Both the position numbers and the translations under genes were made by a program. Under the pieces are notes generated by a model. That model saw only the letters and a list, made by a program, of their open reading frames with translations, searched no databases and was not told the DNA's origin. This document shows positions 1 to 64,000 of a stretch of 64,000 nucleotides of DNA, in pieces; the first letter of the stretch is position 1, and each line of letters begins with the position of its first letter. Source of the DNA: Verrucomicrobiia bacterium (GTDB taxonomy: Bacteria; Verrucomicrobiota; Verrucomicrobiia; Limisphaerales; JAEYXS01). The DNA is taken from assembly GCA_036405135.1 (NCBI GenBank), contig DASWYF010000025.1, positions 17,665 through 81,664 of the forward strand, in the 5' to 3' direction.

Positions 1-1569
1 TGCTGCCACCGTGCTCGAGACCGTCGCCGACGGCTTGCTGTCCACCGCCGCCACCAACGTCCCCGTAGAGACCATCGGGGCCTTGAAGAGCGCCAGCTCT
101 TCCTTCGTGTAAGGAACCTTCGTCGCCTTCAACACTTCGAGTTGCGCCTTCAAGTTCGCCAGCTCATCCGCCGCCTTGTCCGTGTCACGGCGATTCGAAC
201 GGCTGCTTGCCTCCTTCAATTTCTTCTCCAGGCTGTCGCGTTCTTTTTCCAGATCGCGCACCTTGTTCTCCAGCTTCGCCACTTCCTTCGTGTTCGCGAC
301 CGGTGCCGCCGTCGCAGACGCTCCCATCTTCGGATCCGTCAGGAGCGCTTCCAGCTTCGCATTCTCCTTGCGCAGCTTCTCCGCATCACGCATCTCGCTT
401 TGCGCCGCCGACCGCGCCCTGCTCGCTTCCGTCTGCGCCTGCTCCACCGCCTTCTGCTGCTCTGCCAAACGCTTCTGCGTCTCCGAAAGCTCCTTCTTCA
501 AGCCCTCATCCGCATTGGACATCTTCGCCATGTTCGCCGCGCGCTTCTGTTCATCCTTGAGCTGCGCAGCCAGAGTTTCGGTCTGCGCCTTCAACTGTGT
601 CGCCTCCAATGCCAGCGCCCGGTTCTCCGTCTCCAGCTTCGCCACATCACCCATCTTCTTATTGGCGGACTTCAAGGATTCCGCTTCGGCCTTCGCTGTC
701 GCGAGCTGACTTTCCAAAGCCTTGTTCGACGATTCTAATTTCGCCGCATTCCCCGCCAGCTTGTTCGCATCGGAAAGCTGCTTCTTCAACGTCGAAACTT
801 CTTCCTTCAACTGCGGCAGCTCCTTGCTCTCGCGCATCGAGCCGATTTTCTTCTCCAGGCTCGCGTTCTCATCCGTCAGCTTCGCCATCGCCCTCTTCTG
901 GCTGGCCAATTCCTTGTTGGCGTCGGCCAATTGTGATTTCGTTTCTGAAATCTCCTTCGCATCCACCATCTTGGCAGATTTCACCTGCTCTTGCTGCAAG
1001 CTCGCCTTCAACACATCGCGCTCCTTCTGCACTTCCAGCAATGTTCCTTCCACCTTGGCCAGTTCCTTCGGGTCCAATGCGGCGGGTTTCGCCGCCAGCG
1101 CATCCTTGAGCTGCTTCTGCAGCATGATCTTCTCCGTCTGCAGACTGATCAACTGATCGTGCAAGCGAGTGATCTCGGAGTCCGAGAAACTCGGCTGCGG
1201 CACTGGCGCTGGCACATTCTCCTTGGCCGGCCCGCTCTTCATCGCTGGCGTAGAGACAGCCGGTTTAGGCGTCGGCTTCACGTTCGGATACTTCGCCGCC
1301 AACGGCGCGATCTTCTGGTTCACATACTCCAGCCGGTATTGGATCACCGTGGCGTTGTAGTTCGGATATGCGGAACGCAGCTTCTGCAACCCCTCCTGCA
1401 CATCGCGATACCGGATCAACGCCGCCGACTCCTCACCCTTCACCAACAACGCTTCGGCGTCCTGCAACATGCCGTAATAAGTCGCGTAAAGCTCATCTTG
1501 CGGATCGGCTTGTACCACGAGGGCAATAGCCAATAAAGCAGCGCCAACTGTCGGGAGAAGTCGTTTCAT
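1..1569 (-). CDS. Exported coiled-coil protein, C-terminal part cut off by the window edge
   Basis: It is not in the ORF track because there is no stop codon in the window. The reverse complement from ATG 1567-1569 reads MKRLLPTVGAALLAIALVVQADPQDELYATYYGML... and stays open for all 523 codons down to position 1. The N-terminus looks like a signal peptide, followed by a long K/E/A/L/Q-rich heptad-like sequence (...KELASQKRAMAKLTDENASLEKKIGSMRESKELPQLKEEVSTLKKQL...). The + strand ORFs listed for 142-1536 are low-complexity mirror frames of this gene. Confidence 0.7.
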   Translation of the reverse strand, partial: MKRLLPTVGAALLAIALVVQADPQDELYATYYGMLQDAEALLVKGEESAALIRYRDVQEGLQKLRSAYPNYNATVIQYRLEYVNQKIAPLAAKYPNVKPTPKPAVSTPAMKSGPAKENVPAPVPQPSFSDSEITRLHDQLISLQTEKIMLQKQLKDALAAKPAALDPKELAKVEGTLLEVQKERDVLKASLQQEQVKSAKMVDAKEISETKSQLADANKELASQKRAMAKLTDENASLEKKIGSMRESKELPQLKEEVSTLKKQLSDANKLAGNAAKLESSNKALESQLATAKAEAESLKSANKKMGDVAKLETENRALALEATQLKAQTETLAAQLKDEQKRAANMAKMSNADEGLKKELSETQKRLAEQQKAVEQAQTEASRARSAAQSEMRDAEKLRKENAKLEALLTDPKMGASATAAPVANTKEVAKLENKVRDLEKERDSLEKKLKEASSRSNRRDTDKAADELANLKAQLEVLKATKVPYTKEELALFKAPMVSTGTLVAAVDSKPSATVSSTVAA

Positions 1570-1744
1570 GGGCCGCATGGATATAGGGAAACGCCCCGTT
1601 TGGCAATCCGTTTGCCGCAAGAAAACGCGTTCCTTGCCACCATCCAAATTTTGCTCCATTCCCATCTCCTCACGCCCTCCTTCCAGCGTCATCACTGTCC
1701 CTTGCTCCGGATGCATAACTCATCCTTCATGGTCCCTAATCTAA

Positions 1745-1844
1745 AACAGTCAGTAGGACATTGGCTGTCCATGTCCCTTTTTTTGAAAAACATTTCAAAG
1801 CAGCATAACCCGCTGCTAATCAGAACTTTAAAGCCAAAACATCC
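1745..1844 (-). repeat. Copy C of a conserved ~100-140-nt upstream module (core palindrome GGACATTGGCTGTCC at 1756-1770), with no small ORF attached
   Basis: In gene orientation it reads GGATGTTTTGGCTTTAAAG...ATGTTTTTCAAAAAAAGGGACATGGACAGCCAATGTCCTAC, which aligns with 30149-30285 (-) and 41811-41952 (+). It lies about 175 nt upstream of the start of the coiled-coil gene. The ATG inside the palindrome is followed by a stop after 3 codons here. Confidence 0.75.
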
Positions 1845-1870
1845 ACCTGATATCGATTTGAGGTCAAAAA

Positions 1871-1930
1871 TTTCGCCTTTCTACTCCCCTTTCGCATATT
1901 TCGCGTCTTTCGCGGTTAACCCTCCCCTGA
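1871..1930 (+). repeat. Stutter-type intergenic element, TTTCGC family
   Basis: The sequence is TTTCGCCTTTCTACTCCCCTTTCGCATATTTCGCGTCTTTCGCGGTTAACCCTCCCC. A short word is repeated with variation and ends in GGTTAA plus a C-tract. A second copy lies at 2569-2605. Confidence 0.7.
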
Positions 1931-2145
1931 TAAAACCCTCTTAAATCACCCTCCTTATTCACCTCTCAACCGGCTTCGTCTCCGTGAGGCGCCCTTTATA
2001 TCATCCCCTCTCAATCAGGCTTACCCGAGAAGGAATTTCGTGCAGAATCAGGTAAACACCCCATATCAACCAGTCCATTAGGCACTTTGCGCAAAATCAA
2101 AACCCGATTATCTTTAGTCAAAACCTAGACAAGCGGAGATGGGAT

Positions 2146-2496
2146 ATGACAGGCGAAGGTTTCAGTGAAAAATTAAACGCTTTAAGAACATTGGTCGACG
2201 AGGGTTGCGGAGCCAACATGGACCTGTGCCAACAACACTACACGGCAGGCTCCAAAATCGTTGAAGAGCTTGAGCATTCTCAAAACCTTCCAGCACAAGC
2301 CCGGCAGATGCTGCCTCAGATCCGGCGCTCTTTGTCGGATTACTACAACATCCTTTTCAACCGCAGTTGGACCAAAAGATTCCTGCTGGACGACATCGCG
2401 AGATTGGAACTCCTCTGCCTCAATCCGCCCTCGGACGAGATTCAATTTCCCACTCAATCCTTTAACCCCTTCGACCGCTCCCGCGACGCCGCATAG
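2146..2496 (+). CDS. Hypothetical protein (116 aa)
   Basis: It is a track ORF with normal amino-acid composition (MTGEGFSEKLNALRTLVDEGCGANMDLCQQHY...) and no competing gene. I recognise no family. Confidence 0.45.
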   Translation: MTGEGFSEKLNALRTLVDEGCGANMDLCQQHYTAGSKIVEELEHSQNLPAQARQMLPQIRRSLSDYYNILFNRSWTKRFLLDDIARLELLCLNPPSDEIQFPTQSFNPFDRSRDAA

Positions 2497-2568
2497 ACCA
2501 TCAGGTTTCTCTTCAACACCACCGCGTTCCAGTTGGGTACTATTCTTATCTCCTCTGGACTCTCAATT

Positions 2569-2605
2569 CCCCCCTTTCGCGTATTAAGCGTGTTTCGCGG
2601 TTATC
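2569..2605 (+). repeat. Stutter-type intergenic element, TTTCGC family (second copy)
   Basis: CCCCCCTTTCGCGTATTAAGCGTGTTTCGCGGTTATC aligns with 1888-1925. Confidence 0.7.
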
Positions 2606-2690
2606 TTACTAATCCAAACAAGAAAATCAGAATGCAGCCGTTTCCCAATTCATGCTAATTGAGGAAATAAATATCATCCTTCCAGCGTAA

Positions 2691-2726
2691 CTCTCGTAAA
2701 TCGTACTTCTAAAATCGTAAATCCCC
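2691..2726 (+). repeat. Stutter-type intergenic element, AATCGTAAATC family
   Basis: CTCGTAAATCGTACTTCTAAAATCGTAAATCCCC is near-identical to 7578-7612 (CGTAAATCGTAATTCCAAAATCGTAAATCTC). Confidence 0.7.
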
Positions 2727-2743
2727 TTTAGCCTTCTACTGCT

Positions 2744-3277
2744 ATGAACCCTTTCGTCAATCTCCACCAGCGCGGCACCGATCTCCCGCCCGGCTGCAAG
2801 GACTTGATTGACGTCATAAAACCGAAAGTGCCTCGCATGGAGACCGAACGATTGCGCGGCCCCGATGTAGAATATTTAAAAGCCCCATTCCATCGTTTTT
2901 ACTCTACAGGAGACGATCGTGTCATCTCCATCCTGATCTACGGCTCCCATTGTTTCCTTTCTTTGAACTGCATTCCTGCACCAGCGACTCTCGGCTTCGG
3001 CCTTCTCCCCCAATACGTTGCCTTCAACGACACTGTCCGCGATTTTTTTCAAGCCAAGGGCATCCCAGCTCTTTCAGAAAAATTAGGAACACGACCACCC
3101 GGCGAGATCATCCTCGTCCGCTACCCTTTGCCTCCCACCGCCTTTGAAGCCTCAGAATTGATCTCGCAACTGCTCACTCAGGTATATCAAGAAACCGGCC
3201 CCATCCAACTGATGCTTCTTCCATTTCCAAAACGACCCGCCCAAGTCCCGCCTGCGCCTTCCACCTCTGAAGACTGA
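2744..3277 (+). CDS. Hypothetical protein (177 aa)
   Basis: It is a track ORF with normal composition and no recognised family. Confidence 0.5.
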   Translation: MNPFVNLHQRGTDLPPGCKDLIDVIKPKVPRMETERLRGPDVEYLKAPFHRFYSTGDDRVISILIYGSHCFLSLNCIPAPATLGFGLLPQYVAFNDTVRDFFQAKGIPALSEKLGTRPPGEIILVRYPLPPTAFEASELISQLLTQVYQETGPIQLMLLPFPKRPAQVPPAPSTSED

Positions 3278-3375
3278 ACACCAAAAATCTTGAAACTCTT
3301 CCCTTCCCCATCGCTACCTTAGCGCCCTTTTGTTTAAAAATCCGGTTTTTCTTCATTTACCCACCGGTGCAACCG

Positions 3376-3552
<177 letters not shown>

Positions 3553-3575
3553 CCCCCTCTGCGCTTTCTGCGCCT

Positions 3576-3652
3576 ATCCATCCGTGTTTCTTCTGTGTTC
3601 CATCTGTGGCTAAAACTTCCCCCTCCGTGACTCCACGGCAAAATCTCGCCCC
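3576..3652 (+). repeat. Composite ~80-nt dispersed intergenic element (copy 1)
   Basis: ATCCATCCGTGTTTCTTCTGTGTTCCATCTGTGGCTAAAACTTCCCC followed by CTCCGTGACTCCACGGCAAAATCTCGCCCC aligns with 4958-5042. Confidence 0.75.
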
Positions 3653-3748
3653 TAAAAAACTCCCTCTTGGCCAGCTCCTACCTTCGTGCTAATGTTTCGT
3701 CCGAGCCCTTGGAGCAAATCCCTATCACAACCGTCTAATAGACACACT

Positions 3749-4087
3749 ATGGAAAATCAAAACCGTCGTACCGCCCTGAAAACCGTGGCCCTCGCCGCTG
3801 GCGCTCTCCTCTCCACCGAAGCGCTCGCCATCGAAGCCAAACCCAATTATCCTCGTTCCACTCCTGGCCGTTGGCTCTTTTCCGGTAAACCTTGCGCCAT
3901 CTTCCAGCAAGGCCCCATCCTGCTCATCGTCAACGAAACCGGGACACTCGCGACCGGCCAATTCACCAACCAGGACACCTTCAAGATCATCAAAGGCGAT
4001 GGCTGGGGCATCGGCATGACCGGCCAGCTCATCGAAAAAGGTAAACGCATCAAATGGTCCGATGGTGCTTATTGGATCCAGGCCTGA
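3749..4087 (+). CDS. Small exported protein with a twin-arginine-like signal
   Basis: The internal ATG of track ORF 3686-4087 gives MENQNRRTALKTVALAAGALLSTEALA..., an RR motif followed by a hydrophobic h-region. The upstream 21 codons overlap repeat DNA. Confidence 0.6.
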   Translation: MENQNRRTALKTVALAAGALLSTEALAIEAKPNYPRSTPGRWLFSGKPCAIFQQGPILLIVNETGTLATGQFTNQDTFKIIKGDGWGIGMTGQLIEKGKRIKWSDGAYWIQA

Positions 4088-4159
4088 TTCAGCAAGTGTC
4101 CCGAGCGAAACATTACTTGAGGCCATTCGTATCACTCCCATCAAAAGGAAACTCTATCC

Positions 4160-4807
4160 ATGAAAATCCCGCTCCTGCTCGTCACTTGCTTGTTCCTTGC
4201 CGGCTGCTGCCGCGAGGAACCAAAGGTGACCAATCAAGCACTTCTCAGCGAACTGCAAACTATCAAGAGTGAATTGGCAAAAGCACCACCCGCTCCCACC
4301 AAGCTGCGTTGGGCCACCGCGGATCATTACAAGATTTTCTCTGCCCTCACCCAAGCCAGCCGGGATCACCTCGCCCGCACCGCTCAAACCGATCAGCTCT
4401 CCCCGGCCATCGAGGCCCAGATCAGAGAATATGAATCTCTACGCATGCAATTGGTAGTAGCACAGGCAAATGCCAGCACACGCTCTATCCCCGTTCGCCC
4501 CATCCGCATTTCAACCGGCTCAACTGGCCTACCGGAAAGAGAAAGCAACCCTGATCCGGAATTGCAAGCGCTCTCCAAACGCGTCGAAGAAGCCAAAGCC
4601 CCCATCAAAGAGCTCATCGAAAAACGCGACCGCCTAGCTCAGGAATTCCGCGAGAAGCACTCCGTCGAACGCCTCACCGAAGAATACGCCAAAGGCCGTT
4701 ATGATCTGATTGTTGGCACCCGTGAAAAGCCCATGTACCAAGCGGGCACCGAAGTCACCGACATCACCGAAGCCGTCATCGCCCTGCTCAAAGAAAAGAC
4801 CAAATAA
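4160..4807 (+). CDS. Lipoprotein, coiled-coil, with an OmpH/Skp-like C-terminal stretch
   Basis: MKIPLLLVTCLFLAGCC carries a lipobox (LAGC). The C-terminus ...YAKGRYDLIVGTREKPMYQAGTEVTDITEAVIALLKEK resembles the end of Skp/OmpH chaperones. This comparison is from memory and is not verified. Confidence 0.65.
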   Translation: MKIPLLLVTCLFLAGCCREEPKVTNQALLSELQTIKSELAKAPPAPTKLRWATADHYKIFSALTQASRDHLARTAQTDQLSPAIEAQIREYESLRMQLVVAQANASTRSIPVRPIRISTGSTGLPERESNPDPELQALSKRVEEAKAPIKELIEKRDRLAQEFREKHSVERLTEEYAKGRYDLIVGTREKPMYQAGTEVTDITEAVIALLKEKTK

Positions 4808-4910
4808 ACTGCCCTCCCTCAATAGACACAACCTTCTCGATCAGGAAGCGGTTTGCGTACCCGTATTCCGTTCCCTGATATTTATCGAGACACGGTCAAA
4901 TCCATTCCCT

Positions 4911-4942
4911 TTGAATTTCAAATCTTCAAATTTAAAATCCCC
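4911..4942 (+). repeat. Stutter-type intergenic element, TTCAAAT family
   Basis: The sequence is TTGAATTTCAAATCTTCAAATTTAAAATCCCC. Confidence 0.6.
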
Positions 4943-4957
4943 GGCTATCGTCTTTTT

Positions 4958-5042
4958 CCATCCGTGTGATCCGTGTTCCATCTGTGGCTAAAATCCCCTT
5001 CTCCCCTCAGCGCCCTCCGTGTCTCCGTGGTTAATTCTCCCC
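4958..5042 (+). repeat. Composite ~80-nt dispersed intergenic element (copy 2)
   Basis: CCATCCGTGTGATCCGTGTTCCATCTGTGGCTAAAATCCCC ... CTCCGTGTCTCCGTGGTTAATTCTCCCC aligns with 3576-3652. Confidence 0.75.
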
Positions 5043-5093
5043 TAACCACTTGAAATCCATCTAAGACTTGCGGCTTAATCACGCTCAACACAC

Positions 5094-7229
5094 ATGAGCC
5101 AGAGACTTACCACCCGCATCGCCGCCTTGTTGGGCGTGGGATTCCTTTCCGCCACCACCTTCGCCGCCAGCCCGGCGAACACCGATTGGTCCACCTACCT
5201 CGGCAGCAAGGAGCGCAATCTCTACTCCTCGCTGAACCAGATCAACCGCTCCAACGTCACGCAACTCAAAGTCGCGTGGACCTACGAGACCGGTGATAAA
5301 GGCGAGTATCAGGCGAACAACCTCATCGTGAACGGCGTCCTCTTCACGCCCTCACCCACGCGCAAAGTCATCGCCCTCGACGCCGCCACCGGCAAGGAAC
5401 TCTGGAAGTGGGACCCCTCGAAAGAACGCTCCGGCGCTGGTCGTGGACGTCAACGCGGCCTTGTCTATTGGCAAAATGAAAAAGGCGAAGAACAACGCCT
5501 CTTCACCGCCGTCGGCAATTACCTCTTCGCGCTCAATCCCAAAGACGGCACGCTCATCCGCAGCTTCGGTGAAAACGGCTCACTTCACCTCGGCACCGGC
5601 CTCGACACCGCGAACACCCCGAACGTCGGCCTGAACACCCCCGGCGTCATCTACAAGGACTTGATGATCCTCGGCGGTGTGGGCGGCCCCGGAGCCGTGC
5701 GCGCCTTCGATGTCCGCACCGGCGAACGCCGCTGGATCTTCCACCTCATCCCGCGCCCCGGCGAAGTCGGCTACGACACCTGGCCCAAGGAAGCCTACAA
5801 GTCCGCCACCGGCGTCATGCCCTGGCCCGGCCAGTCCCTCGATGAAAAACGCGGCATCGTTTACATCGCCACGAAAACCGCTGAACCCGATTTCTACGGC
5901 GGCGAGCGCCACGGCATGAATCTCTTCGCGAACTGCATCGTCGCGCTCGATGCCGCGACAGGCAAACGCCTCTGGCACTTCCAGATCGTTCATCACGATC
6001 TCCTAGATAAAGACCTCCCCTGCCCGCCCGTTCTCCTCACCGTCACGCACAAAGGCAAGAAAGTGGACGCCGTCGCGCAAGGCACCAAGCACGGCTACGT
6101 CTTCGTCTTCGACCGCGTCACCGGTGAACCCCTCTGGCCCATCGAAGAACGCCCCGTTCCCAAATCCGATTTGCGCGGCGAACAAGCCTGGCCCACGCAA
6201 CCATTCCCCACGAAGCCCGCGCCCTTGATGCGCCAATACTACACCGAGGCCGAAGTCTCCAATATCTCGCCCGAAGCGCAGATCGCCACGCTCGATCGCA
6301 TCAAAGCCTCGCCGAACTTCGGTCCCTTCCCCGCCCCCAGCCTGAATGAAACCGTCATGTTCCCCGGCTTCGATGGCGGCATGGAATGGGGCGGCGGTGC
6401 CGCTGATCCGAACGGCATCTACTACGTGAACATCAACGAGATCCCCTGGCTCGTGCAGATGGTCGAGACGCGTCGCGCCGATGGCAAACCGCTCGTCGCC
6501 GGTGAACGCGATTACATGGTGTATTGCGGCCCCTGCCACGGCCTCGATCGCAAAGGCAATCTCGCAGGCGGCTTCCCCTCGCTCATTGACGTCGAGAAAC
6601 GCAAGACCCGCTTGGAGATCGAGACCATCACCCGCCAAGGCGGCGGCCGCATGCCCGCCTTCGACATGATCCCTGAAGGCTCCCGCACCGCCATCCTCGA
6701 TTACGTCCGCAACGAAAACACCCTCAGCACCGGCGGTCGCCCCGATGAAGCGAACAACAACGCTGCGGCTTCCACCAAGAATCCGCCCTCATACGCCTTC
6801 GCCGGTTTCCGCCGCTATCAGGATAAAGAAGGCTACCCCGCCATCAAACCGCCGTGGGGCACACTCAACGCCGTGGACCTGAACACCGGCGAGATCAAAT
6901 GGAAAGTCCCCCTGGGCGAATACGAAAAACTCACCGCGCGAGGCATCCCGCCCACCGGCACTGAGAACTACGGCGGCCCCGTCGTCACTGCCGGCGGCCT
7001 CATCTTCATCGCCGCCACTGCCGATGAAACCATCCGCGCCTTTGACAAAGACACCGGCAAAATCCTCTGGCAAGCCAAGCTGCCCTTCGGCGGTAATGCG
7101 ACACCGAGCGTCTACATGATCAACGGACGCCAATACGTCGTCATCAACGCCGGCGGCGGCAAATCCGGTCGCCCTAGTGGCGGCAGCATCGTCGCCTTCG
7201 CCCTGCCGGAAACTCCTAAGAAACCTTGA
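5094..7229 (+). CDS. PQQ-dependent dehydrogenase (beta-propeller, glucose/quinate/shikimate-like) with an inserted c-type cytochrome module
   Basis: It has a signal peptide and a quinoprotein-type N-terminus (DWSTYLGSKERNLYSSLNQINRSNVTQLKVAWTYETGD). Propeller repeats run through the C-terminus (...GGPVVTAGGLIFIAATADETIRAFDKDTGKILWQAKLP...). An internal CxxCH heme motif is present (MVYCGPCHGLDRKGN...GGRMPAF). Confidence 0.9.
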   Translation: MSQRLTTRIAALLGVGFLSATTFAASPANTDWSTYLGSKERNLYSSLNQINRSNVTQLKVAWTYETGDKGEYQANNLIVNGVLFTPSPTRKVIALDAATGKELWKWDPSKERSGAGRGRQRGLVYWQNEKGEEQRLFTAVGNYLFALNPKDGTLIRSFGENGSLHLGTGLDTANTPNVGLNTPGVIYKDLMILGGVGGPGAVRAFDVRTGERRWIFHLIPRPGEVGYDTWPKEAYKSATGVMPWPGQSLDEKRGIVYIATKTAEPDFYGGERHGMNLFANCIVALDAATGKRLWHFQIVHHDLLDKDLPCPPVLLTVTHKGKKVDAVAQGTKHGYVFVFDRVTGEPLWPIEERPVPKSDLRGEQAWPTQPFPTKPAPLMRQYYTEAEVSNISPEAQIATLDRIKASPNFGPFPAPSLNETVMFPGFDGGMEWGGGAADPNGIYYVNINEIPWLVQMVETRRADGKPLVAGERDYMVYCGPCHGLDRKGNLAGGFPSLIDVEKRKTRLEIETITRQGGGRMPAFDMIPEGSRTAILDYVRNENTLSTGGRPDEANNNAAASTKNPPSYAFAGFRRYQDKEGYPAIKPPWGTLNAVDLNTGEIKWKVPLGEYEKLTARGIPPTGTENYGGPVVTAGGLIFIAATADETIRAFDKDTGKILWQAKLPFGGNATPSVYMINGRQYVVINAGGGKSGRPSGGSIVAFALPETPKKP

Positions 7230-7233
7230 TCCG

Positions 7234-7554
7234 TTGCCTGCGAATCCCTTCATCAAATATTTCAAGCAAACCGTTGAACAAGACGACGGCTTCTTCCCCC
7301 GTCGCAGCGCGTGGGGAAAGTCGGCGATTTATTATGAGACATCAGAAGAAGGTTTCGTAGGGCGACAGATCCAGCTCTTCGAATCCGGCACTGTTCTGGT
7401 TTACGATGAAACCCATAATATGGATGATTACGGCATGATGCAGATGGAACCAGTCGGCCGTTTCACTCCCAACACCACCATTATAACCAGCAAAGATTTC
7501 CACCTCGTCTGGCCCCGCCACGTCGACGCCATCAATCGACAGCAGGCTGGTTGA
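7234..7554 (+). CDS. Small hypothetical protein, start uncertain
   Basis: Track ORF 7177-7554 overlaps the end of the upstream gene. TTG 7234 is the first plausible start after that gene's stop. The core ...GRQIQLFESGTVLVYDETHNMDDYGMMQMEPVGRFTPNTTIITSKDFHLVW recalls small standalone immunity-like domains (unverified). Confidence 0.4.
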   Translation: MPANPFIKYFKQTVEQDDGFFPRRSAWGKSAIYYETSEEGFVGRQIQLFESGTVLVYDETHNMDDYGMMQMEPVGRFTPNTTIITSKDFHLVWPRHVDAINRQQAG

Positions 7555-7577
7555 CCCAAGCGCCTCCCCCTCGGTCC

Positions 7578-7675
7578 CGTAAATCGTAATTCCAAAATCG
7601 TAAATCTCTCTTCCCCATCCGTGTTGATCTGTGCCCATTTTACCCCGGCTTCTAGTCGGGGCTGCGGCTAAACCC
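7578..7675 (+). repeat. Cluster of three stutter-type elements (AATCGTAAATC family, ATCCGTGT family, GGCTAAA-ending unit)
   Basis: The three units are CGTAAATCGTAATTCCAAAATCGTAAATCTCTCTTCCCC, ATCCGTGTTGATCTGTGCCCATTTTACCCC and GGCTTCTAGTCGGGGCTGCGGCTAAACCC. Confidence 0.7.
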
Positions 7676-7728
7676 TTTCCTTAAATCTTGGACTGGCCAA
7701 CCGCCTCATTCACTGGCACCTTCCCGCC

Positions 7729-10092
7729 ATGTTTCGCCGCGAGTTTTCTCCGCACGTTTCCAAGGCCTCCGTATTTCAACGTCTGAAAGCCTACGCGGGG
7801 CTCGGTGCCCTCTCTGGTTCCCTGTTAAGCACCACCGCCGCTGATGCCCCCAAGACCTTCGGCTTCGCTGGCAAAGAGATTTACCCCATCGATAGCCAGT
7901 TCAGCCTCCTCCGTTCTGCCGATATCGATGGCGATGGCCTCAACGACCTCATCGTCGTCAACAACTCGCGCTCCAAGATCAACATCCTCTTCAACCAGAC
8001 CGGTAAACCGCCCGAGAAGCGCAAAGAAGTCATCGGTGCTAAAAAAGAGATCAATGAATTGCCCACCGACGCCCGCTTCAAGATCGACGCCATCGCCTCC
8101 GAGAAGCGCATCGCCAGCATCGCGGTAAAAGATTTGAACGGCGATAAAAAGCCGGACATCGCCTACTATGGCGAACCCAAAGAACTCGTCGTCATCCTCA
8201 ACGACGGCAAGAACGGCTGGAGCACCCCCAAGCGCTGGCCCATCGATGACGGTCAGCTCACTCCCAACGGTCTTACCGAGGGCGACATCAACGGCGACAA
8301 ACGCAATGATCTCATCCTCCTGTCCGAGAGCTTCCTTTACGTCCTGAAACAAAAAGAAGATGGCACGCTCGCCGAACCTGAAAAGATTCCCTTCACCGGC
8401 AATGTGAAAGCGCTGCAAGTATTGGACATCAACGGCGATGGTCGCGATGACCTTCTGCTCGTGAATTGGGATAACGCGAACCCTTTCCGCTTCCGTCTGC
8501 AAGACACCGAGGGCAATCTCGGACCTGAGACCCATTTCGAGCAGCCACCCATCCGCTCCTATTGGTCCGATGACCTCGATGGCGATGGCCGTACCGAGAT
8601 CGTCACCATCGCACAAGCCTCCGGCCGCGCGCAGATCTATAACTTCACGCAAAAGAACGCCGAATCCACCCTCGGCCAACTCAAGCTCGGCCAGATGGAA
8701 GTCCTCCCGCTCACGCGCACCGACAAATCCCGTCGCGGCACACTCTGGCTGGATGTGAACAAGGACAAGCGCGATGATCTCATCGTCGCCGAGCCGAACA
8801 GCGGCCAGATCACCGTCTATCTCGCGCAGGCGAAAGGTGGCCTCGGCTCACCTCAAACCTTCCCTTCGCTCGCTGGCGTCACCGATCTCGCCGCTGCCGA
8901 TTGGGATGACGATGGCCAGAAAGAAGTCTTCCTGCTCAGCAGCGATGAACGTCAGATCGGCGTCACCCGCTTCTCCGCGAAAGGCCGCCTTGCCTTTCCT
9001 GAAGTGCTGCCCATCAAGGGTCGCCCCCTCGCCTTCGCCGCCGGCGCCATTTTGAAAGGCGATAAGCAGCAACTCGCCGTCATCGTAGATGACGACGGCA
9101 AACGCAGTCTCCAGTTCCTCACACCGAAAGGCGCACCTGTCACGCACAAGCTCTCCGACAGCTTCAAGTCCAACCCCGCCGCCATGCATCTGCATGACGT
9201 GGATCAGGACGGGCTCACTGATCTGCTTGTGCTCATCCCCTACGAGAAGGTGAAAATCCTCCGTCAGCAGGCGGATGGTAAATTCGAAGAGATCGATGTC
9301 GCCCCTCCTGGCGGCACTATGGAGCAACCTTGGATGGCCACGCTGGATGCCGATGCGGATGGCAAACCCGAACTCCTCCTCGCGCAAAAGAACTTCCTCC
9401 GCGCCGTTGTTCTCGAGCGTGAAGAAAACAAAAACGGCGAAAGCAGCAAAGACACTCTCTGGCGCTTGAAGGTGAAAGAGCAAATCAACGGCTCCGCCGC
9501 GAACTCCCGCATCACCGGTGCCGCCGCAGTTCCTTCAGGCAAAGGCAAAGCCGCCACACTCTTCCTCCTGGATGCCGAACGCAAAGCGCTTACCGTCTGT
9601 GAGCGCAGCGAATCCGGCGTCTGGCAGGCAGTAAAAAATCTCTCCCTCGCCGTTACTGACTTCAACACGCTGTTGCCCATGGCCATGAACGCCACTTCCG
9701 CGAACACACTCTCCCTCATCGGCGCGAACAGCATCGGCTGGCTGAATCCCGCTGGCCAGGTCTGGGAACTCACCGAACTGGACAGCTACGAATCTCCTAT
9801 CAAAGACGCCTACCTCATGGACGTCGTCTCCGGTGATCTGAATAACGACAAGGTGAAAGACCTCGTGTTCCTTGAGACCGGCAAGAACTACATCGACATC
9901 GTCACCTATGAGAAGCCGCACCACCTCTCGCCCGCCAATCGCTGGCAGGTTTTCGAGGAACGCACCTTCCGTGGCCGTCGCGGCGGCCAGCCCGAACCGC
10001 GCGAAGCCGTGGTCATCGACCTCACCGGCGATGGCAAGAACGACCTCGCCATCATCGTCCATGACCGCATCATCGTTTACCCGCAGGAATAA
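7729..10092 (+). CDS. FG-GAP/VCBS-repeat exported protein
   Basis: It contains repeated Ca-binding-like DxDGDGxxD motifs: DIDGDGLNDLIVVNN, DLNGDKKPDIAY, DINGDKRNDLIL, DINGDGRDDLLLVN, DLDGDGRTEIV, DVDQDGLTDLLV and DLTGDGKNDLAI. Confidence 0.85.
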   Translation: MFRREFSPHVSKASVFQRLKAYAGLGALSGSLLSTTAADAPKTFGFAGKEIYPIDSQFSLLRSADIDGDGLNDLIVVNNSRSKINILFNQTGKPPEKRKEVIGAKKEINELPTDARFKIDAIASEKRIASIAVKDLNGDKKPDIAYYGEPKELVVILNDGKNGWSTPKRWPIDDGQLTPNGLTEGDINGDKRNDLILLSESFLYVLKQKEDGTLAEPEKIPFTGNVKALQVLDINGDGRDDLLLVNWDNANPFRFRLQDTEGNLGPETHFEQPPIRSYWSDDLDGDGRTEIVTIAQASGRAQIYNFTQKNAESTLGQLKLGQMEVLPLTRTDKSRRGTLWLDVNKDKRDDLIVAEPNSGQITVYLAQAKGGLGSPQTFPSLAGVTDLAAADWDDDGQKEVFLLSSDERQIGVTRFSAKGRLAFPEVLPIKGRPLAFAAGAILKGDKQQLAVIVDDDGKRSLQFLTPKGAPVTHKLSDSFKSNPAAMHLHDVDQDGLTDLLVLIPYEKVKILRQQADGKFEEIDVAPPGGTMEQPWMATLDADADGKPELLLAQKNFLRAVVLEREENKNGESSKDTLWRLKVKEQINGSAANSRITGAAAVPSGKGKAATLFLLDAERKALTVCERSESGVWQAVKNLSLAVTDFNTLLPMAMNATSANTLSLIGANSIGWLNPAGQVWELTELDSYESPIKDAYLMDVVSGDLNNDKVKDLVFLETGKNYIDIVTYEKPHHLSPANRWQVFEERTFRGRRGGQPEPREAVVIDLTGDGKNDLAIIVHDRIIVYPQE

Positions 10093-10122
10093 CTCGGCTC
10101 GTCACTCAGTCCACTTAAAAAC

Positions 10123-10158
10123 AAAAAGGCCGCCCAGAAATGGACGGCCTTTTGTTTT
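10123..10158. terminator. Bidirectional rho-independent terminator between convergent genes
   Basis: In AAAAAGGCCGCCCAGAAATGGACGGCCTTTTGTTTT, the stem is GGCCG.CCA/TGG.CGGCC with a GAAA loop. An A-run lies upstream and a T-run downstream. Confidence 0.7.
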
Positions 10159-10176
10159 GCATGAGTAGAGTCAAAC

Positions 10177-12456
<2,280 letters not shown>

Positions 12457-12521
12457 TTAAAACCAGACAAAACCGGTGTTTGCGATATCCCTATCAAACC
12501 ATCCCGGTCTCAATAGTTGAA

Positions 12522-12558
12522 ATACTTGTTTCCTTATCCAACGATAGGAAACACCTAT
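12522..12558 (-). promoter_or_regulatory. Candidate LysR/OxyR-type operator about 100 nt upstream of katG
   Basis: In katG orientation it reads ATAGGTGTTTCCTATCGTTGGATAAGGAAACAAGTAT. The first half is a perfect ATAG-N7-CTAT and the second half is degenerate. It also forms the palindrome GTTTCCTTATC-N4-GATAGGAAAC. Confidence 0.3.
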
Positions 12559-12605
12559 ACACCTGCAAAACTAGGAACAGACCTCACGACGCCCAGCGGT
12601 TGAAG

Positions 12606-14108
12606 TCACTTCCCATAGTCGGCACCGGTGAGGCTCTTGAGCGTTGATTGTTGCCACTCCCGGAGCTGGGCTTGGAGTTTACGGGCGGTGTCCGGCCGCT
12701 CGTTAAACAGGTTCTGTTTTTCAGCCGGATCCGCTTTCAGGTCAAAGAGTTCCTGCCGCAGCACGTCATCCTTCCCTTCGTGAACCACCAGCTTGAAATT
12801 CCCATCGAGGATCGCGCGCGGTCCCCGATAATCCAGTTCTGTGATGGCCGGGTGCCGGTAGTTGGTAAAATCGCGGGTCGCTTTGCCACCCTGCAATTTG
12901 ACCAGCGGAGTGGTTCCGGCCTGGAGCTTGGGATCAATATACGGCTCAGGCTTGCTGCCGGCGAATCGGGAGGTGTTGTATTCCCAGAAATATAAGGGAC
13001 TGGATCGCACCTGGAGCTTGTCTGTCAAAACCGGACTGAGATCCACGCCATCCAGCGGTCGGGAGGGCAAGGGTTGGCCGGCGAGAGCACACAGCGTGGG
13101 CAAAAGATCGCTGGTGGACGCGCGGAAATCGGTGACCCGTGGTTTGGGGATGCGGGCGGGCCACTCGATGATTCCCGGCACCAGGATGCCGCCCTCGTAC
13201 ACCTGCCCTTTGACACCGCGATGGGGAAATCCCAAGGCAGCGTCCGCTGAGGTGCCATTATCCCCGCAGTAAAAGATCAACGTATTTTCCCTCAGGCCTT
13301 GCGCCGCCAGATGCTTGCGCAAGGTACCGATGGCCCGGTCCATCGCGGTGATCTCAGCATAACGTTCGCGCAAGACCTCGCCCTGTGGCCGTGTCACCGC
13401 CCCGCCAGTCTCGTTGGAGGTCAGCTTGACGGGCTTTTTGTATTTGCCGGGCAGATCATCATACAGGGCCAGATCGGCGGAGCCTCCACTGTAAGGTTCG
13501 TGTGGTGAACCAAACCAGACGACGGTCAGGAAAGGCTGCTTTGCCTGCGTTGCCGCATCGATAAAACGAATCGTCTCGTTGACCAGGACTTCCGAGCTTT
13601 CTCCTTTGAAGACTTCCGGCGCACCGCCGTTCCGTGAGAGGGACGGGTTCAGTTCGAAAAAATTGTCATGCGAAAGCCATTCGTGAAACCCCATCGCCCC
13701 GGGACTTACAGGCGACTCCTGCTTCACCGCTCCAACATGCCATTTACCAAAATGGCCGCAGCGATAGCCGGCATTCCGGAGAATCTGCGCTATGGTCACC
13801 TCTTGCGGACGGAAGGACCAGCCGGGGGCGAATGTGCCCATCCGGTTCGGATGCCGGCCGGTCAGGAAGCTGGCTCGGGTCGGGGAACAGCTCGGGTGCG
13901 CAGCATAGAACCGGTCAAAGCGGAGACCGGATCGTGCCATCTCATCGAGCACGGGTGTTTTTACATGCGGATGCCCGTTGTACCCGGTCTCCTCCCAACC
14001 ATGATCATCACCCATCATAAGGATGATATTCGGGCGCTCCGGTTTGTCCGCGCCGAACAGGTTCAACGCCAGAACAGAAACGCACAGCACCAAGCAAAGG
14101 GATTTCAT
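12606..14108 (-). CDS. Sulfatase (formylglycine-type, arylsulfatase A family)
   Basis: It carries the sulfatase signature CSPTRASFLTGRHP and the N-terminal NIILMMGDDHGW motif. The start was moved to the internal ATG at 14108, which gives the signal peptide MKSLCLVLCVSVLALNLFG. Confidence 0.9.
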   Translation of the reverse strand: MKSLCLVLCVSVLALNLFGADKPERPNIILMMGDDHGWEETGYNGHPHVKTPVLDEMARSGLRFDRFYAAHPSCSPTRASFLTGRHPNRMGTFAPGWSFRPQEVTIAQILRNAGYRCGHFGKWHVGAVKQESPVSPGAMGFHEWLSHDNFFELNPSLSRNGGAPEVFKGESSEVLVNETIRFIDAATQAKQPFLTVVWFGSPHEPYSGGSADLALYDDLPGKYKKPVKLTSNETGGAVTRPQGEVLRERYAEITAMDRAIGTLRKHLAAQGLRENTLIFYCGDNGTSADAALGFPHRGVKGQVYEGGILVPGIIEWPARIPKPRVTDFRASTSDLLPTLCALAGQPLPSRPLDGVDLSPVLTDKLQVRSSPLYFWEYNTSRFAGSKPEPYIDPKLQAGTTPLVKLQGGKATRDFTNYRHPAITELDYRGPRAILDGNFKLVVHEGKDDVLRQELFDLKADPAEKQNLFNERPDTARKLQAQLREWQQSTLKSLTGADYGK

Positions 14109-14200
14109 AGGGATATGAGCCACCACTGTCTCGCAATTTCCAAGGCAGTCAACGCTGCTGAGCAACCGCCTGAATATGCATAGGGGAAAGTGGAAAGAAA

Positions 14201-14274
14201 TGGAGCGGGTGAAGGGAATCGAACCCTCGTTTCAGGCTTGGGAAGCCCACGTTCTACCATTGAACCACACCCGC
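14201..14274 (-). tRNA. tRNA-Gly (anticodon CCC)
   Basis: The reverse complement is GCGGGTGTGGTTCAATGGTAGAACGTGGGCTTCCCAAGCCTGAAACGAGGGTTCGATTCCCTTCACCCGCTCCA. It has the acceptor stem GCGGGTG/CACCCGC, D-loop AATGGTA, anticodon loop TTCCCAA, T-loop TTCGATT, discriminator U and an encoded CCA. Confidence 0.93.
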
Positions 14275-14373
14275 TTCCGGCTGACGTCAGATTGGTTAGC
14301 AGCTTCGTTCACCGCTGGCAATGCCCGTTTTCCATTGTGAAGCGCTGGCCTCCCGCCTATACACAGCGCACTT

Positions 14374-15297
14374 ATGCAACGTCTGCTCGCGCACGCCACC
14401 AATCTGTTTCCCGTTTGGGTGCTGGCCGGAGGCTTGCTCGCGCTGGTGCATCCGCCGCTCTTCACGTGGTTCGATAGCAATCTCATCGTGCTCGGCCTGG
14501 CGATCATCATGTTGGGCATGGGCGTGACGCTGACGTTCCAAGATTTCAAAGACGTGCTGAAGATGCCGCGTCCGATCGCCGTGGGATTCTTCGCACAATT
14601 CTCAATCATGCCCTTTCTCGGCTGGAGCGTGGCGAGAATGTTAGAGCTTCCGACGCCTTTTGCCGTAGGCTTGATCCTGGTCTCCTGCTGTCCGGGCGGA
14701 ACGGCCTCGAACGTGGTGACGTTTCTCGCCCGTGCGAACGTCGCTTTGTCGGTGCTGATGACGATGTGCACCACGTTTGCCGCCGTTTTCATGACGCCAT
14801 TGCTGACCAAATGGCTCGCCGGAACTTTGATCCATGTGGATGCTTGGGGCCTGTTCTTCAGCACGGTGCAAGTGGTCATCCTTCCGGTCGTCATCGGGCT
14901 GCTGGCGAATCATTATTCACCGAAACTGGTAAATTCGATCCAGCCTGTAGCCCCGCTCATCTCAGTAGTTACCATTGCATTGATCTGTGCGAGCATCATC
15001 GGCCAGAGCGCAACGGCGGTCAAAGACTCAGCAGGGAAACTGATTCTTGCAGTGTTTCTCTTGCATGCGCTGGGCTTTTTGCTCGGGTACCTTTTCGCCC
15101 GCATCTTGGGTTATGACAAACAAGTGTGCCGTACCGTTTCTATCGAAGTGGGCATGCAAAACTCCGGTCTCGGCGTTGTGCTTGCAAAGAAACATTTCCC
15201 CGCTGAACCGCTCACGGCCGTGCCTTGCGCCATTTCCAGTGTTTTCCATTCCGTCATCGGCAGTGTGCTGGCGGGCATCTGGCGCTGGCGCAACTGA
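14374..15297 (+). CDS. Bile acid:sodium symporter (BASS) family transporter
   Basis: It is a multi-pass membrane protein reading ...NLFPVWVLAGGLLALVHPPLF...IIMLGMGVTLTFQDFKDVLKMPRPI...LILVSCCPGGTASNVVTFLARANVALSV..., which is typical of the SBF/BASS family. Confidence 0.85.
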   Translation: MQRLLAHATNLFPVWVLAGGLLALVHPPLFTWFDSNLIVLGLAIIMLGMGVTLTFQDFKDVLKMPRPIAVGFFAQFSIMPFLGWSVARMLELPTPFAVGLILVSCCPGGTASNVVTFLARANVALSVLMTMCTTFAAVFMTPLLTKWLAGTLIHVDAWGLFFSTVQVVILPVVIGLLANHYSPKLVNSIQPVAPLISVVTIALICASIIGQSATAVKDSAGKLILAVFLLHALGFLLGYLFARILGYDKQVCRTVSIEVGMQNSGLGVVLAKKHFPAEPLTAVPCAISSVFHSVIGSVLAGIWRWRN

Positions 15298-15336
15298 TTG
15301 AGCACGGCAAAGTTTTAGTCTATCAATTTCCCTGCA

Positions 15337-16158
15337 ATGGACGTTTACGAACATAATCGCGAGGCATGGGATGCGCGCGTTCGAGAGAAGAAGCGCCACA
15401 CTTCCGTGGCCACGGAAGAAGATTTCCGCAATCCCCTGCTCGCCCTGGATCGCATCGGTTGGTTGCCGCAACCCATCGCGGGCAAGCGTGTGCTCTGTCT
15501 CGGCAGTGGCGGCGGAAGACAAGGTCCGCTCTTCGCCGCTGTGGGTTCGATTGTGACGGTGGTGGACATCAGCCCGGCCATGCTGGAGCAAGACCATGCG
15601 GTGGCTAAGCAACGCGGGCTCAAGCTCGAAACGCTCGCAGCGTCCATGGATGATTTGTCACAGCTTGCATCAGCTACCTTCGATGTGGTGGTGCAACCTG
15701 TGAGCACATGTTACGTGCCAGACATTCGCAAGGTTTACCATGAAGTGGCGCGCGTAACGAAACCAGGTGGTATGTATATGAGCAAGCACAAGCAGCCGCT
15801 CAATTTGCAAGCGACGCTCAAGCCGACACCTTATGGTTACGTGGTGCAGGAGGAGTATTATCGCCAAGGACCGTTACCTGAGAGCGCGCCCAGTGTGCAT
15901 CGTGAAGCCGGCACGATGGAGTTCGTGCATCGCTGGGGCGATCTGCTCGGCGGCCTGTGCAAGGCCGGCTTCATCATCGAAGAAGTGATGGAGCCGCGCT
16001 ATACGGAGAAGGATGCCGCGCACGGCAGCTTCAGCCATCGCTCGGCGTTCATACCGCCTTACATCGAACTGAAAGCGCGTCGTCTGGAGACGAAAGCTGA
16101 CAGTGGCCCCAAGATCTGGACACCGCAGATGGGCATCGATGCGTTGAAGAATTCCTGA
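15337..16158 (+). CDS. Class I SAM-dependent methyltransferase
   Basis: It has the motif I sequence VLCLGSGGGRQGPLFAAVGSIVTVVDIS and the post-I/II segment FDVVVQPVSTCYVPD...KPGGMY. Confidence 0.8.
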   Translation: MDVYEHNREAWDARVREKKRHTSVATEEDFRNPLLALDRIGWLPQPIAGKRVLCLGSGGGRQGPLFAAVGSIVTVVDISPAMLEQDHAVAKQRGLKLETLAASMDDLSQLASATFDVVVQPVSTCYVPDIRKVYHEVARVTKPGGMYMSKHKQPLNLQATLKPTPYGYVVQEEYYRQGPLPESAPSVHREAGTMEFVHRWGDLLGGLCKAGFIIEEVMEPRYTEKDAAHGSFSHRSAFIPPYIELKARRLETKADSGPKIWTPQMGIDALKNS

Positions 16159-16172
16159 CTTAAAGCTCCTTG

Positions 16173-17186
16173 TCAGTTGACCCGCGGATCGCGGACAAAC
16201 GGATTGGTGGGCTGATTGTATTGCTGCGGCTGGTTGGGCGGCTGCGGCACGACGATGACCGGCGGGGTCAGGACTTGCTGGATAAAGTACTCAGGATAAA
16301 ATGGTCGCAAGGCCTCTTCCACTGCCGCATCGGCGGCACGCATCGAGGCTTCTGCCTTTAACCGCTCCGTTTCTGCCGCCTGAATCTTCAAGTCTTCCTC
16401 CAGTTTAGATTTGCGGCGCTCTTCTGTCAGTTTTGCATATTCCACCATCATCTTGGCGCGGATCTCTGCGTTCTTCTTCTCGACTTCCGCGCGGGCCGCG
16501 AGATTGGCGCGATACTTCTGCTCCGCGACTTGTGCCTGCCGGTCTATCTCCGATTGAGCAGCCACCGATGCTTCGCGGTTCAAGCCAAGGTGCAGGAGCA
16601 CGCCAGGATGCAACTCATCCACATCATAAGCAACTGCCCGCCCCTCACTGGATTTGAAAACAAAACGACGGCCGAATTGCGTGCGAAATTCCGCATCTGT
16701 CGCCAGTATTTTTCCGCCAGGCCCCATCAACTTCGGGAATGTCAGTATCTTCTGCTCTTTTTTCCCGCTGGTGGCGGTGGTGACCGTTTTCGGCTCGGGG
16801 ACCTCGGCTTTTAACGCGCTTAAGTCTGAATTCTTTTTCACCTCTGCCGCCAGCGCTTGAGCCTCGATCTGGCGCTTGGCTTCGTAGGCTTCCACCTTGA
16901 GCCTGGCCGACTCCAATTCGTTGGTCGCGGCGGCCAATTGCTCCTGCAGATGGGACGCACGTTCCGTCGCCTGCTTTTGCGCAGCCTCGGCCTGTGCTTG
17001 CTGCTGCTTCTGCATGGCCGTCTGATCGTGCAACAAGGCACGCTCCGTCATCCACGCCTGCTCCAATTTTTGCTGTCGATGGAGCAGGAAACCCATGCCT
17101 GCCACGAGCAATATCGCGATGATGATCGTTATTGTCTGTTTGCTGCCCATGAGATGCTTGGACGAGATTGAAAACTTACTCTTCAA
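16173..17186 (-). CDS. Membrane-anchored coiled-coil protein (hypothetical)
   Basis: It has a single N-terminal TM helix (TITIIIAILLVAGMGFLL) followed by Q/A/E/K-rich coiled-coil segments and a P/Q-rich tail. Confidence 0.6.
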   Translation of the reverse strand: MKSKFSISSKHLMGSKQTITIIIAILLVAGMGFLLHRQQKLEQAWMTERALLHDQTAMQKQQQAQAEAAQKQATERASHLQEQLAAATNELESARLKVEAYEAKRQIEAQALAAEVKKNSDLSALKAEVPEPKTVTTATSGKKEQKILTFPKLMGPGGKILATDAEFRTQFGRRFVFKSSEGRAVAYDVDELHPGVLLHLGLNREASVAAQSEIDRQAQVAEQKYRANLAARAEVEKKNAEIRAKMMVEYAKLTEERRKSKLEEDLKIQAAETERLKAEASMRAADAAVEEALRPFYPEYFIQQVLTPPVIVVPQPPNQPQQYNQPTNPFVRDPRVN

Positions 17187-17244
17187 CCTGTCCCCATAGA
17201 GGTAAAGTCCCTTTGCCCGCGCCTGCTGTCAACCCCGGGAAAAA

Positions 17245-17433
17245 CTAGGCCCTCTCCCAATGACCGTCATCATGATGAACGACGACTTGGACGCCGGATA
17301 TGTAGAATCGGATGCAGAAGAGGAAGGCACTGGTGCGGTTCGGAAAGCTCATGGCTTCCGCTTCATCCGGCACCCATCTGCCCAAGTCACTGAGAAATTG
17401 GTTCGTGACTTCCTGACGGACAAGTATTTTCAC
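17245..17433 (-). CDS. Small hypothetical protein (62 aa)
   Basis: It is a track ORF with plausible codon usage, but the competing + strand ORF 17260-17529 cannot be excluded. Confidence 0.3.
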   Translation of the reverse strand: MKILVRQEVTNQFLSDLGRWVPDEAEAMSFPNRTSAFLFCIRFYISGVQVVVHHDDGHWERA

Positions 17434-17629
17434 GATTTCATTTTCCAGCTGATTCTCCGTATTCCAGAGAAGTGCCCCCGGCGCGGCGGGCGCCGCTACC
17501 GGGGGCTATCGCCAAGGAGACACACTTGATGAGACTAGCCTAAAGCATGCCAACCCCAGAAATGACAATCAATCTGATGTCTGAAAAATGGCCCTAGAAC
17601 TTTTTTGATGCAACCGGGTAAAAAGACGC

Positions 17630-18370
17630 TTACTTGAAGCTCAGCAGCAGCGTACGGATGCTCAACAAGATGATCAGCACCCCCACTGTAATCATAAGTT
17701 TCTTGGCTGGAATATGTTTCACCACGTAAGCGGCCACAGGAGCCGCCGCCACACCACCGATGATCAATCCCAGAACTACCGGTCCATGTTTCAAACCCAA
17801 GAACGCCGTAAACGTGGCCGCTTGGGCAATGGTGACAAAGAACTCGGCTGTATTCACAGAACCGATGGCGGTTCTCGGCTCACGTCCGCCAGCCAATAGT
17901 GTAGAAGTCACAATAGGACCCCAGCCGCCGCCACCGATGGCATCCATAAACGCGCCAAAGAACCCCAGCGCTGACACATGATGATGCTTCTCTTCCTTAT
18001 GTACCGGTCGTTTGAAAGCCTTCTTGATGATCACCGCGCCCATGATAAGGAGATAGATGGCGATGTAGGGCTTGATCTTGTCTCCGTCCAAGTTAGTCAG
18101 GATATAAGCCCCTAAGACACCGCCGATTACGCCGGGAAATACCAGCCGGTGAAAAAGCTTTTTATCGACGTTCCCCAGCTTGAGATGAGCCAAGCCGGAG
18201 ACGCCCGTGGTGAAGACTTCAGCCGTCTTCACACTGGCAGCCGCGGCTGCGGGGGCGATTCCGACACTGAGCAGGAAAGTATTGCAACTGACGCCATAGG
18301 CCATGCCCAAGGCACCATCAATCATCTGCGCGATCAAACCGACCAGCGCGCATGTAAGAAACATCTGCAC
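17630..18370 (-). CDS. TauE/SafE-family anion exporter (sulfite exporter-like permease)
   Basis: It is a 246-aa multi-pass membrane protein reading ...LVGLIAQMIDGALGMAYGVSCNTFLLSVGI...AEVFTTGVSGLAHLKLGNVDKKLF..., the characteristic DUF81/TauE pattern. Confidence 0.85.
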   Translation of the reverse strand: MQMFLTCALVGLIAQMIDGALGMAYGVSCNTFLLSVGIAPAAAAASVKTAEVFTTGVSGLAHLKLGNVDKKLFHRLVFPGVIGGVLGAYILTNLDGDKIKPYIAIYLLIMGAVIIKKAFKRPVHKEEKHHHVSALGFFGAFMDAIGGGGWGPIVTSTLLAGGREPRTAIGSVNTAEFFVTIAQAATFTAFLGLKHGPVVLGLIIGGVAAAPVAAYVVKHIPAKKLMITVGVLIILLSIRTLLLSFK

Positions 18371-18574
18371 TCTGAGGATTTCCCAACAGCGGAGCGCAGA
18401 GAATACGGTTAATCAGACTCGAATCAATGGGTATTTTCGCCAGGCTGGGGAAAAATTAACCGCCCCGCCTGACCTGCTTTAAAGCCGGAGGATCAGCACC
18501 TTGCAGGCATGCAAAACACTGCAATCATTTACCTCTCCCCTGCGAATTGCAATCGCATCTCCGCTCCGTTCCGC

Positions 18575-18614
18575 AAAAAATAAACTGGGGCGCCCCGTTT
18601 ACCGAGACGCCCCC
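18575..18614 (-). terminator. Rho-independent terminator after the DUF1080-type gene
   Basis: On the minus strand the sequence is GGGGGCGTCTCGGTAAACGGGGCGCCCCAGTTTATTTTTT, a GC stem (GGGGCG/CGCCCC) followed by a T-run. Confidence 0.55.
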
Positions 18615-18636
18615 TACACATTTTGTCCTGAAAAGC

Positions 18637-19389
18637 CTACTTCAACTCTTTGATCCGCACGTTCTTGAACTGAACAGTCATCGGCGGGCCCACGTGGATC
18701 TGAAGGGCAAGGATGCCTTCTTTGGCACGTTTATCTGCATCTTCATCCGTCACATCCACAGTTTGTTTGCCGTTGATGAAGTGCTGGAGGTGGTTGCCTT
18801 TGGCGATGACCACGTAGTCATTCCAGTCCTCGTTCTTGATGCCTGCCTGGATCTCATCGGATTTGCCGACTTCGCCAGTCACCTGCACATCGGCTTTCTT
18901 CACTTTCTTGCCTTTTTGATCCACTTCCACCTCCGGCTTCACCGTGGTCTTCTGCCCCCGCTGGGCGAGGATGCCTCGACCGCGTTCCTCGTAGAGGATG
19001 CCGCTGTAGGTCTTGCCGGCTTCGAAATCTGCCTGATAACCACCGACGATCGGACCGAAGTCACCTTGTGAGAGTTCCTTGCTGCGGTATTGGATGCCAG
19101 AGTTGCCCGCGACGATCTTGTAGGAGAGGCGCAGTTCGAAATCGCTCACGTTGCCGTTCGTATAGACGAGGAACGTGTTGTGTTTAAGCACGGATTTCTT
19201 CGCGTCAGCGGGATCGGCAGGCGTCTTGCCAGTGATGGCGCCGTCTTGCACGGACCAGAGTTCCGGGTTACCGCGCCAACCGGTCAGGTCTTTGCCGTTG
19301 AAGATGGGCTTGAAGCCTTTTTCCACATCCGCGGCGGAAAGTGAAAGCGCGGTTGCCGTGAGCGCAACAAAAGTGAGCAGAGATTTCAT
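18637..19389 (-). CDS. DUF1080-type (3-keto-disaccharide hydrolase-like) exported protein
   Basis: It has a signal peptide followed by FKPIFNGKDLTGWRGNPELWSVQDGAITGK...FELRLSYKI...GNSGIQYRS...NDYVVIAKGNHLQHFINGKQTVDVTD...GILALQIHVGPPMTVQFKNVRIKEL. Confidence 0.85.
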   Translation of the reverse strand: MKSLLTFVALTATALSLSAADVEKGFKPIFNGKDLTGWRGNPELWSVQDGAITGKTPADPADAKKSVLKHNTFLVYTNGNVSDFELRLSYKIVAGNSGIQYRSKELSQGDFGPIVGGYQADFEAGKTYSGILYEERGRGILAQRGQKTTVKPEVEVDQKGKKVKKADVQVTGEVGKSDEIQAGIKNEDWNDYVVIAKGNHLQHFINGKQTVDVTDEDADKRAKEGILALQIHVGPPMTVQFKNVRIKELK

Positions 19390-19449
19390 ATATGGTTCGC
19401 TGCTCTTATAGACGGAATCGGGCGGCTGGCAATTCAGGAATAGACCTAT

Positions 19450-19899
19450 CTATTCCCGCAGAAACTCCAAACCGTATTTCTCTCCAATCGCGATCACTTG
19501 CGGGATATTCTGCTGCTGCTCCTCCGCACTCATCGCGCCGACTTCTTCGAAGAAACCTTCAAAGCCTGCGGGCGTGATGGTCACGAGCATACGGTTATCA
19601 CCGGGGCCGCTGGCTTCAAAGCGATGCGGCACGCCTTGGGGAAGATGCGCCACCATGCCAGGTGTGAGTTTATATTCCGTTCCGGCGCAGATGACTTTGA
19701 ATTCGCCGCTGATGCAGTAGAACGTCTCGTTCTCGCGATGGTGGATGTGCATCGGCGGACCTTTGCCCGCCAGACCGCCTACGGAAACTTGGGAATACAG
19801 CCCCTTGGTGTCCTTACCGTGGACTTTCACCAAAACCTCATCGCCCAACACCAAGTAGCGGGTGCCACCTTCGGGCGGTTGAATGATCGCCTTGCTCAT
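19450..19899 (-). CDS. Cupin-domain protein
   Basis: It has the cupin motifs PPMHIHHRENETFYCISGEF and GMVAHLPQGVPHRF. The start was moved to the internal ATG at 19899 (MSKAIIQPPEGG...), which removes the overlap with the upstream gene. Confidence 0.75.
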   Translation of the reverse strand: MSKAIIQPPEGGTRYLVLGDEVLVKVHGKDTKGLYSQVSVGGLAGKGPPMHIHHRENETFYCISGEFKVICAGTEYKLTPGMVAHLPQGVPHRFEASGPGDNRMLVTITPAGFEGFFEEVGAMSAEEQQQNIPQVIAIGEKYGLEFLRE

Positions 19900-19954
19900 C
19901 GTGCGGCACACGATAGCGAAAGAGGAACGGGCTGAAAAGTTTTCTCGGGCAGAA

Positions 19955-21100
19955 TCAATTACGGCGTTGCCCCTGACCTTGCGGGCCCCCGCGACGTTGC
20001 CCTTCTTCCAAAGCTTGCATGGCTTCACGACGAACGCGTGGATCGCTGTCATTATCCACCACGTAGCGGAGCCATTGCTGGACGGCGGGATCGTTGGCGT
20101 AGTTGCTCAAGGCATCCGCCGCGCGGGCACGCACTTGGGCATTCCCATCTTGCAAACCATAGACGAGCGGCACTTTTAGCGTTGGATCGGCAATGCCATC
20201 AAAAGCTCCGAATATCTGTGCGCGCAAATTCGGGTCTTGAGTGCTTTGCGCCGTGGCAGCGAACGAAGCGACGATCTGCTGCACTTCCGTGCGTGAACCG
20301 CGCAAGGCTTGCAAGGCGAGCAATCGTTCTTCCATGGAAGCGGTTGGATTCTGTGCCCGTGCTTGCAGACTGGCGATTCGTTCCGGAGTGGCATCGCCCC
20401 GCGTGAGACCTTGAATGATTTCCTGACGTGCGCGCGGGTCTGTCTCGGTTTGCAGCTTGGCCCACAGCATTTGTTCCACCGCGGGGTCGTTCACGAAGGA
20501 TTGCAAGTTCTCGAAAGCCTGTTCACGGAGCGCATTGTTTGGATTATCTGCGAAAGCGAGCATCGGTTGTTTGATGACGCCGTTGGTGGCGTTCTCCAAG
20601 CCGCGAAGGATCTCGCGCTTCAGGTCATCCGTGGCAGCCACTTGGAGCCAGTTGACCGCAGATGTCGCAGCCGTATCAGACAAAGCACGTCCACGACGCA
20701 ACAGACGTAAGGCATTCAAGCGTTCGGCATCGGGCAACGTGCCATCTGCAAGTTTGGCGGCGAGCTCCTCGATCTTGCGATCGGCGAGCGGGATCTGGCC
20801 GTGCTCCATCAGGTAATCCGTGGCGCGACGCAGTTCGACGATGGAATCCTCCGCATCTGCGACACGGAGGTTTAGATTGGAATCATCATAGGCAGCAGCA
20901 GTAGCTGCAGCGCTGTTGCTGCGGCGGGCGGCTTTACTCGCAGCGAGAGCAGATTCGCTTTGAGAGTGAGCCGTCAGCACCTTGGCTTCAAGTTGTTGGA
21001 TGCGTGCCTCAAGCTGGCCAACCGTTTTGAAATGAGACGCTACGGCTAAGGCGGCGACGCCCGCAAAAAGCACGACTGCTAGAAATGCCAGTTTACGCAT
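19955..21100 (-). CDS. HEAT-repeat protein with an N-terminal membrane anchor
   Basis: It begins with MRKLAFLAVVLFAGVAALAVA followed by a coiled coil. It then shows repeated ...DP.VR..A...L... units (DPRARQEIIQGL, DPNLRAQIFGAF, NAQVRARAADAL, DPRVRREAMQAL). Confidence 0.7.
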   Translation of the reverse strand: MRKLAFLAVVLFAGVAALAVASHFKTVGQLEARIQQLEAKVLTAHSQSESALAASKAARRSNSAAATAAAYDDSNLNLRVADAEDSIVELRRATDYLMEHGQIPLADRKIEELAAKLADGTLPDAERLNALRLLRRGRALSDTAATSAVNWLQVAATDDLKREILRGLENATNGVIKQPMLAFADNPNNALREQAFENLQSFVNDPAVEQMLWAKLQTETDPRARQEIIQGLTRGDATPERIASLQARAQNPTASMEERLLALQALRGSRTEVQQIVASFAATAQSTQDPNLRAQIFGAFDGIADPTLKVPLVYGLQDGNAQVRARAADALSNYANDPAVQQWLRYVVDNDSDPRVRREAMQALEEGQRRGGPQGQGQRRN

Positions 21101-21202
21101 ATGACGGTTTTGGTTCTTTAAAATCGTCCTGCAACGCGATGGGAACCAATAGTTATGCTACCGTGCTTCGGGCAAAGGTCAATGCATGGGAAAAGGTGCG
21201 CC

Positions 21203-22519
21203 TTAAGCCTTCATACCGTGGCCATTCTGAGCTCGGCAGCGGCGGGCGATGATCCAGACGACAATACCCGCCGCGAAAAAGAGGATCGGCAAGGTAGCCA
21301 AACTGCGTCGGAAGATTTCATCCTCATTTCCAGGCATGCTCATGCCGTGGATCTGGTAGATGCCCGCATACACAAGCAGCATGAAGCCGTAACCAAAATT
21401 GAAGATAAGCCCGCGAAAACTCAGCACTGTAGCGCGCTGCCGCGAATCCACCAACTGGTTCAGGTAGTGCGACATGAAGAAATTCATAAAGCCCATGCCG
21501 ATGCGCATGAGGAGCGGGAACATAAGCCCAAAGTAAGGCAAGGCCACGCCCAGACCGATCAGGCCCAAGGCGTTCAATAGAGCTACGAGACTGAAGTTAA
21601 AACCTTGCGGGCGATTCTCCGCGAGCCAGCGCGACAAGATAGGCAGACCAAAACCCATGGCGGCAAACACCGCACCGATGATGCCGAAGGAAAATTCAGG
21701 CAGTTTAATCAGCCGGTAATATTCCGAACCTACCGTGAGATAAACGCGTGTGAAACTATCGTGCAACAAACCCACCACCAGCAGGCCGAGCACGGCTGGC
21801 GTACGCAGAATCCAGCCACCAGCCTGCCGCATGAGATCTATAGTGCCGCTGGCTTCGGCCGTATCCTGATGAGTGACCAGCTTTGCTTCCTTCAAACTCA
21901 AGCAGGCAAAGAAAATGACCGCCGCCGAAATGAGCGTGAGAATCACCGGCAGGCGCATGGTGAGGGATTTATCCACCTGCCAGTCCAAGCCCAGCATGCC
22001 ACCGATGGATTGGATGAAGATGGGATCGAACACCGCTGCGCCGACGAGCATCGCCACGGTAAAGCCCAAGGCCTGCCAACGCATCATGGCTTCCAGAATG
22101 CGCGGCCATTCGTTTTGCATCCCTGCCTCCACCAAAGAATCATAGGCGAGCGCTTCATCCGCGCCGCTGGCCAAGGCCTCTGCTGCGCCACTAAGGATTC
22201 GATTCAAGAGGAATGCACCGAGCACCAGTGCATGATTACCAACGGGCACAAAAGCGATGATGGCCATTTCCAGAACCATCAATGCAGCGGCTAACTTGAC
22301 CATCAAACTGCGGCCAAAACGATCCGCCAAAGCACCGGAAGGGACTTCCAAGCCCACGATCGCGGCTGCCCAAGCGACGTTCAGCAAGGCGAACTCGCCC
22401 ATGGAAAGACCGTAATCCAGGAACATCACCGCGAAGACAGGATAATAGAAGCGCGCGTTGAAGAGCATCCGGAACAGCACAAAGAGCCGTACGTTCCGGG
22501 GGTACTTCGAGAGATTCAT
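21203..22519 (-). CDS. MFS transporter
   Basis: It has about 12 predicted TM segments and the MFS loop motif GALADRFGRSLM. The start was moved to the internal ATG at 22519 (MNLSKYPRNVRLFVLF...). Confidence 0.85.
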   Translation of the reverse strand: MNLSKYPRNVRLFVLFRMLFNARFYYPVFAVMFLDYGLSMGEFALLNVAWAAAIVGLEVPSGALADRFGRSLMVKLAAALMVLEMAIIAFVPVGNHALVLGAFLLNRILSGAAEALASGADEALAYDSLVEAGMQNEWPRILEAMMRWQALGFTVAMLVGAAVFDPIFIQSIGGMLGLDWQVDKSLTMRLPVILTLISAAVIFFACLSLKEAKLVTHQDTAEASGTIDLMRQAGGWILRTPAVLGLLVVGLLHDSFTRVYLTVGSEYYRLIKLPEFSFGIIGAVFAAMGFGLPILSRWLAENRPQGFNFSLVALLNALGLIGLGVALPYFGLMFPLLMRIGMGFMNFFMSHYLNQLVDSRQRATVLSFRGLIFNFGYGFMLLVYAGIYQIHGMSMPGNEDEIFRRSLATLPILFFAAGIVVWIIARRCRAQNGHGMKA

Positions 22520-22579
22520 GCGCTGCGTTTCAGGGACGCAACGAAAGGTAGGAAAAAGGCATCGGCTTGGCCAGAGCAA

Positions 22580-25315
22580 TCAAGGCTCAGACAAAGAACG
22601 GACCGGAGCTTGGGGATTTTCTTTTTGCTCACGAATGACGCGCTGCAAGCGCTGCTGGCAGAGCCAAGCTTCGATCTCATCGCCGGGGACCTCATCCGGC
22701 TGGCGATTGGAACGCACTCGGAATTTCCAGTCCGCCAAGTCATCAATGCGGTTCAGCCCATCAAGGATGCGAAGGACCTCAAAAGCGCAAAAGGTATCGC
22801 GGGCATCGCCGCGAATGGAAAGTTTCCGCTCACCTTGCATGGGTCTGCCAAAGAAAAACCCTTCGCCGCGATGCAGCCGAAGAACACCTTGGATGCAGGC
22901 CTCGCGGTCAATGCGATCCAAACCGCCCAACAATTCGAGCGCCGCCACGACATTATAAGTATCTGCCAGAACCGGTGAATTCACCGTCGCAAACAGACCT
23001 CGTGCCTGACGCCAGTTCGGCAACGGAGGGCGATCCGCATAAGCCGCAGCAGAGGTCACCTGCCAGGAAGCCAGTTGCCGGATGAGTTTCTCGCGCTCCA
23101 ACAGATCAAGGCTGTTCACTTGACGCAAAAATCGCAACCGCGCCATCTGCCATGACTCCAAGATTTCTATCGTGTATTCAGCATCGTCAATGCGCACGAG
23201 CCTTTTCGAAAGCATCCATCTCGCGGATGCGTGCCGATCCTTATGGAGATATTCCGCCATTTGTTCCGGTGTCACTTGAAAGTCAGCGAGCGTGAACCAT
23301 CCCGCTGCCAGTGCTGGCCCAAGCATTTGTGAATAGTTCAACCGGACCAGCTTTTCAGGCACAGCCACCTCCGCGCCAAACCCCTGAGATTGCAGCAAGT
23401 GGCTCTGCAATATCCTCAAGGTTTCCGGCTCGAAATCTTCTTTCGCCGGACGAACGAAAGAATGCAGTAAGGCAGACACTGCTCTATCGCCCAGCATATC
23501 TTTGTCAGATTTATGGCTGAATTCTCGCAAGGCAGAGCGGATTTCCATTTCACTACGAGCGACCGGCTTGAGGTTTTCAAACCAAAGCGGGCGACAATAC
23601 AGAGCGAGCAAAAGTCCGGCAAACAAGGGCAAACAAATCCCCATGACTAGCCGTTGCCAACGAACGCCTTTGGAATGAACGGGAGGAACTAGGAACACCA
23701 CTTCATCAGAAATCTCTCCCAGACTCCGTCGGGCCAAGACCAAATCACCCGCTCGGAAATCTCGCCAAGACTGCGCCACCGCCGCCTCGACTTGTTTTTC
23801 GAGAGTGGCGGTGGCGCATAACCCACCTGCCTCCATGGCGTGCAAAGCGGTCAAATCTTCCCGCCCTAAATGCGCCGACACCAAGCCGTCCCATTGCAAA
23901 ACAACAGATGACAAACCCATTCTAAAAGGGATAAAGACTCGCATCATATTGCTCAAAAAAGAGCCCTTCACCGGAGGTAGAAACAACTGTAGCCCTTGCT
24001 TATTCCAGCGATAGTCATTAGCCAGCCATTTGCTCCCCAAGAAGCGGGCGAAGGATAGCAATCCGTCACTATTCAACGTCGTAACCAACTGTGCCTCAAT
24101 TTTTCTCTTCGGCACCAAGAGATTTTGGACGGCGCGAAGGAACAGGTTGTAATCCATTCGAACCGGGCGTTCGCCCGAAAAGAGCGAGATAAAACTGGAA
24201 AAGATCACGGATAGAGATACAGCCGTCATCGGCAAAACATCCAAGGCTACCGCCACGAAAACGGCATAGATCACGCAAGTTCCCAAGACACTTACCACAT
24301 AAAACCGGTTACGATTGATGGTCAACAAACGCAATCCAAGGGCGGTAGGGATTGATAATAGGAGCGTCAGAATGCAGAGAGTTTTTCGTAGCCCCCACGT
24401 GGCTGTCCCCAATTGTTGGAGCACTACAAACAAGGCCAGAAGCAGAGGGAATCCCCACAAGAAACTCCGGCTGAAATGGTCATGCAAACGAGTTCGAAAA
24501 CCGTCCGGCTCGCGAAAGTTTTCCCGCTCCAGCTGGCGTGAACGCCACGCCAATAGCATGCCCGGCAACAGGCCGATCAATCCAAGGAACGGCGCCAGCA
24601 AAGATGGTAGCACCGATTTACTCACGGAGGAAAACACTTTGGCTCCCAGTCCCAGCCCCGCACCAGTCACCGCTGCTTGCGCTGAAGAAGCGGTTAATAT
24701 CGAAAGCATGATGGCAGGCACCAAGGGCTTGGACGGTCGCAACTTGGTGAGTGATTCATCCAACGCGAGCTCAAGTTTCTCGCGTAACGCGCCTTTTGCC
24801 CGCAGCAGACGCACGCGAAATGCCGATTCTGAAATCCCCAGAGCTTTCGCCGCCTCTTCACCGCTTTTACCTTCCAGATAGAACAGGACCAGACACTCGC
24901 GATGCACCGGGGACAATTGGGTCAGGGTTTTTTGAAGGGTATCCGGATCGTAACTCTCATGAGAATCATCGGAGGTTTGAGCCACAGGCTGATCCAAGGC
25001 CCAGCGCTCGCGCTTTTCCAATTCACGACGATGCCGCAGGCCAACATTGATGGCGGTATTGCGGGCTATGGAGGCGATCCAGCCGGAAAATTTGGTTCCA
25101 TCTGCCAGCAACCACAGACGGTGAAAGCCTTTGATGAAAGTTTCTTGTGTCGCCTCTTCGGCCAGCGCCACGTCTCCCAAACGGCTCCATGCCACACCGA
25201 AAACGCGCCTTTCATGGCGCTCCACCAGTTCACGGTAACGCTCCGCATCACCCGCACGCACTGCAGCTACAGCAGCGGCGTCCTGTCCCAGTTCATCCAT
25301 CGTTTCGGTGCCCAT
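22580..25315 (-). CDS. ECF-type sigma-70 factor fused to a ~720-aa polytopic membrane and C-terminal repeat domain (911 aa)
   Basis: Residues 1-190 contain region 2 (AERYRELVERHERRVFGVAWSRLGDVALAEEATQETFIKGF) and the region 4 helix-turn-helix (HRECLVLFYLEGKSGEEAAKALGISESAFRVRLLRAKGAL). At least 6 hydrophobic helices follow (e.g. VLPSLLAPFLGLIGLLPGMLLAW, FYVVSVLGTCVIYAVFVAVALDVL, LVMGICLPLFAGLLLALYC). The soluble C-terminus has prenyltransferase/alpha-toroid-like repeats (VVAALELLGGLDRIDREACIQGVLRLHRGEGFF). Confidence 0.85.
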   Translation of the reverse strand: MGTETMDELGQDAAAVAAVRAGDAERYRELVERHERRVFGVAWSRLGDVALAEEATQETFIKGFHRLWLLADGTKFSGWIASIARNTAINVGLRHRRELEKRERWALDQPVAQTSDDSHESYDPDTLQKTLTQLSPVHRECLVLFYLEGKSGEEAAKALGISESAFRVRLLRAKGALREKLELALDESLTKLRPSKPLVPAIMLSILTASSAQAAVTGAGLGLGAKVFSSVSKSVLPSLLAPFLGLIGLLPGMLLAWRSRQLERENFREPDGFRTRLHDHFSRSFLWGFPLLLALFVVLQQLGTATWGLRKTLCILTLLLSIPTALGLRLLTINRNRFYVVSVLGTCVIYAVFVAVALDVLPMTAVSLSVIFSSFISLFSGERPVRMDYNLFLRAVQNLLVPKRKIEAQLVTTLNSDGLLSFARFLGSKWLANDYRWNKQGLQLFLPPVKGSFLSNMMRVFIPFRMGLSSVVLQWDGLVSAHLGREDLTALHAMEAGGLCATATLEKQVEAAVAQSWRDFRAGDLVLARRSLGEISDEVVFLVPPVHSKGVRWQRLVMGICLPLFAGLLLALYCRPLWFENLKPVARSEMEIRSALREFSHKSDKDMLGDRAVSALLHSFVRPAKEDFEPETLRILQSHLLQSQGFGAEVAVPEKLVRLNYSQMLGPALAAGWFTLADFQVTPEQMAEYLHKDRHASARWMLSKRLVRIDDAEYTIEILESWQMARLRFLRQVNSLDLLEREKLIRQLASWQVTSAAAYADRPPLPNWRQARGLFATVNSPVLADTYNVVAALELLGGLDRIDREACIQGVLRLHRGEGFFFGRPMQGERKLSIRGDARDTFCAFEVLRILDGLNRIDDLADWKFRVRSNRQPDEVPGDEIEAWLCQQRLQRVIREQKENPQAPVRSLSEP

Positions 25316-25362
25316 ACTTCACGAGCAAGACACCGAGGACGAGGATTTGTTACATAGAAAAA

Positions 25363-25812
25363 TTAAGCGTAGCTGCTGCCGGTGATGTAGCTCTCCAGCT
25401 GGATGATGGTGGCGTCTTGGGCGGCTACGACCCATTTGATGAGATCGCCCAAGGAGACGACACCCACCACGTTGCCATCATGCATCACGGGCAGATGGCG
25501 CACGCGGCGTTCGCTCATGATACGAAGGGCATCCTCAATACTGAGATTCAACGGTGCCGTGATGACGGGCGAGGTCATGATCTCATCCACCAAGGTCTGA
25601 CGGGATTGGCGGCCTTTCAGGATGACTTTGCGCGTGTAGTCGCGTTCTGAAAGCACGCCGAGCAATTCGCCCTCCCGCATGACCATCACGCTGCCGACAT
25701 TATGATCGGCCATCATCTGGATGGCCTCGAAGACGGTCGCATGAGGAGAGATGCTCCAGAGCGCCTGGTTTTTCTGGCTAAGAAGGTGGTCGAGAGTCCC
25801 GTGAGTTTGCAT
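25363..25812 (-). CDS. CBS-domain pair protein
   Basis: It contains two CBS motifs: ...ATVFEAIQMMADHNVGSVMVMREGELLGVLSERD... and ...SIEDALRIMSERRVRHLPVMHDGNVVGVVSLGDL... Confidence 0.85.
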   Translation of the reverse strand: MQTHGTLDHLLSQKNQALWSISPHATVFEAIQMMADHNVGSVMVMREGELLGVLSERDYTRKVILKGRQSRQTLVDEIMTSPVITAPLNLSIEDALRIMSERRVRHLPVMHDGNVVGVVSLGDLIKWVVAAQDATIIQLESYITGSSYA

Positions 25813-26138
25813 GATGGATGTGTTGGTTGGGCGGAAGACCCAGCCGCAGGCGGCATGCCCTGAAACCCTTTACCACCACGCGGATAAATCTCCGGCGTTG
25901 GTTTTGGTTGATTATGTTAAAGATAGCTTTTTTCCGTGAGCCGCGCAAACGTGAAACGGATTTATTTTCCCTCGCAAAATGGCCCGGCAGAACGGGTGAC
26001 ATCACCCATTTTGCAAGTCGTCTGGCTGCGGCAACACTCGACACTGGCACATTGTCCCACTATGTTGCGGCGAACACCTGAGCATGTTTTCGACATGATG
26101 ACGTTTGAAGTCATACGTCGCAGGCCGTCACGTTCGGG

Positions 26139-26759
26139 GTGTTGGGGATAATCATGGAACTCGTGCAAGTGACATATCAGGGGCCGCCAGTGGACGATCC
26201 CGAACTGTTCGAACTGCTGCCGCCGGAGCTGCGCGCCTTGCTGGAGCAGATCAATGGCTTCGTCCAATTCAGTGGCGGCTTGCACATCCGCGGGGCCAGC
26301 CGTGATCCTGAGTGGCACTCCCTGCGCCGTGTTTGGATGAGCGAGCACGCTTTCCACACATATTACCGTGCTATGGGAGCCACGGACATCCCCTTCGGCC
26401 AAGATTATCTCGGAAACCAGTTTCTTCTACGCAATGGCCTCGTGGCGATGATGGAAGCCGAACTGGGCCACATCACTGAACTCAACCTCACGTTGCCCGA
26501 TTTCATCGAAGCCGTGCAGGCTGATCCCAACACGACCTTAAATCTCGAACCCCTCTGGGCCTTCCAGCAGGACAATGCCCCGCTCGAACCCGGAGAACTC
26601 CTCCATGCCGATCCGCCACTGTGCAGCGATCAGGCCATGACCGGTTACACCCTCACCCGCAAGCCCGCCGTCCAACACCTCGCCGACCTTCGTGCCTATT
26701 ACACCAAGATCAAGGTCATGTCCGACACCGGGCGCATCAACGCGAAGAAGGGTGAGTAA
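26139..26759 (+). CDS. SMI1/KNR4 (SUKH-1)-like protein
   Basis: The sequence ...LPPELRALLEQINGFVQFSGGLHIRG...IPFGQDYLGNQFLLRNG... matches my memory of the SMI1_KNR4 pattern. The start may be the ATG at 26154. Confidence 0.55.
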   Translation: MLGIIMELVQVTYQGPPVDDPELFELLPPELRALLEQINGFVQFSGGLHIRGASRDPEWHSLRRVWMSEHAFHTYYRAMGATDIPFGQDYLGNQFLLRNGLVAMMEAELGHITELNLTLPDFIEAVQADPNTTLNLEPLWAFQQDNAPLEPGELLHADPPLCSDQAMTGYTLTRKPAVQHLADLRAYYTKIKVMSDTGRINAKKGE

Positions 26760-26770
26760 ACTTTCTACGC

Positions 26771-29764
26771 TCAGTTCCCTTTCAGAAAACCGATCAAGTC
26801 CGCCAGCTCCTGCTTCGTCATCGTCTTCTCCAGTTCCTGCGGCATGAGCGACAGGCTCGTGGATGCCATCTTCGCGATATTCGCCCTCAAAATCGTGTCC
26901 TCCTGGCCCAAGGCCCGCTTCAACGTCACGCTCGATGCCGTCTCCGATGCCAGCAATCCCGTGAGGCTTTCGCCATCTTTCGTCTCCACTTCGTAACTGA
27001 TGTAGCCCGGATAAATCTCGAACTCGGGCACCAAGATGTGCAGGAGCAGCACTTCCGCCGTCTGGTTCTTCACACCCGTAAGATCCGGCCCCACATTCGC
27101 GCCATCGCTACCGAGCTTGTGACACGACGCACACGCTTTCTTGAACATCTCATGGCCGTTCTTAGCGTCCGACTTCAGCGCCAAGACCGATTTGTATTCC
27201 TCATACACCTTCATGCGATCTCCGCCGCCTCCGCCTTGGAACAGCACTTCCGCGCGCGTGCGGATCTTCTCATCCTTATGCTTCGTCAATTGCGTCCGTC
27301 GTGCAGGGGTCAGCGACCATACCTGCACATGTCCCGCCTCGACCGCATCCAGCAACGCCGGCAGGAAACGCACCTGTGACATCGCCGTGCTGATCACGGC
27401 CTCACGCACCGGCGGCGAATACGCGCGCCAACGTTCACGGCCCAGCAACGTCTCGCCCACCTTCACCTCGTTCATCACACCCAGCGAACGGATCGCCGCG
27501 ATCTGCAATTCTTTCGCCTGCTTCGGATCAACCAGGCTCAGCAAAATATCTCCCGCCTGTGCGTAATCCGCCTGTGCCAGCAATCCGATGGCCGCGAGGC
27601 GCCGGGCATCACCTGCTTCCACATTCTGCACCGCCTTCAAGGCGCGTTCGAAAAGTGCCTTCACCACGCCAGTGGCTTCAGCGGAATACGCCGTTTCCAT
27701 CGCCACCAAATTCAACACGGGCGAACTTTCCTTCCCCTTTACCTTGCCGCGCAAGCCCTCCGCCACGCCGCTCAGAAATGCCAGCGGCCAGTCCGGCTCC
27801 GTCTCTGCGTTCACCAGCGTCAGCAGGTAGATCATTTTCTCCGGCGGCTGGCTCGCTGCCAGTATCTGCCCCATCGACTGCATGAGCACGGGATTCACCG
27901 GCGTACCGCGATTCCCCTCCTCCACCAGGCCTTTGAACAATTCATCCGCCTGAGCACCGATGGATGTCAGCACAGCGGCACGTGTCCACTTGTCCTCGCC
28001 GTCACGCAACGCGATGCGCAACAGAGGTGCGATGCTCCGCGAATCCTTTCCTTCCCCGAGAGCCAGCGCACATTGGAACCGCACCCGCGCATCCCGGTCC
28101 TCCGCCGAGCGGCTGATCACCTCCACCAGGAATTGCGAATCCGTATAACTGCGTTCCGCGATGGCCAAACCCATCTCCCGGATGTCCGCCGAGGAATTCG
28201 CCAGCAGCCCGCGCATGAAATTTTCATCCCGCGGCCGCGTGGCAAAAGAAGCCGAAACCGCCGCCGCCGCGCCGTAATCATTTCCCCGTGCGCGTGACAA
28301 CCGCTGCATCTCCGTGCGGTTCATCCCGTCCGGGTTCTCGATCAGGCGCCGCCGCGCCACTTCTCGCACCCAGCCGTTCGTGGCCATCAGCTTGCGCATG
28401 GCCTCATCGGCACTCAACTTTGCCAGGTTTGGCAGCCGTTTCTCCGCCAATTCCTTTGCCGGGATCTCCGCGCCCACCACGCGATAGATACGGCCCATGT
28501 CTTTGCCGCTCTCGAAATCTGCCGTCTTGCGGATGTTCTCCGGCAGATACTGCGGGTGATCCACCACCCGGCGATACATGTCGCAGATATACAGCGCGCC
28601 CTCCGGCCCCGTCGTCGCATACACCGGGCGGAACCAGCTATCCGCCGTCGCCAGAAAATCGCTCTTCTCATCCGCCGGTTCCGAACGGAACGAAGCCCCG
28701 TTGAGCAGGAGCACCTGCCGCTGCACCAGGTTCTGCGCCGGCTCACACACGAAGACATCACCCACATGTTTCGGTGTCAGCGCACTGCCGTAAAATATAT
28801 GACTGCCGCACGCCGAGGTGAATGACCCCGCATGCGGCGCGCTCATCAAGCTGGGCATGAATGACGCCGTCGTGCCATCCGCGCTCAACGGATGTACCTT
28901 GCCCGCATCACCCGAAGGCGCGACATCCTGCACCATCTCGGAAAAAGCATAATGCGGATTCCGCTTCAGATGCCGCGGCTCCAGCACGATGTGTTGCAAC
29001 GGATTGCGATTCGAGGTGGTGAACCTCCGTCCAAACGCATCGAACGTCATCCCGTATTGGCCCGTGCCGCCGAGCACTTCGAATTCAAACGTGCGCGGAT
29101 TGAAGCGCGAATCATTCTTCGTGAACTTCACCGCCGCCATCTTCCGATTCTTCGGCGACGTGATCTCTCCCCCCGTCAACCCGCTCGTCAGATAGATCCA
29201 GCCATCCGGCCCAAGCGTCGGATGACTCACGCGCAACTGCGTCGTCTGGTTCGTGCCGAACCCCGTCAACCACACCTCCCGCACATCCGCTTTGCCATCG
29301 CCATTCGTGTCTTTGAAGTAAAGCACATCCGGCGCGCACGTCACGATCCAGCCACCCATCCACCGCTGCAAACCGTTCGGATACGTCAGCCCATCCGCGA
29401 ACACCGTGCGCTTCTCGTAGTAACCATCGCCATCCACATCCTCCAGTTGCGCCAAGACACCCACCGGCGGCTTCCCCTCGCCCGGTCCCGTGGGATACCC
29501 GCGATTCTCCGCCACCAGCATCTTCCCCGATTCATCCCACGCCACCGCCACCGGACTCGCGATCTGCGGTTCCGCCGCCGCCAGTTCCAGCCGAAGCCCG
29601 TCCTCCAGCTTGAACCGCTTCACCGCCTCCTTCGCTGGCACCGCGACATCTGCCGCACACAGGGACACCACACCCGCCAGCCACAACATCGCCATGGCCC
29701 CGGTCAACCCGCTCCGTGTCCAACCTGTGAAATTCATGCGCATAATATCAACCTGTGCTGCCAC
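26771..29764 (-). CDS. PVC-type heme-binding CxxCH protein (membrane-bound-dehydrogenase-like N-domain, HEAT repeats, C-terminal cytochrome c domain)
   Basis: The N-terminus reads FKLEDGLRLELAAAEPQIASPVAVAWDESGKMLVAENRGYP. The C-terminus reads GHEMFKKACASCHKLGSDGANVGPDLTGV...SLMPQELEKTMTKQELADLIGFLKGN. The exact start is uncertain: ATGs at 29764, 29743 and 29737 are all possible. Confidence 0.85.
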   Translation of the reverse strand: MAAQVDIMRMNFTGWTRSGLTGAMAMLWLAGVVSLCAADVAVPAKEAVKRFKLEDGLRLELAAAEPQIASPVAVAWDESGKMLVAENRGYPTGPGEGKPPVGVLAQLEDVDGDGYYEKRTVFADGLTYPNGLQRWMGGWIVTCAPDVLYFKDTNGDGKADVREVWLTGFGTNQTTQLRVSHPTLGPDGWIYLTSGLTGGEITSPKNRKMAAVKFTKNDSRFNPRTFEFEVLGGTGQYGMTFDAFGRRFTTSNRNPLQHIVLEPRHLKRNPHYAFSEMVQDVAPSGDAGKVHPLSADGTTASFMPSLMSAPHAGSFTSACGSHIFYGSALTPKHVGDVFVCEPAQNLVQRQVLLLNGASFRSEPADEKSDFLATADSWFRPVYATTGPEGALYICDMYRRVVDHPQYLPENIRKTADFESGKDMGRIYRVVGAEIPAKELAEKRLPNLAKLSADEAMRKLMATNGWVREVARRRLIENPDGMNRTEMQRLSRARGNDYGAAAAVSASFATRPRDENFMRGLLANSSADIREMGLAIAERSYTDSQFLVEVISRSAEDRDARVRFQCALALGEGKDSRSIAPLLRIALRDGEDKWTRAAVLTSIGAQADELFKGLVEEGNRGTPVNPVLMQSMGQILAASQPPEKMIYLLTLVNAETEPDWPLAFLSGVAEGLRGKVKGKESSPVLNLVAMETAYSAEATGVVKALFERALKAVQNVEAGDARRLAAIGLLAQADYAQAGDILLSLVDPKQAKELQIAAIRSLGVMNEVKVGETLLGRERWRAYSPPVREAVISTAMSQVRFLPALLDAVEAGHVQVWSLTPARRTQLTKHKDEKIRTRAEVLFQGGGGGDRMKVYEEYKSVLALKSDAKNGHEMFKKACASCHKLGSDGANVGPDLTGVKNQTAEVLLLHILVPEFEIYPGYISYEVETKDGESLTGLLASETASSVTLKRALGQEDTILRANIAKMASTSLSLMPQELEKTMTKQELADLIGFLKGN

Positions 29765-29879
29765 CTCGAAGCAACGAGAAAACCGACGCTCCCGCCGCCC
29801 AATAATTCAACTAATGTGCTGCCGGATTCCAGCCGGCAGTCCCTACCTTGGCGGACACTTCCGCCACTAACCTACCTTT

Positions 29880-29996
29880 TTCCTCCAATGTTCCATGTTC
29901 CCTTCCCCATTGGCCCGCCGGTGCCACCGGCCCCCGCTCGATGTTCAGAGTTCGATGCATAGGCCAACCGGTGCAACCGGTGTTCGATGTTTCCCC
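29880..29996 (+). repeat. Cluster of stutter-type elements, including a single-unit version of the GTTCGAT array element
   Basis: The units are ATGTTCCATGTTCCCTTCCCC, CCGGTGCCACCGG, GATGTTCAGAGTTCGATG and CCAACCGGTGCAACCGGTGTTCGATGTTTCCCC. The last has the same flanks as the 3361-3560 array but only about 1 repeat unit. Confidence 0.75.
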
Positions 29997-30148
29997 TCCT
30001 CATTCTTCATTCCCGCGGGACAAGCTTGCTCGACGGCCCTCCGCATCTGCCCAAACCACCAACTGGCCTGGCTGATCTTCCGATACCGGCGACTCACCGG
30101 CCTGCACCACGTTTCCAACTTCAACTCACTCTGTTCCGTCAGCTTCAT
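29945..30148 (-). CDS. Small Arg/Trp-rich protein, paralog A (67 aa from the MKLTEQ start)
   Basis: The sequence is MKLTEQSELKLETWCRPVSRRYRKISQASWWFGQMRRAVEQACP... Its 44-codon core differs from paralog B (41953-42141) by 14 synonymous and 4 non-synonymous codon changes, by my hand alignment. Confidence 0.7.
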   Translation of the reverse strand: MKLTEQSELKLETWCRPVSRRYRKISQASWWFGQMRRAVEQACPAGMKNEEGKHRTPVAPVGLCIEL

Positions 30149-30285
30149 ACTGAACCTTTCTTTTACTTTTCTGCGATCAGTATGTAGAGGGGGGTAGGAC
30201 ATTGGCTGTCCATGCCTCCCCTTTTCTGAAAATATTTTACCCCCCTAACAAACTCGAAATAAACAAGTTAAAACGAAAACCAACA
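30149..30285 (-). repeat. Copy A of the conserved upstream module (core palindrome GGACATTGGCTGTCC at 30197-30211)
   Basis: In gene orientation it reads ...CGTTTTAACTTG...GTTTGTTAGGGGGTAAAATATTTTCAGAAAAGGGGAGGCATGGACAGCCAATGTCCTACCCCCCTCT..., which aligns with 41811-41952 and 1745-1844. Confidence 0.8.
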
Positions 30286-30409
30286 GCCGAGCCTTAATTT
30301 TCCCTACCTAAAAATAGCGACAATTCGCGGAATCCGCCTCCTCACTTGTTTGACCTGAAAATTGCCCCAAACCGCATATTTATGCCCGCATTGACAAACC
30401 CACCCCATT

Positions 30410-30585
30410 GTCCGAGCGTTCCCTTGTTCGCAGCCTAAGCTGCCTTGCCTTCCTGCAAGTCAGCACGGGGAACCCAAACTCCCGGGTCACACCGGGACGG
30501 GGCGCACGATGCCAGGCAACTGGCCTTCGGGGTCACTTCTGAGACCTAGCCCGTCAGCTAACCTCGTCGGCGTTTGGAAGGGCGG
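30410..30585 (+). promoter_or_regulatory. c-di-AMP riboswitch (ydaO-yuaA class)
   Basis: ACGGGGAACCCA (30465-30476), CGGGGTCA (30528-30535) and GCCCGTCAGCTAACCTCGTCGGCG (30549-30572) match the hallmark blocks of the ydaO riboswitch as I remember them from B. subtilis (GGGGGACCCA / GGGGUGAAUC / ACCCGUCAGCUAACCUCGUAAGCG). It sits 5' of a K+ transporter gene, which is the canonical regulon. The boundaries are approximate. Confidence 0.85.
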
Positions 30586-30700
30586 TCCTCTGCGCCGTGA
30601 AGTCCACGGCGTCCACGATCACCCCGTTTGAAAACTGATTGGCCTGTGCCGTTGGCGGAGCTTTTGAGCCTCGCTGGCGACGCCGTCCTTGAACATGGAC

Positions 30701-30722
30701 CCGCCTTCCTTGCCGGAGGCGG
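30701..30722 (+). promoter_or_regulatory. Possible SD-sequestering hairpin of the riboswitch expression platform
   Basis: In CCGCCTTCCTTGCCGGAGGCGG, the 3' arm contains GGAGG (30715-30719), which lies 14 nt upstream of the GTG start at 30734. Confidence 0.35.
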
Positions 30723-30733
30723 TTTGGTGAACT

Positions 30734-32044
30734 GTGAAAAACTGGTTGGTCTCTCTCAAGCCGGCCCAGCTTCTCGTGCTGGGGTTTCTCTCCTACGTCC
30801 TCATCGGCACGCTGCTGCTCTGTCTGCCACCCGCGCAGGCGCAGCCTGTCGCGTGGCTGGACAATCTCTTCAACGTCGTCTCCGCCGTGTCCACCACCGG
30901 ACTCACGACCGTGAGCGTGAGTGACAGCTACACCTTCTGGGGTGAACTGGTGCTGCTCATCCTCTTCCAGCTCGGCGGCATTGGTTACATGACCGTCTCC
31001 TCCGCGCTCATCCTCTCGCGCGGCCAGACGCTCTCGCCCGTGCGCCTGAAGATTCTGCACGCGGAATTCTCCCTCCCCAAGGGCTTTGACCTCCCACTCT
31101 TCGTGCGCCAGGTGCTCGTCTTCACCCTTCTCATTGAGACGATCGGCACCGCGCTGCTTTACTTTGAATTCCGCGCGGCCGGCGTGGAGAACCCCTTCTG
31201 GTCCGCGCTCTTTCACTGCGTCTCCGCCTTTGCCACCGCCGGTTTCAGTTTGAACAACAACAGCCTCGAAGCCTTTGCCGGCAATACCACCGTGAACCTC
31301 ACCATCGGCGCGCTCTGCTATCTCGGCGCGATCGGTTTCATCGTCCTGCAAGATGCCTGGCTCGCCGCCACCCGCAAGCAGCACACCATCACCCTCACGT
31401 CGAAGCTCATCTTGCTCATGACCGCCGCCATCTGGCTCATCACCACGCCGCTCTTCTATTTTGCCGAGCCGTCCATCCAGTTGCTCCCGGCCAAGGAACG
31501 CTTCCTCGCCGCCGCCTTCCAGATCATGAGCGCGTCCACCACGGCGGGCTTCAACACCATCAGCATCGGCAATCTTTCCTCCGCTTCCCTGGTGCTGCTG
31601 TTCTTCGCCATGATCGTGGGTGCCTCGCCCAGCGGCACAGGCGGTGGTATCAAGACCACCAGTGTGTCCGCGCTCTACGCCATTCTCGCGTCCACCTTGC
31701 GCGGACATCGCCAAGTGCAGTTCTGGAAACACGCCGTGCCGCCCATCCGCCTGCGCACGGCCGCCGCTTCCACCACGCTTTATATCAGCCTGATGACCGG
31801 TGGCCTGTTCCTGCTTTGCCTGACGGAGAAGCACGGTTTCCTGCCCCTCTTCTTCGAGACCGTCTCCGCCTTCAGCACCGTGGGCCTCAGCATGGGCATC
31901 ACGGGTGATCTGACCGCTGGAGGCAAATGGATCCTCATCGCCCTCATGTTCATCGGCCGCGTGGGACCTCTCACACTCGGCTTCAGCCTGTTCCAGCGTG
32001 AGAATGAAGAAACCGGGACGGTGGAATCGGACGTGGCGGTGTGA
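30734..32044 (+). CDS. TrkH/KtrB-family potassium uptake membrane protein
   Basis: This 436-aa multi-pass protein reads ...LKPAQLLVLGFLSYVLIGTLLLCLP...SAVSTTGLTTV...SAFATAGFSL...MSASTTAGFNT...GASPSGTGGGIKTTS...SAFSTVGLSMGIT... Those are the four selectivity-filter-like repeats of the TrkH/KtrB family. It starts with GTG. No TrkA/KtrA gene is adjacent. Confidence 0.9.
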   Translation: MKNWLVSLKPAQLLVLGFLSYVLIGTLLLCLPPAQAQPVAWLDNLFNVVSAVSTTGLTTVSVSDSYTFWGELVLLILFQLGGIGYMTVSSALILSRGQTLSPVRLKILHAEFSLPKGFDLPLFVRQVLVFTLLIETIGTALLYFEFRAAGVENPFWSALFHCVSAFATAGFSLNNNSLEAFAGNTTVNLTIGALCYLGAIGFIVLQDAWLAATRKQHTITLTSKLILLMTAAIWLITTPLFYFAEPSIQLLPAKERFLAAAFQIMSASTTAGFNTISIGNLSSASLVLLFFAMIVGASPSGTGGGIKTTSVSALYAILASTLRGHRQVQFWKHAVPPIRLRTAAASTTLYISLMTGGLFLLCLTEKHGFLPLFFETVSAFSTVGLSMGITGDLTAGGKWILIALMFIGRVGPLTLGFSLFQRENEETGTVESDVAV

Positions 32045-32068
32045 GGGACGTGGGCAAGAAAATGTCTC

Positions 32069-32103
32069 GAAGCCGGAGGCTTTCCTTTTCAGCCTCTGGC
32101 TTC
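32069..32103 (+). terminator. Possible terminator hairpin after the K+ transporter gene
   Basis: GAAGCCGGAGGC-TTTCCTTTTCA-GCCTCTGGCTTC forms a 12-bp stem with one G.U pair. It is followed by a C-run rather than a T-run. Confidence 0.35.
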
Positions 32104-32234
32104 CCCCCCAGACATCGCATCCTGAACCATTACGATCGTTTCGACATCACCTCAAAAATCCACTGCGGTTTGCATCCTTGGAGCAGCCTCACAACTTCGC
32201 TTGCCGCCGAGACTATTTGGAGAATCCCACTAAT

Positions 32235-32430
32235 ATGAGACCAGGCTGGATTTATAAAGATGGAGCAGTCATCGAACTGCCCTCGCTCACGGCTGTCATC
32301 AAGAAGAACGAACGCTGGCATGTGCCCACCTGTCCGGAATTAGGTCGCCAACCAGGGCAAGCCCCGTAACCAAGCCCACGCCATGCTCGCCGAAGCCGTG
32401 GAACTCTGGCTCGAATGTGTCACACTGTAG
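32235..32430 (+). pseudogene. HicB-like (UPF0150-type) antitoxin remnant with a 1-nt frameshift
   Basis: Frame 0 reads MRPGWIYKDGAVIELPSLTAVIKKNERWHVPTCPELG and stops at 32367. The +1 frame, open from 32344, continues VANQGKPRNQAHAMLAEAVELWLECVTL*. Joined, they read like the HicB N-domain pattern ...vPelpG..tqG.t.eEA..n..EAiel.le. Confidence 0.4.
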
Positions 32431-32516
32431 AGATGCGGAGCCGTCGCATGCGCGCTTAAGTTCCTGACTCGGAAACGGAATTTTTTCTACCTGAACCCCA
32501 ACAACGGGGTTCCAAT

Positions 32517-32570
32517 CAATCAGCCCAGGGTTGGTCTGCGACGCAGGAGCAGACCTGCCCTGGGTAAGCA
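32517..32570 (+). repeat. Solo hairpin unit related to the arms of the 53866-54090 element
   Basis: ATCAGCCCAGGGTTGGTCTGCGACGCAGGAGCAGACCTGCCCTGGGTAAGC aligns with 53892-53943 (ATCAGCCCAGCGTTGCTTCGCGACAGCAGGAGCGAAGCTACGCTGGGTAGTC). The stem changes are compensatory. Confidence 0.75.
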
Positions 32571-32662
32571 CATTGAAATCCCCCCTACCCGGACCGGGTT
32601 GCATCCTTTCTGCCTTCAATCCACCTTGAGGACACTCCCTATCTCCCGCATCATCCTTCCAG

Positions 32663-33709
32663 ATGTTCATCCGCCAACATATCGCGCTGTTCTTTATCCT
32701 CTGCTTTCACGCATTAACTCTCTCCACCCACGCCGCCGATTCCCAATCCAAACAACTCCTTCGCGATCCCCGACTCCTTCACGGTATCACGCAAGGCTAT
32801 GCCAATCACTTGCCCGCAACTGAACGCGCCGATTGCCTCACCCGCTGGCAAAGCAAAGGCCTCACCAATGCCCAATGGGCGTTCTGGGAGATCAGCGAGC
32901 AACTCCATTTCGCGCACCATCGCGAGACGCCCACGGTGAAAGCTCCCGGCGAATTCATCTGGCAGACGACCAACCTCGCCAAGCAATGCCTCCTCGAAAA
33001 AGGCCGCGTGCATCTGCTCTACGATACCGGCAAAGAATGGCGCGAAGGCGGCGCGCTGAACTTGCCGGATAAAAGCGGCAAGCCACCCAAGTATGGCAAT
33101 CCTCACACCGTCTGGCCTCACTTCCTCATCGGCCAGCACTTCGCCAAAGACAACAATCCACTCACGATCATTCCGGACGCGGAAAAACTGACCTTCGAGA
33201 AATACGACCGGCTGCGCCTGCAAGCGAAGGTGAAGCTGAATCGCCTCGTCCGCAGCAGCACGTGGGACCATAGCTCTGACTACAAAGCCCCCAACCACGC
33301 CATCTTCTACTTCGCCATCGTCATCATGCCCAAGACGGCGAACCGCGTCGCTGATGGCGGTAAGTTCTACATGCTCGTGCCCGCGATCTATTCGGAAGGT
33401 GATAATCGCCACGTGCCCGGTTCCACACCTTGGCTCGGACTCGATCAATTCGGTGATGGCGTCTATTTCTCCGGCAGCCAACCCACACTCGAAGCCGGTC
33501 GCAAAATTTCCTATGACATCGATGTGAAACAGCTCATCCGCGAAGGCCTCTCCGCCGCCACGCAGCGATCCTTCCAACACGGCAAGCGCCGCATCTATCG
33601 CGCCGAAGATTACTTCCTCGCGTGCCTCCTCGTCGGCTGGGAAGTCTGGGGCGGCTTCGATACGGACATCGAGTTCAGCGACTTGTCATTGACCGGCACC
33701 ACTAAATAA
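32663..33709 (+). CDS. Exported hypothetical protein (348 aa)
   Basis: It has the signal peptide MFIRQHIALFFILCFHALTLSTHA and normal composition. I recognise no family. Confidence 0.65.
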   Translation: MFIRQHIALFFILCFHALTLSTHAADSQSKQLLRDPRLLHGITQGYANHLPATERADCLTRWQSKGLTNAQWAFWEISEQLHFAHHRETPTVKAPGEFIWQTTNLAKQCLLEKGRVHLLYDTGKEWREGGALNLPDKSGKPPKYGNPHTVWPHFLIGQHFAKDNNPLTIIPDAEKLTFEKYDRLRLQAKVKLNRLVRSSTWDHSSDYKAPNHAIFYFAIVIMPKTANRVADGGKFYMLVPAIYSEGDNRHVPGSTPWLGLDQFGDGVYFSGSQPTLEAGRKISYDIDVKQLIREGLSAATQRSFQHGKRRIYRAEDYFLACLLVGWEVWGGFDTDIEFSDLSLTGTTK

Positions 33710-33854
33710 ATCTCGCCATGAACTTCACTCTATAGCTGAAAAACACAGAGGCGCTCCTCACCACCCTCGCCCCTTGGAGGGGAGAGGGCCGGAGTGAGGG
33801 GTGCCCGGAACATGTGAAAATCATCCCAATCCCAACTGGCTTTCTCTCTCACCC

Positions 33855-34556
33855 ATGCCTCACATCATCTTCGACATCGACGGCACGTTGACCCATTCCG
33901 TGCAAGCAGATGACATCTGCTTCATCCGCGCCCTCGCCGAAGTCTGGAACTTTCACGACGTGGACACGGATTGGTCCAAATACAAACACGTCACCGATGC
34001 AGGTCTTTTGCACGAACTCCACGAGACGCGCACTGGTCGCACGCCGGCCAAGGATGAGTTACATGCCTTCCGCGATCACTTCCTCGCGTTACTTGGCCAG
34101 ATGCTTGCGGAAAATCCCATGGTGCCTATCGCTGGCGCTCCCGCCATGCTCAAGCATCTGACCGGCGAAACTGCATACGGCGTCTCCCTCGCCACCGGTG
34201 CCTGGGGCGCATCTGCCAGTTTGAAGATGCGCAGCGCGGGAATGCGCTTTGAAGATCATCCGGCTGCGTCATCGGATGACGCCCCGGACCGTGTGACCAT
34301 CATGCAGATATCCCGCCAACGCGCCGCGGAACGGTTCGGTGCCCGCGAGAAAGTGATCTACATCGGTGACGGTGTGTGGGATGCCCGCGCGTGCAAAGCC
34401 TTGAACTGGCCGTTCATCGGCATCGGCTCGGGTGAGCGCGCTGTGCGTTTACGCGCTGAGGGCGCCCTCGCCGTCCTGCCTGATTTCTCTGATTTGAAAT
34501 GCTTTCTGAAGGCGCTAGATGATGCCTTCAGGACACAGGTTTCTCCAGCACGATGA
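33855..34556 (+). CDS. HAD-superfamily hydrolase/phosphatase
   Basis: The internal ATG at 33855 gives MPHIIFDIDGTLTHS (HAD motif I, DxDGT). The later sequence ...VIYIGDGVWDARAC matches motif IV. Confidence 0.8.
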   Translation: MPHIIFDIDGTLTHSVQADDICFIRALAEVWNFHDVDTDWSKYKHVTDAGLLHELHETRTGRTPAKDELHAFRDHFLALLGQMLAENPMVPIAGAPAMLKHLTGETAYGVSLATGAWGASASLKMRSAGMRFEDHPAASSDDAPDRVTIMQISRQRAAERFGAREKVIYIGDGVWDARACKALNWPFIGIGSGERAVRLRAEGALAVLPDFSDLKCFLKALDDAFRTQVSPAR

Positions 34557-35277
34557 CACATCTGCCGCCGAAGAGTTTGGGCCAAGGTGTCAGACAGCGG
34601 TCCAGCTTGCGGAAAAAAGGCAGCCAACCAAGCGGGTAAAACGCCCGGCGGCTGAAGCCGCCAGCTAAAAAGTAGGAGAAGGCGCTGAAGGGTTCACGAT
34701 GGCGGACATTCCATCCTTGCAACCACTCGGGCCATTCATCCCGGAAAAAGAGGCGCGTGGTATTGCCTTGTGCGGCGTAGTAATGGCGGGGGCCGGGAAA
34801 AACATCTTCCTTACGGATCAGGTCGCCCATCGCCACAGGCTCGTGATGGAACGCCCCATACACCACATAACTGCTCAGGCTGATGTAAGGGTCCATGATG
34901 ATGATTTTCCCGCCTGGCTTCAGCACCCGGCGGGCAGAACGCAGAAATGCCTTGGGCACTTCCAGATGATGGAACACATCGAACAGCACGAGATGGGAAA
35001 CGCTCTCATCGGCAAAAGGCAGATCGTAACCATCGCACATCACATCGATGGCCGGACCACGGAACAGATCGGAGCAGACCGCTGTGGGCAGATGAGTTTT
35101 CAGATTGCCCATCCCGGAACCGATCTCCAGTACGATGCCCGGAGTACGGACATCGATATGCGGCAGTATCCGCGCATACAGTCCGGCATAAACGGCGCGC
35201 AAAAGCGGTTTCTCAGCCCAGACGGCCTGGTTGGCCTGAATCTCCTTTTGATGCTGTTGCAGCGGCAGGGAACTCAT
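34528..35277 (-). CDS. Class I SAM-dependent methyltransferase
   Basis: It has motif I VLEIGSGMGNL, plus FDVFHHLEVPKAFLRSARRVLKPGGKIIIMDP. The start ATG at 35275-35277 overlaps the stop of the upstream gene (ATGA), so the two genes are probably translationally coupled. The 3' end overlaps the convergent HAD gene by 29 nt. Confidence 0.8.
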   Translation of the reverse strand: MSSLPLQQHQKEIQANQAVWAEKPLLRAVYAGLYARILPHIDVRTPGIVLEIGSGMGNLKTHLPTAVCSDLFRGPAIDVMCDGYDLPFADESVSHLVLFDVFHHLEVPKAFLRSARRVLKPGGKIIIMDPYISLSSYVVYGAFHHEPVAMGDLIRKEDVFPGPRHYYAAQGNTTRLFFRDEWPEWLQGWNVRHREPFSAFSYFLAGGFSRRAFYPLGWLPFFRKLDRCLTPWPKLFGGRCVIVLEKPVS

Positions 35278-36668
35278 GAGAGGAACTTCAACCGTTTGGC
35301 TGCGAAGATGACCATCCGAAGCAGCAACCATCCGTGGCTCCAGCGGTGGATATTCGTCTCCCCGTAAGTGCGTGCCTGATAACGAATGGGCAGGTCGATG
35401 ATGCGCAGATTCAGCTTGGCCGCGCCGAAGAGCAGGTCGAAATCACCGAAAGGATCGAAATCACCGAAGTAATTGCGGTTTCGCGCGATCTCGTCGTACT
35501 CCCGCCGGAACACGACCTTGGTGCCGCAGAGAGTGTCCTTGATCCGCTGTCCCAGCAGCCAGCTGAAGGCGAGGCCGAAGCAGTGATTGGCGATCATGTT
35601 CAGGAATTGCATGGCCTCGTTTTCCATCGGGTAGACGAGCCGCACGCCGTTCACGAAATCAGCCGTGCCATTGCGGGCCGCTTCGTAGAATTTGGGCAAT
35701 TCCTCGGGCGGCATGGTGAGATCGGCATCCAGGATGAACAGGATGTCGCCCGTGGCGGCTGCGAAGGCTTCACGCACGGCACCGCCCTTGCCCTTGCTCT
35801 GCTGTTTGAGCACCTTGATCTTGCGGTCCGGATATTTGGCCGCGACGCGCTGGATCTCATCCCAAGTGTTATCTTTCGAATGCCCTTCGATGAAGATGAT
35901 CTCCGTGCCTTTGCCCATCTCGGGAGTGCGTTGCACGGCAGCTTCGATATTACCGGCCTCATTGCGGGCGGGAATGACCACGGAACAGGAGTAATGCCGG
36001 TCTGCAGGCACTTGCGGCCGCGGCCGCGCCACCATGAAGACCGTGAGACAAAACGGACGCAGGAAAGGCGCGATGAAGCGGTTCAGGAATGGCCCCAGCA
36101 ACGGTGTGTTCACCGGCCAGAGGATGCGGGTGTCCGTTTTCACCATCTCCCAGCCGGCGAGATGCAGCAGGTTCTGCATATCAGAACTGGAGAGCCAGTT
36201 CTGCAACATGGTGGGAGCTTTTTGTCCCATGCTTTCCGCCGCCGAGAGCATCGGTCGCCAGACGTTGTTGAAGAAATTGATCACGATGCGCGTGCGCGGA
36301 TGGGACACCTTGTGCAATTGCTCGAGGACGGCCTGCACATCCGGCACATCATTCACCAGATCGGAGAGGATGATGTAGTCAAACGGCTCCAGATCAGGCA
36401 GCGCCGCCGCCTGTGCCACCTGAAATTCCAGTGTCGGGTGCCGCTCCTTGGCCAGGGCGACCGTCTGGGGGCTGAAATCGATGCCGACGCCTTGGGACGG
36501 CTTCACAGCAGCCAAAAGATCGCCTACACCGCAACCCACCTCCAGCACACGCAGGCCGGGCGGCACGAAAAAGGCGAAGTACCGCTGGAGCAACAGGTGA
36601 TAGTGACGATTCGCCTCCTGGGGGCGCAAAGCGGCACGAGCGTCATAGAAATCCCGTCGGCTATCCAT
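35274..36668 (-). CDS. Bifunctional class I SAM methyltransferase / family-2 glycosyltransferase (polyprenol-phosphate sugar synthase-like)
   Basis: The N-terminal half is VLEVGCGVGDLLAAV...FDYIILSDLVNDVPD. The C-terminal half is CSVVIPARNEAGNIEAAV...IIFIEGHSKDNTWDEIQRV...GKGGAVREAFAAATGDILFILDADLTMPPEEL, a GT2 DxD-type core. The start was set to the ATG at 36668 (MDSRRDFYD). The track ORF extends to 36794. Confidence 0.85.
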   Translation of the reverse strand: MDSRRDFYDARAALRPQEANRHYHLLLQRYFAFFVPPGLRVLEVGCGVGDLLAAVKPSQGVGIDFSPQTVALAKERHPTLEFQVAQAAALPDLEPFDYIILSDLVNDVPDVQAVLEQLHKVSHPRTRIVINFFNNVWRPMLSAAESMGQKAPTMLQNWLSSSDMQNLLHLAGWEMVKTDTRILWPVNTPLLGPFLNRFIAPFLRPFCLTVFMVARPRPQVPADRHYSCSVVIPARNEAGNIEAAVQRTPEMGKGTEIIFIEGHSKDNTWDEIQRVAAKYPDRKIKVLKQQSKGKGGAVREAFAAATGDILFILDADLTMPPEELPKFYEAARNGTADFVNGVRLVYPMENEAMQFLNMIANHCFGLAFSWLLGQRIKDTLCGTKVVFRREYDEIARNRNYFGDFDPFGDFDLLFGAAKLNLRIIDLPIRYQARTYGETNIHRWSHGWLLLRMVIFAAKRLKFLS

Positions 36669-36951
36669 ATCGGACCTAGCTGGTACTGGAGCCGAACACA
36701 CAAGGCCAGTCCTAAACACGTTTTGCCGCCAATCGGGGCAAGGAACCACACGCGCAGATTCCGGCATGACAAGGGCTTGGAACTCAGGCAACACTACGCC
36801 CGATGCAGGACAATACCGCGAGGAATCCGGTCAAGACGCCCGTCAATATCATCAAGTGGTTCACGGCATTGGCCGCCGTGCTGTCTCTGCTTTTGCCTCT
36901 CCGGATCATGAAAAAGGCGATTTTGTGAACCAGCCCGATGCCGATCCGAAA

Positions 36952-39231
36952 ATGCGTTTGCTGGCGTGGGCGGAGGCGCATCCTGCACGCGCTTTCGGTG
37001 CCTTCCTTGCGCTGGCGCTCATCCTCACGCACCCGGGAGTTTTCTTTGGCAGCAAGGCGTTGTTCTTCCGCGATTATGGCGTGCTCGGTTATGGTTTTGT
37101 GCATCACTACCGGGAATCCATCCTGGCGGGCGAATTGCCGCTGTGGAATCCGTACAGTGATTGCGGCGCACCGTTCCTCGCGCAATGGGGCACGATGGTT
37201 TTGTATCCGCTCAGCCTGCTGATGGTGGTGCTGCCGATGCCCTGGTCGCTCGGTTTCTTCTGCCTGTTGCACCTTTGGATCGCCGGTATGGGCATGCGGA
37301 AACTGGCTGCCGATTTGCGACTGGGGGGCTTTGCCTGTGCGTTGGCGGGGACACTTTATGTGTTCAATGGCGCAACCCTTTCGGGGCTCATGTGGCCGAA
37401 CTATGCGGTGGTGCTCGGCTGGTTGCCATGGGTGCTGTGGAGCGTGCGCAAGGCATGGACACTCGGCGGCAAGTGGGTGCTGGGCGCGGCGGTGATCGCC
37501 ACCCTGCAGATGCTTTCTGGTGTGCCGGAACTCATCCTGTTCACCTGGTTCACCGCACTGGTGTGGGTGATGGGGGATTGGTGGCTTCATGGCCGGGTGA
37601 TGAAGTATTTTGGGCGTTTCGCGGGCGTGATCGCGCTGGTCACCGGACTGAGTGCGGCACAATTGCTGCCGTTCCTGCAAACTCTGGACCTCTCCTATCG
37701 CACGCCTGGATTCAGCACGAACAACTGGTCCATCCCGCTCTGGGGCTGGGTGAATCTTTTCCTGCCGATGATCCGGCAGATCATGACGTATCAGGGCACA
37801 TTCTACCAGGAAGGGCAGCAATTCATCAGCACGTATTATTGTGGTGCAGCGGTGCTGGTGCTGGCGGTCTTTGGCGTGGTGAAGAGTGAGCGGCGGATCC
37901 GCTGGGTGTGGGCGGGCATAGCCTTGCTCGGGCTGATACTCGCCATGGGTGGCAACCTGCCCGGCTATGAAGCGGTGCGTAAGATGATCCCCGTGTGGTC
38001 GCTGATCCGCTTCCCGGTGAAGTTCATTTACCTCGCGGTTCCTGCGCTCATTTTGCTGGCGGCGTTCGGCTGGCAGGCGCTGGCGAGCGGTCGCGCAGGA
38101 GATGCGTTGCGGGAAAGCAGGCGCTTTGGCTGGATCATCGGCAGTGTGGCGGGACTCATGCTCTTGACGGTGGGCGTCGCCTGGGTTTGCCGTCATGGGT
38201 ATGACAACTGGCAGGTGATCCGCAGCAATACCTTGATCCGTTTCTTTGTGTTCGCCGGTGCGCTGACGCTTTTACGTTTCATCTTGCTGGAGAGCGAGGT
38301 GATGAAGCGCCGCCTGGCACAACTGGCGGTGCTCTCGCTTTTCATCGGCGATGCGTGCCTGCATTATCCCAAGCTGAATCCCACACTGCCGGCGCGGGTG
38401 TTCGAGGCAAACGTCGTTCGCGAGCATCAACAGCTTCCCAAAGTGACGGCAGAGAATTTTTACCGTGTCTTCATCTCGTCGAAGGCAGAGGACATGATGC
38501 TGATGAGCACGGTCCCCGAGTTTGAGCAGGAATTCTTCGGCCGACGTCTCGCCCTGTGGTCGAATCTCAATCTGCTGGACAGCACACCCAAGGTGAACGG
38601 TTCCTCCACCTTGCCCTTGAAGTGGCAAAAAGAACTCGAGGATAAAATCTATGCCATGACGAACACACCGCCTCCGGCGGCCTTGCTGGATTTCTTGGGA
38701 GCGCGTTATGAGACGTCCCCCAAGTCAGCGGTGGAGTGGGTGGCGCGGACGAACGCCATGAAACTGGTGACAGCGGGGCAGCAGATCATAGTGGAAGCGG
38801 ATGAAAAGAAAGCCTTGGCCGGCGTCCTCGCGGAGGATTTCAACCCTCGAGAGACGGTGTGGCTATCCCAACCGGTCTCGTCTCCAGACCCGGTGCAATG
38901 TCTCCAGGCCAGCGTGAGCAACTTGTTGGTGAAATCCCATGAGATCACGTTTCAAGCATATGCGGAAAAAACCACGGTGGCAGTCATCGCACAATCGTGG
39001 CATCCCAGCATGCGAGCCTATGTGAATGACATGCCTGCGCAGGTGATGCGGGCCAACCATGCGTTTCAGGCGGTGGTGATCCCTCAAGGGCATAGCACCG
39101 TGCGCATCTACTATCATGACTTCCGGTTTGGTTGGGGGAGAGCTCTTTCGGCGCTTACCGTCTTGGTCATGCTGGTGCTCGCCTGGAATTTCCGGCGCGT
39201 TCAAACGTCATCCCAAAACTCTCCTCCTTAG
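36952..39231 (+). CDS. YfhO-like GT-C-fold membrane glycosyltransferase
   Basis: It is a large polytopic membrane protein with a soluble C-terminal domain. The N-terminal motif FFRDYGVLGYGFVHHYRESILAGELPLWNPYSDCGAPFLAQW is typical of the YfhO family. The start was set to the ATG at 36952 (MRLLAWAEAH...). Confidence 0.75.
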   Translation: MRLLAWAEAHPARAFGAFLALALILTHPGVFFGSKALFFRDYGVLGYGFVHHYRESILAGELPLWNPYSDCGAPFLAQWGTMVLYPLSLLMVVLPMPWSLGFFCLLHLWIAGMGMRKLAADLRLGGFACALAGTLYVFNGATLSGLMWPNYAVVLGWLPWVLWSVRKAWTLGGKWVLGAAVIATLQMLSGVPELILFTWFTALVWVMGDWWLHGRVMKYFGRFAGVIALVTGLSAAQLLPFLQTLDLSYRTPGFSTNNWSIPLWGWVNLFLPMIRQIMTYQGTFYQEGQQFISTYYCGAAVLVLAVFGVVKSERRIRWVWAGIALLGLILAMGGNLPGYEAVRKMIPVWSLIRFPVKFIYLAVPALILLAAFGWQALASGRAGDALRESRRFGWIIGSVAGLMLLTVGVAWVCRHGYDNWQVIRSNTLIRFFVFAGALTLLRFILLESEVMKRRLAQLAVLSLFIGDACLHYPKLNPTLPARVFEANVVREHQQLPKVTAENFYRVFISSKAEDMMLMSTVPEFEQEFFGRRLALWSNLNLLDSTPKVNGSSTLPLKWQKELEDKIYAMTNTPPPAALLDFLGARYETSPKSAVEWVARTNAMKLVTAGQQIIVEADEKKALAGVLAEDFNPRETVWLSQPVSSPDPVQCLQASVSNLLVKSHEITFQAYAEKTTVAVIAQSWHPSMRAYVNDMPAQVMRANHAFQAVVIPQGHSTVRIYYHDFRFGWGRALSALTVLVMLVLAWNFRRVQTSSQNSPP

Positions 39232-39438
39232 GTCTGAGCATTACCCACAAGTCTATAAAGCGTGAATGAACAAGACTGAGGACAGGGAGAGCTGCGTTTT
39301 TCGGGGGCCGGTTTCATTTGAGAGGTCGGCGGTGAAGGCCAAAGTCAGGGCAAAGCGGCAGCTTTGCCCCACCTTAATAAGGGAGTTCCCGCTGGCTGGA
39401 CGCTGGTGACCACTTATGGGTAATGCTCAGTCCTTAGG
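39226..39438. repeat. 213-bp element bounded by ~27-bp imperfect terminal inverted repeats (MITE-like, or a long hairpin between convergent genes)
   Basis: The left arm is CCTTAGGTCTGAGCATTACCCACAAGT (39226-39252). The right arm is ACTTATGGGTAATGCTCAGTCCTTAGG (39412-39438). There are 3 mismatches. An internal hairpin GGGCAAAGCGGCAGCTTTGCCC is also present. Confidence 0.5.
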
Positions 39439-39510
39439 TAGGGGAGAGGAAACTAAATTACGTAGCCCGATATCCGGGAGTTGCTTTGTATTGGGATGAT
39501 CCGCGCTCCA

Positions 39511-41157
39511 TCAAGGAAGCGCATGGCCGGGGTGGCTGCACTTGGGTGCCTCTTCCACGATGGTGACGGAATAGGTGCCATTATTGGGGCACGTGGGCAG
39601 GACACCGTTCTTGAGATACTTGGCGACGGCTTGAAGGTTCACCCGGCTTTTATCTGTCTTGCGGGTCTCCAAAGCCCATTGCTGAGTGGCACCATCGATC
39701 ATCTTGAGATTGGCGATGCAGACATTTTGCTGGGCTTTTTCACGCCCTTTCGCAAAAGCCGGGAAAGCCATGCCGGCGATGATCGGCACCGTCAGAGTTG
39801 CCCCGGCGGCGATCAGTATCTTGGCGGGTTCCTGCGTAGTGTTGCCCGTGACGAGCCAGCCGGAATCCGTATTGGAGAATACGTTGAACGACATGTTCGC
39901 GGAAGCGGGGTCCATGAACTTTTTCATCAGTTCCAAGGTGAATGTGTCCGTCGAACCGGTCGTGGTGGCTTTATTGGCTGCGGATTGCATCGCGAGGAGC
40001 TGCAATTCCGACCAGGTGCGTCCAAAGCGCTGGCTGATGTAATTGAAGCCATTGCCTTGCAAAGGCACATCCTGTGAAAGACGGATGAACTCGGGTGTGG
40101 ATTTCAATCCCTTCACTTCACCTTTCTTCACGGCCAAGGCTTCTTTGAGCAGCTTGTCAGTGGAAGCGAAGAAGAAATAATCACCGCTTTGGGCCACGGT
40201 GGGACGCAAGGGGAAGGGCAGCGGCAGAGGCATCGTCCGCATCTTGAGTCCGGCCTCATCCACTTTGATCATCTGCTGGCTGGGCGGCAGCTTGCTATCC
40301 ACCAGGTTGAACAGGGTTTGATCTTTCACGCGCACGACGAACATGAATCCAGGTTCCGGCATTTGCGCCGGTTCACCTGAGGCGCTGGGAAAAGGCAACG
40401 GCATTTTCTTGGTCTCATCCAGCGTGAGAATGAAGCCCACTTCACCGCCCATAGAACCGAACAGCTTGTCCAAACTCATGCCAAGTTCCTTCTCCGCCAA
40501 TGCTTTCGTCTCCGCGACGATCTTCTTGGCCTCGGGTACGCCGGTCGCATCGAGTTGTTTTTCAATGACCTGCCAGGCTTTGGGCAAATCGAGATCGCTG
40601 AAGGTCGCGAAGGCCGTCGTGGCAGGCAGGTAATCCAGCCCGTCCAAGGTGTGAGGCTTGGAGCCGAGCATGGACCAGACGAAGCCCTTTTCCTTGCCGG
40701 GATAATGGTGCAGCAGGAGCTTGGTGCGAAAGAGGCCTTTTTCCCGGGCGATGCCGCTCACACCCAAGCCGCTGATCTCCTCAACACCGGCATCCCGGAT
40801 GAGACGGGTGACAGAATCGAAGCCGATACCGATGGCGGCCTTATCCTCAGGCGTCAAATTCGGTGCGGCGGAAAAAGCATTCTTCCAGCTCACAACGGAC
40901 TTGGAAAGACCCTCTAACCAGCGCTCAGTGCTGAGATAGAGATAAAAATCACCCCTTGGATCAAGCTGTGCAGTGACTTCGGCGAAGCTGTTTTTATGGG
41001 CGGAGGTAATGGCAGGTTTAGCATCGGATCCACCGGGTGAAACTGGAGCTGACGGATCGGAGGATGATGGGGCTTTAGGTGAACACGCGGAAAAAGTGAG
41101 CGCGACAGCCAGTGCCAGACAGGTGAACAGGTGATGGAGTTTCAGTTCCTTGGTCAT
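39511..41157 (-). CDS. Lipoprotein with a C-terminal TM helix plus pilin/pseudopilin-like globular domain
   Basis: The N-terminus MTKELKLHHLFTCLALAVALTFSAC carries a lipobox. The C-terminal ~110 aa read ...LIAAGATLTVPIIAGMAFPAFAKGREKAQQNVCIANLKMIDGATQQWALETRK...LPTCPNNGTYSV...KCSHPGH. That is the post-cleavage part of PVC-type prepilin-like proteins, but without the N-terminal FTLIELLVV methylation motif. Confidence 0.75.
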   Translation of the reverse strand: MTKELKLHHLFTCLALAVALTFSACSPKAPSSSDPSAPVSPGGSDAKPAITSAHKNSFAEVTAQLDPRGDFYLYLSTERWLEGLSKSVVSWKNAFSAAPNLTPEDKAAIGIGFDSVTRLIRDAGVEEISGLGVSGIAREKGLFRTKLLLHHYPGKEKGFVWSMLGSKPHTLDGLDYLPATTAFATFSDLDLPKAWQVIEKQLDATGVPEAKKIVAETKALAEKELGMSLDKLFGSMGGEVGFILTLDETKKMPLPFPSASGEPAQMPEPGFMFVVRVKDQTLFNLVDSKLPPSQQMIKVDEAGLKMRTMPLPLPFPLRPTVAQSGDYFFFASTDKLLKEALAVKKGEVKGLKSTPEFIRLSQDVPLQGNGFNYISQRFGRTWSELQLLAMQSAANKATTTGSTDTFTLELMKKFMDPASANMSFNVFSNTDSGWLVTGNTTQEPAKILIAAGATLTVPIIAGMAFPAFAKGREKAQQNVCIANLKMIDGATQQWALETRKTDKSRVNLQAVAKYLKNGVLPTCPNNGTYSVTIVEEAPKCSHPGHALP

Positions 41158-41244
41158 ACCGGGAGCTAGAATTAGGCGGGGGACAGCGAGGTGACAAGAA
41201 TATCTTAAGGTCCGTTAAATGGTTAAAAGTGAGATCCATAAAAG

Positions 41245-41730
41245 GTGGATATCCTGACCTGTGGGGACGCGCACCCTGCGCTCCATCACCTACGCTTGCA
41301 ATCGGAGGCGGTTTGGGGATTCGATGGCGGCGATTTGAAAGACCGGACACAAGAGACGTTGGCGAAGTTGCATCGCGAGTTGGAGCGGTGGTGCACGTTG
41401 TGGGGTTTGTACCGGTTATCTCGCGAGGCGAAGATCGCTTTTTCCACGCAACTCGGACTGGCGCTGGGAAAGTGTGATCCAAAGAGCGGGCAGATACTGC
41501 TGAACGGCGTTTTGCTATTGCCAGAGAATGAGAAGCTATTGTTCGAGACGTTGTGTCATGAAGCGGCACATATCACGGCGCACTTGCGTTATGGCCCCGC
41601 CATCGAGGAGCACGGCGTGGAATGGCAGGAGTATATGGAGAAGGCAGGGTTCGTGCCACGACCAGTGATCGAGGTGAAAGAGGTGTTCGGGTTGGCGGTG
41701 TCGGCGCGGACTGATCTGCCTCAAGGGTAG
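41245..41730 (+). CDS. SprT-like zinc metallopeptidase-domain protein
   Basis: It reads ...AKIAFSTQLGLALGKCDPKSGQILLNGVLL...LLFETLCHEAAHITAHLRYG...HGVEWQEYMEKAGF. The HExxH motif is present in an SprT-like context. The start is uncertain. Confidence 0.6.
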   Translation: MDILTCGDAHPALHHLRLQSEAVWGFDGGDLKDRTQETLAKLHRELERWCTLWGLYRLSREAKIAFSTQLGLALGKCDPKSGQILLNGVLLLPENEKLLFETLCHEAAHITAHLRYGPAIEEHGVEWQEYMEKAGFVPRPVIEVKEVFGLAVSARTDLPQG

Positions 41731-41732
41731 TT

Positions 41733-41800
41733 TCAAGTGTTCAGTTTTCAGGGGGAGAAGACACGAATTTCACGGATTGGCACAAATTAGGGAGGGGAAT
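41733..41800. repeat. Stutter-type elements (TTTCA(A/G)(G)T family and CCGTGAAATTCGTG unit)
   Basis: The sequence is GTTTCAAGTGTTCAGTTTTCAGGGGGAGAAGACACGAATTTCACGGATTGGCACAAATTAGGGAGGGG. A related unit, GTTTCAAGTTTTCAGTGTTCAGAGGG, lies at 42153-42178. Confidence 0.6.
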
Positions 41801-41810
41801 TTCCGGGTTT

Positions 41811-41952
41811 GGATGGGTTTTTAACGCTTAAAGCATTCATTTCCAGATTGTTAGGATGGTTTTAAATATTTTCAGAAAAAGGGAGGCATGGACAGCCAAT
41901 GTCCTACCCCCCTCTGCATAGTGGACGCAGAAAGATAACAAAAAGGTTCATT
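41811..41952 (+). repeat. Copy B of the conserved upstream module (core palindrome GGACAGCCAATGTCC at 41890-41904)
   Basis: GGATGGGTTTTTAACGCTTAAAGC...GATTGTTAGGATGGTTTTAAATATTTTCAGAAAAAGGGAGGCATGGACAGCCAATGTCCTACCCCCCTCT... aligns with copies A and C. Confidence 0.8.
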
Positions 41953-42141
41953 ATGAAACTGACAGAACAGAGCGAGTTGAAGATGGAAACGGGATGTCGT
42001 CCGGCGAGTCGGCGGTATCGGAAGATCAGCCAGGCGAACTGGTGGTTTGGACAGATGCGCCGGGCGGTGGAGCAGGCTTGTCCGACGGAGGAGCCGGTGA
42101 AGGTGGCGCGGCAGAGGGTGTTGCCATTGGCGACGGAATGA
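41953..42141 (+). CDS. Small Arg/Trp-rich protein, paralog B (62 aa from the MKLTEQ start)
   Basis: The sequence is MKLTEQSELKMETGCRPASRRYRKISQANWWFGQMRRAVEQACP... See paralog A for the synonymous-biased divergence. Confidence 0.7.
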   Translation: MKLTEQSELKMETGCRPASRRYRKISQANWWFGQMRRAVEQACPTEEPVKVARQRVLPLATE

Positions 42142-42510
42142 GGAAAGGAAGGAGTTTCAAGTTTTCAGTGTTCAGAGGGACACGGAAAAGTTAGAGCCTC
42201 CTTACGTCGGCTGCTACGAGTTGGGTTCGAGGACGATTTTTTTATTTTGCGGAATGCCAAGGAGGAATGGCCCGCCCTCCGGCCAGTCGGTCAACCAATG
42301 ACAGGAACCGTCACTGGCCGGAGCTGGTTGTACCAGCGGCCTAACTAGAGAAAAAGAAGAGAGGAAATAGGCCACTGCAAGCGAGTGATAAGCAGATTAC
42401 AAAGGGGAAGCAAAAAGGGGTTAACAAAAGGAAGGAGAATGGGGTAAATTCAGCTTTGCTTACGTAACAGAAAGTGTTGAATAAGCGTCTCTATACCCAG
42501 TCTGATAAAC

Positions 42511-44874
42511 GTGATGTCGTCTCTGACCAAAAAACTGCTGTTGTGCTGTGGTGTGACGGGGCTTTTGCTAGCTGTCACACCCGTGCAGGGTGCTGCCTCG
42601 CTGGACTTTAAGAAGGCCGCAGTGCCGTTCATGGAGAAGTATTGCTACGATTGCCACGGCGGTAAGAGCACGAAGGCGGATCTGGACCTGAAGGCGATCA
42701 AGGATGACAAGAAGATCCTGGAAGACCACAAACTTTGGCGCGGGGTGCTCCAGCAGGTGAATTCGGGCGAGATGCCGCCAAAAAAAGCCGCACATAAGCC
42801 GACGCCGGAAGAAATAGAGAAGTTCAACAATTCGCTCACGGAATCGTTTCACAAGGCGGAGTCCAAACTAAAGCCGGACCCCGGCCATGTGACGATGCGC
42901 CGTCTGAACCGTCTGGAATACAACAACACGGTGCGCGACCTGACAGCGGTGGATTATTTTCCGGCGGAGAATTTCCCGGCGGATGACATCGGCCACGGCT
43001 TTGACAACATCGGTGATGTGCTGACCATCTCACCAGTGCATCTGGAGCGGTATCTGGATGCGGCGGATGGCATCGCGCAGCGGGCGATCTTCCTGACCTT
43101 GCCAAAGCCGAACAGCCGCACGACTTCCTCCAACTTTCTCCGGCCCCGTTATGGCTCTGAAAATTCCACCCGACCGATGACGAACTCGGAGCCGGATGTG
43201 TATTACGACGAGCGCATCGACAAGGTGGGTGAATATATTTTCCGGGTCCGGGTCCGCGGCACCAATGCCCCCGGGACGGAACCGGCGCAGTTCGCCCTGC
43301 TGCTCGATGATAAAGAGCTGGGCAAATTCACCTGGGACGCCGAGGAAGCGAAGCAAGGCGAGGGGCAGCGTCGCAGTCGGAGTGGATGGAAGGAATTTGA
43401 AGTGCCGCTCAGCATGGTAAGCACGGGTGAACACCGCTTCAAACTGCGCTACCTGAACCAGCAACTCGGCGAGGTGACCAACCGCATGCTCTACGTGAAC
43501 GCTTTTCAAGTGATCGGCCCGGCGGATACCCGCACGGAGTTCATGAAGAAGGCGGATGCAGTGGCGGCGGGTAAGCCGCCGGAACAACGTGTCCATCCGT
43601 TGGTGGAGTGGTTCGTGACCCGGGCGTTCCGTCGTCCGGCAACGAAGGAAGAGGTTGCCCGCTATGTCCGTGTATTCGAAGCTGGCAAGGCCGCGAACAC
43701 GAACAGCTTTGAAGCGGGCTTCCAGCAAATGGTGAAGACGGTGCTGTGCTCGCCGAAGTTCCTTTTCCGCACGGAATTGGATGACCGCCCGAAGGTGAAG
43801 GATGCCCATGCTTTGGGTGAATACCAACTGGCCTCGCGCCTCAGCTACTTCCTCTGGTGCTCCATGCCGGATGAAGAATTGCTCGCGTTGGCCGGGAAGA
43901 ACCAGCTCACGGCCAATCTGGATGCCCAAGTGAAGCGCATGTTGAAAGACCCGCGCGCGGAATCGCTCGTGAAGAACTTCGGCCTGCAATGGCTGCAACT
44001 CCAACGTCTGATGGCCTTTACACCGGATGCCACGCTCTTCCAAGGCGTAGATGATCGCCTGAAGAGATCCATGCTGCGGGAGACGGAGATGTTCCTGGGC
44101 GAAATCATCCGTGAAGACCGCAGTGTGCTCGAACTGATCGATGCGGATTTCACTTATTTGAACCGGCCACTGGCACGTCATTACGGCATCGAGGACAAGG
44201 TCTTCCCGCGTGGACAACGCGACTGGCGCCGGGACAATGATTTCATTCGCGTGACGTTGCCAGATAACACTCGTGGCGGATTGCTGACGCAAGCGAGCAT
44301 CCTGACGGTGACTTCCAATCCCACGCGCACTTCCCCGGTGAAGCGTGGCAAATGGGTGCTGGAGCAGATCCTCGGCACACCTCCCCCACCCCCTCCGCCA
44401 GGCGTAAGTGAATTGGATGAACAACATGAACTCAAAGGTTCGCTCCGCCAACGCATGGAGCAGCATCGGGCAAATCCCGCCTGCGCGAACTGCCATCAGC
44501 AGATGGATGCGATGGGTTTTGCGTTTGAGAACTTCGATGCCGTCGGCCGTTTCCGTTCAAAGGATGGTAACGATGTCATCGATCCTTCCGGAGTGTTGCC
44601 CGATGGTCAGAGCTTTAAAGGCGCTGGGGAATTGAAAGGCATCCTCAAGGGCAAGAAGGACTTGCTAGCCCGGAATGTGACGGAAAAACTCATGATTTAT
44701 GCGCTGGGCCGGGGCCTGGAATACTATGACGAGCGGACCATTAAACAGGTGGTCGCGAACATGGCGCAGAACGATTACAAATTCTCCACGTTGGTGACGT
44801 CCATCGTGCAGAGCGATCCTTTCCGTCTTCGCCGCGGGAAAGAGTTGAAAGAGAAGAACGATTTGGGTGAATAA
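42511..44874 (+). CDS. DUF1592/DUF1587/DUF1588-type protein with an N-terminal planctomycete-type cytochrome c (PSCyt) motif
   Basis: It has a signal peptide followed by FMEKYCYDCHGGKSTKADLDLK. It also contains ...MRRLNRLEYNNTVRDL...FPADD..HGFDNIGDVLTISP..LERY..., a later PPPPPPPG stretch and ACANCHQQMD. This is the architecture usually paired with a DUF1552 gene. Confidence 0.85.
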   Translation: MMSSLTKKLLLCCGVTGLLLAVTPVQGAASLDFKKAAVPFMEKYCYDCHGGKSTKADLDLKAIKDDKKILEDHKLWRGVLQQVNSGEMPPKKAAHKPTPEEIEKFNNSLTESFHKAESKLKPDPGHVTMRRLNRLEYNNTVRDLTAVDYFPAENFPADDIGHGFDNIGDVLTISPVHLERYLDAADGIAQRAIFLTLPKPNSRTTSSNFLRPRYGSENSTRPMTNSEPDVYYDERIDKVGEYIFRVRVRGTNAPGTEPAQFALLLDDKELGKFTWDAEEAKQGEGQRRSRSGWKEFEVPLSMVSTGEHRFKLRYLNQQLGEVTNRMLYVNAFQVIGPADTRTEFMKKADAVAAGKPPEQRVHPLVEWFVTRAFRRPATKEEVARYVRVFEAGKAANTNSFEAGFQQMVKTVLCSPKFLFRTELDDRPKVKDAHALGEYQLASRLSYFLWCSMPDEELLALAGKNQLTANLDAQVKRMLKDPRAESLVKNFGLQWLQLQRLMAFTPDATLFQGVDDRLKRSMLRETEMFLGEIIREDRSVLELIDADFTYLNRPLARHYGIEDKVFPRGQRDWRRDNDFIRVTLPDNTRGGLLTQASILTVTSNPTRTSPVKRGKWVLEQILGTPPPPPPPGVSELDEQHELKGSLRQRMEQHRANPACANCHQQMDAMGFAFENFDAVGRFRSKDGNDVIDPSGVLPDGQSFKGAGELKGILKGKKDLLARNVTEKLMIYALGRGLEYYDERTIKQVVANMAQNDYKFSTLVTSIVQSDPFRLRRGKELKEKNDLGE

Positions 44875-44906
44875 TAGGCCCAGTCAGCCTGTCAAAAATA
44901 AAGCTT

Positions 44907-46256
44907 ATGAACAACCGCATGCTTATCTCCCGGCGCACGCTGTTGCGCGGTATGGGTGCCGCCCTCGCGCTGCCTTGGCTCGAAGCCATGGGACCGATGA
45001 CCGGCTGGGCCGCTGATACGAAGATCAGCAGTGCAGCGCCGAACCGCATGGCTTTCCTCTATGTGCCGAACGGCGTGAACATGGCGGAGTGGAAACCGAA
45101 GAGTGAAGGCACCCTCGGCGAACTGCCCTCCACGCTCGCGGTGCTGAATAACCATAAGAAAGATTTCTCAGTCTTGACCGGACTGACTGCCGACAAGGCC
45201 CGCGCCAATGGCGACGGCGGTGGTGATCACGCCCGCGCGCTCTCGGCCTACCTGACCGGTTGCCAGCCGCGCAAGACAGACGGCACGGACATCCGCGCTG
45301 GTGTTTCCGTGGATCAGGTAGCGGCGGCCCGCTTGGCGGACAAGACACGCTTTGGCTCGTTGGAGATCGGCACGGAAGCCGGATCCATGGCGGGTAATTG
45401 CGATTCCGGTTACAGCTGCGTTTACTCGTCCACGATGTCCTGGCGCTCGGCCACTCAACCATTGCCGAAGGAAGTGAACCCGAAGCTGGTGTTCGAACGC
45501 CTCTTCGGTACCGGCAGCAAGGCGGAACGCGAACGTCGCGATGCCCAGCGCAAGAGTGTGCTGGACATGGTGAAGGAAGATTTCAGCGAGTTGAACGGCA
45601 AGCTCGGCAAGTCCGATCAGCGCAAGCTGGACGAATACTTCGCCGCTGTGCGTGACTTGGAATTGCGCATCGAACGCGCCGCGAACATGCCCGAAGCCAA
45701 GGCCCCGGAGAATTTCGGCATCCCCGAAGGCGTCCCGGCCAGCTACGAGGAACACCTCAAGATCATGGCGGACCTGATGATCGCGGCGTTCCAGACGGAT
45801 TCCACACGCGTCTGCACTTACGTGCTGGCAAATGAAGGCTCCGGCAAGGCGTATCCGTTCATCGGTGTGAAAGAAGGTCACCACGATCTCTCGCACCACG
45901 GCAAGAACCCGGAGAAGCTGGCGAAGATCGCGCAGATCAATCATTTCCACATGCAGCAGTTCGCGTATGTGATCGAGCGCATGAAGTCCATCAAGGAAGG
46001 CGATGGCACGCTCCTCGACCACTCGATGATCTGCTACGGCTCCGGCAATTCCGACGGCGATGCGCACAATCACGATGACTTGCCGTTGCTAATGGCGGGT
46101 CGCGGTTGCGGCACGGTCACGCCGGGTCGGCACATCGTTTATCCGAAGGAAACGCCGATCAACAACCTGTGGCTCTCGATGCTCAACCGCATGGAGATCC
46201 AAACACAGCAACTCGGCGACAGCACCGGCGAGTTGAAGGGCTTGTTGGTGACCTAA
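44907..46256 (+). CDS. DUF1552-type protein with a twin-arginine signal
   Basis: MNNRMLISRRTLLRGMGAALALPWLEAM is followed by ...RMAFLYVPNGVNMAEW..., ...GGGDHARALSAYLTG... and ...HHDLSHHG... This pattern is typical of the DUF1552 partner of DUF1592 proteins. Confidence 0.85.
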   Translation: MNNRMLISRRTLLRGMGAALALPWLEAMGPMTGWAADTKISSAAPNRMAFLYVPNGVNMAEWKPKSEGTLGELPSTLAVLNNHKKDFSVLTGLTADKARANGDGGGDHARALSAYLTGCQPRKTDGTDIRAGVSVDQVAAARLADKTRFGSLEIGTEAGSMAGNCDSGYSCVYSSTMSWRSATQPLPKEVNPKLVFERLFGTGSKAERERRDAQRKSVLDMVKEDFSELNGKLGKSDQRKLDEYFAAVRDLELRIERAANMPEAKAPENFGIPEGVPASYEEHLKIMADLMIAAFQTDSTRVCTYVLANEGSGKAYPFIGVKEGHHDLSHHGKNPEKLAKIAQINHFHMQQFAYVIERMKSIKEGDGTLLDHSMICYGSGNSDGDAHNHDDLPLLMAGRGCGTVTPGRHIVYPKETPINNLWLSMLNRMEIQTQQLGDSTGELKGLLVT

Positions 46257-46272
46257 GCTAAACAGTCTCATG

Positions 46273-46312
46273 AAAATCCCCGCTGAAGCGATTCGGCGGG
46301 GATTTTTATTTT
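46273..46312 (+). terminator. Rho-independent terminator after the DUF1552-type gene
   Basis: In AAAATCCCCGCTGAAGCGATTCGGCGGGGATTTTTATTTT, the stem AAAATCCCCGC/GCGGGGATTTT is followed by a T-run. Confidence 0.8.
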
Positions 46313-46413
46313 CAAAGAAGTGGGATTACAAACTCCCTCCTTCACTTGCGCTTCTGCTTTTCGTTAGAGTTTCAAGCAAGTTGAAACCAAGTATTCAATC
46401 CAAGTTCCTCACC

Positions 46414-46785
46414 ATGCTGCGTTTCATTTTTTGCGGCATTCTAGGATTTTGGCTGATGCTGCTCTCCTCCATCTCGCTTTACTTGTTCATCGCGGGAGAG
46501 CGAAGCAACATTTTGCATCCATTGATTGCATTGCCATTGGTGGTCTTGAGTTCACTGATGCTGCTCTATGGCATCGGGCAATGGGGTAAATGGGCTTATC
46601 TATGGATTTTCCACGCACCTTTGCCTTCCGCTTTTGTCTTTGATCTGCTCAATACAGGAACTGGTAAAGGTGATGCGCTTCTCCCAATCGTGCTAAGTCC
46701 AGTGATCGCGTATTTCATTGTCAAAGCCTACTATGCTCCTCCTGTTGCCCCGCCAGAAACCAATGGCGGTAATAGTCCCAATTGA
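46414..46785 (+). CDS. Small integral membrane protein (123 aa)
   Basis: The internal ATG lies after the terminator. The protein MLRFIFCGILGFWLMLLSSISLYLFIAG... has about 4 hydrophobic helices. The local GC content is lower. Confidence 0.55.
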   Translation: MLRFIFCGILGFWLMLLSSISLYLFIAGERSNILHPLIALPLVVLSSLMLLYGIGQWGKWAYLWIFHAPLPSAFVFDLLNTGTGKGDALLPIVLSPVIAYFIVKAYYAPPVAPPETNGGNSPN

Positions 46786-46867
46786 AAGCATCAGTCAGAC
46801 TCGACTCCCTCTTCTGTTAAATCTCTTCGCCTGAGCAGGTTTTCTTTTTTGCGCCTTCTGTGCTTCT

Positions 46868-49516
46868 TTGTGGCTATCACCGTTTTCATCCCTACACTAC
46901 GCCGCCGTGGAACCGAAATCGCTGCCCATTTGGCAGGTCCAGTCTCAGATCGTTGAATCGTTGCGCACTGCGCACCGGTTGGTGCTTGTCGCGCCCACCG
47001 GCTCCGGTAAATCGACGCAAGTCCCCCAGATGGTCCTCGATGCCGGACTCGCCAGTGATAAGAAGATCATCGTTCTGCAACCCCGCCGTGTCGCTGCGCG
47101 CACCGTGGCCGCGCGTGTCGCGTGGGAACGCAATGTCGTGCTCGGTCAGGAAGTCGGTTACCAAGTCCGCTTTGACGACCACACCTCGCTCGGCACGCGC
47201 ATCTGTTTCGTCACGGAGGGTATTCTCCTGCGCTGGTTGCAGGATGATCCCACGCTCGCCGATGTCGGCGCGATCCTCTTCGATGAATTTCATGAGCGCA
47301 ACCTGTTGAGCGATGTCGCCCTCGCCCTCGTGAAGCGTCTACAAACGCACAAACGCCCGGACCTGCATCTCCTCGTCATGTCCGCCACGCTAGATGCGCA
47401 GCCCGTGAAGGAATATCTGGATGACTGCCCCATCTGCGTCTCCGAAGGCCGCAGCTATCCCGTGCAGGTGGAATACATCAAGTTCAAGGACGAGCGGAAC
47501 ATCACCGAGCAGGCCGCCGATGCCGTGGAGAAGATCATCAATGCGCGCGAGCCCGGCGACATCCTCGTCTTCATGCCCGGCATGGCGGAGATCAACGCCA
47601 CCATTGGCGCGCTGCACAGCATCCGCGTCTCGGAAAAGATTCTTTGCATCCCGCTGCACGGCGAACTCTCGCCCGACCAGCAAGACCTCGCTTTCCAAGC
47701 CAGTGATCGCCGCAAAGTCGTCGTTGCCACGAACGTCGCGGAAACCTCCGTCACCATTGATGGCGTGTGTTCCGTGGTGGATAGCGGCATCGCCCGCGTG
47801 GCCCGTTACGATGCCGAACGCGGCATCAGCACCTTGCATCTCGAAGAGATCAGCCGCGCCTCTGCCGATCAACGCAAAGGCCGCGCTGGCCGCACTGCTC
47901 CCGGTGTGTGCTATCGCCTCTGGACCGAGAGCGGGCACTTGAATCGTCCCGAGCGCAACACGCCGGAGATCCAACGTGCGGACATGGCGGAAGTCGTCCT
48001 GCTCCTGCATTCCCTCGGCATCAAACACGCCGCCGGTTTCGATTGGCTGGATAAGCCCGATCCCGTCGCCGTGGAACGTGCCGAGATGCTGTTGCACACC
48101 TTAGGTGCTCTGCGTCCGGCCACGAAAGGCAACGACGATCCCGATGCCGACCGCATCGCGAGCGATCTCACGCCCATTGGCCGCCAGATGATGCGCCTGC
48201 CCATGCACCCGCGCTATTCACGCATGCTCGTGGAAGCGCAGAAGCGCGGCTGTGTCGGTGCCGCCGCCTTGTGCGCCGCCCTCGTCAGCGGACGCGATCT
48301 CCTCACACGCATCGGTCGCGATGAAAAGCATATCGCAGAAAACCGTGAACTGTTTGAAGGCAGCCAGGATTCCGATTTCTTCACGCTCATGCGCGCCTAT
48401 CAGTTCGCGCGCAAGAACAGCTTCAACGTGGATACGTGCCGTCGCTACGGCATCAACGCCCGTTCTGCGCGTGAGATCGAGCAGACCTATTTGCAGATCG
48501 TAGACATCTGCCGCCGTCAAAAGTTCCACGAACTTTCGCCCGATGAAGCCCCACCGAAGACCGATGACACCTCTCTGCAACGCTGCCTGATGACCGGCTT
48601 CATCGACCAGCTTTGCATCCGCCGTGATAAAGGCACGCTGGAATGCGACCTCACCGAAGGCCGCACTGGCACACTTATGCGCGAGAGCGTCGTGCAGCAA
48701 TCCACCATGTTCGTCGTTGCCACGATCCGCGAGGTGAGCGGTCGCACCGGTCACATGACCTTGCTCGGCATGGCCACGCACATCAAACCCGAGTGGCTCA
48801 GCGAGACGTTCCCCGAGCAACTCCACACACAGGTCGAGCATCTCTATGACCGCGGCCACAAACGAGTCGCCGCCGTGAAGCTCGTGCGCTTCCACGACCT
48901 CGTCATCGCACACGAACATCAGCGTGACGTGGAGCCCGGCCCCTCAGGTCGTTGCCTTGCGGAAGCCGCACGCAAGCAATGGTTCGAGCTCCCGCTCTTC
49001 AATCACGAGATCAAGCAATTGATCAATCGCGTGAACCTCATCTGCAGCATCCAGCCCGAGCTGGAACTGAAGCCCTTTGATGAACCCGCCATCATCGCGT
49101 GCCTCGCCGAAGCCTTTAACGGCCAGACGCTCGCGAAAGAAGCGCAAGCCACGAACCTCAAAGAAGCTTTCCTGAAACATTGGCCGAAAGGCCAGTGGGA
49201 TTGGCTGAATGAACTCGCACCGAACACGATCCCTTGGGGCGAAGGCAAACCCGCCAAACTGCAATACGGGGAGGATGAAGATAAAAACTCCGAGTGGCCG
49301 ATCCTGCCCGAACTGCAAGTGAAGATCACCGACTGCTTCACGCTGAAAGACCATCCGCGCCTCTGCGAAGGCCGCATCCCCGTGCGCCTCTGGGTCTGTG
49401 CCCCCGATGGCAAACGCCTCGGCTCCACCATTGATTGGGCAAACTTCCGTGCGAAAGAGTATCCGAAGCTAAAGCCAGCTTTGCAGAAGAAATTCAGCAG
49501 CCTGTTGTGGCCATAG
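46868..49516 (+). CDS. hrpB: ATP-dependent RNA helicase HrpB (DEAH-box)
   Basis: It has the Walker A motif LVAPTGSGKSTQVPQ and the DEAH box ILFDEFHERNL. It also has TNVAETSVTIDGV, QRKGRAGR and a long HA2/OB-type C-terminal region. The true start may be the GTG at 46907. Confidence 0.85.
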   Translation: MWLSPFSSLHYAAVEPKSLPIWQVQSQIVESLRTAHRLVLVAPTGSGKSTQVPQMVLDAGLASDKKIIVLQPRRVAARTVAARVAWERNVVLGQEVGYQVRFDDHTSLGTRICFVTEGILLRWLQDDPTLADVGAILFDEFHERNLLSDVALALVKRLQTHKRPDLHLLVMSATLDAQPVKEYLDDCPICVSEGRSYPVQVEYIKFKDERNITEQAADAVEKIINAREPGDILVFMPGMAEINATIGALHSIRVSEKILCIPLHGELSPDQQDLAFQASDRRKVVVATNVAETSVTIDGVCSVVDSGIARVARYDAERGISTLHLEEISRASADQRKGRAGRTAPGVCYRLWTESGHLNRPERNTPEIQRADMAEVVLLLHSLGIKHAAGFDWLDKPDPVAVERAEMLLHTLGALRPATKGNDDPDADRIASDLTPIGRQMMRLPMHPRYSRMLVEAQKRGCVGAAALCAALVSGRDLLTRIGRDEKHIAENRELFEGSQDSDFFTLMRAYQFARKNSFNVDTCRRYGINARSAREIEQTYLQIVDICRRQKFHELSPDEAPPKTDDTSLQRCLMTGFIDQLCIRRDKGTLECDLTEGRTGTLMRESVVQQSTMFVVATIREVSGRTGHMTLLGMATHIKPEWLSETFPEQLHTQVEHLYDRGHKRVAAVKLVRFHDLVIAHEHQRDVEPGPSGRCLAEAARKQWFELPLFNHEIKQLINRVNLICSIQPELELKPFDEPAIIACLAEAFNGQTLAKEAQATNLKEAFLKHWPKGQWDWLNELAPNTIPWGEGKPAKLQYGEDEDKNSEWPILPELQVKITDCFTLKDHPRLCEGRIPVRLWVCAPDGKRLGSTIDWANFRAKEYPKLKPALQKKFSSLLWP

Positions 49517-49575
49517 GACAACCCTTATCGGTGAAGCGTGAAGAGTGTTAAATCGTTTTAGATTTTTAACACCTT

Positions 49576-49633
49576 CAATCATTCGCCATTGGTCATTCCT
49601 CCGTCATACAGGCTTGGTCATTCGTCATTCTCC
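49576..49633 (+). repeat. Stutter-type element, TCATTCG family
   Basis: The sequence is TCAATCATTCGCCATTGGTCATTCCTCCGTCATACAGGCTTGGTCATTCGTCATTCTCC. Its 3' end overlaps the stop region of the convergent gene. Confidence 0.55.
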
Positions 49634-51034
49634 GCCACCCTGCTTCACCGCCCCTGCGGCATCCAGAAACACCATCTCCTGAATCAACTCCGTCTTGATC
49701 TCCGCTTCACCGATGCCCGGCAGGAGCACACGTGCCTTGCCATCTTTCCACGAGAGCAGCTCAAACGTCAGTACGCCGCCACTGCCCAGTTTCGCCCGCG
49801 CCAGACGGCCTTTCCCGGCGGTCACAGCTCCTTCTGAAATATTTTTGACCGGACTGAACTCGATCCGTTGCACGCGCTCCAGCGCTACGTTGAATGAAGT
49901 TTGGCCGGTCTGAAGCGTCACGTTTGTCTGGTTATAAGCGAGCAGTTTGCCCACCATTCTCTCACCAGAAACGGTGATCAGTGCTTCATCCGGCCCCACA
50001 TGATTGGACGGGCTCACCTCATCCAGGCGGCCATCCCATTCACTCACGCGCAGATTGCTCAATCGCACGCTACCCTGCCCTTGATGCACGAAACGCACGC
50101 CCGTTCCTTGCGCGGGAGACATCCCTTCCGTCCATTGTTTCACCAGCACACCATCTATCAGCAGCGTGATCGTCTTGCGATCTTTGCTCGCATGGATCGT
50201 CACCCGCGCCTCGTTCTTCTGGCTCAAGACCGGGGCGATCACCTGCCCCACCGTGCGCACCGGTTCCTTCTGGCTTACATAGAGCAAATTCACCGAATGA
50301 CTGTTGATCTGCAGGCTGTAGAAAGCCGCGAATGCCGGCTCATTCTCCGTGGCACGTAAACTGATGGGTTTCAACGAATCGGTGAACACCGCGATGGCCA
50401 GGTTCAAGGTCCCCCGCCAGGCCACATCGAACTCCATGGTCATCTGGCCGGGCAGCTTGAGATCACGGGCCACGGATGCCGACTTCGTGGCCAGAAATGC
50501 ACCCGGCTGAAAAGTCCAAAACCCAGCATCGTCACCCGCACTGGTGACTTCTGCAAAAGTCCAGCCATTCATGTCCTTGATGCCATCGAAGACCGTCTTC
50601 AGATTCGCCGATTGCGGTGAAAGGGAACGGAGCAGCGGCCTGGGTATGGTGAGCTGGCCGTCAAAGACCGTTTCAAACTTGAGCGCATTCGTCTCCAGCG
50701 CCATCACGCTGCCATCCACCACATCCCCGTTCCGCAAGCGGACGCGCGCAGGCAACTCACCGCTGGGCGGGATGGATTTTGCCGGACCAAGATCAATCGC
50801 CTGCACCTTTGCCGCATCAAATACCATCGTCCCTAGGCTGTCCGCGCGGGACCAGCCAAGCCCTGCCGCTTGCTCATAGGAAACCATCCTGCCTCTGAGC
50901 ACATCCCCATTGCTCAAAGTGAGCACATGCGGCTCCTGTGGTGGCTCTGCAGCGAAAGCTGGCACGGCTGCAAGGCACGCCACCACCAGCAGAAGGAGCT
51001 GCCGCCATGAGGGCATGATCTGTTGAGCTTGCAT
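49625..51034 (-). CDS. Exported hypothetical protein with repeated ...NGD.(L/V).G... beta-type units and a central jelly-roll-like region
   Basis: The internal ATG at 51034 gives MQAQQIMPSWRQLLLLVVACLAAVPAFA, a signal peptide. Recurring segments include LSNGDVLRGRMVSYE, LRNGDVVDGSVMALE and VSGERMVGKLLAYN. Confidence 0.65.
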   Translation of the reverse strand: MQAQQIMPSWRQLLLLVVACLAAVPAFAAEPPQEPHVLTLSNGDVLRGRMVSYEQAAGLGWSRADSLGTMVFDAAKVQAIDLGPAKSIPPSGELPARVRLRNGDVVDGSVMALETNALKFETVFDGQLTIPRPLLRSLSPQSANLKTVFDGIKDMNGWTFAEVTSAGDDAGFWTFQPGAFLATKSASVARDLKLPGQMTMEFDVAWRGTLNLAIAVFTDSLKPISLRATENEPAFAAFYSLQINSHSVNLLYVSQKEPVRTVGQVIAPVLSQKNEARVTIHASKDRKTITLLIDGVLVKQWTEGMSPAQGTGVRFVHQGQGSVRLSNLRVSEWDGRLDEVSPSNHVGPDEALITVSGERMVGKLLAYNQTNVTLQTGQTSFNVALERVQRIEFSPVKNISEGAVTAGKGRLARAKLGSGGVLTFELLSWKDGKARVLLPGIGEAEIKTELIQEMVFLDAAGAVKQGGGE

Positions 51035-51276
51035 CGTATGGAATAGTCCGGCCAGTTCGCCTCCAAGTCCAGTCACTTTCCATATCGGAAGACTACCAAG
51101 GTTTGCTCTTTGAGCATGATATGGGATAATGCGGTCATAGTTCTGTGCGGGTCGCAGGGGCCTCACCTGGTTGGAATGAAACATAGCGAGACATCACTTC
51201 ATGCGATGCAGTTCTTAAGCGAACTGCCGACCGGCTGCCTTCCCACCATAAGTTAAGTTTTTCCCAAACCTTCCCG

Positions 51277-53859
51277 ATGCCCGCATCTGATTCCACGCAA
51301 GCCGGACCACCCAGCAAAGCCGCACGCTCGCCATGGTTCGACCCCTTTGTCTGGCGCATGGCGTGGCGGGACAGCCGCACCAGCCGCGGGCGACTGCTAT
51401 TCTTTGCTTTGGCGATGCTGGTCGGTGTGGCGGCCATCGCTGGCGTCACTGCTTTCGGTGAAAACTTGCGCGAAGCCATCAACCAGCAATCGCGTTCTCT
51501 GCTGGGGGCGGATCTGGTCATCACCGGTCGCCGTCCATTTACCGAAGGGCAGATAAAGTTTTTCAAATCATTCAACGGAGAAATGAGCATGGGGGCCAAT
51601 CTCTCGGCGATGATCTCTTTTCCGAAGAGCAATGACGGGCGGCTCATCCAGTTGCGGGCGGTTGAGGATAATTTTCCATTCTACGGGATTTTCACCACAG
51701 AACCGGCCTCAGCCAAAGAAACTTTTCGGCGCGGCGGCGTGTTGGTGGAAGCCAGTTTGCTCGCCCAATACAACGCCAAGGTAGGTGACCCCGTTAAGCT
51801 GGGACGCTGGGAAGGCGTGATCGCAGGCGAGCTGGAGCAAGTGCCCGGGGAAACTCTGGCCTTCGGAGCTTTTGCTCCGCGCGTTTATATCTCTGGTGAG
51901 GATTTGATGAAGACCGGCCTGTTGCGACCGGAAAGTTTGGTGCGCTTCCGAGCCAGCTTCAAGTTTCCCGAATCTTTCGATGTCGAACAATTGATGGAGC
52001 AGGTGGAGCCGGAACTGATCGCCATGCGGCTCGGTGCAGATACAGTGAAGGAACGGCGCGAGGAACTGGGCCAGTCCATGACCAACCTCTACAACTTCCT
52101 CAACCTGGCGGGATTCATCGCCCTTCTGCTCGGTGGGATCGCCGTAGGTTCCGCGCTGCAACTGCACATCAAACATAAGCTGGCGACTGTCGCCACCTTG
52201 CGCTGTCTGGGTGTGGATGCAAAACGGACCATGGCGATTTACCTCATCCAAGCCCTGGTCATCGGGGTGATCTGCGCTTTTGGCGGAGCATTGGCAGGCG
52301 TAGCCGTGCAGAAGGCATTGCCAGGCATAGTCAAAGAGTTTTTGCCTTTCGATGTCTCTTTCACCTTCTCCTGGATTGCACTGCTGCGCGCCGCGTTTTT
52401 TGGCATGCTCTTCTGCGGACTGTTCGCATTGCTGCCATTGCTGCCCGTGCGGCTGGTGCCCCCGCTCGCAGCGATACGGAAAAACTGGGAGGAAACACCC
52501 GCACGCTTTGATTCCGCACAATGGATCACCGCTGCTTTGCTGGGCGCTGGCGTTATCACATTCAGCGTGGTGCAGAGCCATGACTGGCGGGTGGGACTCG
52601 GCATGGCAGGCGGCTTGGTGGTTGCCATCGGGTTGCTGGCATTAGTCGCGCAAGGTTTGCGCAAGCTCGCGCGCAAGGCGGGGCAGACACAGCTTCCTTT
52701 TGTCTGGCGGCAAGGTATCGCGAGCTTGCACCGGCCGAACAACCGCACGCTCGTGCTGTTGCTCTCTTTGGGCTTGGGCGCATTTCTTCTCCTAACCTTG
52801 CGGCTTACCGAGTATTCGCTGCTTCATGGCCTTCTGCCTGAGACAGACACGCAACGTCCCAATACCATTCTCTTCGATATCCAAGCGGATCAACGCGCCG
52901 GAGTGCAGGAGATATTGGAGCAACAGGGATTGAAGGCGATGCAGCAAGTGCCGGTGGTCACGATGCGCTTGATGAATATCAAAGGCACGCCAGTCGAAAA
53001 AATCCTGAAGGATGATAAATCTCCCATCCCGACATGGACGCTTCGCCGCGAGTATCGCTCCAGCTACCGTGATACGATGGGTTTCAGCGAAGAACTCACC
53101 AAAGGCGAGTGGCCTCCCGCGAAGTTCGATGCCGATAAGTTCGTGCCCATCTCCATAGAAGAAGGTATCGCCAAGGATCTGCAGGTGGATATGGGCGATG
53201 AACTCATCTTCGACGTGCAAGGTCTGCCTGTTACTACGAAGATCGTTGCCCTGCGCAAAGTGAACTGGCGACGCATCGAACCAAATTTCTTCATCGTGTT
53301 TCCTCCGGGCGTCTTGGAGGAAGCTCCGGGCTTTTTTATCACGGCCACGCATGTCGCCACTCCTGAAGCCTCAGCCCAGATGCAACGGACCGTGCTGCAA
53401 AAATATCCGAATGTGTCGGTTATCGATCTCACACTGGTCCTGCACACGCTCGATGACATCTTCACCAAGGTTTCCTCCGTGATCCGTTTCATGGCGCTCT
53501 TCACCGTCGCTACGGGCCTTATCGTGCTTACAGGCACCTTGCTCGCCGCACGGTTCCAGCGCGTTCAGGAAAGCGTGCTGCTGCGTACCTTGGGCGCTTC
53601 ACGCCAGCAGGTGCAGCAGATACAATTCGTGGAGTATCTCTGCCTCGGCGTGCTGGCGGCATTGACCGCGTGTGTGCTGGCACTGGCAGCGAACGCCGCG
53701 CTGGCATGGTGGGTCTTCAAGATGACGTGGGTGATCGATTGGTTCGCCGTAGCGGTGGCGTTGGTGACTTTGCCTGCATTGACGATCTTTGTCGGCTGGC
53801 TGACGAATCGTGGCGTGGCGAATCATCCGCCATTGGAGATTTTGCGCGCGGAGGCGTGA
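51277..53859 (+). CDS. FtsX/MacB-type ABC transporter permease (YbbP-like, duplicated FtsX domains)
   Basis: This 860-aa protein has the N-terminus ...FVWRMAWRDSRTSRGRLLFFALAMLVGVAAIAG, two periplasmic-domain-plus-4-TM modules, and the C-terminal block ...ESVLLRTLGASRQQVQQIQFVEYLCLGVLAAL... No ATPase gene is adjacent. Confidence 0.8.
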   Translation: MPASDSTQAGPPSKAARSPWFDPFVWRMAWRDSRTSRGRLLFFALAMLVGVAAIAGVTAFGENLREAINQQSRSLLGADLVITGRRPFTEGQIKFFKSFNGEMSMGANLSAMISFPKSNDGRLIQLRAVEDNFPFYGIFTTEPASAKETFRRGGVLVEASLLAQYNAKVGDPVKLGRWEGVIAGELEQVPGETLAFGAFAPRVYISGEDLMKTGLLRPESLVRFRASFKFPESFDVEQLMEQVEPELIAMRLGADTVKERREELGQSMTNLYNFLNLAGFIALLLGGIAVGSALQLHIKHKLATVATLRCLGVDAKRTMAIYLIQALVIGVICAFGGALAGVAVQKALPGIVKEFLPFDVSFTFSWIALLRAAFFGMLFCGLFALLPLLPVRLVPPLAAIRKNWEETPARFDSAQWITAALLGAGVITFSVVQSHDWRVGLGMAGGLVVAIGLLALVAQGLRKLARKAGQTQLPFVWRQGIASLHRPNNRTLVLLLSLGLGAFLLLTLRLTEYSLLHGLLPETDTQRPNTILFDIQADQRAGVQEILEQQGLKAMQQVPVVTMRLMNIKGTPVEKILKDDKSPIPTWTLRREYRSSYRDTMGFSEELTKGEWPPAKFDADKFVPISIEEGIAKDLQVDMGDELIFDVQGLPVTTKIVALRKVNWRRIEPNFFIVFPPGVLEEAPGFFITATHVATPEASAQMQRTVLQKYPNVSVIDLTLVLHTLDDIFTKVSSVIRFMALFTVATGLIVLTGTLLAARFQRVQESVLLRTLGASRQQVQQIQFVEYLCLGVLAALTACVLALAANAALAWWVFKMTWVIDWFAVAVALVTLPALTIFVGWLTNRGVANHPPLEILRAEA

Positions 53860-53865
53860 GCCCTT

Positions 53866-54090
53866 CTCTTTGCCCCAACGGGGCTAAGTCTATCAGCCCA
53901 GCGTTGCTTCGCGACAGCAGGAGCGAAGCTACGCTGGGTAGTCGCAACAAAGTCATTACCCTGAAAGGGTTTTATCACTGCACGGTGGTGATGAAACCCT
54001 TTCAGGGTAAAATCTGAAAACGGATTTACCCAAGGTAGCTCGCAAGCTCGCAACCTTGGGCTGATAGACTTAGCCCCTTTGGGGCAAAAG
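53866..54090. repeat. 225-bp nested palindromic element (~33-bp outer inverted repeat enclosing three internal hairpins)
   Basis: The outer arms are CTCTTTGCCCCAACGGGGCTAAGTCTATCAGCCCA (53866-53900) and TGGGCTGATAGACTTAGCCCCTTTGGGGCAAAAG (54057-54090). The internal hairpins are CCCAGCGT..GCTTCGC-loop-GCGAAGC..ACGCTGGG, TTACCCTGAAAGGGTTT..ATCAC-loop-GTGAT..AAACCCTTTCAGGGTAA and CCCAAGGT...ACCTTGGG. Confidence 0.85.
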
Positions 54091-54092
54091 CC

Positions 54093-56660
54093 TCATCCAA
54101 ACAAATCCAACTGCGGCGGGGGCGTAAGCTGTTTCAGCTTCTCACGATCGTGATTCTTGCGCGTGGTGCCTCGGCGGACGTTGCCTTCCGGTGTCAGTTC
54201 GGAATCTTCGAGATTTCCGAGAATCTGTTTCGCCCGTTCGATGACTGATTTGGGCACACCGGCGAGGCGCGCCACCTGGATGCCGTAGCTCTTGTCCGTG
54301 CCGCCTTCCACGATCTTGCGCAGGAAGATGATCTGGTCGTTCCATTCACGCACAGCCACGTTGTAATTCTTCACGCGCGGAAGACGTGCAGAAAGCTCAG
54401 TCAGCTCGTGGTAATGCGTGGCGAAGAGCGTCTTGGCCCCGGATTGATTGTGCAAATGCTCCACGATGGACCACGCGAGGCTCAAACCATCGAATGTGCT
54501 CGTGCCTCGACCGATCTCATCGAGGATGATCAGGCTGCGTTGCGTGGCGTTATTCAGGATGTTCGCCGTCTCGCTCATCTCCACCATGAAGGTGGATTGA
54601 CCACGTGCAAGGTCATCGCTGGCACCGATGCGCGTGAAGATACGGTCCACGAGATCAATACGTGCCTTGCCTGCCGGGATGAACGCGCCCGTATGCGCCA
54701 TGAGCGAAAGCAAGGCCACTTGGCGGATAAAGGTGCTCTTACCCGCCATGTTCGGGCCGGTGATGAGCGCGATCTGCTGCGTGGTGTTGTTCAAGTCTGT
54801 GTCGTTCGGCACGAAACGCTCTTCTGTCACAGTCTGATCCAGCACAGGATGACGGCCATCGCGGATATTCAAAACGCCTTCATTACCCACCTCGGGCCGC
54901 ACATGTTTGTAGAGCCGTGCAGTTTCCGCGAAGGAGGACAGCACATCCACTTGCGCCAGCGCACGCGCGGTTTCTTGGATCTCTGGCAGACGCGCGATCA
55001 CCGCTTCACGCACGCGCAGGAAAATCTCGTATTCCAGCTTGGTGCTGCGCTCTTCCGCACCAAGGATCTTGCCTTCCATCTCTTTCAACGCTGGGGTGAT
55101 GAAGCGTTCGCCATTTGCAATGGTCTGCTTGCGAATGTAATCGGCCGGCACCTTGTCCAAGTTCGACTTGGTGATCTCGATGTAATAGCCGAAAACGGAG
55201 TTGAAGCGGATCTTCAGAGAAGGAATGCCCGTACGCTCGATCTCATCTTGCTGCAGCTTGGCGATCCAGTCCTTGCCATCACGCGTGGCCGAGTGCAATT
55301 CATCCAGATTCGCATCATAACCGGTGCGAATCAGCCCGCCTTCCTTCACCGCGAGCGGCGGTTCATCCACGATAGCACGGGTGATTTCATGCACCACATC
55401 GGGCAATTCACTCAGGCGCGAGGTCAGTTCCGCCAGTAAAGCAGGCGCATGACTCGCCACTTCTTCCTGCAAGGATGGCAATGTCTCAACAGGCGCAGCA
55501 ACTGAAGCCATGGAAGTCAGCAAGCCGCGCAAGGCAGGCACTTGCTCCAAAGCGAGGCGCAGTGCTTGCAGATCGCGGCCATTGCCACTGCCCAGGCTCA
55601 AACGACCAATGGTGCGCTCCAGATCACGCACTTCTTTCAAGCTCGTACGAAGGTCTTCCAAGGCGCGCCCCCCACGGATGAATGTCTCCACCGCTGCCTG
55701 CCGCCAATGGATCGCACTGACCGAAGCGAGCGGTTGCGTGAGCCAATCACGCAGGCGACGTGCGCCCATGGGTGTCACCGTGCGGTTCAAAGCCCCGAAC
55801 AATGAGGCATCACGAGGGCCATCCTTATGAAGAGGCTCCAGAATCTCGAGATTGCGCAACGAAATGGCATCCAGCGTGAGGTAATCACCGCATTCGTAGC
55901 AAGAGAGGCGCGTGAGATGGGAGATATCACGCCGCAGATGTTGCGTAAGGTAGTGTAGGATCGCGCCTGCCGCGCCAGTGGCTGCATTGCGATTCTTAAG
56001 GCCGAAGCCATCGAGCGAAGCGACTTTGAAATGCTCGCGCACGGTGAATTGCGCCGTCTCCACTGCGAAAACCCAGCCATCATAGCCACTCACCACAGCC
56101 AAAGCGCCGGGCAAAAGCTCATTCAACCCCGAATCTTCTGAAGGATGGATGATCTCCGCAGGTCTTAGACGCTCCAACTCACTCAACAATGCCGCCTCTT
56201 CAGTGAGTTCCGTCACTTTAAAGTCACCCGTCGTCAGATCCACGATCGCTAGGCCGATGCTTTTTCCACTGCGATAGATGGCCGCGAGATAGTTGTTCCG
56301 CTCCGCTGTGAGCATGCGCTCATCGAAATGCGTGCCGGGGCTAAGGATCTGCGTCACTTCACGACGCACGAGCTGACCGGGCTTCGCCTCTTCCACTTGA
56401 TCGCAGATGGCGATCTTGCGGCCTGCTTTGAGGATGCGTGAGATGTAGTTGTTCGCGGCATGGAACGGGATGCCGCACATCGGAATCTCACCGCGTTTCG
56501 TCAAAGCGACGTTCAAAAGCTGCGCGCCGAGCTGCGCATCTTCAAAAAACATTTCATAGAAATCACCGAGACGAAACAGCAGCAACGCATCGGGCGGCAA
56601 CTCACTTTTGATGCGGCGGTACTGGGCCATCATCGGTGTTAACTTCGTTTCGCGTGACAT
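54093..56660 (-). CDS. mutS: DNA mismatch repair protein MutS
   Basis: This 855-aa protein begins TPMMAQYRRIKSELPPDALLLFRLGDFYEMFFEDA. It has the Walker A motif ITGPNMAGKSTFIRQVAL, then STFMVEMSETANIL, LDEIGRGTSTFDGLSLA and ATHYHELT. Confidence 0.98.
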   Translation of the reverse strand: MSRETKLTPMMAQYRRIKSELPPDALLLFRLGDFYEMFFEDAQLGAQLLNVALTKRGEIPMCGIPFHAANNYISRILKAGRKIAICDQVEEAKPGQLVRREVTQILSPGTHFDERMLTAERNNYLAAIYRSGKSIGLAIVDLTTGDFKVTELTEEAALLSELERLRPAEIIHPSEDSGLNELLPGALAVVSGYDGWVFAVETAQFTVREHFKVASLDGFGLKNRNAATGAAGAILHYLTQHLRRDISHLTRLSCYECGDYLTLDAISLRNLEILEPLHKDGPRDASLFGALNRTVTPMGARRLRDWLTQPLASVSAIHWRQAAVETFIRGGRALEDLRTSLKEVRDLERTIGRLSLGSGNGRDLQALRLALEQVPALRGLLTSMASVAAPVETLPSLQEEVASHAPALLAELTSRLSELPDVVHEITRAIVDEPPLAVKEGGLIRTGYDANLDELHSATRDGKDWIAKLQQDEIERTGIPSLKIRFNSVFGYYIEITKSNLDKVPADYIRKQTIANGERFITPALKEMEGKILGAEERSTKLEYEIFLRVREAVIARLPEIQETARALAQVDVLSSFAETARLYKHVRPEVGNEGVLNIRDGRHPVLDQTVTEERFVPNDTDLNNTTQQIALITGPNMAGKSTFIRQVALLSLMAHTGAFIPAGKARIDLVDRIFTRIGASDDLARGQSTFMVEMSETANILNNATQRSLIILDEIGRGTSTFDGLSLAWSIVEHLHNQSGAKTLFATHYHELTELSARLPRVKNYNVAVREWNDQIIFLRKIVEGGTDKSYGIQVARLAGVPKSVIERAKQILGNLEDSELTPEGNVRRGTTRKNHDREKLKQLTPPPQLDLFG

Positions 56661-56844
56661 CGTGAAGAGCAGTTTGCGGAAAAATAATCGAACGTCGAAC
56701 GCAAAAAAGTTTGCAAATTATTTTTTGAAGTCTATGAACTACAGCATAGACAGCCTCAAAGAACTGGTTACAAACGCGTGACAAAGCAACTGTCAGAAAA
56801 ATTTTTGAACGGATTTTATCCGAAGCCGAGGGGGGGTGATTTCC

Positions 56845-56916
56845 GTGGCCGCTAAGAAAGCTGCAAAGAAAGCTGCGAAGAAACCCGCCGTTAAGAAAGC
56901 TGCAAAGAAGAAGTAA
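56845..56916 (+). CDS. Mini-ORF encoding a 23-aa Lys/Ala-rich basic peptide (MAAKKAAKKAAKKPAVKKAAKKK)
   Basis: The GTG start at 56845 is preceded by GAGGGGGG (56828-56835). An alternative GTG lies at 56836. The stop is TAA at 56914-56916, and a strong terminator hairpin follows 30 nt downstream. It is too short to appear in the ORF track. Confidence 0.4.
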   Translation: MAAKKAAKKAAKKPAVKKAAKKK

Positions 56917-56944
56917 CCCTTCTCTTTAGCAGATAAGATTCAGA

Positions 56945-56988
56945 GGGAAGTCCTGCTCGGAAACATCTGACAGGACTTCCTTTCGTTT
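56945..56988 (+). terminator. Rho-independent terminator after the Lys/Ala mini-ORF
   Basis: GGAAGTCCTG (56946-56955) pairs perfectly with CAGGACTTCC (56971-56980) and is followed by TTTCGTTT. Confidence 0.75.
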
Positions 56989-57033
56989 CCAGATACTGTC
57001 ATCCTCCCGCCCGGCACAACACATAGAGACACC

Positions 57034-57750
57034 ATGGCTACGCTCATCTTCGACATCGAAACGTCCGCACTGGGGCTCGAACATTTCGACGACGTGCAGA
57101 TCGAATATCTCTTCCGCGAAGCCGAAAAGATCCCGGATGAAGAAGCCCGTGCGCAGAAAAAGAACGAGATCGAGCGCATGTTCAGCCTGTGGCCCTTCAC
57201 CGCACAAGTGGTGTGCATCGCCATGCTGAATGCGGATTCCCAACGTGGCCAGGTGCTCTATCTGGCGGAAGATTTCGAAGATACCGGTGACAATGAAGCC
57301 GTTGAATTCGTGCCTTTTGCCGATGAATCCGAACTGATCACCGCCTTTTGGGATGTGGCGAAGCATTACGACTCCGTGGTGACGTTCAACGGACGCGGCT
57401 TTGATGTCCCCTTCATGTATCTGCGTTCCGCTGTGCTGAATGTGCCCATCTCCAAAAAGAACTGGCTCGGTTACCGTTATCAGATCGAGCCGCATTGCGA
57501 TCTGGCGGAGCAATTGACCTTCTACAACGTAAGCGGACGCGAAGGCGCCGCGCGCAAATTCAACCTGGATTTCTACTGCAAGGCGTTCGGCATCGAATCG
57601 CCCAAGAGCCATGGCGTCACGGGAATGGACATCAACAACATGATGGCCGAGGGAAGGCATCGCGAGATCGCGGAATATTGCCTGCGTGATGTGCGCGCAA
57701 CGGTGTCGCTCTACAAGATCTGGAAGGAGCGGCTCGGCGGAATCAAATAA
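57034..57750 (+). CDS. RNase H-fold 3'-5' exonuclease (PolB-exonuclease-like, COG3298-type)
   Basis: It has the Exo I motif MATLIFDIETSA, then ...VVTFNGRGFDVPFM... (Exo II) and ...EYCLRDVRATVSLY... (Exo III). Confidence 0.75.
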   Translation: MATLIFDIETSALGLEHFDDVQIEYLFREAEKIPDEEARAQKKNEIERMFSLWPFTAQVVCIAMLNADSQRGQVLYLAEDFEDTGDNEAVEFVPFADESELITAFWDVAKHYDSVVTFNGRGFDVPFMYLRSAVLNVPISKKNWLGYRYQIEPHCDLAEQLTFYNVSGREGAARKFNLDFYCKAFGIESPKSHGVTGMDINNMMAEGRHREIAEYCLRDVRATVSLYKIWKERLGGIK

Positions 57751-58071
57751 GGGGCAAGGTGAGAAGAGCGAAGGACGACTTCATGCGTCACGAAAAAGTT
57801 TCCAACTTGCGCTTGTCAGAGTCCAGATGTGGTACTAAATTTCGCTCGTGCAGTTAAGCCGGGTTTTCAACAACCAAAGCTTGTCAAAGCTGAAGGCTCA
57901 CTTTCTGTCCCTCACTCCCATAGTCCCGGCGGTTTCACTGAAATGTTTGTGGAACCAGTTTTTCAGCAGGCTTAACCATCAACTCAACCCTGACCGTTCG
58001 TTGGTGCCGGTCCGTTCCTCTGACGTAGGCAGGAAATATTTGCCACGGCGCGGCGAGACAACACAGCAGCT

Positions 58072-58740
58072 ATGATACAACTTTACGGAGTCGATTACAG
58101 CCCGTTCGTCATCGTTCAGCGTCGCATCCTCGAGTTCGGCAAGGTCCCCTTCAAGACGGTCAAAGTCCCCTACCATGACCGCTCCATCATCTGGAAACTG
58201 ACCAAGCAGCGTTATTATCAGGTGCCGGTATTGAAGGATGGCAAGCAGGTGATCTTCGAGACACAGGAAGACTCGCAAGTCATCGCCAAGTATCTGGATA
58301 ACAAATTTGAACTCGGCCTTTTCCCGCGTGAATTGCGCGGATTGCAAAGCATTCTCTGGCGTTACATCGAGAATGACATTGAAGGTCTGGGCTTCAAACT
58401 GAATGACATCTATTACCGTGAGTTCATCCCCACGGTGAGTCATCTTGGCTTTCTGCGGCACAAGGAACGCAAGTTCGGCCGCGGCTGCATCGATCTCTGG
58501 CGAGCGCAGCAGAAACTGCTCGTCGCCGAACTCGGCGCCAAGCTGGCGCCTTTCGAACAGATGCTGTTCGATCGTCCATATCTCCTGGACAACCGGCCCC
58601 GATTTGTCGACTTCGACCTGTTCGGCATACTCGGGAACTACCTCTACAGCGGTCATTACCGCTTGCCCGCCGAGCACACCCAGCTCCAGGCGTGGTACAA
58701 GCGGATGGTCAAAATCAAACTGGCGGAATTGCCTAAGTGA
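58072..58740 (+). CDS. Glutathione S-transferase-like (thioredoxin-fold N-domain) protein
   Basis: MIQLYGVDYSPFVIVQRRILEFGKVPFKTVKV...YYQVPVLKDGKQVIFETQEDSQVIAKYLD has the GST_N pattern (...vPvL.dg...l.eS..I..YL). Confidence 0.7.
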   Translation: MIQLYGVDYSPFVIVQRRILEFGKVPFKTVKVPYHDRSIIWKLTKQRYYQVPVLKDGKQVIFETQEDSQVIAKYLDNKFELGLFPRELRGLQSILWRYIENDIEGLGFKLNDIYYREFIPTVSHLGFLRHKERKFGRGCIDLWRAQQKLLVAELGAKLAPFEQMLFDRPYLLDNRPRFVDFDLFGILGNYLYSGHYRLPAEHTQLQAWYKRMVKIKLAELPK

Positions 58741-60041
58741 AAAACTACATCCTCGACACCAACGTACTCCTCCACGACCCCCACTCCCTCCTGAACTTTC
58801 AGGAGAACAATGTCTTCATCCCCATCGAGGTGATCGAAGAGATTGACCGCTTCAAGCGAGAATCCTCCGAACTCGGACAGCACGCGCGCATGGTCTCGCG
58901 CATGATGGATGGATTCCGCGAGACGGGCAGCCTGAGCGAAGGCGTCAAGCTCCCCAACGGTGGCAAGCTGACCATCATTTTCAAGGATAAGAATGGTGCC
59001 GGAGCTGCCCCCATCAGCAACACGGTGGACAGCAAGATCGTTTCCCGTGCGCTGGATGTTCAGGCCGTCGACAAGAAGGTGCGGACCATCTTGGTCACGA
59101 AGGACATCAACCTGCGCATCAAGGCAGATGCGAGCGGTCTGCCAGCGGAAGATTATGAGACAGATCAGGTAAACATCTCGGACCTCTACACGGGCATGAC
59201 GGAAAAAACCGTCTCTGCTGATGTCCTGGCCAAGTTCCGTGCCGATGAAGAACTCGAGCTGGACTCCTCCATGCGTTATAGCCCGAGCGAGTACTGCACA
59301 CTCATTGATGAGGCGAATCCCAAGCGTACCGCGTTGACCAAGGTAGATCCGACGGGCAAAAAGCTCATCCCTATCGTGGATGTTCGTGAGGGCGTCTGGG
59401 GAATCAAGCCACGCAACCGTGAACAGCATTTCGCATTCGATGCGTTGCTGGATGACCGGATCAAGCTCGTCACGTTGATGGGCAAAGCGGGCACGGGCAA
59501 GACGCTCATGGCGATGGCAGCGGGATTGAAGCGCACCATCATGGACCGTGAGTTCCGCCGTGTGATCGTGGCGCGTCCGACGATCTCCATGGGCAAAGAG
59601 ATCGGTTTCCTGCCGGGCACGCTGGAAGAGAAATTGAATCCGTGGATGCAGCCCATTCATGACGCGCTGGAGCTCTTGAGCGATCTGAACATGGGCAACG
59701 AGCATCGCCGCAGCGGCGATCTGATGCGTTCGGGTTCCATCGTGGTGGAGGCGCTAAGTTTCATCCGCGGTCGCAGCATCGCGAATCAGTACATGATCAT
59801 CGATGAAGCGCAGAACCTGACGCCGCTGGAAGTGAAGACGATCATCACGCGCGCAGGTGAAGGCACGAAGATCATTCTCACCGGCGATCCTTACCAGATC
59901 GACAATCCGTACGTGGACTCCTCCTCCAACGGCTTCAACTATATCGTGAGCCGCTTCCGTCCGCATGCCATTGCGGCCCATATCGAGCTGCAGAAGGGTG
60001 AACGCTCGGAACTCGCGGAACTGGCGGCGAACATCCTTTAG
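58737..60041 (+). CDS. PIN-domain / PhoH-like ATPase fusion (PhoH2/YlaK-type)
   Basis: The N-terminal PIN domain reads KNYILDTNVLLHDPHSLLNF..NNVFIPIEVIEEID. The PhoH core has the Walker A motif LMGKAGTGKTLMAMA, followed by ...IIDEAQNLTPLEVKTIITRAGEGTKIILTGDPYQID. The GTG start overlaps the GST stop (GTGA). Confidence 0.85.
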   Translation: MKNYILDTNVLLHDPHSLLNFQENNVFIPIEVIEEIDRFKRESSELGQHARMVSRMMDGFRETGSLSEGVKLPNGGKLTIIFKDKNGAGAAPISNTVDSKIVSRALDVQAVDKKVRTILVTKDINLRIKADASGLPAEDYETDQVNISDLYTGMTEKTVSADVLAKFRADEELELDSSMRYSPSEYCTLIDEANPKRTALTKVDPTGKKLIPIVDVREGVWGIKPRNREQHFAFDALLDDRIKLVTLMGKAGTGKTLMAMAAGLKRTIMDREFRRVIVARPTISMGKEIGFLPGTLEEKLNPWMQPIHDALELLSDLNMGNEHRRSGDLMRSGSIVVEALSFIRGRSIANQYMIIDEAQNLTPLEVKTIITRAGEGTKIILTGDPYQIDNPYVDSSSNGFNYIVSRFRPHAIAAHIELQKGERSELAELAANIL

Positions 60042-60196
60042 GCACTACCAAAAGATACGCAGAAAGCTGGTGCAATCTTGCACTGGCAACTGCCAAAATC
60101 CGGTTGGCAGGAACTGGATTTTCACGTGACGCTTTGTTTGGGGCCGGGAATAGTCAGGCGGAGCTCTGCTCTGCCTTTTCAGGCCTGAAAAAGCAC

Positions 60197-63100
60197 ATGG
60201 TCAGGCCCAGTTTACAAAGTACAGAACCTGTCAAGAGGCGCTCGGCAGCAGCAGATGCCAAGCGCATGGCCCTGATCTATGGCTTCGTTGGAGGCTTCTG
60301 GATCATCCTATCGGACTTGCTGGTGAATCACTTCACGGAGACCCGTTTCGGGGATGACGTGGGGGACATGGGCAAAGGACTGCTCTTCGTTTTCATCACG
60401 GCGTTCGTCCTTTGGAGGCTGTTGCTCAAGGAATTGGTGCGGCGCGAGGAGATCACCCAGGAGGCTTTGCTTTATCAGCATCTCACAGAGTCATCTCATG
60501 ACGCCATCTTCATGCTCGACCCGGAAAACCAATTCCGGATCGTCTACGCGAATGAGGCGGCAGTGAAGCATTTTGGCCATCCGCGCGAGCATCTCATGAC
60601 GTTGCTGGTGCATGAGTGGAGTCCCACCTCCACCTTGGAACTGGCCGCGAAGATGTGGACGCGTATCCAAAACGAAGGTCATATCGGGTTTGACTCCACA
60701 CATGTGCTGGCAGACAAGCGGATCGTGCCAGTGGAGGTCTCGGCCAACAAAGTGGTTTTCTGCGGGAAAGAATATCTGGCCGGTTCGTGGCGCAATATTT
60801 CGGAACGAAAACAGGCTGAAGCTGCTTTGCGTGAATCCCATCAACGCTATGAACTGGCATTGCAAGGCGCGGGCTTGGGTGCTTGGGATTGGAACATCCA
60901 GACGGGAAAGCTGATCCTTAACCGCCGCTGGGCTGAGATGTTGGGCTACAAGCTGGAGGAGTTGGATCTGACATTGGAGGCGTGGAGGAATCTGATCCAC
61001 CCGGAAGACCTCCCGGCATCACAAAAAGCATGGGCCGATCATCTAACCGGCCTCACCGAACATTATACAGCCAAGATGCGGATGAAGACCAAGGCCGGCG
61101 GCTGGCTTTGGGTGATGAACACAGGCCGAGTCTTTGAAAGGGATGCCGCAGGCAAGCCTCTGCGTGCGCTCGGCACGCACCAGGATATCGATGTGCCGAA
61201 ACGGGCGAAGCAAGCACTGGACGAGCAGCGCATGATGCTGGAGAGCATCCTGAACTCCGTGCCGCAGGGCATCTTCTGGAAGGACAGGAACAGCATATAC
61301 TTGGGATGCAACAGGGTTTTTGCCAAAGCGGCAGGTTTGAAGAAACCTTCAGATATCATCGACCAGAATGATTTCGAACTGCCTTGGGGATCGAAAGAGG
61401 CGAAAAATTACGTGGCGGATGACCGGAGCGTGATGGAAACACGGACTCCCAAGATGAACATCATCGAACCCATCACGATGGCAGACGGTTCATTTCGCTG
61501 GGTAACAACATCGAAGACGCCACTGATCGGAAATGGTGGTGAGGTGTTTGGTATACTCGGTGTGTTCGAGGACATCACCGAGCGCAGGCAAGCACAGGAA
61601 GCTTTGCAGAGAAACGAACAGCTTTTCAGCGGTGTATACAACAGTTCGTCCGATGCGCTGTTCCTGGTGGATTGGGATACGCGGCTTATCACGGACTGCA
61701 ATGCACAGGCGCTCAGGATTTTCGAGGCGAATTCCAAGGAGGAAGTCATCGGCCAGGCAGGGCATCAGTGGCATCGAATCCCCAGAACGGAGGAGCGGGC
61801 ACGTCAGTCTCATGAGACGGTCGCAGCGGGGCGTGAATGGACTGAGGAGGTGGAATACAAAACGCTGAAGGGAAAATTCTTTTGGGGATTGTTTGCGGCC
61901 AGAAAGCTGGATTTGCCGGACAGCCGGACGGCGTTGGTGCGCATCACGGACATCACGTCACTGAAACGGATGCAGCAGCAGTTGCGGCAGGAGCGCGATT
62001 TCTCGCGTTGGACGATGGATGTTCTGCCCGGCGTCTTCTATGTCATCGAGGCGGACGGACGCATCCGGGCGTGGAACCCGCAATTGGAACGCGTCACCGG
62101 CCGAAATGCAGACCAGCTTAAAGGCGTGAACTGCATGGAGGTGCTCCATCCCGAAGACCATGCCCATACCATGCAGGCCATTGAAGCGGTATTCCGCAAC
62201 GGGGAGGCGCAAGCGGAGGCGCGTCTCGTGGCACTGGATGGCACAGAACATCCGCATCATTTCCATGGCCGCCGCATCGAGATGGATGGACGTCCTTGTA
62301 TCTTGGGCATAGGCATCGACACATCCGAGCGTAAGCGCAATGAAGCACGTTTGCTTCTGCAGGAATCTGCGCTCAATGCCGCGGCCAACGGCATCGTCAT
62401 CACCAATTCCGAAGGCAAAATCGTGTGGTCAAATCCCGCGTTCAGCGCGCTCACCGGCTACGCGGCAGAAGAAGTGAGCGGCCTCACGCATCAAGTTTTG
62501 AAGTCGGGACGACAGGGAGGAGATTTTTATCAAAAACTGTGGCAGACGATTTCAACCGGTGAAGTTTGGCGGGGCGAACTCATCAACCGACGCAAGGATG
62601 GCACATTGTACGATGAGGAGATGACCATCACTCCGGTGCGGGGATCGGATGGCAAGGTGATAAACTTCATCGCCATCAAGCAGGACATCTCGCAGCGCAA
62701 GCAGATGGAAGCGCAGTATCTGCGGGCGCAACGCATGGAAGGCATTGGCATGCTGGCTGGTGGCATCGCGCACGACCTGAACAATGTGCTGGCACCGATC
62801 CTGATGTCCATTCAGCTCTTGCAAGAGATGCATCCGGACGATGACACGCGGGAGATTCTGCAAAGTTTGCAGGATTCTGCCCAACGCGGAGCCGACATCG
62901 TCCGTCAGGTGCTGACATTCGCACGGGGCATCAAGGGGGAACGATTGCTGGTAGCTCCGAAGCACCTGATCAAAGACATGGGACGTGTGGCACAGGAAGC
63001 GTTCCCCAGAAATATACGAGTCTCCACAGACATTCCGAATGACCTATGGAGCGTGACGGGTGATCCGACGCAATTGCATCAAGTATTGTTAAACCTCTCC

Positions 63101-63910
63101 ATCAATGCGCGCGATGCGATGCCTGACGGCGGCACACTGCAGATCAAAGCCCATAATGAGACTGTGAAAAATTTACAGAGCGAACTGGGCATGCAGATCG
63201 CGGACGGAGATTATATGGTGGTATCGGTGAAAGACTCAGGCATGGGCATTCCTCCGGAATTGCATGAACGGATTTTCGAGCCATTCTTTACAACAAAAGA
63301 GCAAGGCAAAGGGACGGGATTGGGCCTGTCCACGGTGATGGGCATCGTGAAGAGTCATCATGGCTATCTGCGGATCGTCAGCGAATTGGGGAAAGGCGCG
63401 GAGTTCATGGTTTATTTGCCGGCGGTCAAAGATGCGGTTTCACACGTAGCGGTGATCGAGAAGACAGCTCCGCCACAGGGCCACGGCGAACTGATCCTGG
63501 TGGTGGATGATGAACCGGCCATTGTGGATGTAGCCCGTGATATTTTGGTAAGACATGGGTATCGGGTACTGACAGCCTCCGATGGCACGGAAGCCCTTAC
63601 CCAGATCGCACAAAACCACGGCAAGGTGCATCTGGTGGTAACGGACATCATGATGCCCTTCATGGATGGTGTCGCGTTGGTGCGAAGTTTGAGACGGATG
63701 GCACCAACCATCAAGGTGATCGCGGCCAGCGGACTCGCCTCTGGCGCATCAATGGTGAACAAGGTGGATGAACTGCGACGTCTGGGAGTTCCGCCGATCA
63801 TGCACAAGCCGTTCTCGGCTGAAAAGTTGCTGAATAATATCAGCTTGGTCTTGAGCGGCGAAACGCTTGAGCCTGAACCATCAGACCGGTCTTCTTCGTC
63901 TCAAAGGTAG
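60197..63910 (+). CDS. Hybrid sensor histidine kinase / response regulator with multiple PAS domains
   Basis: An N-terminal TM segment is followed by at least 5 PAS/PAC-like units (e.g. ...[16 protein letters not shown]..., ...[16 protein letters not shown]..., ...[20 protein letters not shown]). The HisKA H-box is [13 protein letters not shown]. The HATPase N, G1 and G2 boxes are [18 protein letters not shown] and GTGLGLS. The C-terminal receiver domain reads LVVDDEPAI...[12 protein letters not shown]. The track ORF starts at 60104. ATG 60197 is the first ATG. Confidence 0.85.
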
Positions 63911-64000
63911 TTCTGCGTTACGTCGCACGCGTTGACACCGCCTCGCCCACGTCCTAGGTTGACCGGACCATATGAGCGCCTTACTGGAGTCCTTGATCGA

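What the first reader, a model, noticed from the sequence alone, without database searches (positions are those of the whole stretch)
22580..25315. ECF sigma factor fused in one polypeptide to a ~720-aa multi-pass membrane and repeat domain, embedded between CBS and MFS genes
**Seen in sequence.**
- A single 911-codon ORF begins with a complete ECF-type sigma region 2 and region 4 (aa ~20-190).
- It continues without a stop into at least 6 hydrophobic helices (aa ~195-380), a soluble segment, another helix (LVMGICLPLFAGLLLALYC, aa ~585-603) and a ~300-aa C-terminal domain.
- The C-terminal domain has alpha-toroid/prenyltransferase-like repeats (...VVAALELLGGLDRIDREACIQGVLRLHRGEGFFFG...DTFCAFEVLRILDGLNRID...).
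- A CBS-pair gene ends 47 nt upstream. An MFS transporter gene starts 60 nt downstream on the same strand.

**Established knowledge.**
- ECF sigma factors are normally held by a separate anti-sigma factor.
- Some ECF groups carry C-terminal extensions that replace it.

**Inference.**
- This is a membrane-tethered, self-contained sigma/anti-sigma/sensor.
- It would need proteolysis or a conformational change to act.
- The size and polytopic nature of the extension are unusual, and I cannot assign it to a described ECF group from memory.
Basis: partly seen in the sequence, partly recalled or inferred. Interest (0 to 1): 0.65.

Follow-up and report, generated by a model that had tools for sequence, protein, structure and literature searches.

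The report
Membrane-embedded ECF sigma factor with sensor
This is a real, conserved Verrucomicrobial gene in which a stress-type (ECF) sigma factor is joined in one protein to seven membrane helices, an unknown cytoplasmic domain and an outward-facing prenyltransferase-like barrel, and it carries its own conserved ECF-type promoter; it is an unstudied variant of the known "sigma factor with built-in regulator" theme.

Summary
ORF 22580-25315 (-) encodes 911 aa, in this order:
- ECF sigma regions 2 and 4;
- six hydrophobic helices;
- a 170-aa soluble domain;
- a 337-aa domain with prenyltransferase-type alpha/alpha repeats.

The fusion is not an assembly artefact. More than 120 full-length homologues (40-59% identity, about 100% coverage) come from independent assemblies.

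The extension matches only 325 of 1.84 billion representative proteins. Every match that could be judged is fused to the sigma domain or is a fragment.

The family is confined to one Verrucomicrobial order (record titles name Pedosphaera and Limisphaerales) and is patchy there: 45 of 401 genomes, and 3 of 8 in the window's own genus.

New here:
- A motif, GTAAC-N16-TGTCTT, ends 7-15 nt before the ATG in all 17 distinct upstream regions examined. This looks like an autoregulated, nearly leaderless ECF promoter. No other site of this kind exists in this genome.
- The first helix is signal-peptide-like and almost as conserved as the sigma domain.
- The module after helix 7 is interchangeable across the family.
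- The cytoplasmic middle domain has no solved structural relative.

Most likely this is a membrane-tethered pro-sigma released by regulated proteolysis. That mechanism is inferred, not shown. The closest catalogued group is ECF263; membership could not be tested.

The parts
25349..25353 (-). -35-like element GTAAC of the conserved ECF-type promoter
   Evidence: Read directly. GTAAC-N16-TGTCT is present in all 17 distinct upstream regions of orthologous genes. The exact extended motif lies upstream of the gene in 14 of 21 other genomes.
25327..25332 (-). -10-like element TGTCTT; it ends 11 nt before the ATG, which implies a leaderless or at most ~5-nt-leader mRNA
   Evidence: The distance from the end of TGTCT to the ATG is 8-16 nt in the 17 regions. 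This is the only site of its kind in the 5.8-Mb genome.
22580..25315 (-). 911-aa fused ECF sigma / 7-TM / toroid gene (stop codon included)
   Evidence: Homologues. Single copy in the genome. The ATG at 25315 is supported by invariant residues from aa 12-30; the 881-aa gene call in the protein database (P0001) would remove them.
25043..25228 (-). sigma region 2 (aa 30-91)
   Evidence: Pfam PF04542, E 5.7e-11. PDB profile hits to SigW, SigE and RpoE.
24785..24937 (-). sigma region 4 (aa 127-177)
   Evidence: Pfam PF08281, E 1.1e-11.
24668..24724 (-). TM1 (aa 198-216): a short, signal-peptide-like hydrophobic segment with a conserved A-x-A (A212-Q/K213-A214)
   Evidence: Hydropathy 1.66. AF2 pLDDT <50 over 192-233. 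Family consensus KLRPAKTLVPAVMAGVLASSSAKAATAGG. P194 58/58, P200 55/58, M203 58/58, A212 51/58, K213 51/58, A214 48/58. Mean column conservation 0.76.
24176..24610 (-). TM2-TM6 bundle (aa 236-380), including the Arg-rich cytoplasmic loop 258-283
   Evidence: helices with pLDDT mostly 77-92. Loop charges follow the positive-inside rule for an N-in topology.
23657..24175 (-). Juxtamembrane motif RPxRMDYNLFLRA plus a cytoplasmic alpha/beta 'middle' domain (aa 381-553) of unknown fold family
   Evidence: Invariant D388 and R394. AF2 pLDDT 80, pTM 0.77. No Pfam hit. Foldseek against the PDB: best E 0.49.
23594..23650 (-). TM7 (aa 556-574)
   Evidence: Hydropathy 2.36. AF2 helix 549-574. K/R-rich on the N-terminal side: net +3.4 before against +0.3 after.
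22583..23593 (-). C-terminal, predicted periplasmic alpha/alpha-toroid-like domain (aa 575-911); canonical prenyltransferase repeats at aa 722-858 (22742-23152)
   Evidence: Pfam PF00432. Profile hit to GGTase-I beta, E 7.5e-5. Foldseek to GGTase beta subunits: 181-345 aligned columns, TM 0.32-0.48 on the target.
25363..25812 (-). upstream CBS-pair gene (neighbour; no evidence that it is part of the system)
   Evidence: Pfam CBS, E 1.6e-28. This position is kept in the one close relative examined and not in the two more distant ones.
21203..22519 (-). downstream MFS transporter gene, probably co-transcribed with the sigma gene in this genus
   Evidence: Pfam MFS_1. The 60-nt gap has no terminator-like site and no family promoter motif. 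Kept in the closest relative examined and not in the two more distant ones.

Best explanation
The gene encodes a one-polypeptide transmembrane signalling sigma factor.

Shown or well supported:
- A complete and very strongly conserved ECF sigma domain (aa 1-190) is attached, through about 10 residues, to a polytopic membrane module.
- The best-supported topology is N-in, seven helices, C-out. This puts the sigma domain, the Arg-rich TM2-TM3 loop and the 170-aa middle domain in the cytoplasm, and the prenyltransferase-like alpha/alpha toroid in the periplasm.
- The gene sits directly behind a family-wide ECF-type promoter, GTAAC-N16-TGTCTT. The promoter is so close to the ATG that the mRNA must be leaderless or nearly so. 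The sigma factor therefore most likely transcribes its own gene, and in this genus the MFS transporter behind it.

Inferred:
- In the resting state the sigma domain is inactive because it is tethered to the membrane, and probably also packed against cytoplasmic parts of the extension.
- A periplasmic signal read by the toroid domain, which is replaceable across the family, is passed through TM7 and the middle domain.
- That signal triggers regulated proteolysis in or next to the unusually conserved, Pro- and Ala-rich, signal-peptide-like TM1. A site-1 cut at the conserved A-x-A is followed by a site-2 (M50/RseP-type) intramembrane cut.
- The free sigma domain then binds RNA polymerase and amplifies its own synthesis.
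For: Fusion real and conserved:
-.
- The extension occurs only fused to the sigma domain or as fragments.

Sigma domain functional:
- Mean column conservation 0.85, the highest of any part of the protein.
- Best matches are true ECF sigmas.

Own promoter:
- The motif is present in 17 of 17 distinct upstream regions, although the upstream genes differ.
- The exact motif lies upstream of the gene in 14 of 21 further genomes.

Topology:
- Mean K+R counts are 3.4, 7.0, 1.2, 4.0 and 3.5 in the five predicted cytoplasmic segments, against 1.6, 0.9, 0.1 and 2.7 (net +0.3) in the predicted periplasmic ones.
- One family fragment continues after the toroid into PD40/TolB-type propeller repeats. By general knowledge (not tested here) these repeats are typically extracytoplasmic.

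Modular sensor:
- Relatives stop shortly after TM7 (585-609 aa) or carry a different helical domain there (740-762 aa).

Cleavable TM1:
- Conservation 0.76, against 0.37-0.51 for the other helices.
- Invariant P194 and M203, P200 in 55/58, A-K-A in 48-51 of 58.
- M50 proteases are encoded in the genome.

Precedents for proteolytic release of fused sigma factors: IutY and ECF52 SCO4117 (PMC8999054).
Against: - No experiment or transcript data exist for any member that I could find.
- No anti-sigma domain is recognisable by sequence or fold.
- TM1 is only marginally hydrophobic, and AlphaFold models it with pLDDT <50. If TM1 is not inserted in the membrane, the topology flips, although that would violate the positive-inside pattern.
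- The A-x-A motif could simply be a small-residue interface.
- M50 proteases are universal, so their presence proves nothing.
- No second promoter of this type exists in the genome, so no regulon, and therefore no physiological role, could be defined.
- The promoter assignment rests on conservation and resemblance, not on a mapped transcription start.
Confidence: 0.5

Rival explanations
1. The sigma factor is never released. It works, or is switched on and off, as a permanent integral membrane protein, in the manner of ToxR/CadC-type one-component regulators. A signal-dependent rearrangement of the TM bundle and middle domain exposes sigma2/sigma4 to RNA polymerase at the membrane.
For: - The whole 7-TM plus middle-domain core is conserved with the sigma domain and never occurs apart from it. 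That fits a machine working as one piece.
- No site-1 protease gene or other conserved partner is seen in the neighbourhoods.
- The only strict target is the gene's own promoter, so the DNA target lies next to the site of co-translational membrane insertion.
Against: - Only about 10 residues separate sigma4 from TM1, which leaves little room for sigma4 to reach the beta-flap and the -35 DNA. This is an inference.
- The read literature gives proteolysis, shown or expected, as the route for membrane-fused sigma factors (PMC8999054).
- The sequence-specific conservation of TM1, with prolines and A-x-A, is more easily explained by a cleavage substrate.
Confidence: 0.2
2. The N-terminal domain is a sigma-like decoy, as in PhyR, rather than a working sigma factor. 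The protein would titrate an anti-sigma factor or another partner at the membrane.
For: A weak Pfam hit to PhyR_sigma-like: E 0.0057, 16.9 bits against a cut-off of 27.
Against: - Both regions score well above the Pfam cut-offs for genuine sigma regions 2 and 4_2, and above the ECF superfamily cut-off.
- The domain is the best-conserved part of the protein.
- A matching ECF-type promoter is conserved in front of the gene in 17 of 17 cases, which is what an autoregulating, DNA-binding sigma predicts.
Confidence: 0.05
3. The C-terminal domain is a cytoplasmic, catalytically active prenyltransferase or terpene-cyclase-type enzyme. The protein would couple isoprenoid metabolism to transcription from the inside.
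For: - Pfam PF00432 hit above its cut-off.
- Foldseek and profile matches to geranylgeranyltransferase beta subunits.
Against: - Only about 115 of 304 profile positions (2-3 repeats) match.
- TM-scores are modest (0.32-0.48) and rmsd is 8-10 A.
- The charge distribution places the domain outside the cytoplasm.
- Relatives lack the domain or replace it.
- One relative extends it with PD40 repeats, which by general knowledge (not tested here) are typically extracytoplasmic.
- The conserved Cys807 sits in the ordinary 'C-Q' repeat signature, not in a metal triad. This is my reading of the sequence and was not tested.
Confidence: 0.05
4. The long ORF is an assembly or frameshift artefact that joins a normal sigma gene to an anti-sigma gene.
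For: None found. Reads could not be inspected.
Against: - The same continuous frame of about 900-990 aa appears in more than 100 independent assemblies and genomes without internal stops, apart from two distant matches with one TAA each.
- No split version was found among 1.84 billion representatives.
Confidence: 0.01

Closest known systems
ECF263 (ECF classification 2.0, Casas-Pastor et al. 2021, PMC7826278)
   Same: [quoted passage not shown] The protein here has seven predicted helices after sigma4 and no recognisable anti-sigma gene among its scanned neighbours.
   Different: - Membership is defined by the sigma-core HMM and phylogeny. Those HMMs and the supplementary group description are not held here.
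- The passages found by term search in that paper mention no toroid ectodomain, no middle domain and no promoter for ECF263; the supplementary group description was not available.
- No other paper in the library mentions ECF263.
IutY of Pseudomonas putida (ECF243 sigma/anti-sigma hybrid)
   Same: The sigma factor and its membrane regulator form one polypeptide. It is activated by regulated proteolysis (Prc, then RseP), which frees the sigma domain (PMC8999054). This is the working model adopted here.
   Different: IutY is a FecI-type sigma fused to a FecR-type anti-sigma, and works with a TonB-dependent receptor (the latter from my own knowledge). Here no Pfam family matches outside the sigma and prenyltransferase regions, there are seven helices, the ectodomain is different, and no receptor gene lies nearby.
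ECF48 / ECF52 / ECF53 of Actinobacteria (e.g. SCO4117)
   Same: The C-terminal extension contains transmembrane helices and an extracytoplasmic binding domain. Release by proteolysis is expected (PMC8999054).
   Different: Those groups carry a zinc-finger (ZAS-like) anti-sigma domain, one or two helices, and carbohydrate-binding or other ectodomains. Here no zinc-finger anti-sigma model hits and no HxxxCxxC motif is visible in the sequence printed. The membrane part is polytopic and the phylum is different.
RsiV-SigV (Bacillus subtilis), from my own knowledge
   Same: It is a precedent for signal peptidase acting as the site-1 protease at an A-x-A site next to a membrane helix, followed by a site-2 protease. 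This is the step proposed for the conserved A-K-A after TM1.
   Different: RsiV is a separate, single-pass anti-sigma factor that binds lysozyme. Nothing here shows that signal peptidase cuts this protein.
Prenyltransferase beta subunits / alpha-alpha toroid repeat proteins (PF00432)
   Same: The repeat signature and the fold of the C-terminal domain match.
   Different: The match is partial (2-3 repeats by sequence). The domain is predicted to be periplasmic. There is no alpha subunit, and no evidence of catalysis.

Membership tests
ECF (group 4) sigma-70 factors | Regions sigma2 and sigma4 are present, without sigma1.1 or sigma3 | tested here: met
   PF04542 at aa 30-91 and PF08281 at aa 127-177. 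TIGR02937 scores 75.3 bits against a cut-off of 42.9. No region 3 or region 1 hit. PDB profile hits to SigW, SigE and RpoE.
ECF (group 4) sigma-70 factors | An ECF-type promoter ('AAC' in the -35, 'GTC/CGT' in the -10, about 16-17 nt apart) upstream of its own gene (autoregulation) | tested here: met
   GTAAC-N16-TGTCTT lies at 25353-25327 (-). It is conserved in 17 of 17 distinct upstream regions and in 14 of 21 further genomes. Use of this promoter by this sigma factor is inferred, not measured.
ECF263 (classification 2.0) | [quoted passage not shown] | tested here: met
   Seven hydrophobic helices after sigma4.
ECF263 (classification 2.0) | The sigma core scores with the group's HMM or falls in its clade | not testable with these tools
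   The ECF Hub HMMs and the paper's supplements are not held.
IutY-type FecI/FecR hybrids (ECF243) | A FecR-type anti-sigma domain follows the sigma domain, with a single TM helix | tested here: not met
   No Pfam family matches the extension outside the prenyltransferase region, even at E<=10. There are seven helices instead of one.
ECF48/52/53 fused ZAS-type sigma factors | A zinc-finger (HxxxCxxC) anti-sigma domain after sigma4, with one or two TM helices | tested here: not met
   No zf-HC2 or RskA hit. No HxxxCxxC motif is visible in the sequence printed. Seven helices.
Class I anti-sigma domain (ASD) | A recognisable ASD helical bundle that binds between sigma2 and sigma4 | tested here: inconclusive
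   No sequence-model hit. The middle domain has no PDB fold match. Model coordinates could not be inspected for intramolecular contacts. The sigma part of the model superposes somewhat better on anti-sigma-bound forms (TM 0.45-0.52) than on holoenzyme forms (0.31-0.44), which is weak evidence.
Prenyltransferase / terpene-cyclase alpha-alpha toroid (PF00432) | Repeat signature and toroid fold | tested here: met
   PF00432 scores 37.5-40.2 bits against a cut-off of 26.5. GGTase-I beta E 7.5e-5. Foldseek to GGTase beta subunits, E 8.7e-4, 345 aligned columns, TM 0.48. Only 2-3 repeats are detectable by sequence.
Prenyltransferase / terpene-cyclase alpha-alpha toroid (PF00432) | Catalytic zinc site and an alpha-subunit partner (an active enzyme) | not tested
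   The matched profile stretch (positions 34-149 of 304) was not checked for whether it includes the zinc-ligand region. No residue-level structural comparison was possible.

The most novel reading that the evidence does not exclude
This would be a sigma factor built as a polytopic membrane receptor, with two linked features. First, its periplasmic prenyltransferase-like toroid would read the state of envelope isoprenoid lipids, such as polyprenyl-phosphate carriers or hopanoid/squalene-type lipids. Second, activation would use the cell's ordinary signal peptidase as the site-1 protease, cutting at the conserved, normally shielded A-x-A behind a built-in internal signal peptide (TM1). A site-2 protease would then act. 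The released sigma would drive a leaderless, self-amplifying transcript. If so, an RpoE/RseA/DegS-type envelope circuit would be compressed into one polypeptide with a new cytoplasmic transducer fold.
Probability: 0.1. Interest if true: 0.75.

Novelty: new variant of a known kind. Interest (0 to 1): 0.45.

Why it matters
ECF sigma factors with fused regulators are the least understood mode of sigma control, and none with a polytopic membrane module has been studied experimentally, as far as I could find.

This family offers a compact, testable system:
- a defined promoter (GTAAC-N16-TGTCTT);
- a defined candidate cleavage helix;
- an interchangeable ectodomain;
- a cytoplasmic transducer domain with no solved structural relative.

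It would also give a first handle on signal transduction in the Pedosphaera/Limisphaerales-type soil and freshwater Verrucomicrobia. It could become an orthogonal one-protein membrane sensor switch for synthetic biology.

The limits are clear. The family is narrow and patchy (about 11% of genomes in one order). Its signal and its regulon are unknown. The general design principle is already established.

Tried and rejected
1. Regulon search. Three approaches were used:
   - a PWM of the 17 promoter sites;
   - a core-only PWM;
   - exact or relaxed patterns over the whole 5.8-Mb genome.
   Only the gene's own promoter was found, and hit counts equalled those in the reversed-genome control.
   In 21 other genomes the non-auto hits are no more frequent than the control (7 against 15). 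They sit in front of unrelated genes: a dioxygenase-like gene, a TolC-like gene and an HlyD-like gene, my reading of the translations. No regulon can be claimed.

2. Conserved operon. The neighbourhood differs between relatives at about 45% identity. The CBS and MFS genes are rejected as conserved parts of the system.

3. Fold assignment of the middle domain. Pfam found nothing even at E<=10. Foldseek against the PDB gave a best E of 0.49. The many very weak hits to RNAP beta-lobe chains (probability 0.03-0.05) are treated as noise.

4. Split (unfused) versions of the extension. None were found among 1.84 billion representatives. Short hits are fragments or shorter fused variants.

5. 'Main envelope-stress sigma of the order', an earlier agent's bold reading. 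Three of the six genomes of the same genus that are at least 90% complete and at most 5% contaminated lack the gene, as do 89% of sampled genomes in the order. This argues for an accessory role.

6. Literature. No paper in the library describes a sigma-prenyltransferase fusion, or ECF263 beyond one sentence. The supplements of PMC7826278 are not held. The Pinto 2019 review is not held.

7. Read support and transcript 5' ends.

8. Rfam scan of the window. Nothing lies in or near the gene.


Full report
**Observation**

The window holds one uninterrupted reading frame at 22580-25315 on the minus strand, encoding 911 aa.

Domain matches:
- Pfam finds sigma-70 region 2 (aa 30-91), region 4_2 (aa 127-177) and a prenyltransferase alpha/alpha-toroid match (aa 722-858), all above their curated cut-offs.
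- NCBIfam places the N-terminus in the ECF superfamily (TIGR02937, 75.3 bits against 42.9). No specific equivalog or subfamily reaches its cut-off.

A 19-residue hydropathy scan gives six hydrophobic segments between aa 198 and 380, and one more at aa 556-574.

The stated gaps to the CBS-pair gene (47 nt) and the MFS gene (60 nt) are exact.

**Not an artefact**

- A search of 5.8 billion clustered proteins returned 272 relatives. The 120 best are 881-1126 aa long, 40-59% identical (one is the window's own protein at 100%) and cover 93-100% of the query. They come from NCBI, JGI, ENA and Logan assemblies, and named records are labelled Verrucomicrobia, Verrucomicrobiota or Limisphaerales.
- In a six-frame search of genomes of the same order, matches to the extension alone lie almost always in open frames of 900-990 aa.
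- A filter-only HMMER search of 1.84 billion representatives, using only the extension (aa 195-911), found 325 proteins. Those with complete N-termini begin the match near their residue 200, so they are fused. The rest are fragments. No free-standing 'anti-sigma only' version turned up.
The comparative evidence makes a missed stop or frameshift very unlikely.

**Distribution**

- The gene is single-copy in this genome. The fifteen other ECF genes that match do so only over the sigma part.
- An even sample of the phylum gave 2 of 401 genomes, one of them the window's own.
- The order gave 45 of 401 genomes and 27 of 166 genera.
- Within the window's own genus and family, 3 of 8 genomes carry it. 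Three genomes that are 93-97% complete lack it.
- It is therefore an accessory gene of one Verrucomicrobial order. Record titles name Pedosphaera, Limisphaerales and Verrucomicrobiae.

**Anatomy**

A 58-sequence alignment (A1) and a full-length AlphaFold model (mean pLDDT 80) give the following parts.

1. Sigma domain, aa 1-190. This is the best-conserved part, with mean column conservation 0.85. Residues are invariant from aa 12 onward, which fixes the ATG at 25315 as the start. The 881-aa gene call in the protein database (P0001) would cut into region 2.
2. TM1 segment, about 10 residues after sigma4.
   - The family consensus is KLRPAKTLVPAVMAGVLASSSAKAATAGG.
   - It has a basic n-region, a hydrophobic core of about 12-14 residues with Pro194 (58/58), Pro200 (55/58) and Met203 (58/58), and then A-K-A (48-51 of 58).
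   - Its conservation is 0.76, far above the other helices at 0.37-0.51.
   - Its hydrophobicity is marginal (1.66) and AlphaFold is unsure of it, with pLDDT <50.
3. TM2-TM6 bundle (aa 236-380), confidently modelled. It contains an Arg-rich loop (aa 258-283) with invariant N266 and G272-F273-R274.
4. Juxtamembrane motif RPxRMDYNLFLRA, followed by an alpha/beta domain (aa 381-553).
   - Modelled alone it gives pLDDT 80 and pTM 0.77.
   - It has no Pfam match and no significant Foldseek match in the PDB, with a best E of 0.49.
5. TM7, aa 556-574.
6. C-terminal domain, aa 575-911.
   - It carries canonical prenyltransferase repeats.
   - A profile search hits GGTase-I beta at E 7.5e-5.
   - Foldseek aligns 181-345 columns to geranylgeranyltransferase beta subunits at TM 0.32-0.48.

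**Topology**

Averaged over the family, K+R counts in the flanking segments are:

| Segment | Mean K+R | Predicted side |
|---|---|---|
| before TM1 | 3.4 | cytoplasm |
| TM1-TM2 | 1.6 | periplasm |
| TM2-TM3 | 7.0 | cytoplasm |
| TM3-TM4 | 0.9 | periplasm |
| TM4-TM5 | 1.2 | cytoplasm |
| TM5-TM6 | 0.1 | periplasm |
| after TM6 | 4.0 | cytoplasm |
| before TM7 | 3.5 | cytoplasm |
| after TM7 | 2.7 (net +0.3) | periplasm |

This alternation fits N-in, seven helices, C-out. The middle domain is then cytoplasmic and the toroid periplasmic.

An outside location for the last module is independently suggested by two observations:
- Relatives end shortly after TM7 (585-609 aa) or carry an unrelated helical domain there (740-762 aa).
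- One fragment continues from the toroid into PD40/TolB-type propeller repeats. By general knowledge (not tested here) such repeats are typically extracytoplasmic.

The conserved core is therefore sigma, TM1, TM2-6, middle domain and TM7. The ectodomain is exchangeable.

**Promoter**

- The 47-nt gap in front of the gene contains GTAAC (25353-25349), 16 nt, then TGTCTT (25332-25327). The motif ends 11 nt before the ATG.
- The same GTAAC-N16-TGTCT(T) is present in all 17 distinct upstream regions of family genes collected here. It ends 8-16 nt (counted from TGTCT) before the start codon. The genes upstream of the family gene differ between loci.
- The exact extended motif GTAAC-N3-T-N12-TGTCTT lies in front of the family gene in 14 of 21 further genomes. 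These include distant members whose extension is only 27% identical.
- 'AAC' in the -35 and 'GTC' in the -10, 16 nt apart, is the classical ECF promoter shape. This is general knowledge; compare RpoE-type GGAAC-N16-GTCT.
- The position leaves room for no leader, or at most about 5 nt, and no Shine-Dalgarno sequence. That probably explains why a gene caller chose a wrong internal start.
- I read this as positive autoregulation from a leaderless transcript. No transcription start has been mapped.

**What it controls**

This remains open.
- PWM and pattern scans of the whole genome find only this one site, at control frequency otherwise.
- Extra hits in other genomes are no more frequent than the control and lie before unrelated genes.
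- The gene order CBS, sigma, MFS, HEAT-repeat gene is kept in the one close relative examined, with one extra gene between the MFS and HEAT genes (59% identity). The two relatives examined at 45-46% identity have other neighbours: DUF1015 and a cation-efflux gene, or DUF1844 and SurA.
- In this organism the MFS gene probably rides on the sigma transcript, since the 60-nt gap has no terminator-like site and no motif. This is not a family property.

**Mechanism**

Shown:
- a complete, selected sigma domain;
- covalent linkage to a polytopic membrane module;
- an exchangeable C-terminal module;
- a conserved ECF-type promoter.

Inferred: the tethered sigma is inactive, and an envelope signal leads to its release by regulated intramembrane proteolysis at TM1.

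The arguments for release are:
- the very short sigma4-TM1 linker;
- the exceptional, sequence-specific conservation of TM1, with helix-destabilising prolines and a signal-peptidase-like A-x-A;
- the precedents of IutY (Prc plus RseP) and the ECF52 protein SCO4117 (PMC8999054);
- from my own knowledge, RsiV, whose site-1 protease is signal peptidase.

M50 site-2 proteases are encoded in the genome, but they are universal.

The sigma part of the model superposes slightly better on anti-sigma-bound ECF structures than on holoenzyme structures. I give this little weight.

The main rival is that the protein acts without cleavage, as a permanently membrane-bound sigma factor. The data do not exclude this.

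**Comparison with what is known**

- The design, an ECF sigma with a fused regulatory extension, is established (PMC7826278, PMC8999054).
[quoted passage not shown] That feature is met. Membership depends on HMMs I cannot run.
- The protein fails the defining features of IutY-type hybrids (no FecR domain, not single-pass) and of ECF48/52/53 (no zinc-finger anti-sigma domain).
- Earlier notes of this scan on orthologues in other genomes (e1-2252982, e1-2203321) reached the same general reading and named the same closest group. I treated them as leads and re-derived the points above independently.
- My distribution data argue against one of their bolder ideas, that this is the principal envelope-stress sigma of the order.

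**Verdict**

This is a real, conserved and experimentally untouched variant of a known kind. It has several concrete, testable features: the promoter, the candidate cleavage helix, the modular ectodomain and an unassigned cytoplasmic fold. Its signal and its regulon are unknown.

Noticed in passing
window 30422-30587 (+): A c-di-AMP (ydaO/yuaA-class) riboswitch aptamer scores above the Rfam gathering threshold (43.3 bits against 38). An earlier first-reader note of this scan places it ahead of a TrkH/KtrB-type gene.
   Followed up: no
window 26771-29764 (-): A 997-aa ORF next to the locus. It has a signal-anchor-like N-terminus and a C-terminal CxxCH motif (…CASCHK…), so it looks like a large PVC-type exported haem-binding protein. 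It was not scanned against any library.
   Followed up: no
G000 contigs C3:41955-42560 (1134-aa frame), C24:178224-178844 (578-aa frame), C22:88663-89139 (624-aa frame): Three other ECF sigma domains in the same genome sit in much longer open frames, so sigma factors with large fused extensions seem common in this organism. These extensions do not match the one studied here.
   Followed up: no
G593:C486 (838-2997 and 4107-5315) and G555:C62 (5843-8002 and 3860-5002): In two related genomes a full-length (930-aa) family member and a shorter paralogue (686-729 aa, matching only the TM and middle-domain part) lie next to each other. Paralogues presumably share the same promoter specificity.
   Followed up: partly
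protein P0162 (465 aa): A family member in which the TM4 region runs directly into the last toroid repeats. About 450 residues are missing, including the middle domain and TM7. It is either a natural deletion or an assembly collapse.
   Followed up: no
window 24286-24312 (-), inside the sigma gene: A second GTAAC-N17-TGTCT match lies within the coding region, around codon 335 (genome coordinate C25:41976). Its spacing differs from the family motif and it occurs at chance frequency, so it is probably meaningless.
   Followed up: partly
locus L014 (CAZQNQ010000012.1): A contig carrying a full-length family member, and identical over the N-terminus to the G717 copy, is titled 'uncultured Bifidobacterium sp.'. 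This is almost certainly a mislabelled MAG, since all other carriers are Verrucomicrobiota.
   Followed up: no

Follow-up and report, generated by a model that had tools for sequence, protein, structure and literature searches.

A Verrucomicrobial family of Arg/Trp-rich micro-protein genes with a predicted shared palindrome-bearing promoter and a putative regulatory role

The window, that is, the whole 64,000-nt stretch of DNA analyzed here, contains two copies of a small open reading frame (ORF), copy A and copy B, each preceded by a putative promoter with a palindrome and followed by larger genes in the same orientation. When all six frames were searched by profile, only these two copies of the ORF were found in the window, and a third promoter module lies elsewhere in it. 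The features are as follows, in order of position:

1738-1770, minus strand: third promoter module, with an identical palindrome, a 12-nt spacer, and TAGATT, but without a micro-protein ORF
26771-29764, minus strand: gene for a 997-aa DUF7133-HEAT-cytochrome c protein, downstream of copy A and co-directional with it
29908-29980, minus strand: span of a 23-nt GC-rich palindromic repeat, CCGGTKGCACCGGCGGGCCAATG, that is present twice, at 29958-29980 and 29908-29930 (two matches versus 0 expected)
29945-30148, minus strand: micro-protein gene copy A, 67 codons plus stop, with its core in codons 1-44 (30017-30148)
30155-30159, minus strand: Shine-Dalgarno sequence AAAGG of copy A, 6-7 nt ahead of the ATG
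30179-30184, minus strand: predicted -10 hexamer CATACT of copy A, with a predicted transcription start near 30172
30187-30221, no strand assigned: palindrome of copy A, with core GGACAGCCAATGTCC (30197-30211) and G-rich and C-rich arms, at about -41 to -16 from the predicted start
30222-30239, minus strand: A/T tract TAAAATATTTTCAGAAAA of copy A, in an UP-element-like position at about -69 to -49
41860-41880, plus strand: A/T tract TTTTAAATATTTTCAGAAAAA of copy B
41881-41914, no strand assigned: palindrome of copy B, with its core at 41890-41904, then a C tract
41917-41922, plus strand: predicted -10 hexamer CATAGT of copy B, with a predicted transcription start near 41929
41942-41946, plus strand: Shine-Dalgarno sequence AAAGG of copy B, within a conserved block
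41953-42141, plus strand: micro-protein gene copy B, 62 codons plus stop, with its core at 41953-42084
42511-46256, plus strand: genes for a PSCyt1-PSD3-PSD5-PSD4-PSCyt3-PSD2 protein (787 aa) and a DUF1552/HXXSHH protein (449 aa), downstream of copy B and co-directional with it

The coordinates and translations of both copies, first given in a sequence-only reading of the window, were reproduced, and a recount of the 44-codon core returned the same figures: 18 codons differ, 14 synonymously and four non-synonymously, and 26 are identical. The base differences within the core were distributed 4/2/15 over the three codon positions (third-position excess, binomial P = 4e-4), and the Nei-Gojobori estimates were dN = 0.049 and dS = 1.21 (dN/dS ~0.04); copy A matched the family profile at 69.8 bits. 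Past codon 44 the two tails are unrelated, as had been noted. Copy B retains the family C-terminal motif R-x-Q-R-V-L-P-L, whereas the tail of copy A derives from an inserted GC-palindromic repeat: the first CCGGTKGCACCGGCGGGCCAATG unit lies inside the ORF, with the stop codon 11 nt past it, and is therefore the source of the divergent C-terminus. The second unit lies 3′ of the copy A stop codon, and the same unit also interrupts or trails the ORF at other loci. The exact 62-aa product of copy B was found in a public protein collection; the product of copy A, from either start codon, had no entry in a collection of 15 billion proteins.

The 18 codons between an upstream in-frame ATG and the MKL ATG showed the reverse pattern, with two synonymous and six non-synonymous changes, an exact match to the original count (2/4/3 by codon position). 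In copy A, this upstream ATG (30202-30200) lies within the palindrome; its position is 5′ of the predicted -10 element, and in most relatives a TAG two codons further on ends the frame that it opens. The MKL ATG is invariant among relatives, follows the Shine-Dalgarno sequence AAAGG by 6-7 nt within a block (AAAGGTTCAyTATG) kept in all close relatives, and is the start assigned to copy B by the gene caller. On these comparative grounds the start codon is the MKL ATG, as the sequence-only reading had argued.

The search for further homologues and the selection test across copies, both called for in that reading, recovered 24 close homologues at 18 loci in seven Verrucomicrobial genomes, plus 137 further cluster representatives by profile search (E ≤ 1e-3), nearly all of 47-130 aa; a word-index search returned 147 clusters, and at least 222 metagenome loci were obtained. 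The family is a large one that carries no annotation and is confined to Verrucomicrobia (Limisphaerales/Pedosphaera-like genomes). Its consensus consists of M..EQ[ML]EL.[LF], a variable linker, RRQRR..RA.WWF.QMR..V[DE].A, and a looser R-P-E-Q tail, with the N-terminal MKLTEQSE/EQMELGL block conserved as strongly as the WWF.QMR block, so that conservation spans the whole peptide, both ends included. Among 21 close-clade sequences, the proposed frame gave a pooled pN/pS of 0.21 and the two alternative frames gave 2.06 and 1.71; pairwise differences by codon position were 703/699/2224, far from the even spread that the sequence-only reading had named as contrary evidence; the same third-position excess was seen in 79 distant relatives (20941/18252/36344). 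The frame was intact in >100 homologues of 30-90% identity, a count that broken copies would escape because homologous loci were collected by protein pattern. Together with amino acid conservation in >130 clusters, these patterns support the proposal of a translated core under purifying selection: selection acts, as judged from substitution patterns, on the amino acid sequence in the proposed frame only, translation of the core would follow from that selection, and both small ORFs are, on the same grounds, real, selected genes for an Arg/Trp-rich protein of ~65 residues.

No family match was found in Pfam, NCBIfam, PDB, Rfam (at gathering and E-value thresholds), PHROG, or PADLOC. A profile search of PDB sequences returned only a designed repeat protein, 2.9 million viral contigs held no relative, and the PHROG comparison gave no shared family and a single marginal match from one of 91 members. 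Literature searches covering the family, its palindrome, and small proteins of Verrucomicrobia yielded no specific report. Annotation systematically misses small proteins, and here >130 sequence clusters under clear purifying selection have no Pfam, NCBIfam, Rfam, or PDB counterpart.

The promoter was deduced from an anchored alignment of 85 loci, in which an A/T tract precedes the palindrome TTGGACA-N5-TGTCCAA, and a C tract and then a -10 hexamer come after it, with A-rich sequence from +1. The -10 signature, Y-A-n-n-n-T, lies exactly 12 nt past TGTCC, with the A (-11) in 100% and the T (-7) in 98% of the 85 loci, as in a sigma-70-type -10 element. No canonical -35 hexamer turned up in a consensus scan at the usual 16-18 bp ahead of the -10; TTGGACA instead lies 22-23 bp from it, and the GGAC/GTCC bases of the palindrome are invariant. 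The composite pattern occurs three times in the window versus 0.18 expected. In the third module, which lies upstream of a secreted coiled-coil ORF starting at 1569 (minus strand), the sequence diverges directly after the palindrome, yet TAGATT is present at equal spacing. The predicted leader of copy B is 24 nt long and unstructured (fold z-score -0.9). To our knowledge, the transcription signals of the phylum Verrucomicrobia are poorly known, and a promoter in which a palindrome replaces the -35 is among the sharpest architectures derivable from sequence alone in this analysis.

Because the -10 lies downstream of the palindrome, the latter is placed at about -41 to -23 and is probably outside the transcript; its most likely role is that of an operator, bound as DNA by a dimeric regulator. 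This placement takes the transcription start from the motif, and a start in the A/T tract instead would give a 5′ RNA hairpin of -16 to -31 kcal/mol (the copy A palindrome as RNA, if transcribed, -18.2 kcal/mol). Centered near -32, the palindrome is in an odd place for an activator, though the promoter lacks a -35. Several other assignments were rejected. A reading in which the A/T tract is the -10 and the RNA begins with the hairpin was set aside for the low information content of the tract; a sigma-54 promoter (TGGCAC-N5-TTGC), as the GC of the -12 element is TC in >95% of loci; and a sigma-32 promoter (CTTGAAA-N13-15-CCCCATnT), as the A of CCCCAT is missing. A start-codon-hiding helix, CATAGTGGAC paired with GTTCACTATG, for which copy A carries a compensatory G>C/C>G change, was also dropped, its 5′ half being the -10 hexamer in the anchored alignment.

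In the clade of the window, the gene was always found ahead of co-directional operons, namely those for PSCyt/PSD plus DUF1552, DUF7133-HEAT-cytochrome c, Wzy_C, and IclR proteins; the survey of downstream genes suggested in the sequence-only reading gave co-directional orientation at 19 of 19 close-clade loci with an identifiable neighbor. Genomes carry 2-4 copies each, and the same operon types recur between genomes, with the copy B pairing (PSCyt/PSD plus DUF1552) recurring at seven loci (L004, L005, L008, L009, L010, L014, and L106) and the copy A pairing (DUF7133-HEAT-cytochrome c) at L016. The spacer from the ORF to the next gene ranged from 14 to 1056 nt (14-430 nt except at L016, about 1.06 kb) and was filled with unrelated repeat modules; no conserved structure was common to all copies, and the interval up to the next gene contained no intrinsic terminator above chance expectation. 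The operons for exported heme-c/PSD-type proteins are thus probably co-expressed with the cassette from the same regulated promoter. Because the micro-protein gene marks operons of uncharacterized PSCyt/PSD/DUF1552 and DUF7133-cytochrome c proteins in this one clade, the common promoter and common first cistron offer an experimental handle on them. Distant relatives, by contrast, are stand-alone genes, with the next gene convergent at 36 loci and co-directional at 21 by an ORF heuristic, with which gene calls at L021 and L023 agreed. Neighbors in the wider family are functionally diverse, and the only enrichment reflects lineage synteny (Abhydrolase_2 in 10 of 57 loci).

AlphaFold predicted a single basic amphipathic helix with disordered ends (pLDDT about 91-93 in two independent predictions). 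Arg makes up 23% and Trp 9% of the core, the median net charge is +6, and an amphipathic stretch follows the basic region, for which dimerization is conceivable. Neither a ribbon-helix-helix nor a helix-turn-helix fold was recognizable in the models, and no DNA-binding family was matched in Pfam or NCBIfam; one predicted helix gives no fold-level tie to known DNA- or RNA-binding families. A heme-regulatory Cys-Pro motif was considered and discarded as too rare: of 135 members, only 26 have CP in the linker and 68 have any Cys at all.

On balance, we hold with slightly better than even confidence that the gene encodes a trans-acting, basic-helix regulatory micro-protein, with its own promoter and the palindrome as operator. 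Each copy, a genuine gene, would be translated to a product of ~65 residues. Its promoter would combine an A/T-rich upstream tract with the palindrome and the C tract, lack a -35, and continue into a sigma-70-type -10, a GC-rich discriminator, and an unstructured leader of 24 nt that carries the Shine-Dalgarno sequence. A dimeric regulator would read the palindrome as DNA, the cassette, in the clade of the window, reads toward the conserved operons of exported heme-c/PSD-type proteins, and, at the weakest step, the long basic amphipathic helix would be a small protein that regulates or binds nucleic acid in trans, one option being that it acts at its own palindrome. Action in trans appears to be favored by the whole-length conservation and by the stand-alone distant members with diverse neighbors.

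The main rival is that the ORF is a cis-acting leader peptide (uORF), in which pausing, perhaps at the invariant WWFGQMRRAVEQACP, sets expression of the downstream operon; we consider this unlikely. The possession of 2-4 selected copies per genome, each before a particular operon type that is kept across genomes, is more easily explained in cis than in trans. The consistent co-directional placement with no terminator between also points this way, and the conservation of amino acid sequence, not of codons alone, is as in arrest peptides. At L001, L007, and L017 the stop codon lies in the loop of a GC hairpin, and at L017 the next start codon is 14 nt on, so that translational coupling is possible there. 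With regulatory leader and arrest peptides such as TnaC, SecM, SpeFL, and trpL (surveyed in PMC7897499 and PMC10987492), and with the trans-acting leader peptide peTrpL (PMC7298713), the likenesses are a short ORF directly upstream of specific operons and in the same direction, as in the close clade, and a conserved peptide with a Trp-Trp pair and a Pro ending the conserved block. The family differs from these in being conserved over its full length, in having no conserved RNA switch, a variable spacer, and distant stand-alone relatives, and in downstream genes that serve neither secretion machinery nor amino acid biosynthesis. The co-directional arrangement holds at 19 of 19 informative loci in the clade of the window, and in the wider family at 21 loci as against 36 convergent ones; conservation includes the N-terminus, beyond any C-terminal arrest motif. 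It is lowest in the 3′ end of the ORF and in the spacer. No conserved terminator/antiterminator or Shine-Dalgarno-sequestering switch was found at the ORF end, the peptide lacks the hydrophobic segment of the secretion-monitor type, and the PSD gene has its own promoter-like site. Nor did trp-type attenuation fit: the Trp-Trp pair is present, but there is no terminator, and PSCyt/PSD or DUF7133 genes lie downstream.

A self-contained single-helix transcription-factor cassette, in which the micro-protein itself binds TTGGACA-N5-TGTCCAA and thereby autoregulates and co-regulates the attached operons, is more doubtful. The palindrome is single and upstream of the ORF at all 52 loci that possess it, and in 539 kb of fetched DNA it was found only before this ORF family, to which the window adds one ORF-less site; however, part of this association is circular because the loci were chosen via the ORF. 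The GGAC/GTCC bases and the basic helix are both invariant, a divergent subgroup (MPNGQLQLGF..., for example L097) has another palindrome, GGCCAAC-N6-GTTGGCC, in the corresponding position, and the modeled amphipathic stretch could permit dimerization. Weighing against self-binding, no known DNA-binding fold is predicted, and a separation of one helical turn between half-sites suits helix-turn-helix dimers. A conventional regulator is just as good a candidate: eilO, the operator of the TetR-family repressor EilR of Enterobacter, has identical half-sites, TTGGACA and TGTCCAA (PMC6127294), although their spacing is 2 nt in eilOc versus 5 nt here and the organisms are unrelated, so that by analogy the match only shows that a dimeric repressor, there of the TetR family, can read such half-sites. 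It is likewise rather improbable, in our estimation, that a single-helix micro-protein recognizes the palindrome at its own promoter (or an RNA hairpin) and so coordinates a heme-c/PSD envelope regulon through a copied cassette; if true, it would be a minimal transcription factor, or nascent-peptide sensor, of an undescribed kind.

Arginine-rich motif (ARM) peptides, among them the N proteins of phages lambda and P22 and the Rev and Tat proteins of HIV, have a short, basic, Arg-rich helix with aromatic residues and are disordered elsewhere. The family resembles them in its predicted Arg-rich helix with aromatic residues, its disordered ends, and a stem-loop-capable sequence beside the gene: the palindrome would form a stable hairpin with a 5-nt loop, and its outer stem shows compensatory changes and an arm length anywhere between 5 and 14 bp, which fits structure as well as operator. 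In contrast to ARM peptides, the family is chromosomal and multi-copy, has no phage or viral context (viral contigs, PHROGs) and no sequence similarity to N proteins or match among PDB sequences, and lacks evident nut-like boxA elements and downstream terminators for read-through. The hairpin is probably outside the transcript because the invariant -10 signature sits downstream of it, leaving the nascent transcript without a boxB-like hairpin by motif; G-T and A-C mismatches are equal (54 versus 56), a count with no RNA-strand-specific wobble tolerance and in itself uninformative on RNA versus DNA. A lambda-N/Rev-like peptide that binds a leader RNA hairpin for antitermination or translational autoregulation is therefore quite improbable, and the resemblance to the lambda N type on which the sequence-only reading speculated is not supported as membership of that type; an Arg-rich nucleic-acid-binding helix is a reasonable functional analogy. 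Least probable is a non-coding region with an RNA or DNA element behind the conservation and an incidental open frame, for which the missing database entry for copy A and the nucleotide-level conservation of the upstream block could be cited, against a coding signal confined to one frame and kept intact across the homologues, a conserved start codon and Shine-Dalgarno sequence, and no Rfam family match.

A further comparison is offered by CspA paralogues and the ribosome modulation factor RMF, basic stress proteins of ~55-70 aa that bind nucleic acids or ribosomes and occur as several paralogues per genome under strong, regulated A/T-tract promoters. The family differs from these in its predicted helix, as opposed to a beta-barrel, and in having no Pfam match to the cold-shock domain or RMF, and resembles them in being small, basic, and multi-copy, with its own predicted promoter that includes an A/T-rich upstream tract.

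The two small ORFs described in the sequence-only reading were recovered on direct re-check with the same coordinates and translations, and a six-frame profile search of the window found no third copy of the ORF. The ORFs and the elements around them lie as follows:

1569 (-), start of an ORF downstream of the third module
1738-1770 (-), third module, a copy of the promoter and palindrome without the micro-protein ORF
29908-29930 and 29958-29980 (-), 23-nt GC palindrome CCGGTKGCACCGGCGGGCCAATG, present twice
29945-30148 (-), micro-protein ORF, copy A
30422-30587 (+), c-di-AMP riboswitch RF00379
30734-32044 (+), TrkH-family cation transporter gene
41731-41752 and 42155-42176 (+), GTTTCAAGTGTTCAGTTTTCAG-type simple repeats on both sides of copy B
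41756-41790 (+), three direct CRCGAATT repeats (GACACGAATTTCACGGATTGGCACAAATTA), period ~10-11 bp
41953-42141 (+), micro-protein ORF, copy B
~42246-42323 (+), two-hairpin motif 3' of copy B, ahead of the following gene
42421-42510 (+), conserved non-coding block (..AATTTCAGCTTTGC..GTTGAATAAG..CAGTCTGATAAACGTG) just 5' of a PSD-type gene

Across the 44-codon core, copies A and B were identical at 26 codons and differed synonymously at 14 and non-synonymously at 4. The 21 base differences fell 4/2/15 on codon positions 1/2/3 (binomial P = 4e-4 for the third-position excess), and Nei-Gojobori estimates of dN 0.049 and dS 1.21 mark the copies as old paralogues kept alike at the level of the protein. 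In the 18-codon stretch from the upstream in-frame ATG to the second ATG, which opens MKLTEQ, 2 codons differed synonymously and 6 non-synonymously, the counts originally reported (base differences 2/4/3 by codon position). The proposed purifying selection on the core extended beyond this pair, with third-position excess and low pN/pS confined to the proposed frame: among 21 sequences from the window's clade, pooled pN/pS was 0.21 in that frame versus 2.06 and 1.71 in the shifted frames, with 703/699/2224 pairwise differences by codon position, and the 23 codons around WWF gave 20941/18252/36344 differences in 79 distinct distant loci. By these measures the relatives did not show the even codon-position spread, frameshifts or stops that had been named as counter-evidence, among loci retrieved by protein pattern, from which decayed copies would escape detection. 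On these substitution patterns, the gene evolves under selection at the amino-acid level.

The MKLTEQ ATG had been taken as the real start, and this assignment stands: it was invariant, was preceded by AAAGG at 6-7 nt, and was also picked for copy B by the gene caller. In most relatives a TAG two codons on closes the upstream ATG, and the reading frame leading into the MKLTEQ ATG therefore opens only past a stop. Past codon 44 copies A and B were unalignable, as first described. The CCGGTKGCACCGGCGGGCCAATG palindrome lies in the copy A tail and beyond it (2 matches against 0 expected in the window, and found nowhere else in it), which identifies the divergence as a repeat-element insertion; copy B's ...QRVLPL tail is ancestral, and no functional domain common to both copies ends at codon 44. 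Among homologous loci in other assemblies, the CCGGTKGCACCGGCGGGCCAATG unit, often directly preceded by GGGGAAACATCGAA, was found 3' of the ORF in L001, L002, L004, L007, L008 and L017, and inside it in L017, L018 and the homologous proteins P0021-P0024, with SRLHRRAYEC... in place of K-MET-GCRPVSRRY; in L017 and L018 the insertion is in frame. It appears to be a REP/MITE-like unit that goes with the micro-protein cassette.

A search of 5.8 billion proteins recovered 24 small homologues (57-89 aa), all hypothetical and, where named, all from Verrucomicrobia; MKLTEQSELKMETGCRPVSRRYRRISQANWWFGQMRRAVEQACP was common to all, and most had an additional ...RRVEQRVLPL tail. A one-genome-per-species scan yielded 18 loci in 7 Verrucomicrobial assemblies (1-4 copies each), profile searching among 1.84 billion cluster representatives yielded 137 proteins (E <= 1e-3), almost all of them 47-130 aa long, and at least 222 loci were confirmed in a metagenome scan. 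The consensus of this wider family is M..EQ[ML]EL.[LF], a variable linker and RRQRR..RA.WWF.QMR..V[DE].A, often with DW.P.P..RPEQ..F; W, F and M are invariant in the WWF.QM block. No match was found in Pfam, NCBIfam, PDB, PHROGs, PADLOC or Rfam, and no relative in the viral contigs searched. The micro-protein belongs to no described family, and the family that it represents is large, unannotated, solidly real and widespread in a single, little-studied lineage of largely uncultured organisms. Arg makes up 23% of the core and Trp 9%, the median net charge is +6, and no hydrophobic segment, domain fusion or Cys pattern was found in the family (CP in 26/135). AlphaFold predicted a single helix for copy B (residues 18-42) and for one distant member (residues 23-49), running from the basic RRYRK/RRQRR stretch through WWF.QMR..V (block pLDDT 91-93), with low-confidence, unstructured ends in both.

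As judged from 85 distinct loci aligned on the palindrome, a fixed promoter-like module accompanies the gene. At a fixed distance of 12 nt past TGTCC stood Y-A-n-n-n-T; its A was present in 100% of loci and its T in 98%, the pair of bases that defines a sigma-70-type -10 element. Roughly half of the loci had TG before the hexamer (extended -10), a GC-rich discriminator followed, with A-rich sequence from ~7 nt downstream, and no -35 hexamer was found at a usable distance. The composite pattern occurred 3 times in the window versus 0.18 expected. Transcription of copy B would thus start near 41929 and that of copy A near 30172, with a predicted leader of 24 nt that is unstructured (fold z -0.9 and -1.4), and the upstream ATG, inside the palindrome, would be outside the mRNA. 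Relative to this putative start, the upstream elements are:

about -69 to -49, A/T tract
about -41 to -23, palindrome TTGGACA-N5-TGTCCAA
-23 to -16, conserved C tract

The third module has the same A/T tract and an identical GGACAGCCAATGTCC; it departs from copies A and B right after the palindrome, with TAGATT nonetheless at the same spacing. The micro-protein ORF is absent there, so the promoter module can exist apart from the ORF; the ORF downstream has a signal peptide and coiled-coil-like sequence and no Pfam family. The CRCGAATT repeats, ~140-170 bp upstream of the putative start, are a conserved feature of the window's clade (at the corresponding sites of L004, L007, L008, L011, L012, L014, L016, L017 and L018) and look like a response-regulator-type binding array. 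Simple-repeat runs similar to those flanking copy B adjoin the cassette in L001 and L003. The 5' leader of L002 (~3800-3990) contains an insertion of 165 nt, its ends inverted (GACACGGTCTGAAAA ... TTTTCCAGACCGTCTC), that looks like a MITE-like element, and L018 (~2520-2560) has a 15-nt remnant at the same site. The palindrome-to-ATG distance was a multiple of 3 in 20/20 loci, possibly by coincidence.

The palindrome is favoured as a DNA operator rather than an RNA hairpin because the -10 signature lies downstream of it. Its GGAC/GTCC bases are invariant, its arms span 5 to 14 bp, and its flanking pairs co-vary (TT/AA, TA/TA, AT/AT, CT/AG); such symmetric co-variation is expected of a dimer-bound operator and a hairpin alike. 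Transcription could instead start in the A/T tract, and a transcribed palindrome has a predicted fold of -16 to -31 kcal/mol; G-T and A-C mismatches were equally frequent (54 vs 56), giving no pointer to an RNA strand. Across the 539 kb of loci retrieved, GGACAGCNNNTGTCC as an exact match occurred once per locus and always 5' of the ORF in the 52/52 loci having it, and a divergent subgroup had a different palindrome at the equivalent place. The TetR-family repressor EilR binds identical half-sites at a different spacing (PMC6127294), so a conventional dimeric regulator of this type suffices as an explanation. In one subgroup of the wider family (L032, L038, L049, L055, L061 and L062), an extra TTGGACAAGTTG(TCC) site with half-site spacing near zero lies ~100 nt upstream of the main palindrome.

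In the window's clade, the next gene was co-directional in all 19 loci with an identifiable neighbour, and the link to specific operons, of uncharacterised regulation and function, is conserved:

PSCyt1-PSD3-PSD5-PSD4-PSCyt3-PSD2: copy B, L004, L005, L008, L009, L010, L014, L106 (followed by DUF1552 wherever the next gene is visible)
PSCyt1-PSCyt2-LamG-PSD1: L002, L006, L007, L013
DUF7133-HEAT(-cytochrome c): copy A, L016
Wzy_C: L015, L017, L018
IclR: L012, L013
M16 peptidase: L011

A single genome had as many as four copies, each ahead of its own type of operon (L002, L008, L016, L017). The ORF-to-operon spacers (14 to 1056 nt) are made of unrelated repeat modules, no terminator was found within them, and we infer that the gene is co-transcribed with the downstream operons. 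The non-coding block 5' of the PSD-type gene, also present in L005, L009, L010 and L014, has in the window a promoter-like site, TTAACA-18-TAAATT, so the PSD operon may also have its own promoter. The two-hairpin motif consists of GCGGAnGCC...GGCCCGCC followed by a 12-bp stem, CTCCGGCCAGT/ACTGGCCGGAG, whose inner hairpin is variable. It precedes PSD-type or IclR genes and recurs in L003 (4312-4444), L004 (675-807), L012 (4255-4386, two base pairs compensated) and L013 (4257-4389); it had no match in Rfam and could represent either an atypical terminator or a structured RNA. Outside the window's clade, the nearest downstream gene was convergent in 36/57 loci by an ORF heuristic, as also in the gene calls at L021 and L023; neighbours there were housekeeping or diverse genes, and the only recurrent one, an Abhydrolase_2 gene in convergent orientation, is a matter of lineage synteny.

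In kind, this is a gene for a small basic protein under a regulated promoter; nothing in the data pointed to a mechanism that is entirely new. The most tentative step of the interpretation is that the micro-protein would act in trans as a regulatory protein, with nucleic acid or RNA polymerase bound by its basic amphipathic helix. A cis-acting leader peptide is the chief alternative, favoured by the copy-per-operon arrangement in the window's clade; whole-length conservation, stand-alone relatives and the lack of a conserved RNA switch argue for action in trans. The micro-protein could also be a leader peptide in the window's clade though its ancestral function was in trans. The putative transcription start would make the palindrome an operator, and an attractive, conjectural sub-hypothesis is that the micro-protein binds it. 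The likeness to lambda N suggested earlier did not hold as membership, three of four marks (Arg-rich helix, transcribed hairpin, phage or terminator context, homology to N proteins) being missing, and it may serve only as an analogy for an Arg-rich helix with possible nucleic-acid binding.

Divergent from copy A, the c-di-AMP riboswitch (43.3 bits, gathering score 38) precedes the TrkH-family gene, a classical arrangement unrelated to the micro-protein. Assembly CALRJY02 (L002, L008, L016 and L017), labelled 'Chitinophaga pinensis', carries the Verrucomicrobial cassette and PSCyt/PSD genes, and its label is probably wrong.

Follow-up and report, generated by a model that had tools for sequence, protein, structure and literature searches.

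We identified a module of about 150 nt in a verrucomicrobial genome that is probably a promoter without a -35 element, read by a housekeeping-type sigma factor and by a dimeric regulator, likely an activator, sitting on an inverted repeat; its sequence further suggests that it was copied from the promoter of a micro-protein gene. We put the probability of this combined reading at roughly 60%. The module has a defined anatomy with fixed internal spacing and lacks a -35 hexamer. It is oriented towards genes, conserved in position, linked to the micro-protein gene and exchanged between loci as a cassette. The stretch of DNA from which the analysis started, referred to as the window, comprises 64,000 nt (C25:17665-81664) of an assembly of 5.8 Mb in 52 contigs (genome G000). 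All genomes compared are from uncultured organisms and were assembled from metagenomes.

The window contains three matches to the sequence GGACAGCCAATGTCC (0.15 expected; three reached in 0 of 100 shuffles), at 1756-1770 (-), 30197-30211 (-) and 41890-41904 (+), which we call copies A, B and C. This confirms the three palindrome copies proposed in a preliminary description of the same DNA, and all of the sites fall inside the segments delimited there. Alignment reveals about 100-150 nt of sequence common to the three copies around GGACAGCCAATGTCC, with an invariant run CATGGACAGCCAATGTCCTAC and several upstream blocks in the aligned flanks. Copies B and C have about 330 nt in common, including a small ORF of 62-67 codons. 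Copy A matches them over about 100 nt, and the similarity stops just past the palindrome. The next large genes lie 187, 433 and 607 nt downstream of the three modules, and all three encode a hydrophobic N-terminal segment, as judged by eye. The proposal that the module always precedes a gene for a large exported protein holds for the window copies but fails genome-wide, where the targets are diverse.

Two further details of the preliminary description had to be revised. The ATG within the palindrome, which had been assigned a frame of three codons, opens frames of 16, 16 and 26 codons in the three copies. The accompanying statement that conservation of the palindrome is independent of coding stands, as the congener G004 has TA instead of AT, and so no ATG, at 28 of 30 sites. 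Stutter repeats had also been described between module and gene, but Tandem Repeats Finder returned none at 41600-42600 and only a single two-copy 9-mer at 29965-29982. Short heptad-like motifs can be seen by eye in the spaces between modules and genes. The coordinates of all features in the window are collected in Table 1.

Table 1. Module copies in the window and the genes that follow them
Feature	Position	Strand	Basis or remark
Copy C, upstream part with 10-bp-phased A/T tracts	41785..41889	+	Conservation profile, tract periodicity
Copy C, UP-like stretch AAATATTTTCAGAAAAA	41864-41880	+	Sequence
Copy C, dyad GGACA-GCCAA-TGTCC	41890..41904	+	Predicted position -39 to -25
Copy C, TACCCCCCTC directly after the dyad	41905-41914	+	Sequence
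Copy C, -10-type hexamer CATAGT	41917..41922	+	12 nt past TGTCC
Copy C, predicted start (A)	41929	+	Offset from hexamer
Micro-protein gene, 62 aa, WWFGQMR core; first gene after copy C	41953..42141	+	
PSD/PSCyt gene (DUF1592, DUF1588, DUF1587, DUF1585, DUF1595, PSCyt1); next co-oriented gene after copy C	42511..44874	+	Pfam
Candidate own sigma-70-like promoter of the 42511 gene, TTAACA-18-TAAATT	42421-42450	+	Promoter scan
Copy B, upstream A/T-phased part	30212..30316	-	Alignment, conservation profile
Copy B, dyad GGACAGCCAATGTCC	30197..30211	-	Pattern match
Copy B, -10-type hexamer CATACT	30179..30184	-	Offset from dyad
Copy B, predicted start (A)	30172	-	Offset from hexamer
Micro-protein gene, 67 aa, after copy B	29945..30148	-	
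DUF7133/HEAT/cytochrome c gene; next co-oriented gene after copy B	26771..29764	-	Pfam
Weak terminator-like site before the DUF7133 gene	29797-29784	-	
Copy A, upstream A/T-phased part	1771..1875	-	Alignment
Copy A, dyad GGACAGCCAATGTCC; right flank TACTGACTG, no C-run	1756..1770	-	
Copy A, -10-type hexamer TAGATT	1738..1743	-	Offset from dyad
Copy A, predicted start near the A that begins ATGAAGGATGAG	1730	-	
Large ORF after copy A, no intervening micro-protein; opens at 1716, hydrophobic N-terminal segment from 1569	1..1716	-	No informative Pfam match

In the G000 assembly, the complete architecture is present at 25 sites, of which 18 contain the exact 20-mer, and one more site is degenerate. 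An oriented pattern defines 32 modules in the congener G001 and 36 in G004. The motif GGACA-N5-TGTCCTA has 11-70 matches in each of the eight genomes of the genus and 0-5 matches in 53 genomes from other families of the order, and the reversed pattern used as a control gives 0-1. In those other families a few sites precede other genes, one of which resembles, by eye, a Cas3 HD-domain protein.

Random orientation relative to genes, which the preliminary description had named as an outcome that would speak against a regulatory cassette, is not what we observed: 21 of the 25 modules in G000 face a recognisable co-oriented gene (one-sided binomial p ~5e-4 under random orientation). Two others face short unannotated ORFs, and the remaining two face the 3' ends of convergent genes, a DEAD-box helicase and a DeoC aldolase, which counts against the promoter model. 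The targets include genes of central metabolism (pgk, zwf, serA and a PPi-dependent PEPCK that matches the solved structure 6k31), of stress response and repair (clpB and a Y-family polymerase/DnaE2 fusion, IMS-DnaE2), other cytoplasmic or membrane proteins (corA, ubiX and an IclR regulator), further enzymes (an M16 peptidase, a glucuronyl esterase and an FAD oxidoreductase), and envelope or PVC-type proteins (DUF1501, several PSCyt/PSD and two DUF7133/cytochrome c). At five of the G000 modules the micro-protein gene comes first. In G000 and G004 alike, the polymerase module directly follows lexA. Taken as a set, the targets form no coherent functional class, which is a further point against the model. 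Since a candidate sigma-70-like promoter of its own lies just before the 42511 gene, read-through from the module into the large genes is only a possibility.

To describe the anatomy we aligned 82 modules from three species, anchored on the palindrome. Conservation extends to about -105 from the dyad. The upstream ~100 nt carry A3/T3 tracts at a 10-bp phase (z = 18 against shuffles) and end in AAAATATTTTcAaGAAAA in type 1 modules (69 sites) or in AAAAGTTATTCACAGTATTCAC in type 2 modules (13 sites). The dyad itself, (TA/AT)GGACAG-N4-TGTCCTA, is followed by a C-rich or GTGACC stretch, and its spacer is a fixed, asymmetric GCCAA in 18 of the 25 G000 sites. A [T/C]AnnnT hexamer lies exactly 12 nt past TGTCC in 75 modules and 11-13 nt past it in 81 of the 82; TAnnnT would be expected at that offset in 1.4% of random positions. 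Its second and sixth positions, A2 and T6, are invariant in all 82 modules; these are the most important positions of the housekeeping -10 element. Downstream of the hexamer come 6-7 G-rich nucleotides and then A(T/G)GAA, and the word A(T/G)GA(A/T) stands 6-7 nt past the hexamer in 39 of the 82. With the hexamer set at -12 to -7, a numbering based on a predicted rather than a measured start, the dyad spans about -41 to -23 with its centre near -32, and the right half-site occupies -29 to -23.

A -35 element could not be found in any of the modules. The best TTGACA score is at most 3/6 in all 82 and 1/6 in 47, and a scan with the sigma-70 consensus called no promoter at the modules. Read as a -35, the TGGACA of the dyad would be 22 bp from the hexamer. 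An extended -10 is not conserved either (T at -15 in 23/82 modules, G at -14 in 42/82). Classical promoters do occur in the same genome: among 54 regions upstream of tRNA genes, 12 carry a 5-6 of 6 match to TTGACA placed 16-18 nt before TAnnnT, a combination seen in 0.25% of random 90-mers. The module thus agrees with the canonical sigma-70 class at the -10 (A2, T6) and departs from it at the -35. It is this absence of a -35, in a genome whose tRNA promoters have the form TTGACA-17-TAnnnT, that argues for a promoter dependent on a regulator.

In the mechanism that we favour, holoenzyme with a housekeeping-type sigma factor would recognise the canonical -10 hexamer, and the 19-bp dyad (TA/AT)GGACA-N5-TGTCCTA would replace the -35, its promoter-proximal half being centred near -26. 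Upstream, the phased A/T tracts together with the UP-like stretch would bend the DNA and could offer a docking site to the alpha subunits of the polymerase. A dimeric regulator bound to the dyad, most likely an activator, would substitute for the contact between sigma region 4 and the -35, comparable to PhoB, lambda cII and PafBC. From the arrangement of these elements we infer that transcription starts at the predicted site, a purine about 6-7 nt past the hexamer, that a protein occupies the dyad and that it activates. The resulting leaders would be very short or A/G-rich; at the polymerase gene of G000 and G004, where the ATG lies 9 nt past the hexamer, the leader would be only a few nucleotides long. 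Within the genus, the promoter appears to have been copied before 25 to ~36 unrelated genes or operons, with core variants and promoter-plus-leader cassettes moving between loci. A shared promoter/operator cassette with a transcription-factor palindrome, as first proposed, is supported by the fixed geometry of dyad and hexamer, by the orientation of the modules and by their positional conservation. A 5'-leader, which had been offered as an alternative, is less likely, since transcription is predicted to begin only past the dyad.

The same geometry could be read in the opposite sense, with an UP-like element and a -10 that are constitutively active and a dyad that serves as an operator, its repressor blocking polymerase over -41 to -23. 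We consider this version credible but unlikely. Dyads that overlap the -35 region are classic repressor sites, the strongly phased upstream A/T tracts could compensate for the missing -35, and one target is a polymerase gene of a kind that is usually repressed and adjoins lexA. However, basal activity of the naked module is doubtful because it has neither a -35 nor a conserved extended -10, and one common repressor would have to control housekeeping genes, pgk, zwf and serA among them. An activator on the dyad of a -35-less promoter remains the reading that we prefer.

The origin of the module is suggested by the micro-protein gene. Searched with a profile built on this small protein (core WWFxQMR), 131 of the order's 151 genomes proved to encode it, almost always in one copy, but in three to five copies in the window genus. 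In other genera and families, at least 20 of 24 micro-protein loci are preceded by GGAC(A/G/C)G-N4-TGTCC-nACCCC-N(6-7)-[T/C]AnnnT. Similarly, TGTC-N(11-14)-[T/C]AnnnT is present in at least 20 of the 24 upstream regions, most of which also have the GGAC left arm. Within this order-wide dyad TGTC is invariant and the left arm looser, and the right half together with the C-run that follows it is conserved best. The coupling of palindrome and micro-protein noted for two window copies is therefore borne out and extends across the order. Because the same promoter precedes a single-copy gene throughout the order, the micro-protein gene is the likely founder context, and the design was likely amplified from this ancestral setting in the window genus.

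The micro-protein had no meaningful match in Pfam, NCBIfam or among solved structures. Its predicted model, of moderate confidence (mean pLDDT 66.5), consists of one basic helix at residues 20-42; it offers no fold for a structure search and makes a role in reading the element neither more nor less likely. Across 28 micro-protein loci no linked DNA-binding gene was found among the neighbours, and the sole recurrent neighbour is a convergent gene, an alpha/beta-hydrolase by eye, at seven of the 28. Given its basic helix, its single copy across the order and its place behind this promoter, one might speculate, at low probability, that the micro-protein itself acts in trans on the dyad, or that it bridges polymerase and a dyad-binding factor. 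The ancestral gene would then have been self-regulating, and amplification of both gene (3-5 copies) and promoter (25-36 copies) in the genus would have placed central metabolism, envelope and stress genes in one circuit that depends on the micro-protein, with the copies kept uniform by ectopic exchange.

The order-wide conservation also bears on whether a separate factor is needed at all. An alternative sigma factor or sigma-like adaptor could read the dyad, or its right half TGTCC(TA)C-CCCC, directly. The stereotyped build of the whole promoter with its fixed 12-nt spacing, and the fact that the right half and C-run are the best-conserved parts across the order, would agree with such a reader. 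We nevertheless find it distinctly improbable: A2 and T6 are the signature of housekeeping-type rather than ECF sigma factors, a region 4 contact would need more than the 12 nt that separate TGTCC from the hexamer, and dyad symmetry is not expected of a sigma-factor site.

Since the palindrome can also fold, it could act as RNA, placed in a leader transcribed from a start further upstream and serving as a nut/boxB-like site or an attenuator, perhaps bound by the arginine-rich micro-protein. The dyad hairpin has a predicted energy of -5.5 to -8.4 kcal/mol alone and of -16 to -18 kcal/mol once the flanking G-rich and C-rich stretches in copies B and C are included, and the fold is stable relative to shuffled sequence (z-scores -2.3 to -4.5). 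A 5-bp stem with a 5-nt loop beginning with G is reminiscent of boxB, and a micro-protein modelled as a single basic helix would suit such a site. Across the order there is one symmetric, compensatory change (AGACA/TGTCT), the flank positions co-vary symmetrically, and the covariation score of the dyad (0.136) exceeds that of shuffles (0.083), being reached by 6 of 500; this symmetric co-variation also counts in favour of the promoter reading. Against this, 7 of 21 families have a broken inner stem pair, the left-arm base at that place being A, G or C opposite a constant T, so that the left arm changes without compensation. One module, at C25:105191, likewise combines a broken left arm (ATACA) with an intact right arm. 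The extended stem is missing from copy A and from the type 2 modules, and the T-ending loops (GCGGT, GTTTT) are unlike a GNRA-like pentaloop. The invariant -10-type hexamer comes after the hairpin, and no upstream TAnnnT is common to both module types, type 2 having none. Rfam found only a tRNA and a c-di-AMP riboswitch in the window, and nothing at the modules. Together these observations make an RNA element very improbable, and we return to the factor-dependent promoter.

To follow the modules between species, we compared their downstream sequences by tblastx. For 22 of the 25 G000 modules, a similar gene lies behind a module in G001 and/or G004, orthology here meaning similarity of downstream sequence rather than full synteny, so that paralogues are possible for the PSCyt and DUF1501 genes. 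The 22 matched loci indicate that modules are stable in position and not scattered. The least probable explanation, a selfish or structural dispersed repeat (MITE-like or a recombination site) whose promoter features are relics of the founder, would account for near-identical copies with species-specific core variants and for exchange between loci, but is opposed by this stability, by the strong bias in orientation, by the conservation of the promoter-critical A2 and T6 where a relic would decay evenly, by the lack of terminal inverted repeats or target duplications by eye in the upstream alignments, and by the retention of the element at the promoter of one gene across the entire order.

The cores of the modules at matched loci differ between species in a concerted way. 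They read TA with GCGG(A/T) in G004, AT with either GCGG(A/T) or GCCAA in G001, and AT with GCCAA at 17 of 22 loci in G000. That an identical multi-base change recurs at no fewer than 14 loci suggests either copy-and-paste by ectopic conversion or co-evolution with the protein that reads the dyad. Because G001 holds both variants, exchange between loci appears more likely than a strict change in specificity. Larger segments have moved as well. In G000, the zwf promoter-plus-leader, which spans ~220 nt and contains a 37-codon hydrophobic ORF, shows 77-82% identity to the promoter-plus-leader of the PEPCK gene and is unrelated to the zwf promoter region of G001. Likewise, clpB in G000 has a module that is 81% identical to the one before corA in G004, and the match between the clpB modules of G000 and G004 is limited to 45 nt around the dyad. 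The near-identity of the 25 sites, which extends to the asymmetric spacer, is unusual for the regulon of a factor and may reflect copying more than it reflects selection for binding.

We also compared the module with known regulators and promoter types. The site of LexA in Verrucomicrobia is TGTTC-N4-GAACA, a sequence that is not enriched here (6 exact matches against ~5.5 expected). LexA was rejected as the reader of the dyad, there being no LexA_DNA_bind match in G001, G003 and G006 despite their many sites and no dyad upstream of lexA in G000. A sigma-54 promoter (TGGCAC-N5-TTGC) does not fit, as the GC at -12 is absent and the congeners have AGGACA rather than TGG by eye. A mechanism of the MerR type does not fit either, as there is no -35 and the centre of the dyad, near -32, is not between two hexamers. 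At promoters activated by PhoB and lambda cII, the activator site replaces or straddles a missing -35 and ends ~10 bp upstream of the -10, and the pho box contains TGTCA. Their sites, however, are direct repeats bound by tandem or tetrameric proteins, whereas the module carries an inverted repeat.

The closest parallels may be found among WYL regulators. Promoters of mycobacterial PafBC, described as 'sigma adaptation' (RecA-NDp), have the motif tGTCgg(N10)tA(N3)T, lack a -35 and carry the element at -23 to -28 (PMC8635444). The site is non-palindromic, and its reader, a PafB/PafC heterodimer, depends on polymerase for binding (PMC10853764). The module resembles these promoters in its canonical -10, the missing -35 and a GTC-containing element near -26 in the predicted numbering. 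The distance from TGTC to the hexamer is similar (16 nt for PafBC; 17 nt in the modules, and 16 nt in five of them), and a translesion/DnaE2 polymerase gene is among the targets. It differs in that its site is a dyad with 5-7-bp arms, the second half-site lying at -41 to -35, and in that most of its targets are metabolic or envelope genes and not DNA-damage genes. We do not claim that the module belongs to the PafBC class.

A dimeric precedent is provided by DriD of Caulobacter, a homodimeric WYL activator that binds ATACGAC-N7-GTCGTAT and has the small-protein gene didA as a key target (PMC10853764). Both systems have a dyad-symmetric GAC/GTC site of ~20 bp, which the DriD dimer uses for activation, and didA can be compared with the micro-protein gene. 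The half-sites differ, however, as do the spacers, which comprise 7 A/T-rich nt for DriD and 5 nt here. G000 encodes three WYL proteins, and both of those compared with solved structures match PafBC best. A DriD site is present in the promoter of the DriD gene, whereas the dyad is missing from the promoters of all three WYL genes, and we found nothing that ties these genes to the motif. Among relatives, 28 of 31 carry WYL genes; two genomes that bear the micro-protein gene have no WYL match and are only ~90% complete. This distribution is too broad to be informative about the reader of the dyad.

Reuse of promoters has a precedent in the putative mobile promoters, highly similar promoter segments found before non-homologous genes within one genome (PMC3575422). 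The 25 modules, which precede genes of unrelated Pfam families and take part in cassette swaps, share this property. Compared with those mobile promoters, the module family is large, and it has a defined anatomy, a traceable founder and ongoing exchange. The module is thus a variant of two known kinds, factor-dependent promoters without a -35 and reused promoters, with an unusually clear history.

These results define a promoter class in Verrucomicrobia that is found order-wide before a single tiny gene and has multiplied within one genus. To our knowledge, almost nothing is known about the control of transcription in this phylum; our literature search returned no paper on promoters or start sites in Verrucomicrobia, and the half-site words led to unrelated papers only. 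If the activator model is true, replacement of the -35 by a factor near -26 would extend beyond Actinobacteria, and to genes such as pgk, zwf, serA and the PPi-dependent PEPCK. The modules also present natural promoter copying and exchange with a founder that can be named, intermediate states in sister species and cassettes swapped between genes. Finally, the module is a candidate strong or regulated expression element for these organisms and may offer a handle on the function of the micro-protein.

At the locus of the translesion-type polymerase gene, the module (a predicted promoter of about 150 nt with a GGACA-N5-TGTCC dyad and a -10-type hexamer) stands alone between lexA, which lies directly upstream, and an ORF in which the Y-family domains IMS and IMS_C are fused to the PHP, DNA_pol3_alpha, finger and HHH_6 domains of a DnaE2-type Pol III alpha subunit. 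The order lexA–module and the N-terminus of the polymerase recur in the congener G004. At the start of lexA lies a perfect palindrome that is unique: nothing closely resembling it occurs elsewhere in the genome. Since the Verrucomicrobia LexA box TGTTC-N4-GAACA showed no enrichment, this palindrome may represent the LexA operator of the lineage.

In the leaders of zwf and PPi-PEPCK, a hydrophobic small ORF begins 6 nt past the hexamer in both cases, and no family match was found for it. Type-2 modules, one of two classes distinguished by their upstream part, share the initial transcribed sequence TATGAATTATGAAGGATGA(A/G)(T/G)TATGAA, its start being predicted. Because this region is kept at the DNA level, while the stops of its mini-frames (MKDEL*, MKDEV*) vary in position, it resembles a leader segment or a ribosome-binding region that has been conserved, rather than a peptide.

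Features associated with the modules (G000, genome of the window)
Feature	Location	Strand	Remark
37-codon hydrophobic small ORFs (MKNKNSMLLTGGEQEPVWVTVMGCGAGFVFLMILLAI and paralogue)	G000 C47:74263 and C47:175596 (L107, L108)		zwf and PPi-PEPCK leaders
Type-2 modules with TATGAATTATGAAGGATGA start (examples)	G000 C10:66514, C28:114022, C37:87013, C48:275525, C49:83253		
Degenerate type-2 module	G000 C25:105191, window's contig, outside window	+	left arm broken: ATACA-ACCAA-TGTCC
Two modules at convergent genes	G000 C2:108611 and C2:248526 (L089, L090)		aim into convergent genes' 3' ends
Y-family polymerase/DnaE2 fusion ORF	G000 C37:188934-194948 (L106), outside window		1425 codons, single ORF
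22-bp palindrome ATACCGTGCA-TC-TGCACGGTAT	G000 C37:194082-194103, outside window		perfect; overlaps lexA start codon
c-di-AMP riboswitch, Rfam RF00379	window 30422-30587	+	43.3 bits; gathering score 38
Near-identical heptad-like stretches GTTTCAAGTGTTCAGTTTTCAGGGGG and GTTTCAAGTTTTCAGTGTTCAGAGGG	window 41731-41756 and 42153-42178	+	direct repeats

The sole degenerate copy found retains its right arm, hexamer and leader despite the broken left arm. Of the two modules at convergent genes, one faces a DeoC-family aldolase and the other a DEAD-box helicase. Congeners have a counterpart of each, and the two may drive small or antisense transcripts.

Within the window, the riboswitch and module copy B are arranged back-to-back, pointing in opposite directions. 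The heptad-like repeats sit on either side of copy C and its micro-protein gene (encoding an Arg/Trp-rich protein); in congeners, similar CAAAGTT/GAACATC heptads come after many modules.

The dyad and hexamer design also precedes genes other than the micro-protein gene in other families of the order (L125 in G012, L129 in G026). Read by eye, one of these genes has an N-terminus resembling a Cas3 HD domain and the other is unannotated. The predicted regulon in other families is small, yet extends beyond the micro-protein gene.
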